From positions 64,001-128,000 of IMG/VR virus record IMGVR_UViG_3300028048_000060: DNA of 64,000 nt. The stretch is one strand, 5' to 3'. Every line of letters begins with the position of its first letter. The first letter of the stretch is position 1. Both the position numbers and the translations under genes were made by a program. The stretch comes from a virus (taxonomy: Duplodnaviria > Caudoviricetes). This document shows positions 1 to 64,000 of this stretch, piece by piece. The notes under the pieces were generated by a model. The model ran no database searches. It saw nothing but the letters and a program-made list of their open reading frames with translations, and had not been told where the DNA came from.

Positions 1-527
1 ACTTACCCGAGACAAAGAAACCTTAGTTCAGGTAAATGATATCTTAGTTAAGCCAGGATTTCACTTTCACAGTTTTGCCAAGGTTGTGAGAGTCTCAGAT
101 AAGAGCGTTTCCTTAGTTAGCTTGGAAGCAGAAACTGAGAAATTAATTGAAAACGACCTGATTTGCACACTCAAAGTAAAGCCAGGAAACCCAATTGGAG
201 AACCCTTTACAAAGAAAAACTTAGACGAGTATGACTTATACGACCCTTCAAGAGTTTATTATGATGTAATGTATTAAGGACTAAAGAATGAAAGCACATA
301 TAACTAATCCTGCTATTGAAGCACTTAGAGAGGTCCTGACTAGACTGGAAACAAAGAAGTCAGAACTCGAAGGAACGATTAAGACTCTTGAAGAACAGGG
401 AATGGATACATCATTCTTCAAAGGTTATCTCGAAGGGATATTAAAAGCAATCAAAGATGTAAGCTATGTTGAAATGTATTCTCCAAGAGATATAGAAGTC
501 TATATGTATTAAATAGAGGAAAAGAAA

Positions 528-1064
528 ATGAGTTTAAAATTAGACAAACGCATCAAAGACAAAGATGATATTCAGAGTCTTATACATTATGACAAAACTA
601 TGATAGGACAGACAGGATACTTTGCTCTTGACCTGTCATGCTTTAGTGATGTAGAGAAGTGGTGTAAGTATGGTGAACTAAGTGACATAGCAGACACAGA
701 CGAAGATGGAAACGAACTAGACTTTAGTGAAGATACTATCTTCATTTCTGAGAGTCCTGAAGGATACCAGTATGGTTGGTCATTCTTTATCCCTGAGTCT
801 TATCTCCTTCCTAAGGAAGTACAAGTAAGACCGTTTACATCTGAGGAATGGAAACATAAGTTTGAGATTGGAACAGTCTTAAAGTTAAGAGAAAAAGAGA
901 CAAAAGATTTTAGTAAGTTGATGTACTTAGGGTATGATATTACTAGCTTAGGTTTAGAAGCACTCATAGGAAACACATTTTATAGTCTAGAGAGCCTCTC
1001 AGAGTTCTATGAGTATTATGACGAAGAAAGTCATAAGTGGGTTCCATTTGGTGTTGTTATGTAA
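528..1064 (+). CDS. 'LDKRI' paralogue family protein, copy 1
   Basis: LDKRI..GYF..FFIPE..RPFT.EE..YLG..W.PFGV motifs shared with six other ORFs in the window. Confidence 0.8.
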   Translation: MSLKLDKRIKDKDDIQSLIHYDKTMIGQTGYFALDLSCFSDVEKWCKYGELSDIADTDEDGNELDFSEDTIFISESPEGYQYGWSFFIPESYLLPKEVQVRPFTSEEWKHKFEIGTVLKLREKETKDFSKLMYLGYDITSLGLEALIGNTFYSLESLSEFYEYYDEESHKWVPFGVVM

Positions 1065-1592
1065 GGAGAATGATATGAGAAATGAAAATGAACGCATATA
1101 TGCAAGTGGTGGTGTTGGATTCTTTGGACTCTTGACTATTGTCTTGATTGTTTTAAAGCTATGTGGTGTAATTACTTGGGACTGGGTTTGGGTTCTGTTT
1201 GGACCATTCTTAGCTTCGGTGCTCTTGAGTATCTGTATTGTGGGATTAGTGATTGCATTAGCTATTATCGCCTCCCTCGTAGATAATTCAGACTAAGTAA
1301 TTTAACCAAAGGAGATACTAAGTGTCTCCTTTTTATTTGGAACGATAAAAATGACTTTTATTGAAAACTGTATTAACGAGTTTAACAAAGCGATAAATCA
1401 GGTTGACTCTAATCCTTATCCTTCTGAGACTGAGAAATACATTAAAAGACAGTGTTTGTACATAGTATCTGCCTTAAAAGACTCTTATCTTAGTAACGTA
1501 GAAAAGGAAATGATGTGTAGACGGTATATCAAAAAGGAAACCTTAGAAAAATTTAAAATTTAGTGTTTTATTATATAGAAAAGGATTTTAAA

Positions 1593-2561
1593 ATGACTCA
1601 GAACTTAGACTTTAGTATCTTTAAGTATCAGCATGTTGAACGTTTTGGGACCGATGAAACTGAGTATCTCTTAGATGAACCTCGTCTTGTTGTTCAGCCA
1701 AAGATAGATGGTACTAACTCATTGGTGATTTATAACACTGAAACTAAAGATGTCATTCCTGGAAACAGAGAAAGGTTCTTAACAGTTCAGAATGACAATG
1801 AAGGATTTGCTAAATTTGTCCAGGAAAATTATGGGAATTTCTCGAAAGCACTGGAAGAAATCTTTGAAGCATTTAAGTCATTTACACCATTTAATCCTGA
1901 CTATATCGTTCTGTGTGGCGAGATGACTAAAAATGGGACATTCCTTGTAGACCCTAAGTTCCTCCATAAGTTCTTTGTGTTTGATGTTGTTGCTATTATA
2001 GACAATGAAAAGTATTACATTCAGATTGAAAAGGTCCAGGATATCTTAGACAAACATGGGATTAGCTATGTTCCATCTAAGATTGTTCCAAGAAAAGAAT
2101 TATCTGATGTAGATGCATTATTAGAGAAGAATAAAGAGTTTTCAAAGTTCTTAATGAGACCTGAGTTTGAGACTGGAGAAGGATTCGTTATTAAGTCATA
2201 TTCAGGGCACGAAAATAAGTATGGAAGAACTGTTTGGGGAAAGATTCTTTATCCAAAGCCAAATTCTTCCATTAGAGCAAAGTGTCTCACTGATGATATG
2301 TATGCTGACATCTTAGACAACTGGTTCGATGAAGTTTTCTTAGAAAAGGAATATTTAAAATATGTTTCTCTATATAAAGACTTAAATATTTTTAAACTTG
2401 CTAATCTTGTTTCAAGGGAATTTATTAAAGAAGAGATTTCAAACATTGTCTTTAAATATAAGTTTCCTGTTATTGATTTTTCTAAGTTAAATGCTTTGCT
2501 GACTAAGAAAGCTAAGGATTTCTATGAACAGAAAACAAAGGAACAGAACTCAAAGGCATAG
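1593..2561 (+). CDS. RNA ligase, Rnl2-like nucleotidyltransferase
   Basis: Ligase motifs I KIDGTN, III LCGEM, IIIa FFVFDV, IV EGFVIK, V WGK; ATG 1593 after AAGGA preferred to the GTG start at 1563. Confidence 0.75.
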   Translation: MTQNLDFSIFKYQHVERFGTDETEYLLDEPRLVVQPKIDGTNSLVIYNTETKDVIPGNRERFLTVQNDNEGFAKFVQENYGNFSKALEEIFEAFKSFTPFNPDYIVLCGEMTKNGTFLVDPKFLHKFFVFDVVAIIDNEKYYIQIEKVQDILDKHGISYVPSKIVPRKELSDVDALLEKNKEFSKFLMRPEFETGEGFVIKSYSGHENKYGRTVWGKILYPKPNSSIRAKCLTDDMYADILDNWFDEVFLEKEYLKYVSLYKDLNIFKLANLVSREFIKEEISNIVFKYKFPVIDFSKLNALLTKKAKDFYEQKTKEQNSKA

Positions 2562-3128
2562 GAGAAAAGTTTGGTTTTGGAAAGAAAATAAGGATTTAAA
2601 GGAGAAAGAAGATGTTCAGAGCAAAAATACTTCAACCACTGTTCGAAAAGTCTAAGACAAATTTCTTTAGACCAGGAGAAGCAGAAGAAGATGTTAAAAC
2701 GAGATTTAACACCGAGTACTGTAAAGAATACTACGACAATTATGGATTCTATGACTACGAGATTTGGAACGTAGACTTTACATTTGCTTGCTTTATGTAC
2801 ACCCACCTAAAGGCACTTATAGACTTCCAAGAAAGAGCAGGTCAAAAAGGAGAGCTTGAAGACCACTGTAAGGAACTGTGTTCTAGGGTAGAAGGTCTTA
2901 TCGTAGAAGGCTATGACTTTTGGAAAGATGAAGACATAGAAAGATACAAAGATATCTGTAAGGAATTTGTTGAGATGATCCCTGGAATGTGGACATAGTA
3001 TTTCTAATTGTATTCAATATAAGAGCATCAAACTCCAAGATGCTCTTATCCAAATAACACCTTTAGTGTTTCTTTATAACAGTTCTCAGAATTCCTTAAA
3101 AAATTTGTCTTTAACTAAAATTTTTTAC

Positions 3129-3157
3129 TTGAATTTAAACTCAAAATACATTATAAT
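3129..3157 (+). promoter_or_regulatory. Early sigma70-type promoter (repeat class)
   Basis: TTGAAT-N17-TATAAT with A/T-rich UP element. Confidence 0.85.
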
Positions 3158-3630
3158 AATAAGCATAAAGAGATTTAGGAGAGAAAGGATATGAACGTAG
3201 AAGAATACTTAAAGAAATTCAATCTATCTAAGAATGACAATGTTATTCTTTGGATTCCAAGAGACCCTTTTGAATATCCTGATGACATAGAACTGATATT
3301 CAGAGGAGACGAAGATTTAGAAGATTACTTTAATAGAGAAGTAGAAGAAATCTCAGTTAATGAAACTGAAGATGGTCTGTGTTTAACCTTTGAATTAGAG
3401 GAAGAATAGAAATGACTCTTAGAGAATACTTAAAGAAATTTAACTTATCTGAGAATGACACTGTTTCTATTGATGTTGGATATACTGAAATCGAAGATAT
3501 CAAAGGAACAGAAGTCTTAGAATCCTTCAAGGAGTATCTTGATTACGATGTAAACACTGTCTATGTTTATCCCGGTGGAGACAGTATAGATATTGTGTTT
3601 GTCATCAGTGCATAGTATAAGGACAGAGAA

Positions 3631-3957
3631 ATGATTATCAACTTAACCCCACACGATATTACTATCACTACTGGAACCAAGACTCTAACTGTCAAGCCAT
3701 CAGGACTCGCTCGTTGCGAAGAGACTTCTGAGGAAATAAAGGTAGTTGAAGACTGGATCCCTGTCTTTAGGGCCACTTATGGAAAGATAAGTGGTCTTCC
3801 TGAACCTAAAGAAAATACTATCTACGTTGTGAGTGCTAGAGTAGCACAAGCACTGAAAGAAACCAATCCTGAAAGAACTGACGTAATGATTCCTTCTAAG
3901 ACTCTCAGAGACTCAGAAGGAAACATTATAGGATGTACTGGGTTAAGTATAGTTTAG
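3631..3957 (+). CDS. Conserved phage hypothetical protein (NLTPH motif)
   Basis: IINLTPH..PSG.AR..GLPEP..YVVS..RD..G.IIGC pattern common in phage proteins; function unknown. Confidence 0.6.
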   Translation: MIINLTPHDITITTGTKTLTVKPSGLARCEETSEEIKVVEDWIPVFRATYGKISGLPEPKENTIYVVSARVAQALKETNPERTDVMIPSKTLRDSEGNIIGCTGLSIV

Positions 3958-4335
3958 CTTTGAGGATAATATTATGAACAGTGTTGAAACAGAAAATCTT
4001 AAAGATACTATTAGAAGACTTCAGCGTATCGTTGAACTCAGAAACGAAGAAATCAAAATCTTAGAAGAACAGTTAGAAGACAAAATGTTAGAAAATCAGA
4101 TGTTAAGGAATTCTAACTCTAAGAGTCTCTACGACTCTGTGTGTTCTAAGTTGGATAATGTAATGCAGAGACTAGCAAATGCTGAGGCAAAGGTGAAACT
4201 AATCGAAGAATTTGTAGACTGTTATGACATGAAAAGTGAGTGGAATGACTGGAACTCACAAATGTAATTTTAAACTATGTTTCTTATATAAAGATATAAG
4301 ATGAAACTTTTAATGGCCATAAGGATTGAACTAAA

Positions 4336-4596
4336 ATGAGACACCTAGACAAGCGAATTTTAAACAAAACTGATATTCAGACAGTCATTACGTGTGACGA
4401 GTTTTATGTTGGTGACAGAGGATGGTTTGGAGTTTCAGCCCAAGACTTCCACGACCTAGAAGGACCTGAAGTATTTGAAGGAGTTCTCCTTGGAATAGAT
4501 GATAATTATGATTATTGCTTTATAACCAAAGATAAAGAGGGAAATATAAGACAGTTCCCATACTTTGTTCCATTTGAGAGAGTATTGCTGAAGTAG
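4336..4596 (+). CDS. 'LDKRI' paralogue, short copy 2
   Basis: LDKRI..GWF..F.DL..YFVP; lacks the C-terminal half. Confidence 0.7.
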   Translation: MRHLDKRILNKTDIQTVITCDEFYVGDRGWFGVSAQDFHDLEGPEVFEGVLLGIDDNYDYCFITKDKEGNIRQFPYFVPFERVLLK

Positions 4597-4683
4597 ACTT
4601 CTACATATAAAAATTTTTTATAGAGACAAAGTCTCTATAAATTTTTATTTTAACAAAAGTTTGACTTAAACTAAAATTTTTAC

Positions 4684-4712
4684 TTGATTTTCTTTCTAAG
4701 ATACATTATAAT
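4684..4712 (+). promoter_or_regulatory. Early sigma70-type promoter
   Basis: TTGATT-N17-TATAAT. Confidence 0.85.
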
Positions 4713-6344
4713 AATAGACATAAAGAGAAAAGAAAGGGAGTAAAGATATGATTTTAGCAGTATTCCTTGTAAAGTCAAATCCATCAAAAAGCATCGCCTT
4801 AAAAGATATCAAGGGAAACATCCTCTTCGAAGGAAAGGTCCAAGATGTTCCTTTTGGATTCTACACCTATGATATCTTTCACTCAAAACTAAAGGATAGC
4901 ACCCTTTGGTTATCTGAACCTTCAGTAGTTTTAGTCCCAAATGTAAAGTAAGAAGCGCGAGGAAGGAGACGTCTTATGACTATTAAGACCCTAGATGGAG
5001 TAAAAAAACTCTTAGAAACAAGAATCTTAGAATATAAAGAAGAAATTAAGTCTGAGAATGTAAGGAATGACAGAGACCTACATAACATGGTTGATGGTGA
5101 AATCTTTGCTTTAGCTGACCTTTACATCGACATCTTTGGAAAGGAAGCATTCGAAGAGTTAATCAAGGAGAGCAAATAGCTATGATTATAGACACCCAAG
5201 ACATTGAAGAAATGATAAAGGAACATCTTTCTGAAGAACAGTATGATGTTGTGTGTGACTTAGCTAACTTTTATAACTCTCGTAAAGACAATATTAAAAG
5301 TATCACATTTGGATATAGAAGACCTTGGACTCACTGTTTTGTCAGTTTCAGGTTAGAAGGAAGAGGTGTATTATTCGATTTTAATGCTGATATAGTTTCT
5401 CGTATTTTTGAAGAGTGTTTTCTCTATAAAATCCATAAGAGTCCTAAAACAAAGTTATTCTCAGATAACAAAACTGAGGAAAACGAATTCACTGAGTTTC
5501 CTGATAATGAGGAGTTTTAAAATGACAGAAGAAGACTTTAAGCAACTCTTAGAAGAAACGTATAAAGAATGGTATACAGATGAAACAGATGATTATGGTG
5601 GCAGTCTAAATTGGCAAGCACTTCTTGTTATAGAAGAAATGTATGAAACAATCTTTGGACAAGAAGAATTTGATGAATTTGTTAAGAGGGTTAGAAATGG
5701 AAACTGAAAAGATGACTGATTTTATCGCATTATTTCACCTAGTAGAATACCTTAAGGGTTTTGATGATGATACTTCTGTTGAAACAGTAATAGCTTACCT
5801 TGAGTCTGACTTAGAGCATTATATGTCTAAGGAAAACAAGACTCTTAGAGACAAATTTGAGATTGTCCAAACAAAGTTCTTTATCGAAGAAATTGATAAT
5901 GTGTGTAATACTATCTCATGTAAAACATCAAGAGAATTAGCAAAGTTATACACAGCACACTTAAACTTGAATTATATGGAAAAGAGGGATGAAATATGAC
6001 TTTAGATGAAATCAAGAAACTCTTAGAAGAAATGTATGAAATGAGACTGCGTTGGAATGAACTAGAACCTGGTGAGAATCCTTATGAGGTAGTTGAAGTC
6101 ATAGAAGAGATATACTCCAATATCTTTGGAAGTGATGAGTTTGATGAATTTATTAAGAGAAAGGAAGAAGCACAGAAGTCATTTGACCCTTTAAAGTATC
6201 ATATGGGATTACTGAGTGGGTCAAGTGGAGCTATTGAGGACTGTTTGCTTTAGAATGGGACAAAGGGCATTAGAAATGGAGACTGAAGAAGGCTTAAATG
6301 TCTATATAGTAAGTCAGATGCTTTTGTAAATTTAAGGAATAAAA

Positions 6345-6874
6345 ATGATTATAGAAAGAAAATTAGATAAAAGAATTAGAGATTTTTCAGATGTTCAAAC
6401 TGCTATTCGATTCAATGACGAATTGATTGGTGAAAAAGGTTATTTTACATGTGATTTAACTGAATTACAGGATTTAACTGAGTGTACTTATTCAGAACTG
6501 GCAGAGGTCGATACTTCTGGGGATGATAATATTTTTAGAACTCCACGTGATGTTAAGCATGGTTATTCTGGATATAGTTTTTTATTCCTGAAAAACTGTT
6601 ACAGGAAGTTAAAAAGAAATACAGAGCCTTTACAAGTGAAGAATTTTTAAACTTGTTTGATACAGGCAAATTACGCTCAATCAGACAGGCAGATGCGAAG
6701 GGAAGGTATATCATAACTGATATTTATTTTAGTGATAGTTGTGGAGAAGATGAAGTTTATGTGTGTTTTGATTGTGGTGAGTGTGGTTATGATATGAAAT
6801 ACTTATTAGAAAATGAATTTGAATACTTTGACGGAACTGAGTGGAAAACTTTTGGAATAGGAGTTGAAGAATGA
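6345..6874 (+). CDS. 'LDKRI' paralogue copy 3, split by a -1 frameshift at T TTT TTA (6578-6584)
   Basis: A -1 shift restores YSFFIPEKLLQEVKKKYRAFTSEEF and runs into ORF 6653..6874 (ends W.TFG). Confidence 0.75.
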
Positions 6875-7350
6875 TTACAAGAAACTACTTTCATACTTTA
6901 GAAGAGTGGATTCCTTATCTAAAAAATATTAAGTGTAAGAAGTACAGAATAAACACTTATGGGAACTATTGGAATGATGGTTCATTTAAACGTTTCATTG
7001 AAACATTCGGCGAAGAAGATGAAAAACTTAAAAAGTCAAATGTGTGTAATATCGAAGTACATTCTTTTATCGACACTGTAGTTATTGATGTTGACTACAT
7101 AAGGTTTTACAAAGATTCTAAAGATGATATTATTGCAGATTTGTGGGAGAAACTTTACTGGAACAACACAAATGCTGATAGAATGGAAGAACTGTTTAAG
7201 CGTTGTCAAGCAGGACTTGCATCTAAAAGTGATTTTGAATGGGAACAGGGTTAACTGAAGAATGCGAAGATGAGTTCTTCAGCCAACCTTATGAAGTCGA
7301 AAAGAAAGAGAAGACAGTTAAAGTAGTAGAGTATGTAAAGAGGAGCTAAG

Positions 7351-7860
7351 ATGAACATTGAGTTAGACAGAAGAATTTATAACATAGAGGATATTCAATC
7401 TGTAGCGACATCAAATGAAGATGACATTGGAAAGAAAGGATATTTCTCTAATTCTATTCTTTATTATATGACTATTTCTTCTAAGAAACTTGTATATGGG
7501 ACATTAGAATCATTGAAAGAAGATGATAAGTGTTTTGTGACAAATAACAAAGCATATCGTTATTTTATTCCTGAAGAAGACATAATGCCTATTGAGGACT
7601 TAGAAGAAATTCTAAGACAAGAGGAACATGAAAGGAACAAGAGCCAAGAAGAGATAGAAGAAGAGCAGGACTACTTAGACTTTTGTAAAATTTTCTTTGT
7701 GTGTAGCGACTTTGATTCTAGAGGGAATTTCCAGCCAGGAAAGTGGTCCAAGCTAGACAAGACTGAATTTCCGTTTTCTGAAGAAAGAAAAAATTTCTTG
7801 ATGATGAAGTTTGTAATTGGTATTACAGACCCAGAGAGTAATCCAAGAGTAGCCGAATAA
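7351..7860 (+). CDS. 'LDKRI' paralogue copy 4, divergent C-terminus
   Basis: LDRRI..GKKGYF..YG.L..YFIPE. Confidence 0.75.
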   Translation: MNIELDRRIYNIEDIQSVATSNEDDIGKKGYFSNSILYYMTISSKKLVYGTLESLKEDDKCFVTNNKAYRYFIPEEDIMPIEDLEEILRQEEHERNKSQEEIEEEQDYLDFCKIFFVCSDFDSRGNFQPGKWSKLDKTEFPFSEERKNFLMMKFVIGITDPESNPRVAE

Positions 7861-7869
7861 GGAGTTAAT

Positions 7870-8469
7870 ATGGAATTAGATAAGAGAATTAAAGATGGAA
7901 GAAGACCTTTTAGTTGTATTGACATAAGGGAAGCTATACAGTTCATTGAAATGAAAGGTTACTTTGCTAACGACCTTGGAGCATTTAAATATCTAGGATT
8001 CACAGACTATTCACAAAGATTTACTTCCCTAAGTTATGGAACTCTAAAGGAAGTAGACAATGACAGTGAAAAAGCATTTTCTGATGAAATCAGTCATAAA
8101 TTTAATTATTTCTTACCTGAAGAGTGGATAGAACCAGAACAGAAGTATAGACCTTATACTTTAGACGAATGGAAGAGAACTCATGGACTTGGAACTGAAG
8201 TTGTCTTTAGGAAGAAGAGAAAAGACTTAGAATCAGCAGAATCAGCAAAACCAGTTATGCACAGAGTGTTCTTAGGATATGATGAAGGCAAACATTATCT
8301 TGAGAAAATCCATTTAGGATACTCAGCATTTACACTCTACACACTGTTCGAAAAGTATGAAATCTATGAAGATGGAATCTGGAGAACTTTTGGTGTAAAC
8401 TGTAAGTCAGATAATCCAGTTTTAAACAAGATTATCAGAGATGCTATCGACAAAGTAAGATGTTATTAG
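7870..8469 (+). CDS. 'LDKRI' paralogue copy 5
   Basis: LDKRI..GYF..FLPEE..YRPYT..FLG..W.TFGV. Confidence 0.8.
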   Translation: MELDKRIKDGRRPFSCIDIREAIQFIEMKGYFANDLGAFKYLGFTDYSQRFTSLSYGTLKEVDNDSEKAFSDEISHKFNYFLPEEWIEPEQKYRPYTLDEWKRTHGLGTEVVFRKKRKDLESAESAKPVMHRVFLGYDEGKHYLEKIHLGYSAFTLYTLFEKYEIYEDGIWRTFGVNCKSDNPVLNKIIRDAIDKVRCY

Positions 8470-8717
8470 TTATAATATAAGACATAAGGATTTTTATTGA
8501 AGTTAAGTCAAGGAGAGAATATAATGAGACATCTGAATAAAGATAATTTATATAAACTAACATCAAAGGTAGAAGGTTCTATATACAGAACAGAACCATT
8601 TAAAATCACTGATGTTGGTGAACTTTTAGCATTACAGGAAGCATTAAGATTATTATACATTTTAATTCAGAATGGACAGATAGACATAGATGAACAATAA
8701 GTAATAGGAGAACGATA

Positions 8718-9194
8718 ATGGACAAGCGAATTTTAAAGAACCCTTTAAGTGGATTTGACACTGACGAAGTTAAAAGATGTCTTTATACTTCTAAGAAAGG
8801 ATACTTTGGTAGTTATGTTGACGACTTCGAAGATGTCCGTCAGTTAACATTTGGAACTCTGAAATGTGTTGAAGATGGATTATTTTCTCCTGATGACGAA
8901 GAATTTTATTCATTCTTTTTACCTGAAGATTATGTGAGTCCTGAACCAAGTGAAGAGTACAGACCTTATACTTTAGAAGAATTTCGGTCTAAGTTTCCTC
9001 TTCTTTCACCTATAACATTCAGAGAAAAAGATGGTGGAACTGTCTATACTCAGTGTTTCTTAGGATATTATGACTTTGAACCATTTGTAACCTTAGGTGC
9101 TTGTGAGTTTCACTTAGAAGAACTGTTTAAAGAGTATGAACTCTTAGACTCTGAAAATAAGTATGTCCCATTTGGAACATTTAAAACAGAGTAA
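8718..9194 (+). CDS. 'LDKRI' paralogue copy 6
   Basis: DKRI..KKGYF..FFLPE..YRPYT.EE..FLG..PFG. Confidence 0.8.
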   Translation: MDKRILKNPLSGFDTDEVKRCLYTSKKGYFGSYVDDFEDVRQLTFGTLKCVEDGLFSPDDEEFYSFFLPEDYVSPEPSEEYRPYTLEEFRSKFPLLSPITFREKDGGTVYTQCFLGYYDFEPFVTLGACEFHLEELFKEYELLDSENKYVPFGTFKTE

Positions 9195-9206
9195 AGGAAT
9201 AAGTTA

Positions 9207-9710
9207 ATGAAGTTAGATAAGAGAATTAAAGATGGCAGAAGACCCTTGGACTGTGTGGATATTGATGTAGCTAAACAGTTTATAGGTAAGAAAGGATATT
9301 TTGCTAACTGTCTTGGAACATTTCAGGATCTAGAGTCTGCAAATTCAGAAGATCCATTAAAATATGCAACTTTAAAGAAAGTTGACATGCATAGACTAAC
9401 AGCATTTACTGATGATTTTGATGGTGAATCTTCTTATTTCCTTCCTGAAGAATGGGTTAAGAAGCCTGAAAAGAAGTACAGACCTTATTCACTAAATGAC
9501 TGGATTGAACAGCATGAAATAGGCGATATTATCCATTATAGAAGTAAGTATGGAACAGAATTACGTCACATGTATTTAGGCACACGGCATAAGCCAGAAT
9601 CTGTAAAAATCACTCTTGGTGATTCAAGTTACAGTTTGGAGCGTCTTTTTGAAGAATATGAAATTGAAGTCAACGGCGAATGGAGACCATTTGGAGTGAA
9701 GGGTGAGTGA
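9207..9710 (+). CDS. 'LDKRI' paralogue copy 7
   Basis: LDKRIKDGRRP start nearly identical to copy 5; ends WRPFGV. Confidence 0.8.
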   Translation: MKLDKRIKDGRRPLDCVDIDVAKQFIGKKGYFANCLGTFQDLESANSEDPLKYATLKKVDMHRLTAFTDDFDGESSYFLPEEWVKKPEKKYRPYSLNDWIEQHEIGDIIHYRSKYGTELRHMYLGTRHKPESVKITLGDSSYSLERLFEEYEIEVNGEWRPFGVKGE

Positions 9711-11251
9711 TATTATAATTTGTGTCGTTATGTTTGTTCTTCTATACTGTACTCTCACTTGTTTTCATCTTGCATATAAACTATCTGTGATGCAGAAAGC
9801 ACTTGAAACTGTCTTAGCTAATATCAAGAAAAGTGAACGAGAAGAAAATGACTTCCAAAAAGGAGTTTTTACTGGTCTTCTAACTTTCTATACAACGTAT
9901 TTTGACAGTAAGAAGTTCTTGGAATCATTAGATAAAAATTAAAATATTGTTTATTATATAAAGACATAAGGATTTTTATGATTGAAACATTACTCGACTT
10001 TTTGTGTAACTCTTCTGACTTCAGGAAGGAACACAACTTGGGATTCATTGTTAGAGATGAAAATGGAAAAGAACTCTGTAACTCTAAGGAGACTAAGACA
10101 TTAGAAGACTGGATGAACAATCCAGTCATTAACATGGTTGTTACTAAGTCAGAAGAAACTGAGTCTGATATTATCATTACTGTTGTTGACTGGGATTGGA
10201 ATAACGAAGATGAAACTTCTAAACAAAGTGTCTAAGTTCTTAGAGAATGAAAATACTATCTTTAATCTAAAGGAAGAGATAAAGAGACTCCAAGATGAAC
10301 TAAAGTATACCCATGAAAGATATGACGACAGTATCGAACTCAATGAAAATGAAGAAAGGCGATTCCAAGAACTTCTAAAGAAATATGAAACTAATTTTAA
10401 GATAGACTACCATAAACTCCAAGAATACGAGATTATCATAGACTGTTTGAAGAAAAATGACCTTAGAGTTGCAGAACTGTACCTTGGAAAAGACCATTTA
10501 GAGTTCTATAAAGAAGAACTGGAAAAGGAAAAGAAAGAAAACTCTGAACTCAGAGAGGAAAATGAACTGTTTAAACAGTTTATCGACCAGTTACCTGATG
10601 GGTTTAAGTTGTCTTGGAAGTTGTTTAAGGATTTAAAAGGAGAAAGAGATGGAAGAAAACAATGACTTTAATACTAAAAAGAACTATGACAAGGAAAAGA
10701 TTAAGTTCTTAGAAGAGCATCTTAATTCAGGACATACTAAGGAAGAACTGGATGCGATGTTCAAACAGGAAGTTATTGAAAAAGACAAAAAGGAAAAGAC
10801 CCTGAAATTCAAGGAATTAGTGGAAAAGGAAGCAAAGTTGTCCTACCATAAATCAGACCAAAAAGAAACAGACGACTACAACACTTTTGAGTACAATCTT
10901 AGTATTAGTAGACCGTGTACATTAGGAGCATTTGTTAATCTTTTAGCCTTAGAGTCTATCAACAGTGACTGGAGAACTGTTGTAGAGTTTAACCGAGGTA
11001 AGTCTTTAGGCACTGTTTTAATCTATATTCAAAATGGTGAAGTAGAGAGTGAAACTATGGATTACTTTTGGCGTAATAAAGCCATAGAAGGTGACAAAGC
11101 ATTCTGTGACAGAGCGGACAAAGTAGAGCGCCTTATCGTAGTTCCTCTGAAAGAAAGACTCTACTAATGTACTATTTATATTTTCTCTTTATGAAAAGTT
11201 TGAGCCATATCAAACTTTTCATTCAAATTTTACTTAAACTCAAATTTTTCC

Positions 11252-11280
11252 TTGAAAATTTCTTCGATTTTTATTATAAT
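11252..11280 (+). promoter_or_regulatory. Early sigma70-type promoter
   Basis: TTGAAA-N17-TATAAT. Confidence 0.8.
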
Positions 11281-13636
11281 ATAATCATAGAAAGACAAAA
11301 AGGACATAGAAATTGGAAATGATTAAGGAAACCACTATGACATACATTGAAACTTACTTACTCTTAGAGTATCTCAAAGAAAACTTAGACAAAGACTTAG
11401 ACGATGTTGTTTCTGAGTTAGAGGAAATCAGAGATGGCCCTGACCCACATAGCATCGACATTGAAGAAAAGTTCGAGTCTCACAAAGCAAGATTATTTCT
11501 GAGAATGATTAAGAATCTCAGAGAAACAGTTCACATCTTTAGTGTAGACGCAATGGTGATTATCTTAACTGAGAACTTGAAGTACACAAATGACTACGAA
11601 AGATACGATTAAGCTGACTAAGAAATGTGAGGAGTTTTCCCAGAAAGTCTCAAACGTTGAAAAGATGTTTGAAGAAATGTCAAAAGAAAAGAAATTCCTC
11701 TTAGAGCTAGACAAAGAACAACGAAGAAGACTCTTAGAAGTCCTGGTTCAGTCAGATATCAGGTTTCCTTGTTTGGTACCAGTTGTTACTAAGTTAGGAC
11801 AGATGGTTGAAAAGGAAGATCCTGAAGCATTTAAGATGATTAGTTTTATATTATATCTAAAGAATCAAGGATAGAGAAAATGGTTAGTTTAAAGGATTTC
11901 TTAAAGATTATGGAAGGTTCAGAAGTGACTCTTTGTCAGAGTTGTGACACTGAGATACTTGAAATTACTCCAACTAACATGAACATCTATGTTAATGGAT
12001 GTACATATTTCTCAGTTGAAGAAGTATACAGAAATGTTAAGAATCCTAAGGTGACAAGATGGGCATATACTCAGCCATACTTAGATAACTCATTTCTTGA
12101 AATTTGGTGTAAGGCATAAGGAGAAAAGATATGGAAAAGGTCACAATTAGCAACATTATTGGCTTCTTAGACCCTAATAAAAAGATTAGAATTAGATACA
12201 AGACCGGGATTGTCTATACTGGAAGCATAAAAGGAATAGAAAGGAGTAAGAACAAACTAGCACTTAGAGATGTTATTAGCAAAGACAGAATCACGTCAAT
12301 GGACATTGTAAATGGAATTTTAACTTTTGAAGTAAGGCTTGGCTAATGGATATCACACTTAAAAGCATTATAGGTTTCTTAGATAGTAAAGAGAAAATTA
12401 GAATTGTAAAGAAAGGAGAAGTTGTTTATTCGGGATTGGTTAAGGACCTCTTAAAGAATGAGAACAAGAAAGTCTTGGACGCAGTTGAGTCCAAGATTAC
12501 ATCAATGTACATAAATGAATGCTTGACTGTTGGAGTGGAATGATGAAGTATTTCAGAATTTCAGAAGAAGATTTAATTAAGTTAATCGAAAATGCTAAGT
12601 TCTTAGACGCATTGGAGTCGTATGGATTAGACAACTGGGATGGCTATGATATGGTCGAAGAACACGAATACGAAGTTTCAGAAGAAGACTACGAAGAGTA
12701 TGGAGCCATTTTGGAGACTGAAATAGACTTTGAGATGGAGGGTTAAGAATGGAAGATATCGAAGGATTCAGAATAGAAAGACCTAACTCGGAACTTAACT
12801 TATCAAAGATGGGCAAATGGGAAATGTCCCAAAGTCCTGAACCTGAGTGTACTGGAAGATGCTTTGGGTGTCACAACAGTCTTTGTGTAAACAGTATATT
12901 CCCATATGAGGAATTAGAAAGAATAGAGTTAGAGGAAATAAAAGATGACAAAAATAAGTGACCTTATCGCTCTACTAAGAGCAATTGAATTAGAACATGG
13001 TGATATTCCTGTTAAGTATCTTGCTGGAACAAACCCTTATGGCGACTGTGAGTATGAAGATGTAGAAATCTGTGAGTTTTCTTCAGATAAGGACGAACCA
13101 CAGACCAGTGATAACCCTTGTGCAGATGGATTTGCTCTTATTGAGTAATGGAGACAAAGATGAAGCAAATAATTCATACAGGATTTGGATTTGAATTTGG
13201 ATGTCCTGATATTCTTGGAAAAATAAACAAGATTACGGAAAAAGATAATGGTTTAGAGGTAGATGCTACAATGGATACTGAAAAGTTGAAGAAGTTTATG
13301 GAAAAATTAGATGCTTGGGAAAATAACGAGATAGATAGTCCTGAAACTCAGCATGGTCTTAAAATGAAAGTGGAAATTTTAGATACATCTAATCCATATA
13401 GGAGCCAGTCTAATTATGAGACCCTCTCAAAAATCGAGAATTTCTGTAAAGGACACTGTGTCTTAGACATTAAATTCTTTAAGGAGAGTGAAACATCAAC
13501 GTATGTCACAGTCGTTTACAAAGATTAAAATCCTTTAGTCTTATATAATAAAACACAATCTAAATGTCTTTAAGGGTCTTTCTAAGACCCTTTCTTGTCT
13601 TTTCTTTAGAAATTTTTCTTAAACTCAAATTTTTGC

Positions 13637-13665
13637 TTGATCTTAAACCCAAAATACATTATAAT
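13637..13665 (+). promoter_or_regulatory. Early sigma70-type promoter
   Basis: TTGATC-N17-TATAAT, preceded by a terminator-like hairpin at about 13572-13592. Confidence 0.85.
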
Positions 13666-13705
13666 AATAAACATAGATAAGAGATAAAGGATTTGGAGAG
13701 AAAAG

Positions 13706-13858
13706 ATGACAGAGATAGTTTTAATCACTTACTTAGTATTATCCTTTGGATATGCGTTCTATGTTGTGTTCTCTGCTAGAGAACAGGACTCTGGTTTTGC
13801 TATTGTGGTGTTGCTGACCACTTTAGTTATTACATTTAACTATCTTGGAATCCTTTAA
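13706..13858 (+). CDS. 50-aa two-helix membrane protein (not in ORF track)
   Basis: GGAG RBS; MTEIVLITYLVLSFGYAFYVVFSAREQDSGFAIVVLLTTLVITFNYLGIL; first ORF after a promoter. Confidence 0.65.
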   Translation: MTEIVLITYLVLSFGYAFYVVFSAREQDSGFAIVVLLTTLVITFNYLGIL

Positions 13859-15766
13859 GGAGAAACGACAATGAATATCAACGCTATCACAGACATCAAA
13901 AATGTACTTTCTAAGGAAGACTTCGAAGAGTTCGACAAGACCTTTTGGGAGCATCCTGAAGAAACCATCAAGTCTATCAAAGAACAGTATAAAGAAATAC
14001 TGTTTATCCATGAAAATACTCCATGCACTTGTAATCTCTTCGGAGAAGACTACGAGACTCCAAGCGGAGTAGTAGTTGTGATGTCTACTGACAACATTCT
14101 AAGCACTAGACGTTTCAAAGAAGGGAAAACAGTGTTCTTTCCAGGAAAGATTTTAGAAGTCACACATAATGAACATCCTTCAGGATTCTGTGAACTCCAT
14201 ATAAAGACTTTCCACGAAGGTCCTTGGGGAGACTCGGTGATGTTCTTTACTACTGAGTATGAAGATGGGATTCCAGGAGGATTATAATGGACTTTTATAA
14301 CTCAACAGTAAGAGATTGGATTAAGCACATCCCTAAAAGATTTGGAGTTTATGTAGTAGATGAAGAAGGATGGAGTAACGGAATTACATTCGAGAACGTC
14401 GACTATATTCCAGGAATAGACCTAGTTCCTAACAGGATAGAATTCAATATTATTCTTAGAACAGTCACATTCTTCGTATCTGATGTTAAGGACCCTGAGA
14501 ATGTCTAAACTGAGCAAAGCTAAAGATGACCTCAGGTTTCTTAAAAGAAGACTAGAGGAAAAGGAAGAAGACTGTAATAGTCTTTGGTGTAGTCTGGAAG
14601 AAGACTATATTAAAAGAGAAATTAAGGGTCTTAAAAGACTAATCACTTACACAGAACACTATATCTTCACTGAACAGATGAAGAAGAATTTAAAGGATTT
14701 AAAATGACTTTATATCATATAATATCAATACTTCTTGTCTTTAACTTAATAATGAGTATCGTTCTTATCATTATCAATGCAAACAGTGAAGGCAGAACAC
14801 CTAACGCAGTTTGGGATTTTATTCTATGTGTGTCTGTGTTTATTTGTATGGGTTTAGAAGGGAAAGCCATTCCACAGAAACCTGAAACAGAATATGTGGA
14901 ATGTATACGTTACTTTCAGAATAACAAGATAGAAGAACCAACTAACGAAGATGGTTCAAGACTGTGTGCAAAGTATTTAAAGGAGCAAAAAGATGCTAAA
15001 TGAAAAAGAATTTTGGGAAACTGTCTGTGTCTTAGATGTTATCCCTATGGCATCAGATGAAGTTCTTACAATCAATGAAGTCCAATTTGAACCTTTTGAG
15101 AAGTTGAGCGACCTTAGAGATGGGACTCTAGGACTCTTAACAGGAATGACCTCAGAGCAGTTTAAACAGATATTAGTGAAAGAGACTCTTAGACAAAAGA
15201 TAGACTCACATCTGAGAGACTTAGTCAGAAGAGGATTTTATGTTGCTATAGTTGGTGATTTATTTGCGAGAGTGTACAAATAGGAACTTTAGGGAGACAA
15301 AAATGACCTTTAAAGAATTAGCGGAGCAATTTCTAAAAGACAACCCTGAAGGGATTTGGGTCCATTTTAATGATGACATAGACGAACGTTCTTATTCTGA
15401 ACGCTATCTTGATGAATACTACTTAACAGATTTTAACGACGTTCTTGATAAGGAAGTCAATGGCTACTTTATTGACGATGATTGTGATTATGAGATTTTG
15501 GAGATTTTTTGGTGATTGGCGATTGGGGAATTTTAAATGATGCTTGATGAACTTATTGAAAGACTCTGTGAACTTAAGAGAGCATACGGTGAACAGGAAG
15601 TTAAGTTGCTCACCCAGAAGGATGCTTGGTCATGGGACGAACACTGCATTGATGGCACTGGAGTCTATTTTAGTGGAGACGATAGAGCAGTTGTTATAGA
15701 AGGAAAAAACAAGACCGAGAGTAGAGAGTAAAGAGTAAATAAATTTGTCTTTAACTCAAAAATTCC

Positions 15767-15795
15767 TTGATTTTCTTTCTAAGTTACATTATAAT
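15767..15795 (+). promoter_or_regulatory. Early sigma70-type promoter
   Basis: TTGATT-N17-TATAAT; implies the downstream ORF starts at ATG 15838, not 15745. Confidence 0.85.
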
Positions 15796-16513
15796 AATAA
15801 ACATAAAGAAGAAAGGAACAGAGAAAGGAATATAAATATGAGCATTAAGTACACAGATGCATACAGAAAGGAACTCATTGAAACCCTCAGAGAAGCAAGT
15901 AAGATTGAAAATCCTTCTGAGATGGAACAGAAGATGTTTGCTTTTGTTATCGACCTCTGGAGAATTATACGTAAGGAAGAAACTAAGTCTGATGGCGATG
16001 TTGAGTTTGTTTCCTCAGAAGAAGCAAAGTCTAACTCAATGGGTGTCTTTAAGCAGTCTGAAGCATTATCAAAGGCATTTAGGGATTAAACTTTAAAAGG
16101 ATAAAAAATGAACAAATACGAATTTTTCTACAAGAGTGGTAATAATTCAGATTACGATGACCCAAGTGATACTTTTATCGAATCATTTAAAGCAGAAGAT
16201 GATTTTCACGCTTATGTGTTAATCTTATCATATCTGCTTCGTGATGAAATTGACGACTTCAGTGAAAGAGACTTTAAAAATGCTCTTGAGTCCCTCGAAG
16301 ATAACTTCGATGAAGAGATTACAATTGGATGGATTAGAAAGATGCTTTCAAACATTTGTGATTTCCCTTATAATGATTGTGTCGAACTCTACTATATCAA
16401 GAGAAATGGAAAGTTCATTGATAAGTTTGATCCAATGCCTGATTTCTTCAAGAACAGAAGAATCAAGGCAGAAATTGAGAGAATTGACTATTGATTACTA
16501 ATTAAAATGTTAA

Positions 16514-16536
16514 AAGGGACATCTTAGATGTCCCTT
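16514..16536. terminator. Bidirectional intrinsic terminator
   Basis: AAGGGACATC-tta-GATGTCCCTT between convergent genes. Confidence 0.75.
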
Positions 16537-16543
16537 ATTTCTA

Positions 16544-17041
16544 TCATATCTTAATAACTTCTACAGATGCTTGCTTAAAGATTTCTAAAGCATCTTCACA
16601 ATTCTTAATCCAGTTTGACTTAGGTTCTGAGTCATAAACTACTCTTTTTATTCCTGACTGAACGATAGCCTTAGCACATTCTGTACAGCATGGAAGTCCA
16701 TGAACATAGATGGTGCAACCCTCTACACTTGCGCCATTATACAAAGCATTATATATAGCATTTGCCTCTGCATGGATAATAAATCTGTACTTAGTCTCTT
16801 TGTCAGCGTATAACTCCTCAGAATCATTAAATCCTCTTGGAAATCCATTATAACCCTGTGATACTATCTGTCCCTTTTGACCTACTATAATGGCGCCAAC
16901 TTTAGTTGATGGATCCTTAGACCAGCTGGATATCTCCTTAGAGAGATTTAAGAACCTGATATCCTTAGCCTTTTGCTTTAAGGTTTCAATTTCGTTAATT
17001 TCTTCTTCGATTTCAGATTTCTTAAAAAGTTTTGAAAGCAT
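16544..17041 (-). CDS. cd: dCMP deaminase
   Basis: SKDPSTKVGA, GYNGFPRG, HAEANA, PCCTECAKAIVQSGI zinc-deaminase motifs. Confidence 0.93.
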   Translation of the reverse strand: MLSKLFKKSEIEEEINEIETLKQKAKDIRFLNLSKEISSWSKDPSTKVGAIIVGQKGQIVSQGYNGFPRGFNDSEELYADKETKYRFIIHAEANAIYNALYNGASVEGCTIYVHGLPCCTECAKAIVQSGIKRVVYDSEPKSNWIKNCEDALEIFKQASVEVIKI

Positions 17042-17630
17042 ACATTATCCTTCTGAGTTAAATTTTTAGTATTTATGAACATTTAAATCTTAGTTTCTAT
17101 ATAACAAACATCATTAAAAGAATCTTAATATCCTAAAGATACTTAAATGTCTTAGAATGCGTATAGCTAAATTTTGGATTATATTCCTTTAGGTCTTTGA
17201 TGAAAATTTTAGATATTGTGTCGTCTATGATACACAGTTCTGAATTAGTTTTGAGGAGATTTTCAAAGTCTTCAAACTTAATCTTAAAGACTCTTGGACT
17301 CTTAGACTTAGACTCTGGCGCGTTTGGTTTAAGGAACTTTGGGTCTCCTGGTTCTAATGTGTCTTCGATTTCTATTTCTACAGTGTTATTAAGAACCTGA
17401 AGAATTTTTAGAATCCTGGTTTCTTCGAAGTCTAAGGATTCATTGATGTAGGACTTAAAGATTAGTTTTCCAAATAGATAGCACATTTTAGTTCCTCTGT
17501 ATATTATGTATTTATGGAACATTTAGATGTCTTTATATAAGAACAATGATTTAAATGTTTATGAAACATCTAAATATTGATTTTTTATTTAAATCCTATT
17601 ATAATAAAAATAAGGAGATAGTATGGGATT

Positions 17631-18419
17631 ATGAGACAAAGAACAATTAAACACTCAGTAAGACTTTCAGGAATAGGTCTCCATACTGGAGAAATTATCC
17701 ATGTCTTACTCAAACCTTCAAAGGCACCAGGGATTTCCTTTAACAACATCAAAGTGAGTCCTGACACTGTCTTTGGAACATCATTATGCACCAAAATTGG
17801 GCAAGTAAGGACTATTGAGCACTTAATGTGTGCATTGTCTATTCTTAATATAACAAACTTAGATATTATCTTAGATGGAGACGAAATCCCTATCTTAGAT
17901 GGTGGAGCATTTGTGTTTGTTGAGATGCTCAAGGATAATGTCTTGGACTTAGATGGTTTCATCAAAGATTTCTTTATTCCAAATGAAGGAATAGAAGTTA
18001 TAGATGAAAATGACTCTGAAAAGTATATCAGAGCATATCCATCAGGAAAATTAAGCATTAACCTTAAAGTAGATTTTAATGGATTAAAACAACAGTTCTT
18101 TTATAATAAAGACATAAGCACATCTTTAGAATTCCTAAGAGCAAGGACGTTCTGTTATCTTAGAGATGTTGAGGAGATGCAGAAGAATGGAATGGCACTG
18201 GGTGGAAACTTAAATAACTCCATTGTCTTAGATAATGATAATAATCCTATAAACCACTTTCTGTTTGACAATGAGTTAGCTAAACACAAGATGATAGACT
18301 TTATAGGGGACTTAAGTGCTTTAGGATTTCCTGTTATAGGAAGAATAGAGTGTTCTAAACCTGGGCATACTATAAACAATTTGTTTGTTAAGAAATTAAA
18401 GGAAAAGTTAAATGTTTAA
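17631..18419 (+). CDS. lpxC: UDP-3-O-acyl-N-acetylglucosamine deacetylase
   Basis: MRQRTI..GIGLHTG, TIEHLMCAL, EIPILDG, ARTF, ALGG.L.N.IV, HKMIDFIGDL, KPGH: LpxC zinc and catalytic motifs. Confidence 0.93.
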   Translation: MRQRTIKHSVRLSGIGLHTGEIIHVLLKPSKAPGISFNNIKVSPDTVFGTSLCTKIGQVRTIEHLMCALSILNITNLDIILDGDEIPILDGGAFVFVEMLKDNVLDLDGFIKDFFIPNEGIEVIDENDSEKYIRAYPSGKLSINLKVDFNGLKQQFFYNKDISTSLEFLRARTFCYLRDVEEMQKNGMALGGNLNNSIVLDNDNNPINHFLFDNELAKHKMIDFIGDLSALGFPVIGRIECSKPGHTINNLFVKKLKEKLNV

Positions 18420-18801
18420 TGCTTTTAAAAAGATACTGAACTTAGAAGACTTAACCCAAGAGGACTTAGACAAGATAAGTCCATTCCTGATGTTAAGATG
18501 GCTAGAGGGAAATCCAGGATGCTTACAGATAGCACAGTTCCTGAATGTATATAACAAAATCCCTTTAGAAGCACAAATAGAGTTTATAAAGTCTATTACT
18601 CAAGGAAGGATTAAGTACATTAAGTTTATAAAAGGAAACAAGATAGAGTCTAAAGAACTTGATCTTATATCAAAATACTTTAAAATATCTTTAGACAAAG
18701 CACTTTTATACTCTGAGTTTCTTTCTAAGGAAGACATAAAGAGTATTGAGTCACAGTTAGATTCATTAGAGCCAGGCCAAAAAATTAAGAGAGGAAAGTG
18801 A
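18412..18801 (+). CDS. Clamp loader small subunit, T4 gp62-like
   Basis: PF.M.RWL...P.C...A..LN......Q..F, KY.K..K, L.SKYFKIS...A..Y pattern and size. Confidence 0.7.
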   Translation: MFNAFKKILNLEDLTQEDLDKISPFLMLRWLEGNPGCLQIAQFLNVYNKIPLEAQIEFIKSITQGRIKYIKFIKGNKIESKELDLISKYFKISLDKALLYSEFLSKEDIKSIESQLDSLEPGQKIKRGK

Positions 18802-19700
18802 TGATTGTTTTTACACATAATGACTTAGATGCGGTTGGATGTGAATTATGTCTTAGACACAGTAACTTAAAGATAGACAAAGTGTTCTATGAAGACTACG
18901 TTACAATGAAGGACACTGTTCGAGATATTATCACATACGGGGCTAAGAACAACATAGACACTGTGTTCATTTGTGACTTGAGTTTCTCAGAGAGACCTGA
19001 GTTGCTCCAAAATCTTCTAAACCACTTTAAGACTGTCATTCACTTAGACCACCACTCATATCCTGAGGACTTTAGTGTCAAAGTAAGAGATAACTGCATC
19101 TTAAAACAAATTATAGACCCTTCAAGATGTGGATGTAAGATTGTCTATGATGTTCTGAAACTGAATATTCCTTATCTTAATGCTGTTATTGAAGTAATAG
19201 ATAAGTTTGACCGATTTGTCACTGACAGTCCTTTATTTGAAAAATCAGTAAGTATGAACTCTTACTTTTGGAAGTATGGCTATCAGCATTTCTTAGAACA
19301 GTTTAAAGAAAAAATTCCAGTTTCTTATAATAAAGACATAGAAATATTAAATGAAGAGACTTTAAGAGAACTTGAAGAACAAACTAAGAAAGGACAGATT
19401 TTAAAATCAGACAAAGTGACTATCAAGTTTGGAGATATCCACTTTGTAGAAGCAGAAATAAATGCTTTTAATCAAGGGCAAAGAGGGTTTCTGTGTATTA
19501 CTCCAGGAAACATCAAGGTAAGACTCAACAACAAGATATTCTCTCAGGAAGAGGCAGAGAATCTTAGACTTAAAATTTTGGGTTCAGTTAATGGCCACCC
19601 TCATGCATTTGTAGATGTCTTTAAGAATGATAATCCTGAACTTACCTTTGGTGAAATCCAAAGAATTTGTAATATCATTAACTCTTATGAAGGACTTTAA
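18798..19700 (+). CDS. DHH-family phosphoesterase
   Basis: THNDLDAVG, CDLS, LDHH motifs. Confidence 0.8.
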   Translation: MMIVFTHNDLDAVGCELCLRHSNLKIDKVFYEDYVTMKDTVRDIITYGAKNNIDTVFICDLSFSERPELLQNLLNHFKTVIHLDHHSYPEDFSVKVRDNCILKQIIDPSRCGCKIVYDVLKLNIPYLNAVIEVIDKFDRFVTDSPLFEKSVSMNSYFWKYGYQHFLEQFKEKIPVSYNKDIEILNEETLRELEEQTKKGQILKSDKVTIKFGDIHFVEAEINAFNQGQRGFLCITPGNIKVRLNNKIFSQEEAENLRLKILGSVNGHPHAFVDVFKNDNPELTFGEIQRICNIINSYEGL

Positions 19701-19964
19701 TATGCTTACATTAGGACAGTTACTTTATGACTTAAATGACTCATATACTCATTTTGATGTTTACGAGCAGGAAGATACCGAGAACGTAGAAGAAGTTCTT
19801 CCTTCTAAGAAGAAAATTCTTTCTAATGCTTCCCAAGACGAGATTGTAGAGTTCTCAAAGAACCATCTCTTAGATGAAGTCCTGTTAGCATATAATGACT
19901 TAGTTCACAGAAGTTCAGGAAACAAGATACATATAGTCTTAGCCAAGAAGTCAGAATAAGAGAC

Positions 19965-19993
19965 TTGAAATTTTGGATGTTTTATATTATAAT
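19965..19993 (+). promoter_or_regulatory. Sigma70-type promoter for the topoisomerase locus
   Basis: TTGAAA-N17-TATAAT. Confidence 0.7.
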
Positions 19994-20061
19994 AAATAAA
20001 ATGTTAAGAATGCTTTAGTCACAGAAGACTAAAGCATTTGAATTTTTAAGGAATATCAAAA

Positions 20062-21771
20062 TTGAAAGAAATATACAAAAAGAAAACATCAAGAGAACAT
20101 ATCTTAGAAAGACCAAATATGTATATTGGTGCTTCTAATGTAGTGGAAGTAGAAGATTATTGCTTAGTTAATGACAAGATTCAGAGAACTTCAGTTAAGT
20201 GTGTTCCAGGACTTTTAAAGATTATCAACGAGATTATAGACAACTCAGTTGACATTGCTATTAAGACTAACTTTGAAGGATGTAACTCAGTAAGTGTTAA
20301 AATCACAGATGATACTGTTGTTGTAGAAGACAATGGTCCAGGAATTCCAGTTTCTAAAAATCCTGAAGGAGAGTATATCCCATTTGTTTGTTGGGGATAT
20401 GCAATGTCAGGTTCTAACTTTGACAATGACGAGAACAGAACTCACTTAGGGATGAATGGTGTAGGAAGTTACTGTACGAATGTTTGGAGTACAGAATTTA
20501 CTGGTATTTCAGATGACTCTAAGAACAGATACACTGTTAAGTTTAAAAATAATGCTTTAGATTATAAGGAAACTGTTTCAGACTCAGTCTCTAAGGGCGT
20601 TACTGTTAAGTTTAAACCTGACCTTAAGCGCTTTGGAATTGAAAAGATAGACCAAACTCACAAAGACTTAGTCTATCAGAGACTGTTAAATCTCAGTATT
20701 AGCTTCCCTCTAATCCAGTTTAAGTTTAATAACAAAGCTATTAAGACTAAGAACTTTAAGTCTTATGTTAGCAGTTTTGCTGATGAAGGAAGTTTTGAGG
20801 TCTTTCAGAGTGATAATTTTAGCTTTGCTGTTATTCCAAGTCCTTCAGACGAGTTCCAACAGTTTAGTTATCTAAATGGTCTTAATATCAAAGATGGTGG
20901 AACTCACATTGATGTGATAGCCAACAACATTGTTAGTTTACTGAGAGACAGTCTTTCTAAGAAGTACAAGACTATTAAACCTGCTGATATTAAGAACAAG
21001 CTGATGGTAGTTGGTGTGTTTAAGAACTTTGCTAATCCTAAGTTCAACTCTCAGACCAAGGAAAAGCTGACTAACTCTGTTTCAGAAGTAAATCGGTACT
21101 TTGGTGATATCGACTATCAGAGTCTTTCAAAGAAAATTTTAAAGAACTCTAATATAATTAGTCCTATCATAGAAGTCTTTAAGATAAAGGAAGAACTTAA
21201 AAACAGACAGGAATTAAAGACTCTTAATAAAGCAAAGAAAATCAAAGACGAGCATTACTTACCTGCTTTAAAGGAAAGTAAATACATAATGGTCGTTGAG
21301 GGACTTTGCTTAGATGAAAATACTGAAGTTCTTACATCTGATTTTAGAAGCAAACAAATAAGAGACATAGACATTGGTGATACAATCATAGATTCTAACT
21401 TTAATCCAGTAACAGTTCTCAGTAAATCACACAAACTCACTAAGACACTTAGAGTAAATTTTAGAGATGGATATGTTATTTGTGGATTAGAGCATCCATT
21501 CTTTGTATATAATAAAGAAAGAAAAATATTTGAGTATGTTAAGGCTAAAGACTTAAATTCAAATTATTCTCTTGTTAGGTCTAAGATTAGAAATGATGCT
21601 AGATTCTCAGAAGTGCTTGATGTAGAAGAAAAACGTTTGTTTCTTGAAGAAACTTATGTAGATTTTACAGATGATGATTTCTTTTGTGTTATTAGAGACG
21701 GAAGAATTCAAAGAGTTAAAGGAACTGAGATAGTTAAAGGAGACTGTTTGATTTTACAATGTGTGAGTTAA
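20062..21771 (+). CDS. DNA topoisomerase II large subunit (gp39-like) N-extein (415 aa) fused to split-intein N-half
   Basis: HILERPNMYIG, EIIDNSVD, DNGPGIP, GMNGVG, SQTKEKL GHKL motifs; VVEGL followed by CLDENTEV. Confidence 0.93.
   Translation: MKEIYKKKTSREHILERPNMYIGASNVVEVEDYCLVNDKIQRTSVKCVPGLLKIINEIIDNSVDIAIKTNFEGCNSVSVKITDDTVVVEDNGPGIPVSKNPEGEYIPFVCWGYAMSGSNFDNDENRTHLGMNGVGSYCTNVWSTEFTGISDDSKNRYTVKFKNNALDYKETVSDSVSKGVTVKFKPDLKRFGIEKIDQTHKDLVYQRLLNLSISFPLIQFKFNNKAIKTKNFKSYVSSFADEGSFEVFQSDNFSFAVIPSPSDEFQQFSYLNGLNIKDGGTHIDVIANNIVSLLRDSLSKKYKTIKPADIKNKLMVVGVFKNFANPKFNSQTKEKLTNSVSEVNRYFGDIDYQSLSKKILKNSNIISPIIEVFKIKEELKNRQELKTLNKAKKIKDEHYLPALKESKYIMVVEGLCLDENTEVLTSDFRSKQIRDIDIGDTIIDSNFNPVTVLSKSHKLTKTLRVNFRDGYVICGLEHPFFVYNKERKIFEYVKAKDLNSNYSLVRSKIRNDARFSEVLDVEEKRLFLEETYVDFTDDDFFCVIRDGRIQRVKGTEIVKGDCLILQCVS
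21307..21771 (+). mobile_element. Split intein N-half (154 aa)
   Basis: Block A CLDENTEVLT..I.DI.IGD; block B VICGLEHPF; ends at a stop codon. Confidence 0.88.
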
Positions 21772-23051
21772 AGATATTTGTAGGAGTCTTAACAGATGAA
21801 CTTCTAAAGAAATTCACCACTTTTCCAAAGGCCAGTTTGTTCTATCCATTCAAAGAACTTACTGGAATGAAGTGTAAAGACTGGTGTTTAGAAAGATTAC
21901 GAGACTTAGAGACTCCTAAATGTGCTTGGTGTGGGAAGATTGTTAAATTTGATACTGAGTATTGTATTGAAGAGAGAAATTTGTTTGTCATTGTTAAATT
22001 TATAGAGGAGCATATTTGCTTTGATACTAAGAACTGTCCAAGAAAAGGTCTTAATCCAAACTCAGTTGAATTTGTTTCAAAGGCTTATAATATAAGCGAA
22101 GAAGAAGCTAACAGAAGAATCTTAGAACGAAATAAATCTCCATTTTATAGGACAAATTATGCCTCAGATGAAGAATATAGTAATGCGCAAAAACGAAATG
22201 AACAATGGTATATAAACCAGTACGAAGATGGAAAGGAAAGATTTATCAAGAGAAACAAAGCCATTTCTGAAAGAGTTACAAAGGAAGGGATGATAAGAAT
22301 ATACGGAAAGGAAAAGGCAGAAGCGATTTGTAAAAGTAAAGCAACGTGTTGTAAAGAACACTTTATGAAAAAGTTTGGCGATTCTTGGAAAGAAGAATAT
22401 GAGAAACATCTTCGAAAAGTAGAACAAACAGAGGAATCATTTATTGCGCGATACGGTCCCGAACTTGGAAAAATAAAGTGGGAAGGCCATATAAAATTAG
22501 TGAAACAAATTCTGAAGAAAAGACTCGAAAATGAAACCTCTGAACAGAGAAGAAAACGATGTTGCTTTTCAAAGGAGTTCTTTAAAACAAGATATGGAAA
22601 TAATTGGAAAACCTACTATAAAGAATTTCAGAAGAAGATACAAGTAAAGGCAGGAAAAGCATCAAAACTTTCTTTAAAATATTTTAAACCTATTATTGAT
22701 TTTCTCGATAAGAATCATTTAAAATATTATATAGGTGTAGATGGAAATAAGGAGTATTTCCTTTGGGATAGGAAAGCTAAGAAACTTCGATTATATGACC
22801 TTTGTATCTTAGATATAAAGACTATAATTGAATTTCATGGCTCTCTATATCATTATAACAAAGATAACCTTTTAGAAAATCCTTTTGGTTTTTCATTAAA
22901 TGAAAGAAAAGAAAAAGACGAACAAAAGGAAAGATTAGCGAAAGCAAATGGATTTGACTACTACGTTATATTTGACACAGATGATAGGACAGAGATGGCT
23001 GAAAAGTTAATCAAAATAATTCAGGAAAAAATAAATGCAAGAACTAACTAA
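21759..23051 (+). CDS. Free-standing homing endonuclease between the intein halves, PD-(D/E)XK/Vsr-like C-terminus
   Basis: CxxC, repeated (R/K)YG helical units, YDLCILDIKTIIEFHGSLYH. Confidence 0.75.
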   Translation: MCELKIFVGVLTDELLKKFTTFPKASLFYPFKELTGMKCKDWCLERLRDLETPKCAWCGKIVKFDTEYCIEERNLFVIVKFIEEHICFDTKNCPRKGLNPNSVEFVSKAYNISEEEANRRILERNKSPFYRTNYASDEEYSNAQKRNEQWYINQYEDGKERFIKRNKAISERVTKEGMIRIYGKEKAEAICKSKATCCKEHFMKKFGDSWKEEYEKHLRKVEQTEESFIARYGPELGKIKWEGHIKLVKQILKKRLENETSEQRRKRCCFSKEFFKTRYGNNWKTYYKEFQKKIQVKAGKASKLSLKYFKPIIDFLDKNHLKYYIGVDGNKEYFLWDRKAKKLRLYDLCILDIKTIIEFHGSLYHYNKDNLLENPFGFSLNERKEKDEQKERLAKANGFDYYVIFDTDDRTEMAEKLIKIIQEKINARTN

Positions 23052-23466
23052 AGAACAGGAACTTAATTTTGAATTAGTTGATATAGAGTCAGTTGAAGAT
23101 AATGGATATGCTAACACTTTTGATATCTCTGTAACTGGGAAACATGATTTTATCTTAGGAAATGGAATTATCACACATAATTCTGCTCTTGCAGGGTTAA
23201 CACCTTCTCTAGGAAGAGAACAGTGTGCATATTATTGTCTAAGAGGAAAACCACTGAACGTTTGGAATGCGTCTCAGTCAAAGTTCACTTCTAATAAAGA
23301 ATTAAGTACTTTATATAAAATTGTAAAGAGTCTTGAAGAAGAAGAACCTATGGAAGATGGTGATTTCTATAAAATTGAAGTTAATGGAAAAGAAATGATT
23401 GTAAATGAAAATGACGAGATTAAGGTAGATGGGAAGTGGGTGAGTGTTAAGGAGTTTATTGGTTGA
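23035..23466 (+). CDS. Split intein C-half (49 aa, 23035-23181) fused to topoisomerase C-extein (TOPRIM start plus gp39-type tail)
   Basis: TFDISVTGKHDFILGNGIITHN|S; extein SALAGL..LRGKPLNV..NKEL. Confidence 0.92.
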   Translation: MQELTKEQELNFELVDIESVEDNGYANTFDISVTGKHDFILGNGIITHNSALAGLTPSLGREQCAYYCLRGKPLNVWNASQSKFTSNKELSTLYKIVKSLEEEEPMEDGDFYKIEVNGKEMIVNENDEIKVDGKWVSVKEFIG

Positions 23467-24410
23467 TTCATTTTGTTTACAGACTAACATATTTGGGAGA
23501 GACGAGTCCCAAATATTATATAGGGAAGCACTCTGGTGATATTGGTGATTTAGGGACAAAATATTTCACAAGTTCAAAGATTGTTAGGGAAATGTTTAAA
23601 AAAGACCCTAAATCCTTTAAGACTAAAATCATAAAGGTGTTTGACACTTGCACTCAGGCACTCGCATTCGAAAGTAAGATTTTAAGAAGAGTGGATGCTT
23701 GCAGAAATAAACTATTTTTTAATCAGTCTAATTATTCATATTATACTAAAGACAGAACATCTTTAGTTACTGTCTTTGACAATATTCTCCAGTGTAAGAG
23801 GTCTATTCCATGTGATGAATTTTATGCGAATAGAGAACGATATATCTCTGACCATGATGGACTTACAATTTTTAAAGACTCAGATGGAAATATAATCAGG
23901 TGTAGTAAAAGCTTCGCTTCTGAACATAATCTTGTTGGAGTTAATAAAGGTGTTGTCTTTGCTTTGAATGACTCAGGTAAGTATGTTAGACTTACACAGG
24001 ATGAATACCACAGTAATAAAGATAAATTTAAAGTTGGCACAACAGGAAATGTGATTTGTAAAGATAAGGTTACGGGAGAAACAAAAAGAGTCTCAAAGGA
24101 AGAATTTGACTCTAACCCAAACCTTAAAGGTGTTTATGACAAATACCAGTTTAAAATTTGCCCTCTATGTAACAAACAGATTTCAGTCCAAAATTATGAC
24201 AGGCACATAAACAGACATAAAACACTGATTTTATGGGTAACTGATGGAAAAGATACTTGGAAATGTACTGAAGAAAAATATTTATTGAAATATAAAGACA
24301 AATTTAATATAATTCAAAAGAATAAGGATAATACCATTGGATACATAGATGGCAAACCTTATAACATCAGATTCGTTGGAAGAATTAGAAAAAATTTTTA
24401 TTTGGAGTAA
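23463..24410 (+). CDS. GIY-YIG (Seg-like) homing endonuclease
   Basis: FVY..YYIGK..YFTSS..E..FFN N-terminal nuclease domain followed by repeated DNA-binding units. Confidence 0.8.
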   Translation: MIHFVYRLTYLGETSPKYYIGKHSGDIGDLGTKYFTSSKIVREMFKKDPKSFKTKIIKVFDTCTQALAFESKILRRVDACRNKLFFNQSNYSYYTKDRTSLVTVFDNILQCKRSIPCDEFYANRERYISDHDGLTIFKDSDGNIIRCSKSFASEHNLVGVNKGVVFALNDSGKYVRLTQDEYHSNKDKFKVGTTGNVICKDKVTGETKRVSKEEFDSNPNLKGVYDKYQFKICPLCNKQISVQNYDRHINRHKTLILWVTDGKDTWKCTEEKYLLKYKDKFNIIQKNKDNTIGYIDGKPYNIRFVGRIRKNFYLE

Positions 24411-24413
24411 GAT

Positions 24414-24964
24414 ATGAAAGAATTTAAGAAGGTCAAGTTAACCAAAGAACAATTAAAGGAATACAGAGAAAATCCTAATATCAGAAGACGTAAAATTCTC
24501 ACAGGAGGTTTTGAGAAGATTGTCTATGCCTCCGACCAGGACTTAGACTAGCCCTTTGGGGCTAGTATATTTTTTAAGGAAAATTAGACGGATTCCACAT
24601 TCGCGCATTGCTCTCAGGATTTATTAACAAATACTTACCTGAGTACAAGGAAAGAACTGGGATGCTTGAAACCCCTATCATAGGATTTTTAAAGGCGCAA
24701 AAGCTTCAGAGATGGAGTTATGACTTAGATGATGAGTCTAAGACTAAACCTGGAGAAGTTCCATTCTATTACAAGGGATTAGGTTCCTGGGAGAAAGAAG
24801 ACCTCAAGAAGGTTGTAAAGACAGATGGTTTAGAAAAGATGATTAAGATGCTTGATTTTAATTCTGAAGATGCATATAATTCATTAGAAGAGTGGTTGGG
24901 AGATGACTCTGAACCGCGAAAGAAACATATCTTAGAAAACGACTTTAACATCGCTGATGTATAA
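24414..24964 (+). CDS. Topoisomerase II subunit, gp60-like, predicted join(24414..24548,24590..24964) by translational bypass, 169 aa
   Basis: 45 codons ending YASDQDLD-stop; downstream frame resumes GFHIRALL..TPI..YYKGLGS; the join restores the TOPRIM DxDxDG.HI motif. Confidence 0.88.
24546..24589 (+). other. Ribosomal bypass (hop) element with 41-nt coding gap
   Basis: GAC-TAG take-off inside hairpin ACTAGCCC-TTTG-GGGCTAGT; AAGGA 6 nt before the matching landing GAC. Confidence 0.85.
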
Positions 24965-24973
24965 GGAACACTA

Positions 24974-25480
24974 GTGAGAAAATTCACAGAACAAGAAAGG
25001 GAGAAGTTAAAATCCCTTATATCTAACTATATAGAGTTAAGAAATTTGTCTTTTGGAGAAAATCATAGTCAGGCTATTACACAGGGTCACCAAAAAGCAA
25101 AGGCTATCAAAGACCTTTTAAGTAAAAACAACATAGATCCATCCTGGATGGGAATGATAAAGAAAAACTCAAATGAAGATGAAATTATCTCCAAACTGTT
25201 CGAAGATCATCCAGAAGTCAAAAGTGATAAAAATAAAGAAATATGTCTTCTCTATATAAAGATAAAGAAAATGAGTAAAGACGTTGATGCGAGAAAAGAG
25301 AAGACTAAGAGTTCTATCTTAAAGAAAATAGCTAAAATCGACCCTATGCTATCAGCTTATGTTTTGTATAAAGTTAAGATTTTCCAAGCACGTAAAATAC
25401 TGGAAAAGAGTCTAATGAATGAAACATTAGACTCATTAGAACAGAGATACAAAGAGATTTTAAAGGATTTTGATTTATGA
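24974..25480 (+). CDS. Hypothetical protein
   Basis: ORF with AAGGA RBS between the topoisomerase genes. Confidence 0.6.
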   Translation: MRKFTEQEREKLKSLISNYIELRNLSFGENHSQAITQGHQKAKAIKDLLSKNNIDPSWMGMIKKNSNEDEIISKLFEDHPEVKSDKNKEICLLYIKIKKMSKDVDARKEKTKSSILKKIAKIDPMLSAYVLYKVKIFQARKILEKSLMNETLDSLEQRYKEILKDFDL

Positions 25481-26820
25481 CAGATTCGGTTAAGATTGAA
25501 GAATTTTTAAATACAAGATTGTCTAATTATGCTAGCTATGATAATCTTAGAAAGATTGGAAGTTACATTGATGGACTTAAAAATGCTAGTAGAAAAGTTC
25601 TTTATACTATCCATGAGAAGAACATCAAAGACACAGAAAAGGTCTCGAGATTAGCTTCTAAGTGTTCTGAGTTCTCTGATTATCTCCATGGAGATGGGTT
25701 ATGGAGAGTTATAGTTACTCTAGGACAGGACTTTGCAGGGACCAATAACATTCCTTTGATTCAGAAGTTTGGTGCATTTGGATGTCGTTCAAACAACGAA
25801 CCTGGTGCCCCAAGATACATCCATGCTTCAGGTTCTAAGATGTTCTTTAGTCTGTTTAATTATAAAGATGATGATATTTTAGTAAAACAGACATTTGAAG
25901 GAACTACTATAGAACCAAGATTCTATGTTCCTACTATCCCTATTATCTTAGTTAATGGGAGTGAAGGAGTTTCTTCTGGATTTGCTCAGAAAATCTTAGC
26001 GAGAAATCCTAAGAATATCATTAAGTACATTCAGAACTTCCTTAATAAAAAGCCTACTAGAAAAGACTGGTTAAATCCATTTTATAATGGATATAATGGC
26101 GACATTATCAGAGACCCTAACTTCCCTGACGACCCAAAGAAATGGTTAGTAAATGGAAAGGTAGAAAAGGTTAAGTCTAATGTATACAGAATTAAAGAAA
26201 TTCCATTTACTTATGATTTAAACTCCTACCTGAAAGTCTTAGATTCCTTGGAAGAGTCAAAGACAATTTTGAGTTATTCAGATATGTCAGATGGAGACTG
26301 TAAGTTAGAGTTTGAAGTAAAGGTTCCAAAGGATTTTAAACACGAAGATGTTTTAAAGACGTTAAAGTTACAAAAGCCTATTACTGAGAACTATACTTGT
26401 ATAGATGAAAATAACAAAATCAGGATTTTCGAAGACTCAGAAGAAATAATCAAGTCTTTTATAGATATAAAGCTAAAATTTATTCAAAAGAGAAAAGAGT
26501 TTCTGGAAAAAACCCTTCAGGGTGAATTAGACATTTTGAACTCTAAGATTTTGTTTATTACTATGGTTATAGATAAGAAACTAAAGATAAACAATATCCC
26601 TAAAGAACAGGTTATTGAAGCATTAAGCAAAGTAAAGAAAATTGTAAAAGTCCAAGACAGTTATGATTATCTTTTAAAGATGCCTATCTATTCTCTGACA
26701 AAAGAGAAAGTTGAAGACTTAAAGAATCAGGCATTATCAAAGAGTTCAGAACTTGAGGAATTAAAGGAAATGTCTAAAGAGCAAATATGGTTAAAAGATT
26801 TAGAGGAGATAAAGTTGTAA
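25477..26820 (+). CDS. DNA topoisomerase II medium subunit, gp52/GyrA-like
   Basis: IDGLKNASRKVLY, YLHGD, catalytic APRYI, P.ILVNGSEG..SGFA. Confidence 0.93.
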   Translation: MTDSVKIEEFLNTRLSNYASYDNLRKIGSYIDGLKNASRKVLYTIHEKNIKDTEKVSRLASKCSEFSDYLHGDGLWRVIVTLGQDFAGTNNIPLIQKFGAFGCRSNNEPGAPRYIHASGSKMFFSLFNYKDDDILVKQTFEGTTIEPRFYVPTIPIILVNGSEGVSSGFAQKILARNPKNIIKYIQNFLNKKPTRKDWLNPFYNGYNGDIIRDPNFPDDPKKWLVNGKVEKVKSNVYRIKEIPFTYDLNSYLKVLDSLEESKTILSYSDMSDGDCKLEFEVKVPKDFKHEDVLKTLKLQKPITENYTCIDENNKIRIFEDSEEIIKSFIDIKLKFIQKRKEFLEKTLQGELDILNSKILFITMVIDKKLKINNIPKEQVIEALSKVKKIVKVQDSYDYLLKMPIYSLTKEKVEDLKNQALSKSSELEELKEMSKEQIWLKDLEEIKL

Positions 26821-27042
26821 GATGTTAGGATTTAGTATCTATGTTCTAAGATGGATTGTGAGTGGGATTGTAATGATTCCTATTATGCAGTTCTTTGAAC
26901 CTTATTTGTCTCTTTGGGCTAACCTCTTAGTAACTCAGATTATAGGTTCGTTTATATTCTTCTTTATAGACAAAACAATATTTAAGCATATCAACGCTAT
27001 GACACCTTCATCTGATTCTTAGTCAAAAGAGTCTTAGAAATA

Positions 27043-27068
27043 AAAAGGGAATTTTAAAATTCCCTTTT
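27043..27068. terminator. Bidirectional terminator
   Basis: Palindrome AAAAGGGAATTTTAAAATTCCCTTTT between convergent genes. Confidence 0.7.
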
Positions 27069-27078
27069 CTTATAATAG

Positions 27079-27681
27079 CTAATAATCTATAAAGTCTTTA
27101 GTCTTTATAACAGACTCAGATATTGTCGATTCAAATTCCATGTGTCTAACTAGACTAGGTCTGACTACAAGGAATGTATCCTTCTCGAATATTCTAGCCA
27201 TTATGTAGGCGTGTCTATTTTCCTTTGCATAAGCATAATATGCTTTAAACAACTGTTTGGAGTCTAAAATCTTTTGAAGTATCTTAGATGGAAGATAAAC
27301 ACACTGATTAAAGGCATAATTAGAACCCCTTTCCTCAAAAACCCTTAAATTATCCTCAGAATACAGTTCTGGTCCCTTAGTGTCAAAATTATAATGGAAA
27401 TTTATAATTCTATCAGGATTCTTTTCTATGACCTTTCTGATATTCTCTAAAAAATGCTCACTGAGTTCAATGTCGTCTTCCAACATTAAAATATCTTCAT
27501 TTTTATATAAAGAACATAAAGAAATTAAATTCTCAGACGTTTTGTTAGACCCAACAAAGGTACAGACTTCTAAGTCTATCCCTGAATCCTGAATGGCTTT
27601 GTTTAGCTTAGTTTTCAGGGACTTGACATTTTTCTGCCTTTCCTTAGGAGCATCCTTAAACGTAAAAATAACTATCTTCAT
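27079..27681 (-). CDS. Putative GT-A glycosyltransferase
   Basis: ILMLEDDI acidic motif and PSLVRH. Confidence 0.55.
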   Translation of the reverse strand: MKIVIFTFKDAPKERQKNVKSLKTKLNKAIQDSGIDLEVCTFVGSNKTSENLISLCSLYKNEDILMLEDDIELSEHFLENIRKVIEKNPDRIINFHYNFDTKGPELYSEDNLRVFEERGSNYAFNQCVYLPSKILQKILDSKQLFKAYYAYAKENRHAYIMARIFEKDTFLVVRPSLVRHMEFESTISESVIKTKDFIDY

Positions 27682-27683
27682 CT

Positions 27684-29003
27684 TTATTCAGAGACTGTAA
27701 ATGTTACTGATTCGTTTAAAGAATACTTAGAAATTACCTGAAGTTCGAATGAACAGTTAGAACCAAAATCATTACTGTATCCAACCCAGTTATTAGAAAC
27801 ACTTTGAGGATACTGACTTGTACTAATATCCTGATTATCCAGGTAAGCAGTTATCTCAAAGTAGTTAGTGTTTGATCCGATAGAACAGTCGCTTCCGAAT
27901 GAAAGTTGAGGATATCCACCTGTTATCTGTGCACCAAATGACTCAATCTGTTCTTCGCTTTGGGACTGTCTTGCCTGATTTATAGCGCCTATAATTGTAG
28001 AATCAGAAATAGTTATGTTTCCAAAAGACTTTCCTAAGCCAAATTTAATTGTTCCACTAGGATAAGAACCTCCTCTAGTATATGGAACTGCTAGGTTAAC
28101 AGCTACCAGGAATGCTTTGTCAAACTCGTCATAACCCTTTGTAGAGGTTACATCAGTTACTACAATTCCTTCAGGAACAGGAGTGTCTTCATAGTGACCG
28201 TAATACTCGGAAGAAACCCTAATAATGTCCTTAACATCCTGAGCAGTGATTCCTAAAACAGAGTCAGCAGTACACTCATTGTAGTCATTTAATGAAGACT
28301 CTGCAACTGCTCCAACTTTGAAGTGAATTTCGAAGTAAACAGGAACTCTAGTAACAGTTCTTGTAGTAGGTGTTGAACCACCTGATGGAAGAGTCAACTG
28401 CTTAGTTGTTTGGTCACTAAAGGTCAGTTCCAGTTTGTTTGTGTCTACGATAGCACCATCTACAACTGAAGTTGGAACTGTAGGAATCGGAATAGACACA
28501 TTCTTAGTTGTGTTGTCGCTTAAAGTCAGTTCTAGGTTATTAGTATTAGATGAAAAAGAAGCATCAACAACAGAAACTGGAACTTCAGGCCAAGGTAAAC
28601 TAACTGTCTGTGACTGTCCATCTAAGTATGTTACTTCTAAGTCATCATTATTATCTAAAGACACTGAAGAAACAACTCTTGAACTCAAGTCGGTCTTAAA
28701 TCTGTCTAAGTTGCCTACATTAACATCTTTGGTTAAGTCAGGTTGAGTCTGAGAGTCTCCAAATAATCCATCTATGTCATCGTTAGTTGCGAACTGTGTT
28801 CCAATATCAACAGTTACATTCTGAGTACCATTAAAGGTAGCTACTGTTTGAGCATTTTTAGTTAAAGTTAAAGTCTTCCTGTCTAAGAGACCATTTAGGA
28901 GCACAAAGTTATCATTTAACTCTCCGCCCCAGTTATTGTCTCCATCAGGAACAACCCAAACTCCATTTGAGAGTTGAGTCTTTTCTGTGACTGTGTTTGC
29001 CAT
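27684..29003 (-). CDS. Virion fibre/appendage protein
   Basis: WG.ELN.NF..L N-terminus, three tandem SVV..LE.T.SD..T..V.LP repeats, tandem late promoters upstream. Confidence 0.6.
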   Translation of the reverse strand: MANTVTEKTQLSNGVWVVPDGDNNWGGELNDNFVLLNGLLDRKTLTLTKNAQTVATFNGTQNVTVDIGTQFATNDDIDGLFGDSQTQPDLTKDVNVGNLDRFKTDLSSRVVSSVSLDNNDDLEVTYLDGQSQTVSLPWPEVPVSVVDASFSSNTNNLELTLSDNTTKNVSIPIPTVPTSVVDGAIVDTNKLELTFSDQTTKQLTLPSGGSTPTTRTVTRVPVYFEIHFKVGAVAESSLNDYNECTADSVLGITAQDVKDIIRVSSEYYGHYEDTPVPEGIVVTDVTSTKGYDEFDKAFLVAVNLAVPYTRGGSYPSGTIKFGLGKSFGNITISDSTIIGAINQARQSQSEEQIESFGAQITGGYPQLSFGSDCSIGSNTNYFEITAYLDNQDISTSQYPQSVSNNWVGYSNDFGSNCSFELQVISKYSLNESVTFTVSE

Positions 29004-29033
29004 ATTATTCTCCTTTTTGTTAAACTGAGACTC

Positions 29034-29123
29034 TATTTATAGCTATTTATAATTAGCCTTCAAAAAATTATGGTTTTTGAGTTTAACCCAAATATTTTAG
29101 TCTTTTGACATTCAATATAAATA
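29034..29123. promoter_or_regulatory. Divergent T4-type late promoters
   Basis: TATAAATA on - strand at 29034-29041 and 29044-29051, and on + strand at 29116-29123. Confidence 0.75.
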
Positions 29124-29155
29124 CATTAAATCAAACTTTTCAAAGGGAATTTATT

Positions 29156-29992
29156 ATGGCTGTTAAATATCTCGATAATGCTGGAACACAGTATCTTGTA
29201 AACAAAATAAAAGCAATAGATGGTAAAATACCAACAGAATCTCAAATAACTACAATGATTACTAGTGCTTTGAATACTTACAAAGAAGGGATTGTAACTA
29301 TTGTAGAGTCTTTACCTCAGACTGGTGAAGAAGGTAAGTTATACCTGGTGATCGACCCTTCAGATTCAGATGTTTATATTATCTACACATGGGAAGATAA
29401 TGCTTTTAGGCGTATGGGCTCTAAGACATTTACACTTACTGTAGACAGTGCTCTGAGTGATACATCTACTAATCCTGTTCAGAATAAAGTAGTTAAGAGT
29501 GCCTTAGATGGAAAAGCAAACGCATCTCATACTCATGGAAGTATTACTAATGATGGAAAGTTAGGAACAGCATCTAGAGTAGTAATAACAGGGACTGATA
29601 AGAAGATTGGAATTTCTACAGTCACAACAACTGAATTAGGATACTTAAGTGGTGTTTCAAGTGCTATTCAAACTCAGTTGGATGGCAAATCAGCTACTGG
29701 ACATACTCATACCGCTGGAGATGTAGCAGGATTAGCAACTGTAGCAACAACAGGGTCTTATAACGACTTATCAGACAAACCTTCTATCAACAATGCTACT
29801 TTAACCATTCAAAAGAATGGGACAACTGTTAAGACATTCACAGCTAATGCTAGTTCAAATGTTACTTGTAATATAACAGTTCCAACTAAGACATCTGATA
29901 TTACAAATGATAGTAACTTTGTTCCATCATCTGATTTAATAGCATTAACGGATGCTGAAATTGATGCTATGTTTACAGGTTCAGGTTCTTAA
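29156..29992 (+). CDS. Tail fibre/adaptor protein
   Basis: DSALSDTSTNPVQNKVV, HTH, LATVATTGSYNDL fibre repeats; ATG 29156 lies downstream of the late promoter. Confidence 0.75.
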   Translation: MAVKYLDNAGTQYLVNKIKAIDGKIPTESQITTMITSALNTYKEGIVTIVESLPQTGEEGKLYLVIDPSDSDVYIIYTWEDNAFRRMGSKTFTLTVDSALSDTSTNPVQNKVVKSALDGKANASHTHGSITNDGKLGTASRVVITGTDKKIGISTVTTTELGYLSGVSSAIQTQLDGKSATGHTHTAGDVAGLATVATTGSYNDLSDKPSINNATLTIQKNGTTVKTFTANASSNVTCNITVPTKTSDITNDSNFVPSSDLIALTDAEIDAMFTGSGS

Positions 29993-30006
29993 TATCGGAG
30001 GTAAAA

Positions 30007-31638
30007 ATGGCCTTTAGATATTTAGATAAAGACGGTGCACTAAGTTTTTGGACGAATATAAAGAACTACATATTGTCTAAAATTCCTACAAAGACTAGTG
30101 AGTTGACTAATGATAGTGGATTCTTAACTCAGCATCCGTCTATTACACTTAGTTCAAATACTACATCTACAGCATCTCCTGCTCATGGCGGTACATTTAC
30201 TTGTATTGACTCTGTTACACAAGACACTAATGGTCATATAACAAAAGTTAATACCAAGACAGTTACATTACCAAGTGATAATAACACAGATACATTGATG
30301 ACTCAGAACGTAAGTACTACTAACAGTACATATCCAATATTGTTATGTCCTACCGCTAATGCAACATCTAATCAGGGTGCTAAAACTGGTATATTTGCTA
30401 AGAGTGTTAAAATCAACCCTAGCACCAATGTAGTTAGTGCTTCTGGATTCAGTGGTAATCTAACGGGTAATGTTACAGGTAATTGTAGTGGTTCATCTGG
30501 ATCTTGTACGGGTAATGCATCTAGTGCTACTGAATTCTCAGCAACAACCACAGTAGCATTAACTGGTGATGCAACAGGTACTTCTGCTGGTAGTAAGAAA
30601 GGTTGGTCAGTACCAGTTACATTAGCTAACTCTGGAGTAACAGCAGGAACATATGGTCCAAGTGCAGATGTTACTGGAAATAATAATGCAACAATTTTAG
30701 TTCCTGAGATAACAGTAGATGCTAAAGGTCGTGTTACTAGTGTTACTAACAGAACATACACTTCAGTGAATACTGACACAAACACTGATACTAAAGTAAC
30801 TCAAACTGTTACCAATGCAAACAGTAATTATCCGATAATTCTTTCCGCTACAGCAGACAAAACAGCAACCTCTACAGAGGCAGCGAGATTCACCACAGCA
30901 CTGTACGCAAATGCAAGATACGGATACTTGTACCAGAAGAATACCTATGCCAGTGCTTGTAAAATCGGAACTGCTCCAACTTCTGATCAGGTTGTTGCGA
31001 GAATTTATCAAAAAGATTATGATGGAAATGATGCTTTCGCTCTGACTACTCAGATAAACAAAACAACAGGTCATGTAAGGACTTCTTGGAGAGTTTACAA
31101 CAAGTTAACAAGCGGAGCGTTAGACCCTAGTGCAACTGCTACTTCAACATATGTTACTCTTACCATGGGAACAACAGGGAAGAGTATTTCTACTGATGCT
31201 TTATGGGATTCTAACCTTACTCCTCTGGCAAACAACTCTAAAACACTTGGAACGTCAAGTTTACAGTGGAAAGGGGCATATGCTGTAAACTTCTACGAAA
31301 ATGGAACTGCTCTGAGTGATAAGTATCTAACAGTTAGTGCGATATCAGGTGGTGCTAGTACCTCAGCAGGTAATATTACCCCTGTCAAAGGAACTATTAT
31401 TTCAGGATTTGCCGAATCAGACTCAGTAACTTACTCAACTAGTTTTGGAGGAGTCTTAACAAGTCCATCTCACCTGTACTATGCAACCTGTGTTTACAAT
31501 ACATCAAACTCAACAATGCAGTACTCCAAGGGACCGTCTGTTGGAGGAACAGGTACTTGGAAACTTATGGGTGGTGGTGTGTCACAACCAGGTATTAACT
31601 CAAAGCTACTGTTTGGTCTTTGGATTAAGATAGTGTAA
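30007..31638 (+). CDS. Tail fibre/receptor-binding protein
   Basis: Ser/Thr/Gly-rich; GNLTGNVTGN, SGVTAGTYG, TVDAKGRVT, GTW.LMG motifs. Confidence 0.8.
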   Translation: MAFRYLDKDGALSFWTNIKNYILSKIPTKTSELTNDSGFLTQHPSITLSSNTTSTASPAHGGTFTCIDSVTQDTNGHITKVNTKTVTLPSDNNTDTLMTQNVSTTNSTYPILLCPTANATSNQGAKTGIFAKSVKINPSTNVVSASGFSGNLTGNVTGNCSGSSGSCTGNASSATEFSATTTVALTGDATGTSAGSKKGWSVPVTLANSGVTAGTYGPSADVTGNNNATILVPEITVDAKGRVTSVTNRTYTSVNTDTNTDTKVTQTVTNANSNYPIILSATADKTATSTEAARFTTALYANARYGYLYQKNTYASACKIGTAPTSDQVVARIYQKDYDGNDAFALTTQINKTTGHVRTSWRVYNKLTSGALDPSATATSTYVTLTMGTTGKSISTDALWDSNLTPLANNSKTLGTSSLQWKGAYAVNFYENGTALSDKYLTVSAISGGASTSAGNITPVKGTIISGFAESDSVTYSTSFGGVLTSPSHLYYATCVYNTSNSTMQYSKGPSVGGTGTWKLMGGGVSQPGINSKLLFGLWIKIV

Positions 31639-31655
31639 TAATAAGGATAATAAAA

Positions 31656-31946
31656 ATGACTTTAGAACAAACAATTCCTTTAATGATATCTAAAGATTTC
31701 AAAGAAAGAGGAATAGCTGAGTATTTTCAGATTAAGATAAGAACACAGCAAAACAGAGAATTTATAAGAAAATGGAAAGCGAATGAATTACCATTTAATC
31801 CTTGTAACCCGTTAGAACAATCAGAGATGCAGTTAAAAGCTATGGAGTTATATGAATATACTCTAAAGGAAAGACTAAAGACTGTCTTAGGTATAAAGAC
31901 AGATGAAGAATTTAAACAAGTTGAAGCATTATTCGCTAATGAGTAA
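31656..31946 (+). CDS. Small helical phage protein, crAss001_48-like
   Basis: M.S.DFKER..AEY.Q..IR..QL.AM..Y...L.ER pattern. Confidence 0.5.
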   Translation: MTLEQTIPLMISKDFKERGIAEYFQIKIRTQQNREFIRKWKANELPFNPCNPLEQSEMQLKAMELYEYTLKERLKTVLGIKTDEEFKQVEALFANE

Positions 31947-31960
31947 AGTAAGGAGATGAA

Positions 31961-32587
31961 ATGGACGATATAGAAAACTTAGAACAAGATGGAATGCTTG
32001 AAAATTCAGAAGATACTGAAGAAACAATCCAAATAAGAAATCCAAGATGGAATGACTTAGAACACACAAGTTTTGACTGTGAGTTAAACCACCCTGAATA
32101 TGGATGGATTCCATTTACTGTTAAAGGAAATGATACAAGTTACTATTGTTCTGAAATTTGGAAAAACAGAGATACTTTTGAAATTCAAGAGTATGTTCCT
32201 GTTCAAGAAGACTTAGATGCTCTTAAAGAACAAAAACATCAAGAACTAAGAACTGAAAGGGACAAACTTAGACAGATAGAGTTTGCTGTGTATAACGATG
32301 CTAATTATCAGATTAGACAAGAAGACCAAGACAACATGAACACATTCTTAACTAATGCCATTGGGATGTTATCAGGAATAATGCCAAGAGAAAACTTCAG
32401 TATTATGGATGCTGATAATATTCTTAGAACTCTAAGTCCTGAACAAATAATTGAATTGGGACTAGAAATGAAAGCTAAGGTTAAAGAAATTTATGCTAGG
32501 TACTGGTATGCTAGAGATGTTTTGCTGAAAAATGCACAAACAAAAGAACAAATTTCAAAAATAACTATTCTTAGAACATTAAGCTAA
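31961..32587 (+). CDS. Tail fibre assembly chaperone-like protein
   Basis: IRNPRW..DCE..HPEYGWIPFT, DADN..L; follows the fibre gene. Confidence 0.65.
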   Translation: MDDIENLEQDGMLENSEDTEETIQIRNPRWNDLEHTSFDCELNHPEYGWIPFTVKGNDTSYYCSEIWKNRDTFEIQEYVPVQEDLDALKEQKHQELRTERDKLRQIEFAVYNDANYQIRQEDQDNMNTFLTNAIGMLSGIMPRENFSIMDADNILRTLSPEQIIELGLEMKAKVKEIYARYWYARDVLLKNAQTKEQISKITILRTLS

Positions 32588-32625
32588 TTAAATTAGCTTA
32601 AAGAACAACCTAAAGGGGATTTAAA

Positions 32626-33222
32626 ATGCCAAATCAACTTAAATTTTTGGATTTTACAGGTACTCAGTACCTTGTAAACAAAATTAAAGCAATAGATGCT
32701 AAGATTCCTACTTCACAGGAAATCAACACAATGATTTCATCTGCGTTGGAAACCTTTGAACAGGGTCTTGTAACTATTGTTGCTTCCTTAGATAGTGTAA
32801 CTACTCCTGAAGAAGGAAAGTTATACTTAGTTCCAGATACTAATGAGTCTTCAGGAGATGTCTATACTGTATGGGCATGGGAAAAGGTCTCAGGAACCTA
32901 TAAGTGGGTTCAGATGGGTGCTTGTACATTTACCCTTGTAGTAGACAGTGCTTTGAGTGATACATCTACTAATCCAGTTCAGAATAAAGTAGTTACTGCC
33001 GCACTGAATCTTAAAGCAAATGCTTCAGATGTACATGATGCTACCTTAACAATTCAGAAAAATGGAGTAAATGTTCAGACATTTAGTGCTAATGCTAGCT
33101 CCAATGCAACTTGTAATATAACAGTTCCTACATCTTTAACCGAACTAACAGACGACTACTTAACTTCTATCACCAATAATGAAATTGATGGAATGTTTAG
33201 TTCTTCAGGAAGTGGGTCATAA
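32626..33222 (+). CDS. Fibre/adaptor paralogue of 29156..29992
   Basis: Shared GTQYLVNKIKAID, EEGKLYLV, DSALSDTSTNPVQNKVV, ATLTIQKNG, EID.MF; DNA at 32941-32995 nearly identical to 29441-29495. Confidence 0.8.
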   Translation: MPNQLKFLDFTGTQYLVNKIKAIDAKIPTSQEINTMISSALETFEQGLVTIVASLDSVTTPEEGKLYLVPDTNESSGDVYTVWAWEKVSGTYKWVQMGACTFTLVVDSALSDTSTNPVQNKVVTAALNLKANASDVHDATLTIQKNGVNVQTFSANASSNATCNITVPTSLTELTDDYLTSITNNEIDGMFSSSGSGS

Positions 33223-33253
33223 CAGTATACAGGATGTATACTAACATTCTAAT

Positions 33254-33286
33254 ATCCTGTTCTCTTGGAGAACAGGATTTTTTTTT
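33254..33286 (+). terminator. Intrinsic terminator
   Basis: ATCCTGTTCTC-ttg-GAGAACAGGAT plus T-run. Confidence 0.85.
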
Positions 33287-33416
33287 AGATGTCTTAAACA
33301 GTGTTTGAGTCTTCTTTAAAGTTTAAATCTTGTTTATTATATAAAGACACATAAAAATTTCTTTTAATTTCCTAAAAAATTCTTTATAATAAATTAAATC
33401 ATAATAGGAGAAAGAA

Positions 33417-33749
33417 ATGGCAGTTTTACAACAAATTCAAATGAAATCAACTGAGTTCCAACCTTTAGCAGATTATATTCTTATCAAACCTGATGAAGTC
33501 GAAACAGACGAGTATACTCAGGGTGGGATTATCATCCAACACAAGAAATCTATCACCAACAGACCTACAGCAGGAGTTATCTTAGCAAAGGGAAAGGACT
33601 GTTCTGAAGTGGAAGTGGGTGACTATGTCGTGTTTCCTGACACAGATGGAATTGACGTTAAGTTCTTAGACTCAGACCCTAACAAAGAACACGCTGAGTT
33701 TATGCTTCTAAGATACAAGTCTGTGATAGGAAGAACAAAGAGAAACTAA
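33417..33749 (+). CDS. groES: Co-chaperonin GroES
   Basis: FQPLADYILIK, TQGGIII, G.ILA.G, VEVGDYVVF. Confidence 0.85.
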   Translation: MAVLQQIQMKSTEFQPLADYILIKPDEVETDEYTQGGIIIQHKKSITNRPTAGVILAKGKDCSEVEVGDYVVFPDTDGIDVKFLDSDPNKEHAEFMLLRYKSVIGRTKRN

Positions 33750-34080
33750 CAGTTTCTTCACTGAAACATCAGAACATCTTAAATTGTTTAAATGCTCTTT
33801 TATAGAGCATTTTTTATTATAAGGATTTAAAATGATTACATTAGGACAACTTTTACCATCCTTAGACCCTGTGTCTAAGATTATCATTACCAACGAAGAA
33901 GGTTATCCAGTTCCTTTAACTAAGGAAGACACTGTTACAACCTTTAGTCCTCGTTGCTTTGATGAAATAGACACATCTTATATTATTCCACTCTTAGACT
34001 CTAAGGTTAAGACTATATCACATCATTCTGAGTTTCTAGAGATTATTCTAAAAAAATTTTAGTTTAAGACAAATTTTTGC

Positions 34081-34109
34081 TTGATATTTAACTCAAAATA
34101 CATTATAAT
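34081..34109 (+). promoter_or_regulatory. Early sigma70-type promoter
   Basis: TTGATA-N17-TATAAT. Confidence 0.85.
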
Positions 34110-34145
34110 AATAAACATAAAGAGAAAAGAAGAAGGAAAAAAGAT

Positions 34146-34778
34146 ATGGAAATGTCAAGCATCATTAAAATCTTAGAAAAGACCTTTGATAAGATTAACT
34201 CAGAACTCTACAACAACGAACTCAAGAAGCCAATCATTACAGTTCAGACGGGACGTAGAACAGTCTTAGGTTGGTGTTCAGCATCTGAGAGATGGATTAA
34301 CGAAAAGAAAAAGGTCTACGAAATCAATATCGTAGCAGAAAATCTCAACCGAACCAAGGAAGGTATTATTGAAACATTACTCCACGAAGTAGTCCACCTC
34401 TATAACTCACAGCATGGAGTAGATGACTGTAACTCTCAGCAGTATCACAACAAGCACTTTAAGGAAGTTGCAGAAGCACATGGCTTAACCGTACAGAAAA
34501 TGCGAAACAGAGGCTTTGCTTATACTACTTTAAATGAAGTAGGAAAGAAGTTTGCTGATTCTTTAGATTTCAACTTTGATGCAGTTAGAATGAGTTGTGA
34601 ACCCATTGAGACTACTGGAACTGAGAATGGCAAAGACCCTCTTCCAAAAGCAAAGAAGACTTATGACAAACCAGTCACTTACGAATGTCCTTGTTGTGGA
34701 AGACGAGTAAGATTCCACAATTACAAACTTAACATTATTTGTGGAGACTGTGGCGAAAAGTTCGTTCCAATCAACTAA
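34146..34778 (+). CDS. SprT-like zinc metalloprotease with C-terminal Zn ribbon
   Basis: TLLHEVVH..YHNKHF; CPCC..CGDC. Confidence 0.8.
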   Translation: MEMSSIIKILEKTFDKINSELYNNELKKPIITVQTGRRTVLGWCSASERWINEKKKVYEINIVAENLNRTKEGIIETLLHEVVHLYNSQHGVDDCNSQQYHNKHFKEVAEAHGLTVQKMRNRGFAYTTLNEVGKKFADSLDFNFDAVRMSCEPIETTGTENGKDPLPKAKKTYDKPVTYECPCCGRRVRFHNYKLNIICGDCGEKFVPIN

Positions 34779-36903
34779 GAAGACCGGGGACAAAAGAGAC
34801 TTAAAAGAAATCTAAGTCTCTTATATAGAAACATAGAAAGAGAGAAAAGATATGAAAACTAAAAATTTTGATTTTGATGAATTTATTGGCTTAGTCTTTG
34901 AGAAGTGCCTCTGGGTTATTGGTGGATATGAAAACACAATGTCTGACTCAGAAGAAGGTTCTCCTGAATATGTCTATGCTGAAAACATCATTAAGGACTT
35001 GGATGCTATTTTAGATGAAGCGTTTGATGAACTTGAGTTCGACCTTAAGGCAAAGATTGAAACAGGAGTAAGAGACTTAGTAAGTCCTAAGGTCATTTTT
35101 AAATTACACGAAGAAGGATACTAAAATGGGAGAAGTAAATTATTATCTTTTAGAGAAGATGAAGAACGAACTAGGGCTTAATGAGTCTAAGACTAAGGTT
35201 AAGACCCTTGGATACAAAACAGTATTAAAGAAAGTAGACCCTTCTAAATTAAAACCTATAAGTGTCTCCAGTATAGACTCAGATGCTGAGGCTAAGAGTT
35301 GTAAAAAACTCCCTGAAAGAGGAAGGGAAAAGATTATCTACCTTCAGGGAGTAGAAAGTTATATCTTTAGACAAGGAACTTGGTTTAAGTTAAATTCTAA
35401 AGACAATAAGTTTTATCCTGTTGTTTAAAGTGAATCAACTTCTGCTTTAATCATTTTTTCTAACAGGATTTCAGACTTTTCAGGGACTTCGACTATAACC
35501 TTTGGTTTACGACCTCTTCTTTTCCTAGGAGTTTCAGACTCTGATGTCTCTGAGTCAGGAACAGTTATTTCTGAGACTTCTACTTCATTTGGTTTAGTCA
35601 AAGGTTTGTCCTTGTGGAGTTCTTTGGCGACCTTCTCAGCTACTTGGGTCGCACATTCCTTTCCAAACTGAATATCTGACTTATAAGGAGCAACTAATCT
35701 CAGTTCAATCCATCTCTTAGAAACAGGTTCTCCAATGACTTGTCCTTTTGAGAGCATTATGTCTCTTAACCAAAAGTCTTGGAGTACTATATATTTGTGA
35801 CAATTACAACAGTCACAGTTACATTTTAAGTTTTTCATTTTTATGTCCTTTATATTAAATACATATATTTATTTGGAATAATAAAGATGCCTAAGGAAAT
35901 ATTTACTTTAGAAGAGTACATAGAACACTTACAGTGCTTCTGTAATCTCTATGAACTTAATGATGATATGGCAGAAGAAGTCGAAATATATAAACTGTTA
36001 ATATCTTGGCTAAAAGAATTAAAACGTTATAGAAACTCTAAGGGGAAATATGTTAGACAAAGCAATTTTACACAAGAAGGAACACAGGAAACAGTATACT
36101 GGGTGTAAAGCAATCGACAAATCCTGTAGAAATCATGGCGATTGTCCTTGGTGTCAGGGAAACAGACATTATAGTAGCCTTAAACGTTTAGAAAAGACTG
36201 AATTTGACCTTAGATTAGCAAAGTTTGAAGTTGAAATATAAATAGAGACAAAATTGAACATCCATTTATTTTCCAACAGGAGAGATCACTTTGTTAGATA
36301 TAGTAGCAAAGCACTCATTCATAATAGGCATATACTGGATAGCATTTTCTATCGCTGTCTTTGGATTTGTGCTTTGTGAAGATGAGAAAAAAATCAGATT
36401 TGACATCTATGGCTTTGTTTTAATGGTTCTCGGTGTCTTGTCTGTAGTTCTTTTTATTTTGATACTAATATAAAGGTGTTATATGAAACTGATAGAAAAA
36501 ATTATCTTAGATGATATAGTAAAAGAGATAGAAAACCTCAAGGACGATTTCTTTATTGTAGATAGGAAACTCCAGTATAGAGTTACAGGGAGAACTGTTA
36601 GAGTAGATAAAGGAAATATCCTTATTGATGTAGACATGAAATGCAGAATGGGAGACGAATGCTTTTATCTCATTATATACAACCCAACAAACCCTGATCT
36701 TCTCGAAGGGAGCCAACTCTATGCAAGTCATTTCCACCACAAGGACCTCGAGTATGATGCTTATGATATGGCGAAAAAACTAGAGAAATATCTCAAGGGA
36801 AAATTTAATTAAACATAAAAAATGTTAAATGAATGATAAAAAGGGGCACTAAAAAGTGCTTTTTAAAATTTTCTTTATGTCTATATATAAAACAAGATTT
36901 AAA

Positions 36904-37674
36904 TTACCACCCAAATGGGTCTTGTTCACTATTATCAACAATAGGTCTCAGAACTCCATCATCTTTGTCTTCTTTTATATTCTTATCTACATCCACAGTC
37001 ACATCTCTAACCTCAGACTCTATGTCTTGGTCTGTCTTTGTGTTCAAAATAGACTCAAAGTAGTTATCCAAGACTTTGAAGTTTTCATCTGAAATTTCTA
37101 TGTTCTCTTCAATCTTCTCAGGACTGTCTGCTAAACTGACAGAGTCAGATACTTCGACTTCTAAGGTATTGACTAAGTCTTTGTCTTGGATATCATCATG
37201 GAGTTTAAACTGATAAGAGTTCAGTGTTAGTTTAATAACAGACTTAAGGTCAGAATATGCCCAAAGATTGTTGACTCCAGGAACTTTGAAGTCAACATCT
37301 GTTATCTCCATTACTTGGTTACTTGGGAATACTATCAACGCACTGTATAATGCTTCTAAGTTAATTCCTAATTTAGCTAGACTCTTAGAACTAATAAAGA
37401 CTTCATTGCTATAAAGATAATTAAGACCAAACTCTGTAAACTGATACTCTTGTCTTTCAATGTCGCTTTGGTCAGCAGGCAAGACATCAATATCAAAGAT
37501 GTTTTGTCCATTAGTCTTTATATTAGACCAGTCTCCAAACACAGTAAAGTCTATATTTTGTTTAAAGGTAATAATCAGTTTACACTGAACACCATAAAGC
37601 CCTATTGCTTCAGCAATAATGTTATTATGGAGACTGTATTCATTTTTGTGAGTAAAGTTCAGATTAAATCCCAT
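36904..37674 (-). CDS. Neck/head-completion protein, T4 gp14-like
   Basis: EY.L.....AEAI.LYG..C, FGD, FTEFGL, LIVFP...MEIT.V; ends DPFG; next to portal. Confidence 0.75.
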   Translation of the reverse strand: MGFNLNFTHKNEYSLHNNIIAEAIGLYGVQCKLIITFKQNIDFTVFGDWSNIKTNGQNIFDIDVLPADQSDIERQEYQFTEFGLNYLYSNEVFISSKSLAKLGINLEALYSALIVFPSNQVMEITDVDFKVPGVNNLWAYSDLKSVIKLTLNSYQFKLHDDIQDKDLVNTLEVEVSDSVSLADSPEKIEENIEISDENFKVLDNYFESILNTKTDQDIESEVRDVTVDVDKNIKEDKDDGVLRPIVDNSEQDPFGW

Positions 37675-37676
37675 AA

Positions 37677-39503
37677 TTACTCCTTAAACTGATTTAAGTA
37701 GTCTTCTAATTCCTGTTCCTTAGAGTAGTCCTTAGAGATATCAAAACCACCTACGTCTCTGACGGACCCTACGTTTCCTGGATTTTGCTGTCCTTGTTCC
37801 TGAGACTGAGACTGAGACTGTTCAGGGTTTTCGTTTTCTTCAGTATTCTCTCTGTCATTCTCTTTTCCTTCTTCATCTCCATAGGTGTCCTCAGGCCAAG
37901 GATTTTCATCAAAGTCTTCAGGGTCAGTAAAGACCTTAGGCGCTAAGTCCTGGATAGTCATTGGATTTCCTTCAGCATCGGTCATTCCAGCTAAACCTGC
38001 TTCAGTTCCTAACTCAATATCAGCTAACTGATAGAAGATATCAAACTTACCTGACTTCTTCTCTTCTTCGATGTCGTTTAAGTAATCATTTACCTGGTTT
38101 TCAGTTAGACCAAAGGTCCTCTTCATCAGTTCCTTAAATGGCATCACTGTTCCACCTATCTCCTTGATAGAATCCCATGCTTCAATCTTGTCATTTAAAA
38201 GTTGAATTTTCATCTTCTCTATAAAGAGATTTTCATTTGTAAAGTCTATATTGATAGAGTTGTTATATGTGTCCCACTCATCCTCTTTCATTATTCCAGT
38301 ACTTATTACTTCTCTCTTTAGTAAGTCTTTAAACAACTGAGAATAAACCTTTCTCAGTCTCGAAATAAAGCACATAAACTGGAGGTCTTCCTGGGTTGTC
38401 TCAGTAGCATCAATAGCAAAGGCATGGTCAGCATCTTCATCAATGTTTAAGTGGGACATTGGAATGTGTAAGGAACGATAAAGTTTTCTGTTTAGATATA
38501 AGATATCAGTGATTTCACCTAAGTTCTGTGTTTCATCTAAGGTATCTACCTGAACACCTTTGTCACCACCTCTGTTACTAAACCAGTAGTCTTCAACTAA
38601 AGATGTGATGTGCTGTTGGTTAGAAATTTCTCCAGTTTCGTTATTATAAAACTTCTTATACTTAAATCTTCCCTGGACTTCCTTCATGTATGCTTCTGCT
38701 CTCTGAGGAGGAAGTTTACCAACGTCCACATTAAAGACTCTTCGTGCTACACTTCGAGAAAATCTTAAAGGAATAAGTAAGTCTTCTAAGGACCTTAACA
38801 TGTTAGCTAACTTTAGACTGTATTCTAAGTAACTAAGGCACAACCAGTTGTCTTCATAGAGACCAAAGTCCATTCTTACAATTTCTTCAGGGCTATAAGT
38901 TTCATTCTCCATTTGATTAAAGTAGATACAGTTTGGAGAGTTTTCTACATACTTGTAGACTTTGTCCTGGAAGTCAAAGTACAGACCACAAGGTTCGATT
39001 TGTCTTAGTTTCTGAATTCCTTTCTTAGTTGATTTGTCATACTGACAGTGTATAATCAACTGTCCGTCAATGTACGCTTTCTTCACAACTTCAAACAGGT
39101 TCTTGTCAAAATTACCTAAGTCGATTATCTTGTCAAAGGCCTTTTGAAGAGCATTTACAAGTGCTTCATTGTCAATTTCGACATTTAGCTTTAGAGGAAA
39201 TCCTTCGTAAGCAAAAATTATCTCATTTGTTATAATATCAATAGCATTAGAAACTTCAGGTTGCATTGCGCATGCCCTGTAGTTTTTGATTTTAATCATC
39301 TGTCTTTGAACTAACTCTTCCTGTGTCATCTCTGAGAAAGGAGCCAACAGGTTTTCCTCTTGATAGTCAAAGAAGTCTGTAAGTCTTAGAGAACCATTTT
39401 CATCTGAAAGGTTGTTTAAGACATTTTTTGGATTAACTGTAGAAGACATTTTCTTAGACTTATGAGGTCTAAAAAACGCCTTCACTTTTTCTGTCAAAAG
39501 CAT
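37677..39503 (-). CDS. Portal protein, T4 gp20-like
   Basis: YR..A..PEV..AI..I.NE, YIDG, LEDLL...RFSR...RRVFNVDVG.LP, EDYW..RGG.KG..V.TL. Confidence 0.95.
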   Translation of the reverse strand: MLLTEKVKAFFRPHKSKKMSSTVNPKNVLNNLSDENGSLRLTDFFDYQEENLLAPFSEMTQEELVQRQMIKIKNYRACAMQPEVSNAIDIITNEIIFAYEGFPLKLNVEIDNEALVNALQKAFDKIIDLGNFDKNLFEVVKKAYIDGQLIIHCQYDKSTKKGIQKLRQIEPCGLYFDFQDKVYKYVENSPNCIYFNQMENETYSPEEIVRMDFGLYEDNWLCLSYLEYSLKLANMLRSLEDLLIPLRFSRSVARRVFNVDVGKLPPQRAEAYMKEVQGRFKYKKFYNNETGEISNQQHITSLVEDYWFSNRGGDKGVQVDTLDETQNLGEITDILYLNRKLYRSLHIPMSHLNIDEDADHAFAIDATETTQEDLQFMCFISRLRKVYSQLFKDLLKREVISTGIMKEDEWDTYNNSINIDFTNENLFIEKMKIQLLNDKIEAWDSIKEIGGTVMPFKELMKRTFGLTENQVNDYLNDIEEEKKSGKFDIFYQLADIELGTEAGLAGMTDAEGNPMTIQDLAPKVFTDPEDFDENPWPEDTYGDEEGKENDRENTEENENPEQSQSQSQEQGQQNPGNVGSVRDVGGFDISKDYSKEQELEDYLNQFKE

Positions 39504-39528
39504 ATAAATCTCCTAGTTGATTTTAAAC

Positions 39529-39569
39529 TATTTATATTTTTATTAAAAAGTTAAAGTCAAATATAAATA
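39529..39569. promoter_or_regulatory. Divergent late promoters for portal and sheath
   Basis: TATAAATA on - strand at 39529-39536 and + strand at 39562-39569. Confidence 0.8.
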
Positions 39570-39588
39570 TACAAAAAAGGAGATTTTT

Positions 39589-42500
39589 ATGGCTGAAATG
39601 ATGTCTCCTGGTGTCTATGTTACTGAGATAGATGCCAGTGAAATTGTCCCATCTGTATCTTCTTCTACAACTGTCTTTGGTGGAGATTTTACCAAAGGAC
39701 CTGTAGAGAAATACACTGAGATTACTTCTGTAGATGACTTAGTCGAATTCTACGGACTTCCAACAAACGATAACTATAATGACTGGTATCAGTGTTATAA
39801 CTTCCTTCAGTATGGAAACAGACTCTTAGTTTCAAGAGCATGTAACCTGAATGGCTATCCTATTTTTACTAATTCTAAGTTTAAAGGGATTAGTTCACAA
39901 GAAGGATATGGAACTGTAGACTATGGTATCTTTGGTTATGGTGATGGAGTAGATGACCAAAAGGTTCTTATTGATTCCAATCCAGGTTTAGTCCCTGGCG
40001 ATGTTATCTGCTTTGCTCAAGGAACAAATGACCCTGCGTCAGTTATCGATGAGTCAAAGACAGAGAGATACCTAATTGTTAGAATTGAAACAGTGTCAGA
40101 TACTCAAGGTCACGACATTGTAGCAATGAAATTAGACAGAGACTTAGAACTCCCACCTGAAGCATTAAAGACTTTAGAACCGACTCAGTCTAATATCATA
40201 GACTTCTATAATGAACACCCAAGAGTAGTTAAACTCTTAGAACATCATAATGGAAGTTGTGAAGCATTAGAATATGGCAATCATACCTTAGTAGGTGAGA
40301 ACCAGAACAAACCTCCATATCTGACTTGGAAGAAGAGTTCTATTAGATTCATGAAATACGAGTCAGGTGCTTCAACAGGAACCTATGAAACTAACATTGT
40401 CAACTACAGTGTTCCAGTGTTTATTCCAAATGGTCTAAAAGGAACCAATGTAGTATCTCAGGATACTGTTAGTCCTTCTGAGGGTCAGGGTGATAACTTC
40501 TTTAGAATCACTCAGAGGTCTACTCTAAATGAAGATATGGGTGTCTTATTTAAGACTAATATAAAAGTTTTAAATCCTGATGATTTTGACTACAAGGATA
40601 CTTCAGGGTCTATTGCTTTTAGTACATCTAAGTCAAAGTTGAAGTTTATGACAAGAACTCCAGGAATAGCAAGTTCTTATTATAAGATAGCAATTTGTGT
40701 CCCAAGTGACTTTGCTTCTAATGACAAAGCGCATACTGGAAATCACTGCACAAGATATGTTGTTCCAGGAATCCCAGTAGACAACCTGTTTGAGTATGCT
40801 CCAAAGACTAACTCAGCACAGATAGCAGTTGTTATCTATGACGAGGTTTCTAAGGAAGTCAAGGAAAGATATATTTGTTCCTTAGACCCTGAAGAAAAAG
40901 ACTCATACAACAACAGTATGTTTATTGAAAAGGTCATTAACAGAACATCAAATATTGTTTATGTTAAGTGTAACAATGCAACCACTGAAGACTCAAAGAA
41001 GACAATCTATCCATGGGTAAGTGACAATGGAATTGGAGAATGGAATCAGAGTGATACTCCTGAGGTAGTTCCTAATGTAGAGTCTTATTGCTTAGTAGCA
41101 GACTCAGAAGGAAATTACTTTGGTGTTACTCTAAGTCCACTGGACGCAAGTGATTCTCCTATTCAAAAGGATGACTTACTCAGTGCTTATGAAGTTTTTG
41201 AGAACAAAGACTTAATAGATGTAGATATTATTATTTCTAATGAGTTGGATAATGGTATCAGTGCTAAGAACTTAGCTGAGGCAAGACAGGACTGTATAGC
41301 TTATCTTGGAATTCCTTATGAGTATGTTGAGAATGAAAACTTGGGTATCCTAACAGTGTCTAAGAGAAGTGCTGAAGCAACTTCAAATATAGTTAGATTC
41401 AGAAACACTATCAACTATAACACAGACAGGGTTTCCTTAGTAGCTAACTATAAGTATCAGTACGACAGATACAATGACACTTATCGTTGGATTAACTTTG
41501 CAGGAGATGTAGCAGGTCTTAGAGCAAGGACATCTCAGGACTTAGAACCTTGGTATGCGAGCGCAGGTCTTAACAGAGGTCAGTTAAAGAATGTAACTAA
41601 GTTAGCTTACAATCCTAACCAGACCCAGAGAAATACACTGTACACTAATGGAATTAATCCAATCGTTGACTTCCCAGGACAAGGAATTGTTCTTTGGGGA
41701 CAGAAGACAATGTTAGATAAGAGTTCTTCTTTTGACCGCGTTAATGTAAGATGTCTGTTTTTAAAAAATTCTAATGACGATTCATTCGCATTAGTAGCTT
41801 AACATTAGCGCGAAGAGGTGGGTAAATACCAAAAAGGGAACCACCTAAAATAAAATACCAAAAAGGGAAAATAAAATGAATACAGAAGAACTTAAGAAGG
41901 AAATTCTTAATAATCTTTCAAAGAACAAATATGTTAAACCAAAATTTAGAATCGAAAATAATTTAACACCTAAGCAATGTTTTGATATACTGTATCCTGA
42001 GAAAATAAAGAAGTGTCAATATTGTGGGAAAGAATCAGAGTTTAAAAGTTTTTCTTTAGGATATAAAGATATTTGTGATTCAAAAGAATGTAAGCATAAG
42101 CATAGAATAGAAACTGTGACTAAGACCAATCTCGAAAAATATGGTGTTGAAAATGTCTCTCAATTAGAATCTATAAAGAAAAAGAAAACTGAAACTGTTT
42201 TTAAGCACTATGGTGTTTATGACTATCTCAATTCTGAACAGAATAAGCACAATATGTATGACGAAAACGGAGTTCAAAAAGCACAATCAAAAGAAGCAAA
42301 AGAAAAGAGAAAGAAAACTCTCTTAGAACGATATGGAACAACTGATATTTTTAAAATAAACAATGGTCGAGAAAGATCAAATTCAAAAGAAGGAAGAGAA
42401 AAGGCAAAACAGACTCTTTTAAAAAATCACGGAGTCACCAGTACATGGAAACTTCAAAAGACAAAAGACACTATCAAGAAAACTAATCTCGAAAAATATG

Positions 42501-43879
42501 GCGAAACAAGTTACTCTAAAACAGATGAATTTAAGGAAAAACTTAAAAATCATAATATTGAAAAATATGGCGTTGAGAACTATTTTAATTCCGATGATTA
42601 TAAGATAAAATCAAAAGAGGCAAGTCTCGAGAAGTATAACTCTGAATACTACCTTAGTTCAGAGTTAAGAAAACAGCGAGAGATAGAGAGTGGTCATTGG
42701 ATTTCTGATGAAGACCGAACTGAATACGAATTATATCGCTTAAATGTTTGGAGGATTACGAATAAACAAGACCTAGAATCACTTGAAGACTTTGATAAAC
42801 GTGGAAGAATAGACCTTAACTCTGATGCTTATCATATAGATCATAAGTTTAGTATAAGAGAAGGATTTGAAGAGAATATTCCACCTGAGATTATCGGTTC
42901 CCTAAAGAATCTCGAAATGATTCCAGGAAGAAAGAATTGCTCTAAGAACTCTAAGTGCTCAATTACAAAGGAAGAATTACTGAATGACCCAGGTAAAATG
43001 CAAAACAACAAATGAAGTATTCTCTGTTAAAGTATCTATTAACACAGAATATCAAGAAATAGTGAATTTTTATACTAAAGAACACTCTCTATGTAAACTG
43101 ATAAATGTTTTGTTAGATGAATGTAATACAAATAAACCCTTTAAATTTAAGATAAAGAAACGTCTTGAAGCAATCGACAAAGAATTAAAGAAATCTAAAG
43201 AAGAAATATAAATATATTTGAGTTTATGAAGAGAATGTGAGAGCGATTTCAAAGTGTGTTGGACAGACTTTAAAATCATATTGAATTGCTGGAACTGCCT
43301 TAGAGCCTTTATACTACAATAGACACGAAAGTAGTCTATGACAGTTGAAAAAGTTAAAGGATTGGCAAATCAGCACCTAAGTACCTAAATCTGAGAAGAC
43401 ATGGTAAAAGGTCAGAGACTATCCTAATGAACGTTGTGAAACGTACTAAATGGAGTACAGCCAAGTGGCTGGAAGTGGTATGCTAAGAAGATATAGTCCG
43501 ACCTAATGTGAAAGCATTAGCTGGGTTTAATCCCGTGTTAAGATTAACGACCTTAACAGAACACAAAAGCAACACTATTGAAAGAGCATTAGCTAAGATG
43601 TCTAAGTATCAGGTGATGGAATTCAATGATACCTTTACTAGAAATAGAATTATTGCTATTATGAAACCATATTTAGCATCTGTTCAGGCAGGAAGAGGTA
43701 TTCAGGATTTCCATATCATTTGTGATACATCTAACAACACTCCTGATGTAATTTCAAGAAATCAGTTAGTTGTGGATATCTACATAAAGCCAACGTATGT
43801 ATCAGAGATGATTCATCTTAACTTTATAAATGCTGGTACAAACGATTTTAGCTCAGTTATAAGCACTAATAACAGCTAA
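39589..43879 (+). CDS. Tail sheath protein, T4 gp18-like, join(39589..41759,43570..43879), 826 aa
   Basis: SPGVYVTEID, PWYASAGLNRG, LWGQKT, FDRVNVRCLF|NTIERAL..EFND..TR..IYIKP; interrupted by an intron. Confidence 0.92.
41876..43015 (+). CDS. Intron-encoded HNH-type homing endonuclease
   Basis: CxxC..C...C, multiple TNLEKYGV repeats, HIDHKFS..NLEMIP...NCSK. Confidence 0.75.
   Translation: MNTEELKKEILNNLSKNKYVKPKFRIENNLTPKQCFDILYPEKIKKCQYCGKESEFKSFSLGYKDICDSKECKHKHRIETVTKTNLEKYGVENVSQLESIKKKKTETVFKHYGVYDYLNSEQNKHNMYDENGVQKAQSKEAKEKRKKTLLERYGTTDIFKINNGRERSNSKEGREKAKQTLLKNHGVTSTWKLQKTKDTIKKTNLEKYGETSYSKTDEFKEKLKNHNIEKYGVENYFNSDDYKIKSKEASLEKYNSEYYLSSELRKQREIESGHWISDEDRTEYELYRLNVWRITNKQDLESLEDFDKRGRIDLNSDAYHIDHKFSIREGFEENIPPEIIGSLKNLEMIPGRKNCSKNSKCSITKEELLNDPGKMQNNK
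42984..43211 (+). CDS. Small hypothetical ORF inside intron L1
   Basis: AAGGA RBS; overlaps the endonuclease stop. Confidence 0.5.
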   Translation: MTQVKCKTTNEVFSVKVSINTEYQEIVNFYTKEHSLCKLINVLLDECNTNKPFKFKIKKRLEAIDKELKKSKEEI

Positions 43880-43935
43880 AATTCATTGAAACTCATTTAA
43901 AGACCTCTTATAATTAAAGTAAGAGGTCTTTTATT

Positions 43936-45762
43936 ATGTTTCAAAAATTTAATCCATCAAAATTTATAGAAGAAAATTTAAAAAGTCATACATTTGAAGA
44001 AGTTTTAGATTTATTGTATAAGAAAGCTAAAAATTCATTTCTCAAATTTATCAAAGAATCTTACTCTGATTTTAAAGACAACTATGATGAAATCCTTACT
44101 AAGCTAAATTCATCAGACTTAGAATATGTGTCTTTATATATTAGAGGAAGACTTAACAAATGTCCTGTTTGTGGAAAGTATTTTGAAGGAAAACATAATA
44201 AATGCTGTTCCAAAGAATGCAGTATGAAATTCAATTATAGTCTTGAAAGATTTTCTAAGATTATAGACAAAACTAATAATTTTGAAGAGTCCCTCAGAGA
44301 ACTTCATAGAGAAGAAGGTCCTAACAAGTTTTCTGCTGATATGAACAGCATCTATCCTTATTTTAAACAACAGTTCGATGAACTTTTAAAGAAGATTGGG
44401 TCTGATGATTTAAGATTTATAAACCTTTATATACAAGACAAACTATCAAAGTGTAAGGTCTGTGGAAAGGTGACTGTTAAACCGAGAATATTTTGTTGTT
44501 CTAAGTGTTATGGTCAAGGTTTTGACTATGGTGAGATTAACAAAAATAAAGATTACACTAAAATAGGACGGAGTATCTCAGACACATTATTAAACAGAAC
44601 AGAAAAAGAAAAGAAAGAACACTTAGAAAAGATAAGAAAGACAAAACTTGAAAGATATGGAAAAGAAGATTTTACTAATCCTGAAAAGGCAAAGGAAACA
44701 TGCTTAAAAAGATATGGATATTCAAGTTATTGCAAAACTTCAGAGTTTAAAGAACGTCTCACTAAGAGTGCTATTTCTAAGTATAAGCATGCTGAAAATT
44801 TCAACAAAGAATACATAGAAGCTAATTTTATAGAAGATGGATTTTTAAAAATCCATGAGTGTTCTGAGTATTTTGGTGTCCATGTATGTGTTATCTACAA
44901 AAGGATAAAGAATCTTGGAATTGAATTTAAATTCAGAACAGGAAGTTCTGATGCTGAAAATTCTCTCTTTAGTTGGATTCCTGTAGAGAATAAAATCCAT
45001 AATAGTAGAGATATTATCCCACCAAAAGAACTTGATATATTCATTCCTGATTATAATCTCGCCATAGAATATAATGGAAACTATTGGCACTCACTCTATG
45101 AACCTAACTATCATAAAGAAAAGACTTTAATGTGTATAGAAAAAGGAATAAAACTCTTTCAGATATTTGAGACAGATAATATGGAAATTTGGAAGTCTAT
45201 GATTCTTAACTCATTAGGAAAGAGTACTAAAATTTATGCTAGGAACTGTGAGATTAGACAAGTTTCTTCAAAAGAAGCATCGTTGTTCTTAGATGAAAAT
45301 CATATACAAGGAAAGTGTGGCTCTAATATAAGATTAGGATTATTTTATAATGATAACTTAGTTCAAATTATGACATTTGGGAAACCAAGATTTAACAAAA
45401 AGTATGACTATGAACTTCTAAGACTTTGTTCACTAAGAGGATACTGTGTAGTTGGAGGAGCATCAAAATTATTTAAGTTCTTCAGAGAAAACTATAAGGG
45501 TTCGGTTATCTCATATTGTAACCTGAGATACTCATATGGAAGCATCTATAAAACTCTTGGATTTACCCAGTTGTCTATAAATGAACCAAGTTATTTTTAC
45601 TCTAAGAATTTTGAAGTACTCTCAAGATATCAGTGTCAAAAACACAAACTAAAGAATATTCTTGAGAATTTCGATAAAAATCTGACTGAATCTGAGAATA
45701 TGATTAATAATGGCTATCTTAAAGTGTTTGATTCAGGAAGCATTACATTTGTAATGGAATGA
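43936..45762 (+). CDS. Free-standing Hef-like homing endonuclease
   Basis: Two CxxC..CCS..C modules, (R/K)YG repeats, ELDIFIPDYNLAIEYNGNYWHS, NHIQG..VVGGASKL domain. Confidence 0.75.
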   Translation: MFQKFNPSKFIEENLKSHTFEEVLDLLYKKAKNSFLKFIKESYSDFKDNYDEILTKLNSSDLEYVSLYIRGRLNKCPVCGKYFEGKHNKCCSKECSMKFNYSLERFSKIIDKTNNFEESLRELHREEGPNKFSADMNSIYPYFKQQFDELLKKIGSDDLRFINLYIQDKLSKCKVCGKVTVKPRIFCCSKCYGQGFDYGEINKNKDYTKIGRSISDTLLNRTEKEKKEHLEKIRKTKLERYGKEDFTNPEKAKETCLKRYGYSSYCKTSEFKERLTKSAISKYKHAENFNKEYIEANFIEDGFLKIHECSEYFGVHVCVIYKRIKNLGIEFKFRTGSSDAENSLFSWIPVENKIHNSRDIIPPKELDIFIPDYNLAIEYNGNYWHSLYEPNYHKEKTLMCIEKGIKLFQIFETDNMEIWKSMILNSLGKSTKIYARNCEIRQVSSKEASLFLDENHIQGKCGSNIRLGLFYNDNLVQIMTFGKPRFNKKYDYELLRLCSLRGYCVVGGASKLFKFFRENYKGSVISYCNLRYSYGSIYKTLGFTQLSINEPSYFYSKNFEVLSRYQCQKHKLKNILENFDKNLTESENMINNGYLKVFDSGSITFVME

Positions 45763-45886
45763 CTTTAGTTCTGTTATAACAACAAATAACAACTAAAATC
45801 AATAATCATTGAAATATTAAAGACCTCTTAATAAGAGGTCTTTTATTTTGTCTTAAAAAAATTTTAATTAAAGTCAAAAAAAATTC

Positions 45887-45915
45887 TTGAGTTTAACTCA
45901 AAATTATATTATAAT
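45887..45915 (+). promoter_or_regulatory. Early sigma70-type promoter
   Basis: TTGAGT-N17-TATAAT. Confidence 0.85.
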
Positions 45916-46963
45916 AATAGCATAAAAAGGGAGAAAGGATATGAGAAATGAAATCTTAGAAGCAATCAAAGAAATAGCTAAGGCAAATGACGTAGAAGTC
46001 ACATACGTCTCAGTAAGAGTCGAAGACTTAGAAATTGAAATCAATTTCAACCTTGAAAAGGGTGTAGCACGTTATTGCTTTGAGTCTTATGGCGAAGCAT
46101 GGAACACTGATGTAGAAGATGACTTAGTTGTTATCCAGGTAATGGACGACAAAGTCGTAGACGAAGAGCTTTGGTGCGAGGGTTGGGAAGGATATTCCTC
46201 ACAATTACAAGGATGGGAAGATGACCAAAAGGTTCTCACTGAAGTATCTAATAAGATAAAAGAGAAAATTTCTGCTATCTTAAAAGCAAACGGATTTAAG
46301 TTTAAGTAGTTTTGAGGAGATAGGAGTCCTAGGACTCCTATTTAAGAGGAAAGAGAAATGGAACTAACTGAACTAATAAAATTCTTTGACTATTACTTCG
46401 AGACATTTAAGCTAGTCTCACTCTTAGGATGTTGCTTTTGTTTCTATGGACTTTGGATTTCGATAGTCCTATTAGTCCATGGAGCATGGTTTGGAAAGGT
46501 CTTAGCATTAGTTGGAATTATTGTTTGTCTTGGAATTCCAGTAATGGACTTTGTGCTTCTTGATGAAATAAAAGCATACAGAGCAAGTAAGACTTGTATC
46601 TTTGTTAATCATTATCGTCCAAGTATAGAGATAGAGCCTGAGGAAACTCTTCCATCAACAATTTAGAGGAGAACTGAAATGAATCTTAATCAGAGATTTT
46701 TATGGCTAATAGAAGACTCAGAAGAACTCATTAACTACAAAATTAGAGTCCAAGGAACTGGAAATATGAGTCCTACTAAGTTTGATTTTATTAACTATCG
46801 CGCTCTTACTAGTGCGTATCTGAATGATGAAAAATTTAAGATACTCAAAGACAGAAAGATTCTGAGATTTACAGTTTATCCTGACAGGAACCTCATTGAA
46901 GTCATAGTAGATGATGAAATAGAATTTAAACCTCTTTATATAAAAGACTTAATCTAAAACTTA

Positions 46964-46987
46964 AAAGGAGTCTTTAAAGACTCCTTT
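46964..46987. terminator. Bidirectional terminator
   Basis: Palindrome AAAGGAGTCTTTAAAGACTCCTTT between convergent genes. Confidence 0.75.
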
Positions 46988-47019
46988 CATTCGAGTCATA
47001 AATGACTCCTTTATCATAT

Positions 47020-48243
47020 TTAAATAAATCCTTTGCTCTTTAGATAACTTCTAAATCCACTTGGCTTGCTCTCAGTTATTCTGTATTCGTCATAATATGG
47101 ATTAATTAAATCCTTAGACAAGTCACTAAGACCTAGACTATCAATAAAGAACTTATATCCTGAAATTTTGACTTTGTAGTCTAATTCAGGGTCGTACCTT
47201 TCTAACTTCTGAGCCTTCGGTTTCAGTTCCCAAAGCATACTAACGTACTTTTGGTTTATAGTCTCCCAATTTTCCTTAGGAACATAAGTCTTTATAAGTT
47301 CTACTAATCCAGTAAAAGACCAAAACTTCTTAGAGTCAGACTCTAAACACTCAGCATCAGATGGGTTTATACTTAGTTTTAATATCTCAGCTACATCTGT
47401 AACGTAATCACTGTCTTTTACAGGAATCTCTTTAAAGACCTGTTTACCATTATCAAAGACTGGATTTCCTTCAGGGTCTTGTAGAGGTTCAAATGCGACT
47501 CTAAGACCTTTACCTACTGAGAACTTCATCATTCCTGGATTAACTAAGTTCTTTGATTTAGAGATAGTGTAGTTGTCATATGTGGACTTAGTAGTACAGA
47601 TTACAATATCGTCTCTTACTGAGATTCCATAAACTAATGCTCTTAGAAGATACTTATGATGAACCGCTTTAATTCCTGCCTTTGTATCTTCGAAACTGGA
47701 ACTATGACTGAACTTAGCCCACTCAGAAGGTAATCCAGTCTCACTGAATGGTAAGAACTCCAAGTCTATCTGCATTGGGACTTTAAGACCATCAAAGTCA
47801 GCTACAAACACACAGATTATTTGATTTTCAATTGGAGAAAATTTAGTCCTGTTGCACCCCATATATGTCACTCCAGGAATTACTTCCTTAGAGTCAATAG
47901 ATTCTAGGTAATCCCAGATGTTCTTTCTCTGAAAATCAGGAACTACTACGTCTATATCTCCCGCGACCTCTTTGTATTTGACTATTTCTTCATCAGGAAT
48001 GTTTGGGTCCATGATGAAGGATGAACTCCCATTAAAAGTAAATCCTGTTTCGATTTGGGTCTCATCTGTCCAAAGAAGAGTCTTAAATTTCTTTTTAAAG
48101 TCGTTGTTTATTTTCTTTAGTAAGTCAGTGACGACTTTTCGAAACCTGCTCCTCCCTATCTTTTTTAGAGGGATTTTTTGTGCTTTGGTCTTTATTCCTT
48201 TTTTAGACGTAACAGTCTCATCTCCGCCTTCAAATAATTTCAT
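47020..48243 (-). CDS. Pol-beta-fold nucleotidyltransferase-like protein, paralogue A
   Basis: FNGSS, GDIDVV, QIDLEF, FSHSSSF.D...GIKAVHHKYL. Confidence 0.6.
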   Translation of the reverse strand: MKLFEGGDETVTSKKGIKTKAQKIPLKKIGRSRFRKVVTDLLKKINNDFKKKFKTLLWTDETQIETGFTFNGSSSFIMDPNIPDEEIVKYKEVAGDIDVVVPDFQRKNIWDYLESIDSKEVIPGVTYMGCNRTKFSPIENQIICVFVADFDGLKVPMQIDLEFLPFSETGLPSEWAKFSHSSSFEDTKAGIKAVHHKYLLRALVYGISVRDDIVICTTKSTYDNYTISKSKNLVNPGMMKFSVGKGLRVAFEPLQDPEGNPVFDNGKQVFKEIPVKDSDYVTDVAEILKLSINPSDAECLESDSKKFWSFTGLVELIKTYVPKENWETINQKYVSMLWELKPKAQKLERYDPELDYKVKISGYKFFIDSLGLSDLSKDLINPYYDEYRITESKPSGFRSYLKSKGFI

Positions 48244-48331
48244 TTTATGACCTCTTATATAAAAACTGATATTAAAAAAGAGTCTTTGAAGACTCTTTTA
48301 TATTATTTAGATGTTCTAAAAGATTAAAATC

Positions 48332-48619
48332 CTAAAATCTTGGGCCTCTTAGTCCTTCAGGGAAGTGAAGAATGTACTTAGTAGACCTAACTAAGGTCTC
48401 ATCATACTCGTCATTCTTTCCTAACTGGAATAAAGTGTAAGGTTCAATTTCAAACTGATGGAGTTTTCCATTGTGATAGGTTCTGAACTTTTGACCTGAT
48501 TTATTAGCCCAAAGAATCTCACCTTCCTTTTGGAACTCTTTGTTTAACTTCTGAAGGTCCTTGATAACTGGATATAAGTCAAACTCAGTATCTGCCTCGT
48601 TAAGATATTTGAATTTCAT
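48332..48619 (-). CDS. Probable internal head protein
   Basis: MKFKYLNEA N-terminus; late promoter at 48646-48653. Confidence 0.45.
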   Translation of the reverse strand: MKFKYLNEADTEFDLYPVIKDLQKLNKEFQKEGEILWANKSGQKFRTYHNGKLHQFEIEPYTLFQLGKNDEYDETLVRSTKYILHFPEGLRGPRF

Positions 48620-48702
48620 AGTATTCTCCTTTTCAACTATATGTCTATTTATATTCTATAAATATTTTAATAACAGAGCTTTAATGCTTTAAGGAGTTTT
48701 AA

Positions 48703-49558
48703 ATGATTTTTAAACGATTCAGAGACATTTTACAGTTCATTGAGACAAATGAAAATTTAGATACGTCTTTAAAAGAAACTAAGAATTATATCAAAGAAAA
48801 CTTAGAAAAAGGATTTACATTTAAAGAACTTCAGTTCGAACAGGAACTGAATTATGGAATAGATATCTTTGGAACAGTAAGACCTATTTTGGGTGAGATG
48901 GTTGATACTAAGACTCAAAGAAAAGACTCTTTAGGAAGAACAGTGTGCAATCATATCGTGACATTCTTAGTAAAGCACAATGATGATGGGAGTTTCCTGA
49001 GTCCTGAGGGAGTTATCTTTACTATAGACATAACTCCAAAGACTAAGACTGAGTATCAGAGAGTCAAAGTAACTGAGATTTTAAAATTATAAGGAGACAT
49101 AAATGCTCAGAGTAGATTATAAACTTATATATGATATCTTAGATGAAAAGAAACAGAGTCTTCTTAAGTTTGGAAATATCTATCCTTTTGGTTCAAAACT
49201 TCCTGAGGATAACGTAAAGAACATGGTTAAGGACATAGATGATTTCTTAGGAAACATCAAGTTAATGGTGAACACTGGAGATGTCTACGTAGAAATTAAT
49301 AACATGGCTGACCTTCCAAAGAACAAAACAAATGGAGAGGTTTCTATAAAAGAACTTAATCTCTTAGATGTCAGTTCAGGAACAGGAATGTGTTATTTCT
49401 CAGTTGTCGCCATCCAGTGTGTAAAGACTGCTTGTGTGGACATCTTTAACAGAAATGTCTTTAAACAGGGTGATAATCTGTTCTATGTTACGTCTGAGGA
49501 TGCTTCTCAGAATAAAAAAGGAGTTATTACAATCAACAAGACTGTGTTCAGAAGGTGA
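48703..49558 (+). CDS. Two late hypothetical ORFs (48703..49092, 49103..49558)
   Basis: TATAAATA at 48657-48664; AAGGAG RBSs. Confidence 0.6.
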
Positions 49559-49570
49559 ACTACATCTGCC

Positions 49571-50809
49571 CTAAAGGGAAGATGCTTCATGTTTCGTTGA
49601 TTGATTGGATCTCTGAATTGCTTCAGAGATCTGTTTTTCAATCTCCACATGCTTAAATTTGGTGCGTCCCACACCTATATTATTCTTATAGAAAAATATC
49701 ATATTCTTAGATGCATGAATATCTCTATCTTCTGTTATACTACATTCACAAGAGAATGTTCTATCTGATAGAGATAAGTCGTGATATTTTCCACAATTTC
49801 TACACAGTTTAGTTGTTGGAAGATAAGCATTTAAACAAATTGCATTTGGATTTCTCATCAATTTTGCTTTGACTCTTCCAAGAATACTATGTTGTATAGT
49901 CTTACCAAAAGTTCCAGACCATGCATGTAGTTGTTCATCTTGGAAAACACAAATTTGATTATCTGTTAAATCACGAACAATCTTATTTGCTAAATCTTCC
50001 TTACGATTACACATTTTCTCATATTCTTTCTGGATCTTTAGACGAGTTTTGTACCTGTTGTTAGAGTTTTTCTTTTGTTTCTGCATCTTTCTTTGCAGTT
50101 TCTTTAGTCTCTCAGTTTCTCCAACAAGAACACTAATCTTTTGACCTTCAGAAGTGGTGATATGTGTAGAAATTCCTAAATCAATACCAATGACCTTTTC
50201 AGGTTTTGTGTATTCTTCTTTTTTATTAAAAGTTGTTATCTTTAAATAATAACCTGAAGATGTATGTACTAAATTTGCATTTGCGCACTCTACATCTTTA
50301 TCATAAATGAACTGTTCTAATCCTTGTACCTTTACAGTTCCAACATTAACTATCCTAACTTTGTTATGGTCTACAATTTTATGTGTACTGCCGTACTGTA
50401 CTAACGGAAGAGATTTAAGGTCTGAAATATATCCTATTCTTCCAACCTTCTTACCTTTCTTCTTTAAAGTGGATAATGTCTTAATATTGGAAATAAAATT
50501 TTTATATAGTCCTAATTTTTGTTGTGAACTTAGATAGTTAAAATCAGAAATAACTTCATTATGTTCTTTGTCAAAATGTTTAACACTTTTAATCTTTAAA
50601 TCAACGTCTTTAATATCATTAGTTTCGGTGAAATTTACAATGTGATTCCAGAACCACTTTCCTTCAACAAACATCATCTTTAATGATTCTTTCTGTTTCT
50701 TAGAAAGTTTGTTAGTCTGAATTTTAAGAGAATAGACCTTGCACTCCTGAGATTTTCTCTTCTCACGAGTTTCCAATAAACTTTGTCTTATTTGTTCGTT
50801 CTTGGTCAT
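49571..50809 (-). CDS. tnpB: TnpB RNA-guided endonuclease, element 1
   Basis: GIDLG RuvC-I, PTTKLCRNCG..CEC zinc finger, DRDIHASKN; right-end hairpin ending GTAGTTCAC at 49555. Confidence 0.9.
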   Translation of the reverse strand: MTKNEQIRQSLLETREKRKSQECKVYSLKIQTNKLSKKQKESLKMMFVEGKWFWNHIVNFTETNDIKDVDLKIKSVKHFDKEHNEVISDFNYLSSQQKLGLYKNFISNIKTLSTLKKKGKKVGRIGYISDLKSLPLVQYGSTHKIVDHNKVRIVNVGTVKVQGLEQFIYDKDVECANANLVHTSSGYYLKITTFNKKEEYTKPEKVIGIDLGISTHITTSEGQKISVLVGETERLKKLQRKMQKQKKNSNNRYKTRLKIQKEYEKMCNRKEDLANKIVRDLTDNQICVFQDEQLHAWSGTFGKTIQHSILGRVKAKLMRNPNAICLNAYLPTTKLCRNCGKYHDLSLSDRTFSCECSITEDRDIHASKNMIFFYKNNIGVGRTKFKHVEIEKQISEAIQRSNQSTKHEASSL

Positions 50810-51688
50810 TTGGTCTACTCTTTTTTAATTTATTTATATTTTGGGTGAACTACATCATATCATTTTCAGTAATAAATACAAAAAAGATATGTTCCATTAG
50901 GTTCATATATGAATAGTTGTTAATGGAGTAGATGAATGGACTATCAGAAGTACCAAAGCGCAAAGAACAATATCCTTGACTACATAAATGACAGGGATAA
51001 GTTCAACAGGGTCTACTATCTGATAAATGAAAACATAGATGCTTTAGACACTGTTGTTAATACTGTTTACAAAGATTTTGACATGATGGATAAAAGAGTA
51101 GTCTTAGAGTTCCTGGAACATCTGAAAAAGATAATGGAACTCAGAGACGTAGAGGACAAGGGAACAAAGAATGGAAAATAGTATCTTTAAGATAATAAAG
51201 CACAAAGATAAAACCTTAGAAGACTCTGTTTGGGATTTAAGCAATGACACTGGCATCTTAAAGTGTGTTTTTCCTGGAAACTCAAAGGAACAGTTTGGTT
51301 TGGGTTTTGAAGTCTTAGACCCAAAGAAGACTGAAATCTTAGAAGGAATTATCGAGAAAGAGACCTTTCAGTTAGTTTAGGCACTTGATTTGATTTAATT
51401 TTAAGTTTCTTATATAATAAATATCATTAAAACTTTAGAGAACGTTGAGAATGAAAATTAGTAGTTTAATTAGAAAATTAGAAAAGATTAAAAACCAAAA
51501 AGGCGACATTGAAGTCTGTGTTTTGGAGAATGATTTTGAGTTCGGAAAACTTAAAAATGTCCAAACAGGATATTCTGACAAAAAGTATACGTGCGTATAT
51601 GATTATGATAGAATAAAAGACACAGAAAGCGATGACACTGAAGTCCAAGTTGTTTGTTTGTCATTATAAGATATAAGAAGGAGAAAAA

Positions 51689-51838
51689 ATGAAACTTTTA
51701 GTTAAAGATGGAAAAGTTGGAAAGGGACTGACCTTTCAGAGATTAAGACGTGTAACAGGATATCTCTCAGGAGACTACAAGACTCGTTTTAATGACGGTA
51801 AAATTGCAGAAGTAGAAGCAAGAGTAAAACACTGTTAG
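51689..51838 (+). CDS. Stand-alone 49-aa NrdD C-terminal glycyl-radical peptide (not in ORF track)
   Basis: AAGGAG RBS; ..RLRRVTGYLSG..RFNDGKIAEVEARVKH. Confidence 0.85.
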   Translation: MKLLVKDGKVGKGLTFQRLRRVTGYLSGDYKTRFNDGKIAEVEARVKHC

Positions 51839-51884
51839 GTGTTAAGCAAACACTGTTAGAAGTGTTTAAATAAGAGGACCTGAA

Positions 51885-52532
51885 ATGCTTATAACCATAG
51901 ACCCATACTACAATGTTGAGTTTTACAACAAGTGTATTCAGGCCCTTATCAACAATAAAATTCCAGTAAAACAGTTTATAAGTCCTATATCTAAGAAATG
52001 GTATTTGGATGTTCCTGTTTTACCTATAATGCTCAATTATGACTTAGTTCCTGAGAATGAGAAAAGATTTCTTTTGTCTAAGACAATAGCAGTCCAACCA
52101 CAGGAACAGTATCTTTTATACAGACGTACTGGTGATACTAATGTCCTTAATCCTGTAATGGTCAAAGCAGACTACATGAAACAGGACACACAGTATGCTC
52201 TGTTCTTTAATCTCAAAAACAGACAGGATGGAAATAATCTAAGTAAAGTCTTTAAGACTAAGATATACTACTTAGGAAAATACTACTATAACAAATACAG
52301 ACTGTGTGTTTGTTTTGATGAAGGAATAAAGACTTTAATTAGTGCTTCAGACATTGTCTATGAAAAGACTCCAAGTACAACCTGGATGAAAGCAGAACAG
52401 GACATAAATCAAAAGGTCTTTCTTCTAAGAGATTATCTTGTCAAATTTACTCAGACACCATACTTTGATGGTTCTAAGTTTGTTTGTCCAAATTACTATG
52501 GTGAACTTCAAAAGAGATTCTTTAGTTTTTAG
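51885..52532 (+). CDS. Hypothetical protein
   Basis: 215-aa ORF with GAGGA RBS. Confidence 0.65.
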   Translation: MLITIDPYYNVEFYNKCIQALINNKIPVKQFISPISKKWYLDVPVLPIMLNYDLVPENEKRFLLSKTIAVQPQEQYLLYRRTGDTNVLNPVMVKADYMKQDTQYALFFNLKNRQDGNNLSKVFKTKIYYLGKYYYNKYRLCVCFDEGIKTLISASDIVYEKTPSTTWMKAEQDINQKVFLLRDYLVKFTQTPYFDGSKFVCPNYYGELQKRFFSF

Positions 52533-52634
52533 TTTTTAATTCATTTAAAACTCTTTTAAAAAAATGTGTTTTATTATATAATAGGGCATATGTGACCTAC
52601 ATCTTCCCTAAAGGATAGATGCTTCCATTTACAA

Positions 52635-53960
52635 TCAAATATTTGATTGTAGTTCAGACATCTGAGACTTGTGCGTAGCACAAAAATCCAGATGTTTGAA
52701 GGTTTTATACTCCGAGAGGTCCTTCCCAAGAGTTTGATGCGATTTGTTGTAAACAACAGTCTCACCAAAATTTAATAAGTTCAAGGCAGAGTTATAATCT
52801 CTATCAATGATATTACCGCATCCACACTCAAGTGTACGTTTGGTAACATCTTTCATTTCTGAATGAATTTTTCCACATTTACAACAAATTTGAGAACTTG
52901 GGTAATATTTGTCTGCAAGGACAAAATGACACCCAAATTTCTCAGAATTTTCTTCTAACTTTTTAAGGAAATAATTCCATTGTAACAAACTTACTGACTT
53001 GCCATGATTACCGCCTTTGGTGGAAGTTTTGGCATCTAAGTAAGATGTATGCCTAGACATTTCTTTGAGGTCCAAATTCTCAACAACTATCAATTCATTG
53101 TGTAAACACAATTCTCTTGATAACTTGTTGAGATAGTCCTTCTGAATGTTATGAATTGTTTCGTAGAGTTTGTTACGTTTCATCGTGATACGATGGACTT
53201 TAACAGAGGTACGAAACTTTTTCTTAGATTTGGTTCTCATCTTTGAAATAGTTTCATTTAAGGAATTAATCTTCTTTTGAAGTGATTCCATCTTAGACCT
53301 CTTTGTTGAGAACTTTGGTGCCTTCGCACCAAAACTATCAACGAACAGGTCTTTCAAGGAAAAATCTAAACCAATATGACCATTATCTACACGTTCTTCG
53401 TAAACCTTGTCGACTTCGACAAGTAATGAGACTTTGTAGACCCCAGTTTTAGTTCTTCTGATAGTTCCATACTTAATCTTAGAACTATCTTTTAGAAAAA
53501 TAGGTTCAATATATTTATTTAAAAATCTAACCTTTCCAATCTTCGGTATCTTTACGTATGACTTTGACGCATCGTCAGGATTATACGAAATATTCGTGAT
53601 TGAGGAAGGATAAGAGTCATTATGATCTTTCTTACATTTGAAACGTCTTAGTCCTACGGGCTGGCCTTTCAATCTCTTATTTCTATTGATTTTATTAGTT
53701 TGAACGAAGTTCAATCTTATAGCAGAACATGCCCAACTTTCCATATCTTTCAGGAATTCGTGTTTCTCACGTAATTCTGGAAATGATGGATAATTTGGCA
53801 TTCTATCTTCTTTAATACAATTCAAATATTCTTCAATAAGTTTATTCTTAAACCATCTTGATATGTCTAAAGATTTTGATAATTTAATTTTGTCAGAAGA
53901 TGTCGGGTTTAGTGTTAACACTAGACCTCGATATGTTCTTTCTGAAATTATTTTATCCAT
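52635..53960 (-). CDS. tnpB: TnpB RNA-guided endonuclease, element 2
   Basis: GLDFS, VVENL, YPSSQICCKCG..CGCG, DRDYNSA; right end GTAGGTCAC at 52592. Confidence 0.92.
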   Translation of the reverse strand: MDKIISERTYRGLVLTLNPTSSDKIKLSKSLDISRWFKNKLIEEYLNCIKEDRMPNYPSFPELREKHEFLKDMESWACSAIRLNFVQTNKINRNKRLKGQPVGLRRFKCKKDHNDSYPSSITNISYNPDDASKSYVKIPKIGKVRFLNKYIEPIFLKDSSKIKYGTIRRTKTGVYKVSLLVEVDKVYEERVDNGHIGLDFSLKDLFVDSFGAKAPKFSTKRSKMESLQKKINSLNETISKMRTKSKKKFRTSVKVHRITMKRNKLYETIHNIQKDYLNKLSRELCLHNELIVVENLDLKEMSRHTSYLDAKTSTKGGNHGKSVSLLQWNYFLKKLEENSEKFGCHFVLADKYYPSSQICCKCGKIHSEMKDVTKRTLECGCGNIIDRDYNSALNLLNFGETVVYNKSHQTLGKDLSEYKTFKHLDFCATHKSQMSELQSNI

Positions 53961-54692
53961 CTTTAGAATACCTCTTAGTACGTTTTCTCTAAATTTATTT
54001 ATATTTTAAAAATCAGGAAGTTACGTTTATAAACGAGATTTTCCTTTGCTTTTTAATAAATTTTTAATATAATTAAAAGAAAGTACAACGTCTGAATATG
54101 CTTGCCTTAGGCAAGCATATTTAGAAATATTTGACTAAGGAGACTTAAATGGATAGAATTACAAAAGTAACATCTTCATCTGATTCTAAGGAAACTTACT
54201 TTATTACTGGGCTTCCTGACTTTGTGGCCACTTTGTCTAAAGAAGACCTTTGGAGTAAGGAACGTTATATCGTAGAAATAACAGAATTCACTACTCAGGC
54301 ATACGAAGTGTTTGATACTTATGATGAAGCTAAGAAGTTCTTAGACGAGTTCTTAGAAAAGAGAATTAAGACTGCTGAGGAACACTGTGACTTTGAAGAA
54401 CCATCATATACAGTCAAAATTAAAGATGTTGGACTTTCGAGGGATTGGGAAGAATCACTTTATCCACCTTTACCACCATTACCACCTTTACCACAGTGTT
54501 GTGAAGACCCTATCCTGGAGCACCACAGAGAATCAGGATTTCCAACAGAAGAACCCTTTCTTTCAGATAGTGAAAAGTTAGATAAAATTATAAGTCTTTT
54601 AGAAGAAATTAAGAATAAATTATAAGATTTATATACTTCTAAAGGGTCTCCAAAAAGACCCTTTATTTTTTGTCTTAAACTAAAATTTTTGC

Positions 54693-54721
54693 TTGATCTT
54701 AAACTCAAAATACATTATAAT
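54693..54721 (+). promoter_or_regulatory. Early sigma70-type promoter
   Basis: TTGATC-N17-TATAAT. Confidence 0.85.
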
Positions 54722-55578
54722 AAACATAAAGAGAAAGGAGTAAGGAAATGGAATATAAAAACTGTGATATAGATTTTTACACTCTCACTGTAGGTGAACT
54801 ATTGAATTTAGACAATAAGGAAGAACAGCTTATTGTCAATGGATTTATTTTCTTTCCAAATACTTATATAAGAGAGTTAAAAACTGCTGAATTGCAGTTG
54901 TTATTTGATGAAGATACATTTGAAGATGTCATTGAGAAATACCCTTATCATAAACATAAGGAGGTTAGGTACGATGTTCAGCAAAGACTTAATCAATATG
55001 CAAGGAATGGTAGCTGTGTAATGTATATAAACAAAGCATATGTTATACTCATTACTCGTGATAGTGTACATCATATTGAAAGAGCCAATTTTGATAGTGC
55101 TGTTAGAACACTTACAGGAAGTGAAATAATAGTATAACACTGGAATTCTTTCTTTTGATTTTGAAGATGGAATACTTATAAGGAGAAAAGATATGGAAAT
55201 GAAACTTACTGATTTTTTAGAAATGCTTGAGTACAGTGAATATATCGTCTTAGAAGATAAAAATGGAAAATTTCTCTTAGAGTTCTTTAGCAATGACTTC
55301 TTCTCAGAAGAACTGAGATATTCAGATGAATTAGCTATAAAAGGGTTTGTTATTACATCATTTTCAATCGAAATAAGCTACTATGGTTCTTATCATGGAC
55401 CTCTTATTAAGTGTATAGTTGACTTAGAAAAGTCAGAAAAACCAAAACTGAATGATACTGTTAATAAAGAAGAGTTTTCAAAGATGCTTAGAAATATCTA
55501 TGGTGACGAACTCTATGACGAAATTTCAAAGGCAATGGAATAAATCCTTGTTATATATAGAATAAAAAGGAATTAAAA

Positions 55579-56022
55579 ATGAAACTTAAAATACAAGGAA
55601 TTATCAAACAGAGTTCAGTTGATGGTGAGGGAATTAGATATGTTATATTCTGCCAGGGATGCCCTCACCATTGTAAAGGATGTCATAATCCTGAAACTTG
55701 GAATCCTGACAAAGGATACTTTATTGAAACAGATGATATCTTAGAAGAAATCAAGTATGACCCTTTGTTAGATGGAGTTACTTTTAGCGGAGGCGAACCC
55801 TTCCTTCAGCAAAAACCTTTAATCGACTTAGCTAAGAAGATAAAGAATTTGGGTTTAGATATTTGGTGCTATACTGGATATGAGTATGAGGAGGTCAAAG
55901 ACTCTCCTCTTATAAAATCAGGGCTTATAGATGTCTTAGTAGACGGAAAGTACATCCAGGAACTAAGAACTCTTGGAGGATTTAAAGGTTCTTCTAATCA
56001 AAGAATTATTAGACTTAACTAA
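55579..56022 (+). CDS. nrdG: Anaerobic ribonucleotide reductase activating protein
   Basis: VDGEGIR, CPHHCKGCHN radical-SAM motif, SGGEP, YTGY, VLVDG, GSSNQR. Confidence 0.95.
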   Translation: MKLKIQGIIKQSSVDGEGIRYVIFCQGCPHHCKGCHNPETWNPDKGYFIETDDILEEIKYDPLLDGVTFSGGEPFLQQKPLIDLAKKIKNLGLDIWCYTGYEYEEVKDSPLIKSGLIDVLVDGKYIQELRTLGGFKGSSNQRIIRLN

Positions 56023-56268
56023 TCTGTTGAAGACTCATTTAAGTATCTAAGGAATCTAACTAAAAACATATTCTCAACTAAGATGTTGATGAACTCGTCG
56101 TCAATTTCACTAACAGGGATGGTTCCTTTTAGACTGTCTATATAGGACCATCCTTGCCATCTTGGGAAGTCTCTTCTCTTTATCCCTTTAAAGTTACAAT
56201 AAAACTTTTGGTCCTTCTCAAACCATTTTTCTAAAAAATCTGTAAATCCTTCCATTAAGGTATTTCCT

Positions 56269-56637
56269 TTATTTAAGTCTTTGCGTGTTAATCATACAAA
56301 GTTCTAAGACTCTCTTAATTGCATCTATGTCTCTTATAATAGAAGTCATCTCAGATGAACTTCTTCCATCTATTGTTGACATTCTGTTCTCCAGTTGATT
56401 TAGTCTTAACTGAAGATTATTCAAAGAGTCTTCAATGTCGTTGCTAGAGTCTGAGATAGAGTCTAAGGTTCTTTTAATGGAATCTATCGACTCTAAGTTC
56501 TGCTCCTGAGACTTTTGAGTTAACTCTGTAAACTGTTCGTACTTTTTATATAGGTAAACGCAAGCAATCCCCAGAAATATTATAATTACTGGAGATGTGA
56601 AACCTGATGTTAAGGCAAATTCTATTAACTGGTCCAT
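56269..56637 (-). CDS. Single-TM coiled-coil membrane protein, holin-like
   Basis: N-terminal hydrophobic helix followed by a heptad coiled coil. Confidence 0.4.
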   Translation of the reverse strand: MDQLIEFALTSGFTSPVIIIFLGIACVYLYKKYEQFTELTQKSQEQNLESIDSIKRTLDSISDSSNDIEDSLNNLQLRLNQLENRMSTIDGRSSSEMTSIIRDIDAIKRVLELCMINTQRLK

Positions 56638-56748
56638 TTTTATTATTCTTCTTACCTTAAAAAATCATATTTATTTATGTTAGGGAAATTTAAATAATTA
56701 GTGTTTTATATAAATAATATAAACAAAATAAAACAAGGAGAAACTTAA

Positions 56749-57141
56749 ATGAAATTTAAATCATTAAATGAGTCTGTTGAAGCAGAACTTCCAAAGAGTT
56801 TAGAGAATTTTATCTCTAAGAGAAATGGAAAGGTTAGAGAGTTTAGTGTAAAGAAATACATCTCTAAGAATGGAAACGAAGATAGACTTGTTTACATTGA
56901 TATTTATTTTGGAAATGACATCTCTCTTTTCTCTGATTTTGAACCATTATCAGACAAGGATAATATCAAGTTAGAACTTAGAAATTCTGGGTGGGGAAGT
57001 GCTGGAAGTTTCACAGACCCTAAGAGAATTAAAGAAGTCTTAGATAATGTCCAGGAAAAGGTAGATACTGCGAGAAATGCTCTTGAAGTATTCCAAGAAC
57101 TCAAAGAATACAAATTCGAAGACTTAATGATAGTTAAGTGA
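56749..57141 (+). CDS. Probable internal head protein
   Basis: MKFKSLNES N-terminus; TATAAATA at 56709-56716. Confidence 0.45.
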   Translation: MKFKSLNESVEAELPKSLENFISKRNGKVREFSVKKYISKNGNEDRLVYIDIYFGNDISLFSDFEPLSDKDNIKLELRNSGWGSAGSFTDPKRIKEVLDNVQEKVDTARNALEVFQELKEYKFEDLMIVK

Positions 57142-57256
57142 TTAGACGTTTATAATTTCTAAAAGACTTAAAATCCTGAGTATAAGTCTCTTCTTAGGAA
57201 GTTCTTTAGCCTGCTGTGGTTACTCAGTTTACTAATTGCCGAAAGGGATTAAAAAT

Positions 57257-57874
57257 ATGACATTATGGTATACTAAAAATTACTCACCAACTCCACACTT
57301 TCCATTTGAGTCTTTTCTAAGAAATCCTGATAAGATTCTCTTTGACCCAATGACTCAGGAAACACCATCAAAGTATCCTTTAACTAACATTGGTTATGCT
57401 AATAACACTTTAATCTTTGAAGTTGCCTTAGCGGGATTTAAAAAGGAAAACATTAAAGTCAGTTATGTAGGAAATGTAATCACTGTTAATGCTAAGTGGA
57501 ATAAAGACTCAGAAGAGTCTCAAACTTGTCCACAGTGTGAAGCAAATGGATGTGATGGGTGTTGTAAGTGTGAGTGTGACTGCTGTAAAAAAGAAATAAA
57601 GTACATTATGAAGAACATCTCTACCAAAGATGCTTGTAGAAAGTTTACTCTTCCTGACAAGTACTTAGGTGGAAGTCTTAAATGGAAGTTTGTTGATGGT
57701 CTGCTAACTATCGCTGTGTACGTTAACGATGTTGATTACTCAGTTGAACCTTCAGGAGACGACGAAGAATTGATTCCTGACTGTGGTTGCGGATGTAGCC
57801 AGGGTTGTTTATGTCATTCTGAAACAGAAGAACAGTCTGACACACAGGAACCAACTGAACCTCAGAATCCATAA
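57257..57874 (+). CDS. Small heat-shock protein (Hsp20) with Cys-rich insertions
   Basis: YPLTNI, EVALAGF.KE.I.V, R.F.L, DGLLTI. Confidence 0.8.
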   Translation: MTLWYTKNYSPTPHFPFESFLRNPDKILFDPMTQETPSKYPLTNIGYANNTLIFEVALAGFKKENIKVSYVGNVITVNAKWNKDSEESQTCPQCEANGCDGCCKCECDCCKKEIKYIMKNISTKDACRKFTLPDKYLGGSLKWKFVDGLLTIAVYVNDVDYSVEPSGDDEELIPDCGCGCSQGCLCHSETEEQSDTQEPTEPQNP

Positions 57875-57976
57875 AAGACTTTATTTTTTAAGTGATTTGC
57901 ATTAAAATATAAGCTAGATATAACCATCTAGCTTATTTTTAAAATATAAATATATGTATAGTTAAAAGGAATCTAA

Positions 57977-59290
57977 ATGAAACAAAAGAATCAATCTAAT
58001 AAATCCATCAGAGGTTTAGTTCTTGAACTAAGACCTGATGATAGTCAGAAAATTCTTTTGTCTGAACATTTAGATGGTTGTAGATTCATATATAATCAAT
58101 ATGTTGAAGAGTATTTAACTTCTATCAAAGAGGATAGACTCCCTAATTATAAAGATTATAAAGACTTACGTGCAGAGCACGAATTCCTTAAAGATTTATA
58201 TTCATGGACTCTTCAACAAGTTAAGTTTCAATTCATTCAAACTAATAGAATCAATAGATCTAAAAGATCAAATGGTCAGTCCATAGGATTAATTAAATTT
58301 AGATCTAAAAAGTCTCACAGTGATTATTTTTATACCAATAATGTAAAATTATCATATAATTGTGACTGTAAGTCAGAATCATATGTAAACATTCCAAAAA
58401 TAGGTAAGATTAAATTTTTACGTAATGGTATTAAATCTAAGTTATTAGAAGGTAAAATTAAGTCAGCAGTAGTTAGAAGAACCAAAACTGGAGTTTACAA
58501 GATTTCGTTACTTGTTGAGGTCAACAAAGTTTACGAAAATCGTGTAGATAATGGTCATGTAGGTTTAGATTTTTCCCTAAAAGACTTATTTGTCGATAGT
58601 TTTGGTGCGAAGGCACCAGAGTTCTTAACAAAGAGGTCTAAGATGGAATTATTTCAGAATAAGATTAATTCCTTAAATGAAACTATTTCAAAGATGAGAA
58701 CCAAATCTGAGAAAAAGTCTCGTACCTCTGTTAAAGTTCATCGTTTAACGATGAAACGTAACAAACTCTTCGAAAGAATTCATAACATTCAGAAGGACTA
58801 TATCAACAAGTTATCAAGAGATTTGTGTAAACACAATGAATTGATAGTTGTCGAAAATTTAGACCTCAAAGAAATGTCTAGGCATACATCTTACTTAGAT
58901 GCCAAAACTTCCACCAAGGGTGGAAATCATGGAAAGTCAGTAAGTTTGTTACAATGGAGTTATTTCCTTAAAAAGTTAGAAGAAAATGCTGAGAAATTTG
59001 GGTGTCATCTTGTCCTTGCGGACAAATATTACCCAAGTTCTCAAATTTGTTCTAAGTGTGGAAAGATTCATAGTGAAATGAAGGATGTTACCAAACGTAC
59101 ACTTGAGTGTGAATGTGGTAATATCATTGATAGAGATTATAACTCTGCAATTAATATTTTAAAATTCGGTGAGTCTGTTGTTTACAACAAATCTTACCAA
59201 ACTCTTGGGAAGGAACTCTCGGAGTATAAATCTTTTAAGTGTTTAGATTTTTCAAAATCAAAAACATTTAAACTACAGTCAGATCTCTGA
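57977..59290 (+). CDS. tnpB: TnpB RNA-guided endonuclease, element 3
   Basis: L.P...Q...L......CRF.YN HTH, GLDFS, VVENL, CSKCG..CECG, DRDYNSA; right-end hairpin at 59303-59326. Confidence 0.92.
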   Translation: MKQKNQSNKSIRGLVLELRPDDSQKILLSEHLDGCRFIYNQYVEEYLTSIKEDRLPNYKDYKDLRAEHEFLKDLYSWTLQQVKFQFIQTNRINRSKRSNGQSIGLIKFRSKKSHSDYFYTNNVKLSYNCDCKSESYVNIPKIGKIKFLRNGIKSKLLEGKIKSAVVRRTKTGVYKISLLVEVNKVYENRVDNGHVGLDFSLKDLFVDSFGAKAPEFLTKRSKMELFQNKINSLNETISKMRTKSEKKSRTSVKVHRLTMKRNKLFERIHNIQKDYINKLSRDLCKHNELIVVENLDLKEMSRHTSYLDAKTSTKGGNHGKSVSLLQWSYFLKKLEENAEKFGCHLVLADKYYPSSQICSKCGKIHSEMKDVTKRTLECECGNIIDRDYNSAINILKFGESVVYNKSYQTLGKELSEYKSFKCLDFSKSKTFKLQSDL

Positions 59291-59319
59291 TTGTAAATAG
59301 AAGCTATTGACCTTTAGAT

Positions 59320-59466
59320 CAATAGCAGTTCATGCTTTATTTTACTTCTGACCAACACTTTGGTCATACTAACATTATTAAGTACACTAAAGGCCAATAA
59401 CAGTTCATGCTTTATTTTACTTCTGACCAACACTTTGGTCATACTAACATTATTAAGTACACTAAA
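59320..59466 (+). repeat. Tandem duplication, period 75 bp
   Basis: 59320-59391 matches 59395-59466 with one mismatch. Confidence 0.95.
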
Positions 59467-59979
59467 CGACCATTTGAGTATAGTCAAACAGGAATGATAG
59501 ACTGTGCAAGGTTTATGTACGATTCTTATCAGCAGATAGTCAAAGAAGATGATGTAGTAGTATTCTTAGGTGACTTAGCATTGATTAGAAGTTGTGACAA
59601 AGACATTTTCTCTGATATGTTTAGGAGTTTAAAGGGAACTAAACTTTTTCTTTGGGGAAATCACGACTCATTTTCTGAATCATATTATAAGAAATCAGGA
59701 TTTAAAGACATAAGAGACTATCACATTGTAGGTCAGCACTTTATATGTCATTATCCTTGCGTGAGTTCAGGAACTCCTAAGGAAAGACTTTGTAAGAATG
59801 CCTTTGACCAGTCAGAGTGTTCCGAGATTTGGCATGGCCATATCCATGAAAAACACAGTCCTACATTTGATGGGATTAAAAGACACAATATGTGCGTAGA
59901 CTATGCTCCAAATGCTTTTAAACCTGTTTTAATAACAGATCCTGTTCTTCAAGAATATTTTTATCAGTTTAAGGATTAA
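59407..59979 (+). CDS. Calcineurin-like metallophosphoesterase
   Basis: FTSDQHFGH, LGD, GNHD, HYP, HGHIH. Confidence 0.9.
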   Translation: MLYFTSDQHFGHTNIIKYTKRPFEYSQTGMIDCARFMYDSYQQIVKEDDVVVFLGDLALIRSCDKDIFSDMFRSLKGTKLFLWGNHDSFSESYYKKSGFKDIRDYHIVGQHFICHYPCVSSGTPKERLCKNAFDQSECSEIWHGHIHEKHSPTFDGIKRHNMCVDYAPNAFKPVLITDPVLQEYFYQFKD

Positions 59980-60010
59980 GGATAAGAAAAGGAGTCTTTA
60001 AAGACCATAA

Positions 60011-60036
60011 AAAAGGAGTCTCTAAAGACTCCTTTT
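60011..60036. terminator. Bidirectional terminator
   Basis: AAAAGGAGTCT-ctaa-AGACTCCTTTT between convergent genes. Confidence 0.75.
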
Positions 60037-60071
60037 AAATTAATCTCTATTTTATATAAAGACTTTGAAAA

Positions 60072-62024
60072 TTAATTTTGGAAGATTTTAAAACACTTCT
60101 TAGATGGTCCAGATGAACTAAATTGTAAAATTGATTTAAAACACTTAAATCCATCAAACTTCCAGGAATCGCCTAAACTTTCTCTTAGAAGTAACTCTAT
60201 ATTATCTGTGAGAACATTTTGTTCTAAGATAAACTCTTCGTTAATTAGATTAGCTAGTTTCAGTTCTAAGCTTCTTGGAATCTTAACTGTTTTGTTTCCT
60301 TCACTAAGACTGAAATCCTGTTCTTTTGCTTTTCTTCTTAGAATGTCAGAACCCAGTGGAAGAGTTACTGGAGCGATGTTAGCTGAAGTTGTTCCTAAGG
60401 CACAGTCTCCACAGTCTCCGCCTCCACATCCTTCTCCATCTTCTTCTAAGTAATCAACAAACAGTTTGCCTTGGCTAAGACCTTCTCCTAGACTAATTTC
60501 ATCATAAGTTGCTAAAATCTCAGGATACAAACTATGAATCTCCTTAGGAGTGTTCTTTTCAAAAAATTCTTTATCTCTTATATTAGAAATGACTTTTGTT
60601 GCACTTATAGCATCTGAGTCTCTTGGATACTCTCTAACATCTAATCCTAAGACCTTTTCTACTTGTTTTACATAGTCAAAGTATCTGTCACTTCCACAGA
60701 ACACTGTGTTGATGTTAAATGGAGACTTAGACAACATTCCTAAGATGTTTCCTGAATTGTGTTCAATGATTTCAATCTTATTCTTAAATGTTTTCTCTAA
60801 CATCTTGTATCTAAGGTCTCTTGTTGCTTTAGTATCCTTAGATGAAACTAAGCAAACTAGGACTTTGTCGTACTCTTTTAATGCTTTGTTGATAACATTA
60901 CAGTGTCCATTTGTAAGAACTCTAAACTTTCCTAAGATTAAACACCCATTATTTCCCTTTAATGCCTTTAAGATTAAAATTTTAGCATTATGATGGATAT
61001 CATCTTTTATCTGTAACTCGTTCTTCTTAGAATGAGATATGTTAAAGTCTGTTTTCTCTAATAACTCAGATAGTTTTTTAAGTCTTAGATTAATTGGACC
61101 TCTTGTAATCTTAGAAGCAATTTCCTTAGATGCTTTTATTACTTCCTTCCAGTATAGGTCTTCATCTTCAGGATTTTCTTCCATGAACTTTTGTTTGATT
61201 AGTCTTCGAGCATTTTGGTCTAACTGATATTCTTGCTGAACTTTGATTATCTTGTCATCGTACTTGATAACAACTCCTTCTTCTTTTCCACCATAAACGC
61301 TTTCTACTTCTAACAGTGTCTTGGTGATTGCTTTCCAAAGAACTTCAGGGTCTTCTGAATTAAAATCTTCTATGTTCTTATTATAAACATCTCTTAGAGA
61401 ATTACTTAAAATTCCATTTTTAAAGTCTTTGAGATAACCTTTAAACAGTTTGTTTGGAACATCTACTTGAAGGAGTTTAGCATACTCGTCTCTGTTCTCA
61501 GTCTCCATAGTCTTAGAGTTAGTCTTTAGAGTTCCAAATTTAATTTCATTTTCATTATAAGAGCACTGGCTATATCCAATCAGAACTAAGTGATGTGGAT
61601 TAGTATAGTTAGAACTTAAAGTTGGTTTTCTCTGAAGAAATTCAATAGCAAACTCAGTGTTAATAGGAAGTCCTGTCTTTCCTAGATTACTAAAATGGTC
61701 TAAGACTAACTTATACTGAGAGATGCCTATAGACTTCTGAATGATTTGCTTAGAGTCCTGGAAGGAAAATTCCTCACTGTACATTATTTGGTTCTTATAG
61801 GCAATAATCCAGTCATTTAAGTCTCCATTGTCGTTTATATGGAGAACAGTCAGCTTAGTTCCATCTGTTTTGTGTTCTATCTCTACTTCAGTGTTCAAAA
61901 GACTCTCAATATCTGACTTAGTCTTTATTACCTTAGAAGCACTAAGAATAGAGATATCTAGCTGGTCTTTAGACTCAAAGACCATATTTGGGTCTTTGCT
62001 TTCGAACAGTTGTTTTAGTCTCAC
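60072..62024 (-). CDS. Fusion of an ATP-dependent ligase-like domain and a HIGH-family (cytidylyltransferase-like) domain
   Basis: EHKTDG, EEGVVIK, IIKV ligase motifs; GKFRVLTNGH, GSDR, ISATKV. Confidence 0.65.
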   Translation of the reverse strand: MRLKQLFESKDPNMVFESKDQLDISILSASKVIKTKSDIESLLNTEVEIEHKTDGTKLTVLHINDNGDLNDWIIAYKNQIMYSEEFSFQDSKQIIQKSIGISQYKLVLDHFSNLGKTGLPINTEFAIEFLQRKPTLSSNYTNPHHLVLIGYSQCSYNENEIKFGTLKTNSKTMETENRDEYAKLLQVDVPNKLFKGYLKDFKNGILSNSLRDVYNKNIEDFNSEDPEVLWKAITKTLLEVESVYGGKEEGVVIKYDDKIIKVQQEYQLDQNARRLIKQKFMEENPEDEDLYWKEVIKASKEIASKITRGPINLRLKKLSELLEKTDFNISHSKKNELQIKDDIHHNAKILILKALKGNNGCLILGKFRVLTNGHCNVINKALKEYDKVLVCLVSSKDTKATRDLRYKMLEKTFKNKIEIIEHNSGNILGMLSKSPFNINTVFCGSDRYFDYVKQVEKVLGLDVREYPRDSDAISATKVISNIRDKEFFEKNTPKEIHSLYPEILATYDEISLGEGLSQGKLFVDYLEEDGEGCGGGDCGDCALGTTSANIAPVTLPLGSDILRRKAKEQDFSLSEGNKTVKIPRSLELKLANLINEEFILEQNVLTDNIELLLRESLGDSWKFDGFKCFKSILQFSSSGPSKKCFKIFQN

Positions 62025-63218
62025 TTAGAAATCCTCCTGGATATAATTCTTCTTTGCTATATAGACTCTAAATGAATTTAATGACTCAGACAGGTTACAC
62101 TTTCCATTAAGACCAAATGTTCCATAGTAATCAGATAGCATTGGTTCGTGAAGGTCTTCTAAGCCAAAGAAATTGATAAAGTACTCATATCCTTTGAGTT
62201 TAACATCAAAATCCAATTCAGGATTGTTTCTTTCTAATTCCTGTGTTCTTTCAGGATAAGACTCCCAAAGTAAGTCTAAGTATCTTCTGTGAACTCTGTC
62301 TATAAGTTCTTTAGGAGTATACTTTTGAATTAACTCACAAAGACCAACAAATGACCAAAGTTTCTCTAACTCATCGTTTTCAGGGAGTCGGTCAAAGCAC
62401 TCAACAAACACCTTAGTTAAGTCTTTTTCACCATTAAACTGGAATCTCTGTAACTGTTTGTATGTATTTTGCTCCTTTGACTGTGTTAAGACTTCTAACT
62501 GAGTACAGATTCCTAAGTTAACATCAAATATCTTTAAACGAGCAACCTTAGGTAACTGAGTATCACCTAACATAACAATTCCTAGAGGGTCTTCGTTCTT
62601 AGTTCCTACTAGTGCTCTTAGAAGATACTTGTGATGGACTGCTTTAATTCCTACCTTAGCATCTTTAAGATTACTTGAGTGTCCAAATCTTGCCCATTGA
62701 GATGGCTTTCCATCTATAAAATCTGTAAATTCAAAGTCTACTTGAGTATAGATTCTGAGTTCACCAATGCCATTTATTTTAAACAAGATATCAAACACAC
62801 AGTTTATCTGAGACATAGTTGGCTTAAACTCAGGTTTATTACACCCTAAGTATTTTACATCAGGACTCAGTTCTTTTCCTTCTAAGTCTCTTAGAAAGTT
62901 ATATAGTTCTAACTTCAGTTCTTTAGGAACAACAATGTCTATATCACCAACAAATGGCTTAACCTCCTCAATTTCCTTTGAGTCATAGTTAGGACACATT
63001 ATGTAAGATGTACTTCCATTAAAGAGATTTCCTGAGGTTATCTGTTCAGGTTCCCAAAGACGTTTCTTTGTTACTTTTTCAAATAACTGATTGAAATCAG
63101 TTACGAACTTGTTGACTTCCTGGACGAAATATGTTCGTCCAATTGTTTGTAGTGGGACCTTTTCAGCAAAGAACTGTTCCTTTGTGTTGTGGTCCATAAC
63201 AATAGCATTTCCACCCAT
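62025..63218 (-). CDS. Pol-beta-fold nucleotidyltransferase-like protein, paralogue B
   Basis: FNGST, GDIDIV, QVDFEF, GIKAVHHKYL. Confidence 0.6.
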   Translation of the reverse strand: MGGNAIVMDHNTKEQFFAEKVPLQTIGRTYFVQEVNKFVTDFNQLFEKVTKKRLWEPEQITSGNLFNGSTSYIMCPNYDSKEIEEVKPFVGDIDIVVPKELKLELYNFLRDLEGKELSPDVKYLGCNKPEFKPTMSQINCVFDILFKINGIGELRIYTQVDFEFTDFIDGKPSQWARFGHSSNLKDAKVGIKAVHHKYLLRALVGTKNEDPLGIVMLGDTQLPKVARLKIFDVNLGICTQLEVLTQSKEQNTYKQLQRFQFNGEKDLTKVFVECFDRLPENDELEKLWSFVGLCELIQKYTPKELIDRVHRRYLDLLWESYPERTQELERNNPELDFDVKLKGYEYFINFFGLEDLHEPMLSDYYGTFGLNGKCNLSESLNSFRVYIAKKNYIQEDF

Positions 63219-63220
63219 AA

Positions 63221-64000
63221 TTATTCCTTATAGAAAAACTTAAAATAATCTTCAAATCCTAAAATGTCTATAAACACTTTATAAGCATTGTATTTTAATT
63301 CTTTGTCTTCTTCTGGATTCTTAGATACTTTGTGACTCACAAGCATCTCACAGAACTTAGAATGAATCTCATTAACTTTGTCCCTTGTAAAAGACTCTTT
63401 TATCAGTTCACAGACCCCAATAAAAGACCAAAACTTATCATAATTATTTAAGTCTTTTTTATTAAACAAATACTTATAAAATCTTCTTACATTTGTGCTT
63501 GATGGATTTTTGTTCTTAATAAAAACTTGGAGACCACAGACCTTTACAAATTCTTTCTTTGTCTTATTATATAAAGGCTTATATTTTATCTTAAAACCAT
63601 CTACTACACTGAACACTGCAAACTTAGGAATTTTGTCATCTTTAACTAAATTTCCATTATAGTCAGCAATTAAGATATTCTGAGATGTAGTATATGTAGT
63701 AGCACCTATTAAGAATTTGTGAAAGACTGCTTTGATTCCATACTGAGCATCTAAGAAACTAGAACTATGACTGAATCTAGCAAACTCAGTTGGTTCTAAG
63801 TCTTTAAATTCAACAAACTCAAAGTCTATCTGACAGTTTACTCCAACATTAAACACTGAATGAATTTGGTCTATCTTTTCATTATAGACAAAACCTTTAA
63901 ACAATTTTGAGTCTAAGTTAGAAAGATACTTTATTAGTGGTTCTTTATAGACTTTGTCTATCATTACGTCTACGTCACCAATAGACTTTTTAACGCCCAA
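63221..64000 (-). CDS. Nucleotidyltransferase-like paralogue C (5' end outside the window)
   Basis: GDVDV, QIDFEF, FSHSSSF.D...GIKAVFHK, KFWSF. Confidence 0.6.
   Translation of the reverse strand: MGVKKSIGDVDVMIDKVYKEPLIKYLSNLDSKLFKGFVYNEKIDQIHSVFNVGVNCQIDFEFVEFKDLEPTEFARFSHSSSFLDAQYGIKAVFHKFLIGATTYTTSQNILIADYNGNLVKDDKIPKFAVFSVVDGFKIKYKPLYNKTKKEFVKVCGLQVFIKNKNPSSTNVRRFYKYLFNKKDLNNYDKFWSFIGVCELIKESFTRDKVNEIHSKFCEMLVSHKVSKNPEEDKELKYNAYKVFIDILGFEDYFKFFYKE

Follow-up and report, generated by a model that had tools for sequence, protein, structure and literature searches.

The window that we analyzed is a 64,000-nucleotide stretch of viral DNA (IMGVR_UViG_3300028048_000060:64001-128000), and in it, on the plus strand between positions 20,062 and 24,964, the large subunit of a T4-type topoisomerase II is laid out in four colinear coding pieces. 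Three interruptions and two endonuclease genes are packed into these 4.9 kb: a split intein in the EGxSA motif, with a Vsr-like ORF between its halves; a gene split of the 39/60 type, with a GIY-YIG ORF inside it; and a 41-nt bypass cassette of the gene 60 type in the DxDxDG motif. Every element lies where the original prediction placed it. That prediction described the interruptions as separating the conserved TOPRIM motifs, and the elements are indeed there, but the intein cuts EG(L)SA between its Leu and Ser and the coding gap cuts DQDLDG before its Gly, so that both fall inside motifs and the gene split alone falls between them (LRGKxLN and DxDxDG).

ORF1 (20062-21771, plus strand) spans the ATPase and transducer of gp39, through residue 415, and then the intein N-half. 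Its N-extein (415 aa, 20062..21306, TTG start) carries a GHKL ATPase and a transducer, matches Pfam HATPase_c and DNA_gyraseB and, over residues 2-414, PHROG 543 "topoisomerase II large subunit" (E 3.7e-117), and ends in ...VVEGL, the first half of EGxSA. ORF3 (23035-23466, plus strand) opens with the 49-aa intein C-half and continues into the gp39 C-extein (94 aa plus stop, 23182..23466), which reads Ser+1 (nt 23182), then ALAG...CLRGKPLN, and then a C-terminal tail (...IVNENDEIKVDGKW...). The PHROG 543 profile runs contiguously across the two pieces (positions 25-444 in ORF1 and 445-496 in the C-extein), the spliced junction is predicted to read VVEGL-SALAG, matched by ILEGLSAQNG in an unsplit homologue (L011), and gp39 is seamless once the intein is removed, as aligned with four intein-less gp39 proteins (alignment A1). 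The arrangement is not the work of chance: together, that unsplit gp39 homologue and its gp60 counterpart (P0004, likewise unsplit) are colinear with the four pieces (residues 3-415 and 410-505 of the first, 3-45 and 42-165 of the second, matched in order with no query gap).

The intein N-half (154 aa plus TAA, 21307..21771, plus strand; ORF1 stop at 21769-71) starts with CLDENTEV, the block A Cys1 being Cys416, and in its block B, ICGLEHPF, the His is kept and a Gly stands in place of the usual Thr. It matches Pfam Intein_splicing over profile positions 37-114 (E 0.0031) and NF038136 (E 8.8e-4), it scores 14 bits on TIGR01445, under the cut-off of 24.5, and the segment is missing from intein-less relatives. 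The C-half (49 aa, 23035..23181, plus strand) starts at an ATG of its own, 8 nt downstream of AGGA, and ends ...HDFILGNGIITHN, that is, GIITHN followed by the Ser+1 nucleophile. It scores 26.1 bits on TIGR01443 intein_Cterm (cut-off 15.6), resembles the C-termini of mini-inteins in the PDB, and covers positions 116-155 of the same Pfam profile, complementary to the N-half. Cys1, the block B His, the C-terminal His-Asn, and Ser+1 are all present. At 154 aa, the N-half is long for a split intein.

Between the halves, in a frame that differs from both, lies ORF2 (430 aa, 21759..23051, plus strand), which shares an overlap of 13 nt with ORF1 and one of 17 nt with ORF3. It has no sequence-level match in Pfam or the PDB; its C-domain (residues 295-430) matches in structure the Vsr endonuclease 1cw0 (Z 10.2, rmsd 3.6, 128 aligned) and I-Bth0305I 3r3p (Z 9.8, rmsd 2.9, 95/97 aligned). 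The ORF2 family comprises 737 cluster representatives, and D347, E358, and H365 are invariant across 35 of its sequences.

Are these really two intein genes? The Vsr-like ORF sits at the canonical insertion point for an intein endonuclease, and the passages of a preprint on this contig that bear on it (bioRxiv 10.1101/2022.08.31.505936) say simply "homing intein," so one could imagine an unsplit, cis-splicing intein, with ORF1, ORF2, and ORF3 joined into one polypeptide by two frameshifts or with frame changes that are assembly errors. We think this very improbable: the stops, the frames, and both overlaps are identical in the independent assemblies L010, L015, and L016; ORF3 has its own ATG and a well-spaced AGGA; no slippery sequence was seen at the ORF1/ORF2 or ORF2/ORF3 junction; and the layout is the "fractured gene" arrangement documented before (PMC2677866). 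Since the halves are separate genes, with a free-standing endonuclease gene between them in one assembly after another, trans-splicing is implied. An intein between Leu415 and the Ser of EGxSA would have been broken in two by the Vsr-like gene; from separately made ORF1 and ORF3 products, the 154-aa and 49-aa halves would then associate and trans-splice to give a 509-aa gp39.

The second endonuclease gene, ORF4 (315 aa, 23463..24410, plus strand), lies between gp39 and the gp60-like gene, its TTG start overlapping the gp39 stop. The best structural match of its residues 1-90 is I-TevI 1ln0 (Z 7.3, rmsd 3.3, 84 aligned), followed by UvrC, PD-T4-3, and Eco29kI, and the top 11 matches are all GIY-YIG domains. 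Its fold and that of ORF2 support the two homing endonucleases that had been proposed to lie between the pieces, ORF4 as a probable one. Y19, G21, E70, and N87 are invariant in the ORF4 alignment (A3), and Tyr6 is part of a conserved motif, (H)(Y/F)VYR, that is missing from two sequences truncated at the N-terminus; of the Tyr, Tyr-x-Gly, Arg, Glu, and Asn that were sought in ORF4, the conserved Arg was not located. The Pfam SegE_GIY-YIG score, 18.3, is under the cut-off of 25, and a zinc-finger-like CxxC...H...H motif lies close to the C-terminus. The gene is missing from L010, a 92%-identical relative. We picture the gene split as a cassette with the architecture of the T4 mobA cassette but with a GIY-YIG endonuclease, dividing the subunit into gp39 and gp60; these two would keep the C- and N-terminal tails that the cassette encodes and assemble noncovalently with gp52.

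The first coding segment of the gp60-like gene (45 codons, 24414..24548, plus strand) carries an N-terminal extension and ends in ...KIVYASDQDLD, with the take-off codon GAC at 24546-24548. It covers positions 4-47 of PHROG 7229 and aligns to P0004 and to residues 1-46 of T4 gp60 (27% identity). Of the nascent-peptide residues listed for T4 gp60 in the passages of Manning and Atkins that treat them (Tyr16, Arg24, and Thr40; bioRxiv 10.1101/2022.08.31.505936), Tyr16 and Arg24 have retained equivalents in the extension, and at the position of Thr40 there is a Ser. The segment predicted to be bypassed (41 nt, 24549..24589, plus strand) consists of a UAG stop (24549-51) right after the take-off codon, the 3' part of a hairpin, an AU-rich tract, an SD-like AAGGA (24576-80), and a landing codon, GAC (24587-89), that matches the take-off codon, as it also does in 12 related loci. 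The hairpin (24547-24566) has an 8-bp stem and a UUUG loop and encloses the take-off and stop codons (folding energy of the 22-nt hairpin segment, -14.6 kcal/mol). The spacing from the GGA at 24578-80 to the landing GAC is 6 nt, within the 5-7 nt looked for in cassettes of the gene 60 type, and the gap itself holds no GAC or GAU. Exactly after the second GAC opens the frame of the second coding segment (124 aa plus stop, 24590..24964, plus strand), which starts GFHIRALLSGF..., covers PHROG 7229 positions 48-170 (E 3.9e-19), and aligns in order with residues 42-165 of P0004, a protein that reads straight through the predicted bypass junction, DQDLD-GFHIRALL.

Relatives vary this cassette in several ways. 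The distance from take-off to landing is 30, 39, 40, 41, 43, or 48 nt, and it differs by 1 nt even between the window and L016, which are about 93% identical in their shared pieces. Four relatives (L012, L013, L014, and L024) have UGA instead of UAG, and in such cassettes, the 3' arm of the hairpin changes to match, from CUAG to UCGG or UCA; at two base pairs, both partners differ in a compensatory way between the UAG and UGA types. From the landing site to the first canonical start codon, the protein is conserved while codons vary synonymously among relatives; the TTG at 24608, for instance, is TTA or CTT in relatives.

By homology with T4, the take-off hairpin would form when a ribosome has GAC (Asp45) in place and UAG in its A site; with peptidyl-tRNA-Asp detached, the ribosome would slide 41 nt until the tRNA re-paired with the GAC at 24587-89, 6 nt past the SD-like GGA; decoding would resume at GGA and yield a 169-aa gp60 with DQDLDG intact. 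An alternative account, that the ribosome stops at UAG 24549 and that reinitiation behind AAGGA supplies the downstream part, the TOPRIM domain gaining one more noncovalent piece, strikes us as unlikely. It draws on the SD-like AAGGA upstream of the landing codon, on the weak starts AUU or AUA before GAC in some relatives, and on the fact that experimental hopping is limited to T4-type GGA cassettes, and it meets the difficulty that no start codon is conserved near the landing site (UUA, AUA, or AUU precedes GAC). Reinitiation would also leave without purpose the matched Asp codons, the stop in a covarying hairpin, and the gap free of GAC and GAU; it would break the protein inside the metal-binding DxDxDG motif; and the cassette is homologous to that of T4, where bypass is proven. 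We therefore prefer hopping.

Downstream lies gp52, the medium (cleavage-religation) subunit (25477..26820, plus strand; PHROG 551). It is complete, spanning positions 1-431/432 of Pfam DNA_topoisoIV (E 1.7e-75), and keeps the PRYI motif of the active-site tyrosine. Pfam and PHROG matches account for all of the modules of the enzyme (ATPase, transducer, TOPRIM, and cleavage core), and DNGPGIP, GMNGVGSY, QTK, EG(L)SA, LRGKPLN, and DQDLDG are intact in the window along with PRYI, as had been claimed. A second large-subunit copy, which the original prediction had suggested looking for, was not found in the 154.7-kb contig. Because this contig is about 68% complete, another topoisomerase gene could still lie elsewhere in the genome.

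Might the locus then be a decaying remnant, overrun by selfish elements while the phage uses host topoisomerases or a copy in the unsequenced third of its genome? Two endonuclease genes and three interruptions in so short a stretch, and a contig so incomplete, lend this thought what appeal it has, and selection speaks against it. Purifying selection acts on all of the pieces and on both endonucleases, with dN/dS of 0-0.25 (pairwise Nei-Gojobori estimates against L010, L015, and L016, the short pieces having few differences): 0.04 for the N-extein, 0.09-0.25 for the N-intein, 0.15 for the Vsr-like ORF, 0-0.04 for the C-intein, 0.07-0.08 for the C-extein, 0.09 for the GIY-YIG ORF, 0.08-0.18 for the first segment of gp60 (its N-terminal extension), and 0.026-0.033 for gp60 after the gap. 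Add the intact catalytic motifs, the intact gp52, the missing second copy in 154.7 kb, and an arrangement kept in dozens of contigs with differences that are mostly synonymous, and decay has very little chance of being the right explanation. That the locus is maintained is supported by uninterrupted relatives that align without a break at each junction, by this purifying selection, the compensatory changes in the hairpin, and its spread over many samples.

How far has it spread? Dozens of metagenome contigs carry the fractured gene, and the gp39 N-terminal part with a matching N-intein occurs in 39 protein clusters, on contigs of up to 182 kb. Five element states are seen: the 39/60 split only (L011); the split with the bypass (L002-L009 and L013); a state adding the GIY-YIG gene (L012); one adding the intein and the Vsr-like ORF (L010); and all three elements together, found in the window and in L015 and L016, which represent at least two more samples. 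Of the triple arrangement, only the GIY-YIG part is visible on L017, which is short. We lean modestly toward the view that, within a natural population of closely related rumen phages, each of the three selfish elements segregates independently of the other two. With five states in hand, one could reconstruct in which order the elements invaded and how far the co-conversion tract of each endonuclease extends; codons 1-19 of gp60, for example, are exchanged along with the GIY-YIG gene.

Judging from sequence, we most probably have here a rumen myophage whose T4-type topoisomerase II operon has had its large-subunit gene invaded by three selfish elements, each coming with a repair device. Splicing, hopping, assembly, and nuclease activity would follow by homology with T4 gene 60 and with characterized split inteins. 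The colinear pieces and seamless junctions are in keeping with the proposal that rejoining would need trans-splicing, noncovalent assembly of gp39 with gp60, and bypass together. If this is right, the locus would be a natural case of one catalytic domain that depends on both trans-splicing and ribosome hopping, each of them obligatory, and the host may lie outside the gamma-proteobacteria.

The claim that no such triple locus had been described does not survive. The contig appears as MGS5 (clade 9; IMGVR_UViG_3300028048_000060, scaffold Ga0256405_10000342, bovine rumen) in Table S2 of Manning and Atkins (bioRxiv 10.1101/2022.08.31.505936), who, in the passages that concern it, note all three features and give clade 9 as using GAC for both take-off and landing, with UAG, an extra C/G pair, and a UUUG loop. 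The part of MGS5 ORF1 given there and the full 315-aa GIY-YIG protein are identical to those of the window, and close relatives are 93-94% identical. From these passages, the study is bioinformatic only; they do not spell out separate genes for the intein halves, and they contain neither a selection or fold analysis of the locus nor an endonuclease-less sibling for clade 9. New here, relative to the preprint, are the exact boundaries, the fold support for the endonucleases, the per-piece selection, and the siblings with independent segregation.

Phage T4 itself, with its 39-mobA-60 order, splits the same subunit in the same place, with homologous tails on gp39 (C-terminal) and gp60 (N-terminal), and its gene 60 shares the DxDxDG site, a stop after take-off, an enclosing hairpin, an SD-like triplet, and matched codons. 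It differs in taking off from Gly (GGA), whereas the window uses Asp (GAC), one codon upstream; in a gap of 50 rather than 41 nt; in a UUCG rather than a UUUG loop, the window's stem having an extra C-G pair; in an HNH endonuclease, MobA, rather than a GIY-YIG one; and in having no intein. For the intein, the counterpart is the "fractured genes" of Dassa et al. 2009 (PMC2677866), split-intein loci in phage replication genes where the two halves flank a free-standing Vsr-like endonuclease, in the same layout: N-extein and N-intein, endonuclease ORF, C-intein and C-extein. The spacing of D...E...H in ORF2 (11, 7) equals that of Vsr D51, position 62, and H69 given there. Those loci involve another host protein (the words topoisomerase, gyrase, and gp39 are absent from the main text), and they have no bypass and no second endonuclease. 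Finally, I-Bth0305I (3r3p) and I-TevI (1ln0) share the catalytic folds of ORF2 and ORF4, respectively, at a sequence identity of only 14-16%; both are intron encoded, whereas ORF2 and ORF4 are free-standing, and the DNA-binding parts differ.

How is one protein to be read from four pieces of DNA? The T4-type topoisomerase II operon of this rumen phage (window 20062-26820, plus strand throughout, with GC of 26-41% in 300-nt windows near the locus) begins with ORF1 (20062-21771), which starts at TTG and encodes a GHKL ATPase and GyrB-type transducer (Pfam HATPase_c and DNA_gyraseB; PHROG 543 over residues 2-414, E 3.7e-117). Its host protein ends at residue 415 (...KYIMVVEGL), and from Cys416 (nt 21307) to the TAA stop the frame encodes a 154-aa intein N-half, CLDENTEV...ICGLEHPF.... 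ORF2 (21759-23051, 430 aa) lies in another frame, sharing 13 nt with ORF1 and 17 nt with ORF3. ORF3 (23035-23466), with its own ATG and AGGA 8 nt upstream, begins with the intein C-half (49 aa, ending HDFILGNGIITHN) and goes on, after Ser+1, with ALAGLTPSLGRE...CLRGKPLN and the gp39 C-terminal tail ...IVNENDEIKVDGKW.... The TTG start of ORF4 (23463-24410, 315 aa) overlaps the ORF3 stop. There follows a gp60-like ORF of 45 codons (24414-24548) that ends ...KIVYASDQDLD with TAG next; after a second GAC, 41 nt on, the frame GFHIRALLSGF... runs to 24964. The medium subunit, gp52 (25477-26820), is complete.

The original prediction, that these are four pieces of a single subunit with three interruptions, is borne out, since unsplit homologues map onto them colinearly and the junctions are seamless. 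Four intein-less relatives align with EG(Q/L/A)SA across the intein site; the related locus L011 reads ILEGLSAQNG, and VVEGL-SALAG, the junction predicted after splicing, is thus seamless. The PHROG 543 profile passes from ORF1 (positions 25-444) to ORF3 (445-496) contiguously, and P0004, an unsplit gp60 homologue 78% identical to ours, contains ...FASDQDLDGFHIRALLSGF... without a break, which is exactly the predicted bypass product. When unsplit gp39 and gp60 homologues were mapped to the contig, these four pieces alone were returned, in order, and no second copy was found in the contig, a linear IMG/VR virus record of 154,736 bp whose positions 64001-128000 make up the window; it is about 68% complete, with about a third of the genome missing. 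The Pfam Toprim profile (PF01751) had no match in the contig because the split pieces are too short to score, which says nothing on absence. Megablast found no match to the region among 50,697 phage records, and a search for related loci with the post-gap gp60 protein alone returned no relatives. One part of the prediction needs amending: of the interruptions said to lie between the TOPRIM motifs, the gene split does so, and the intein and the gap cut inside EGxSA and DxDxDG, respectively.

The two intein halves are complementary, covering positions 37-114 and 116-155 of Pfam Intein_splicing. At 26.1 bits the C-half clears the TIGR01443 cut-off of 15.6, and it aligns with the C-termini of solved mini-inteins. 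The N-half falls under the TIGR01445 threshold (14 bits against 24.5) and had insignificant matches in a PDB sequence search; it has Cys1 and the block B His, with Gly at the usual block B Thr. Might the split be an assembly error? The same stop, frame change and separate start recur in L010, L015 and L016, which are independent assemblies from other samples, and so it is not. The layout is that of the "fractured gene" of Dassa et al. 2009, whose main text has no topoisomerase among its genes (PMC2677866).

Sequence searches with ORF2, whose family has 737 cluster representatives (E <= 0.001), gave no meaningful Pfam or PDB match, nor did a 35-sequence ORF2 profile against PDB or Pfam scans of family members, and ORF4 had nothing meaningful in PDB by sequence, so both were identified by structure comparison only. 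An AlphaFold model of ORF2 built from the 35 sequences (mean pLDDT 89) has a C-domain (295-430) whose fold matches that of E. coli Vsr (1cw0) at Z 10.2 and, over 95/97 residues, that of the homing endonuclease I-Bth0305I (3r3p) at Z 9.8. Its D347, E358 and H365 are invariant, with spacings of 11 and 7 residues as given for Vsr-like homing endonucleases (PMC2677866). Residues 1-90 of ORF4 match I-TevI (Z 7.3), and the next matches are other GIY-YIG domains only. Alignment of the ORF4 family shows (H)(Y/F)VYR and YYIGK motifs to be conserved, together with E70 and N87; the conserved GIY-YIG Arg was not identified. A CPxC...QN..RH...H motif at residues ~233-254 (window 24158-24223), conserved across the family, is probably a zinc-finger DNA-binding element. 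Elsewhere among the related loci, the gene call for NrdD (anaerobic ribonucleotide reductase; L006:7250-8424) is 1021 aa long and has a weak GIY-YIG match flanked by two NRDD matches, which may be a further endonuclease insertion in an essential gene. Two IS605 OrfB/TnpB (Cas12f-like) genes lie near the topoisomerase operon at L002:1-980 and L002:11652-12911.

At the gap, the order is GAC UAG CCC UUUG GGG CUAG U..., an AU-rich tract, AAGGA, AAAUUA, GAC and GGA, and folding gives an 8-bp hairpin (24547-24566) that takes in the last two take-off codon bases and the stop. Twelve related loci have the cassette, in which landing lies 30, 39, 40, 41, 43 or 48 nt from take-off. In those with a UGA stop, the 3' arm changes from CUAG to UCGG or UCA to match (two double compensatory changes). 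The gap of 41 nt in the window and 40 nt in L016 differ by one T, their shared pieces being ~93% identical; two near-identical phages have gaps of 43 nt (L012:5889-5934) and 48 nt (L013:4143-4193), one AATTT unit apart, and gap length is therefore flexible. One could imagine that the second segment is simply initiated on its own. Between the landing codon and the nearest canonical start after it, the protein is conserved and the codons differ synonymously among relatives, the window's TTG at 24608 being TTA or CTT in other loci, which makes independent initiation unlikely. Recoding of TAG as an amino acid is ruled out as an explanation of the gap, for 41 nt is not divisible by three, and is further disfavoured by the use of TAG as the stop of 19 of the contig's 105 long ORFs.

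The gp60 gene at L014:370-900 has its 30-nt cassette (490-522) two codons further upstream, where the take-off GAC of ...TDQD precedes UGA and a GAAA-loop hairpin. Only landing on GAU, with TTA GAC GGT after it, would restore DQDLDG there. As the insert keeps the frame, the gene caller read through it with TGA as W, giving an 11-residue insertion (P0010). A phage tRNA-Asp was not found in the sequenced part of our contig. The only tRNAs present, Cys-GCA, Gly-UCC and Gln-UUG, form a cluster outside the window (G000:C1:154124-154366, whole-contig coordinates) 370 bases from the cut contig end, past which it may continue.

The pieces were also predicted to be functional, and pairwise Nei-Gojobori dN/dS of the window against L010, L015 and L016 agrees, at 0-0.25 throughout: 0.04 for the N-extein, 0.09-0.25 for the N-intein, 0.15-0.16 for the Vsr-like ORF, 0-0.04 for the C-intein, 0.07-0.08 for the C-extein and tail, 0.09 for the GIY-YIG ORF, 0.08-0.18 for the first gp60 segment (the N-terminal extension) and 0.03 for gp60 after the gap. 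Between the window and L010, dS is 0.07 for the N-intein (21307-21756), 0.24 for the N-extein, 0.28 for the Vsr-like ORF and 0.65 for the C-extein, and identity over the first 19 gp60 codons is no more than ~67%, a mosaic suggestive of recent gene conversion or homing tracts. In L010 homology breaks at window positions 23460-24470; the endonuclease is therefore exchanged jointly with those codons.

Among related loci, the elements segregate independently. L011 has the 39/60 split alone; L002-L009 and L013 have the split and the bypass cassette; L012 has a GIY-YIG homologue in addition (336 aa, absent from L013); in L010, at 92% identity to the window, the intein and Vsr-like ORF are present without the GIY-YIG; L015 and L016 have everything. 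Window-type N-inteins, 81-100% identical, follow gp39-N in at least 39 protein clusters, on contigs of up to 182 kb.

The neighbourhood is shared too. Between gp60 and gp52 lies a 168-aa ORF (24974-25480) without Pfam or PHROG match, and relatives have ORFs of 153-177 aa there. Directly upstream of the operon is a phage-encoded LpxC homologue (17631-18419, 262 aa), which hints at a Gram-negative host and is syntenic in relatives (Pfam LpxC on called genes of L002, L005, L007, L008 and L015). A conserved 300-aa ORF (18798-19700) separates it from gp39; its counterparts belong to the Pfam DHH phosphoesterase family.

Taken as sequence, the locus gives good support to the inference that a working subunit would need trans-splicing, 39/60 assembly and hopping: a split intein, a gene split and a predicted hop stacked in one metal-binding domain. 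It shows how far homing elements can colonise an essential phage gene that is still under selection. Variants in which the tRNA (Asp) and the endonucleases differ and the gap is shorter provide natural tests of the hopping model. Gene-60 bypassing was long held unique to T4. That no such locus had been described, as first supposed, is incorrect. Manning & Atkins (2022) looked for gene-60-type cassettes in genomes and metagenomes, and row MGS5 of their Table S2 is this very contig (IMGVR_UViG_3300028048_000060, scaffold Ga0256405_10000342, bovine rumen; bioRxiv 10.1101/2022.08.31.505936); the ORF1 and endonuclease sequences are identical to ours as far as the preprint shows them. The locus is thus already known, and our analysis confirms it, adding its exact coordinates, estimates of selection and alleles from sibling loci; the locus itself is remarkable. 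The preprint describes the MGS5 clade by its Asp GAC take-off, UAG, extra C/G pair and UUUG loops, and mentions the MGS5 intein (10.1101/2022.08.31.505936). T4 gene 60 is built alike, but one codon further downstream (GGA UAG CC UUCG GG CUA...), and the N-terminal extension of our gp60 is homologous to residues 1-46 of T4 gp60.

Follow-up and report, generated by a model that had tools for sequence, protein, structure and literature searches.

Organisation of the topoisomerase locus

The window analysed here is a stretch of 64,000 nt (positions 64,001 to 128,000) from the 154.7-kb uncultivated viral record IMGVR_UViG_3300028048_000060, and the locus of interest within it is one fragmented gene for a topoisomerase large subunit. 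The gene begins with a gp39-like N part that carries an intein-N tail (20062-21771), followed by a free-standing ORF of 430 aa that overlaps both of its neighbours (21759-23051) and by a third ORF consisting of a 49-aa intein-C (...ITHN/S), the extein, and an added tail (23035-23466). The split intein interrupts the upstream topoisomerase piece. A Pfam search with the 430-aa ORF gave no match; Manning and Atkins described it as a VSR-type endonuclease (bioRxiv 10.1101/2022.08.31.505936).

The upstream piece is separated from the next topoisomerase piece, ORF2, by a GIY-YIG homing-endonuclease-like ORF of 315 aa (23463-24410, plus strand), and the cassette discussed below has this ORF as its mobile partner. 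The assignment of the ORF is based on the preprint listing and on a weak match to SegE_GIY-YIG (Pfam E 0.0029, under the curated cut-off). ORF2 occupies 24414-24964 in two pieces, and only a single copy of the C-terminal part of this subunit was seen in the locus. A GyrA-like subunit lies further downstream (25477-26820). Between ORF2 and the GyrA-like gene, an ORF of 168 aa (24974-25480) was found that matched nothing in Pfam or PHROG. At the corresponding position, the ORF of close strains has 112, 168 or 171 aa, and the counterpart stretch of the relative L020 (1729-2217) gave no DNA-level alignment. The window holds no tRNA genes and hence no phage tRNA-Asp.

Anatomy of ORF2 and the 41-nt gap

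The first-pass annotation had described ORF2 as a ribosomal bypass element similar to that of T4 gene 60, with a 45-codon ORF, a GAC codon followed by TAG, and a second frame resuming at 24590. All of these coordinates were confirmed. The upstream ORF starts with ATG 24414 and comprises 45 codons (24414-24548, C-terminal ...IVYASDQDLD). Its first 32 codons form a leader (24414-24509, plus strand), and the remainder is the FEKIVYASDQDLD segment (24510-24548, plus strand), which is homologous to the uninterrupted gene according to the L020 alignment and PHROG 7229, corresponds to 'HomR' in the preprint, and ends in the take-off GAC at 24546-48. The TAG lies directly 3' of this codon at 24549-51. 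The second frame (24590-24964, plus strand; 124 codons and TAA, without a start codon of its own) begins with GGA TTC CAC ATT, reads GFHIRALLSGF..., and proceeds via YYKGLGSW to the TAA at 24962-64. The gap between the two pieces spans 24549-24589 (plus strand) and measures 41 nt if counted from the TAG through the landing GAC, in the same way as the annotated 50 nt of T4. It comprises the stop codon, the remainder of a hairpin, an A/U-rich spacer, a Shine-Dalgarno-like box, and the landing codon.

The predicted take-off stem-loop (24547-24566, plus strand) is a perfect 8-bp stem, ACTAGCCC-TTTG-GGGCTAGT, with arms at 24547-54 and 24559-66, a UUUG loop in the transcript, and a local energy of approximately -14.6 kcal/mol. 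The 8-bp hairpin around TTTG had been noted before as enclosing both the take-off codon and the stop; the TAG does lie in it, but of the take-off GAC only AC is part of the stem. The A/U-rich sequence ATATTTTTT follows 3' of the hairpin, and then AAGGA (24576-80, plus strand), which is placed, as previously observed, 6 nt upstream of the landing GAC at 24587-89. [quoted passage not shown] The hairpin pattern occurs once in the 154.7-kb record, so there is no second cassette in another gene. An Rfam search of the element returned no family, with chance-level matches only (E > 4).

Joining both pieces yields a gp60-type topoisomerase II subunit of 169 aa with a whole TOPRIM motif, DQDLDGFHI, and a predicted D45-G46 junction peptide IVYASDQDLDGFHIR. 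This reconstruction of the motif, already proposed from the reading frames, was supported by the profile of the gene-60-type subunit, PHROG 7229. Of the profile, the 45-aa ORF accounts for positions 4-47 and the frame that starts at 24590 for positions 48-170 (E 3.9e-19). As positions 47 and 48 flank the gap, no residue is lost or doubled at the join. The gap itself is located at the Asp45 codon, within the DxDxDG of the TOPRIM domain of the topoisomerase II large subunit.

Uninterrupted relatives and insertion boundaries

A search with the downstream piece revealed both gapped and gap-less relatives. The gap-less protein P0002 of L005 (78% identity) is unbroken at this site, as in the gap-less relatives generally, and reads ...DQDLDGFHIRALLSGF... 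(DNA TTA GAC GGT TTT CAT). A much closer relative, L020 (scaffold Ga0326512_10080268; 98% aa identity and 93-96% nt identity), shows neither the split nor the gap; it reads ...KIVKSENFEKIVYASDQDLDGFHI.... In an alignment with L020, the window was seen to carry three independent insertions. The first is the block of split intein and endonuclease at 21307-23183, which is missing from the 96% identical L020. The second, at about 23331-24509, holds a tail, the GIY-YIG ORF, and the leader, and the third is the 41-nt gap. The tail is a cassette-encoded C-terminal addition to the upstream topoisomerase piece (23331-23466, plus strand; 'CTE' in the preprint), and the identity to L020 stops at 23330. 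Within the 39 nt of the FEKIVYASDQDLD segment, all differences between the window and L020 are synonymous.

Relative to both L005 and L020, the gap is an exact insertion, and these two relatives lack precisely this stretch. The leader is missing from the uninterrupted gene and therefore belongs to the inserted cassette. Together with the leader, the C-terminal tail, and the GIY-YIG endonuclease, the gap makes up one inserted mobile cassette. Among the strains with at least 90% identity to the window (L182-L193), the three insertions assort independently. Some carry the intein block without GIY-YIG, some carry GIY-YIG, and some carry neither (ORF1 of 490 aa). Since split and gap are present in every one of these strains, the gap outlives the loss of the endonuclease.

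As a separate observation, three distant topoisomerase genes (L071, L143 and L146, at approximately 2440-2510) are interrupted by an intein at this TOPRIM site, with ends reading ...SHN/CDGAHI or ...THN/CDGSHI. The conserved TOPRIM motif is a recurrent target of different mobile elements.

Conservation and selection in gapped relatives

Approximately 17 distinct gapped loci from unrelated metagenomes, all interrupted at the same site, and a further 12 near-identical strains were collected. A scan of viral contigs with a single protein was fruitless, and a scan with a protein alignment was successful. When 4 kb of the locus were compared to cultured phages by megablast, no match was obtained. 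In all 17 loci, the take-off codon encodes Asp (GAC, once GAU) and the landing codon is GAC or GAU. A stop codon, UAG or UGA, directly follows the take-off codon in all relatives. The hairpin has 6-9 bp with the stop included and is closed by UUUG, UUAG, GAAA, UUGC or UUCG loops across the 17 loci. All loci but one (16/17) have a purine box (AAGGA, AAGG, AGAGG or GAG) at a distance of 3-7 nt on the 5' side of the landing codon, and the A/U-rich spacer is free of a premature GAY triplet in 15 of the 17. The recurrence of this pattern in many independent assemblies places it far beyond chance.

The stem was further supported by pairing in 94% of cells among 13 distinct sequences, compared to 20-46% when the partner columns were slid. 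Along with the switch between UAG and UGA, both partners of two adjacent pairs are exchanged (A-U to G-C and G-C to A-U); a single event or a few could account for this. With regards to the downstream piece, the gapped loci alone gave a median dN/dS of 0.26, with dS saturated in many pairs, and values of 0.03-0.11 for the less saturated pairs. From this purifying selection in gapped loci, it can be concluded that the downstream piece is still translated in spite of having no start codon.

One way of achieving this would be a second split of the gene, in which a 45-aa peptide ends at the UAG, ribosomes re-initiate with the help of AAGGA, and the two chains assemble non-covalently. The box does lie just 5' of the resumed frame, and the enzyme already tolerates being split. 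However, the window contains no in-frame ATG, GTG or TTG between the TAA at 24575 and the landing codon, and an in-frame start before the landing codon is likewise absent from 16 of the 17 loci. The first candidate in the window, TTG 24608, would remove GFHIRA of the catalytic motif. Re-initiation would moreover divide the metal-binding DxDxDG motif between two chains and leave the conserved landing Asp codon without a role. The exception is the variant L014/L015 (L014:3025-3045) with a gap of 47 nt, where an in-frame ATG is found 15 nt 5' of the landing codon next to a GAG box only; this is the sole locus at which the downstream piece may initiate independently. Overall, we consider re-initiation very unlikely for the window, and the bypass of the gap by the ribosome is the preferred reading.

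Self-splicing introns are frequent in phage genes near homing endonucleases, and removal of the gap from the RNA, as a tiny intron or by processing, would render the mRNA colinear with the protein. With 30-48 nt across the loci, however, the gaps are far below the size of group I or group II introns, and no Rfam family was found at a useful score. The stop, the matched codons and the spacing of the Shine-Dalgarno-like box are conserved signals of translation, and the T4 homologue keeps its gap in the mRNA (bioRxiv 10.1101/2022.08.31.505936). Removal at the RNA level is therefore regarded as extremely improbable compared to a translational bypass.

The gap could also be a non-functional interruption, be it a pseudogene, a scar of endonuclease repair or an assembly artefact, with a hairpin that merely serves as a terminator. 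In the window, the hairpin and the T-run indeed meet the pattern of an intrinsic terminator, and the direct repeat TTAGAC could resemble a target-site duplication. The repeat had been listed as part of the landing site in the first-pass annotation; it is present in the window, but relatives conserve the landing Asp codon only, and not the 6 nt. Similarly, just 3 of the 17 loci have a T-run that attains 5 of 8, and termination was rejected as the conserved function of the hairpin. Among the strains of at least 90% identity, from 12 sequencing runs, the T-run comprises 4, 5, 6 or 7 residues and the gap accordingly 39-42 nt. At least three independent runs share the exact 41-nt gap, and nine others contain the variants of 39, 40 and 42 nt, which argues against an assembly artefact. 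Together with the purifying selection on the downstream piece and the lack of another copy of this C-terminal part in the locus, this leaves hardly any probability for a non-functional gap. Finally, frameshifting and readthrough were rejected as well, since the gap contains stops and the frame relation of the two pieces drifts freely through all three classes (e.g., by a 5-nt indel between L011 and L012).

Proposed bypass mechanism

Taken together, ORF2 very probably contains a programmed translational bypass cassette of the gene 60 type, situated in the gp60-like ORF2 of a topoisomerase II as found in T4-like phages, with ribosomes bypassing the gap. This agrees with the first-pass interpretation of a diverged natural element with an Asp tRNA, a shorter gap, and a take-off one codon earlier, for which both the comparative evidence and the corresponding entry of the preprint (MGS5, see below) speak. 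Starting from the anatomy, conservation, covariation, selection and insertion boundaries observed here, the ribosomal events at the gap can be modelled on those of T4.

Following this model, the 45 codons would be translated until peptidyl-tRNA(Asp) occupies the GAC at 24546-48 and the UAG enters the A site; the upper part of the 8-bp hairpin could form there. Take-off would be favoured by the slow stop codon and by the leader peptide, which presumably acts in the exit tunnel. [quoted passage not shown] After re-pairing of the tRNA with the landing GAC at 24587-89, decoding would restart at GGA 24590 and lead to the 169-aa protein with an intact DQDLDGFHI. A literature search found no experiment on an Asp-type cassette.

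Early-stop variants

Three of the gapped loci (L013:496-531, L115:2465-2500 and L117:2463-2500) deviate from this arrangement, as their stop comes directly after DQD and two codons ahead of Asp45. In these loci, DQDLDG is only regained with a landing on a GAU 6 nt past the GAGG or AAGG box, and productive landing would take place at the first triplet of GAT TTA GAC GGN. An additional GAT is present in L115 and L117, 5 nt upstream and right after the GAGG box, and would be an unproductive landing site. The junction of L115 is that of MGS2, for which a Shine-Dalgarno spacing of 12 nt was given, and the cassette was described at the 'same position +/-1 codon' (both bioRxiv 10.1101/2022.08.31.505936). 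L013, L115 and L117 probably use a third take-off position. If this is true, the 12-nt exception in the preprint disappears.

Single T's account for the differences in gap length among near-identical strains (39-42 nt), and the gap persists where the endonuclease has been lost, so the gap length might tune the output of full-length subunit. We tentatively put forward, as a possibility we would not yet favour, that the cassette is more plastic than described in the preprint, with a third take-off position and a gap length that tunes the amount of full-length subunit instead of only protecting against self-cleavage.

Relation to previous work

Few processes deviate from colinear decoding as far as translational bypassing does, and to our knowledge T4 gene 60 was the sole known case for decades. 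The implied novelty of the locus did not hold, as both the class and this very locus have been known since the 2022 preprint of Manning and Atkins. These authors reported dozens of cassettes homologous to that of gene 60, grouped into clades 1-11 (bioRxiv 10.1101/2022.08.31.505936). Take-off at Asp45 (GAC/GAU) was described for Acinetobacter and Aeromonas phages and most metagenomes, with UAG or UGA as stops and mini-Shine-Dalgarno boxes 5-7 nt from the landing codon (bioRxiv 10.1101/2022.08.31.505936). An extra C:G pair and UUUG loops were reported for clades 9 and 10, and in place of MobA the authors found GIY-YIG endonucleases, again in clades 9 and 10, or VSR endonucleases (bioRxiv 10.1101/2022.08.31.505936). 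Table S2 of that work lists, as MGS5 of clade 9, the bovine rumen scaffold Ga0256405_10000342 / IMGVR_UViG_3300028048_000060 (bioRxiv 10.1101/2022.08.31.505936). [quoted passage not shown] The window locus is MGS5. Of the relatives collected here, L023 is MGS4, and L018/L105 correspond to MGS6. A formally published version of the preprint was not found in a literature search.

The finding thus bears out known biology without extending it. Additions beyond the preprint are L020 as a 'parental' clade-9 gene, the gap-length polymorphism among strains, the selection test, and the probable third take-off position; L020 and six variant hairpins are missing from the preprint supplements. The uninterrupted relative and the strain-level variants provide ready-made natural controls for Asp-type cassettes, and natural variants with an Asp tRNA, shorter gaps, and different loops lend themselves to tests of the bypass mechanism. 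Gene callers still miss ORF2 and report a 45-aa ORF plus a truncated gene of 100-118 aa, or read TGA as Trp. The latter is the case for protein P0008 of L013, where an in-frame gap of 30 nt misled the gene caller into a 176-aa product with a spurious 10-residue insert inside DxDxD.

Comparison with T4 gene 60 and other cassettes

The window and T4 share the interrupted gene, the DxDxDG site of the TOPRIM domain, and the stop directly after the take-off codon. Both hairpins contain the core UAGCC...GGCUA (T4: GAUAGCC-UUCG-GGCUAUC), while the stem of the window has an extra C:G pair and a UUUG loop in place of UUCG. A Shine-Dalgarno-like box is found 6 nt before the landing codon in both cases, as AAGGA in the window and as GAG in T4 (landing GGA). 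[quoted passage not shown] An endonuclease gene is situated between the gene pieces in both phages, GIY-YIG-like in the window and encoding the HNH enzyme MobA in T4 (mobA cassette). MobA is reported to cleave the uninterrupted site and to spare the gapped one. Experimental testing is limited to the T4 cassette.

The resemblance of the leader to the T4 nascent peptide, which had been given correctly as KKYKLQNNVRR, was substantiated by an alignment with T4 gp60 residues 2-45 (25% identity, pairwise E 9e-05), in which T4 KKYKLQNNVRRS is placed opposite KEYRENPNIRRR of the window with Y..N[VI]RR in common. In the window leader, the shared positions are Y17, I23-R24-R25, F33 and S40, and Y-x5-I-R-R is the counterpart of the T4 nascent-peptide signal. 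Most gapped relatives retain the Tyr together with [VI]RR or [IV]KRR, and the leaders of other relatives, e.g., that of L013 (YKNQSNVRRS), are closer to T4 than that of the window.

Cassettes of the Aeromonas and Acinetobacter phages (clades 5 and 6 of the preprint) also take off and land on Asp45 GAC/GAU codons and stem from cultured phages. According to the preprint description, they are set apart by their MobA-type endonucleases and, for Aeromonas, by a gap of merely 20 nt and a much reduced stem-loop. The closest relative from cultured phages with a separate ORF2 is found in Campylobacter Firehammervirus (e.g., CP21_101; 46% identity). With 169 aa, CP21_101 has the length of the joined window product and retains the leader, but it has neither a gap nor an adjacent endonuclease, and its ORF2 is relocated in the genome.
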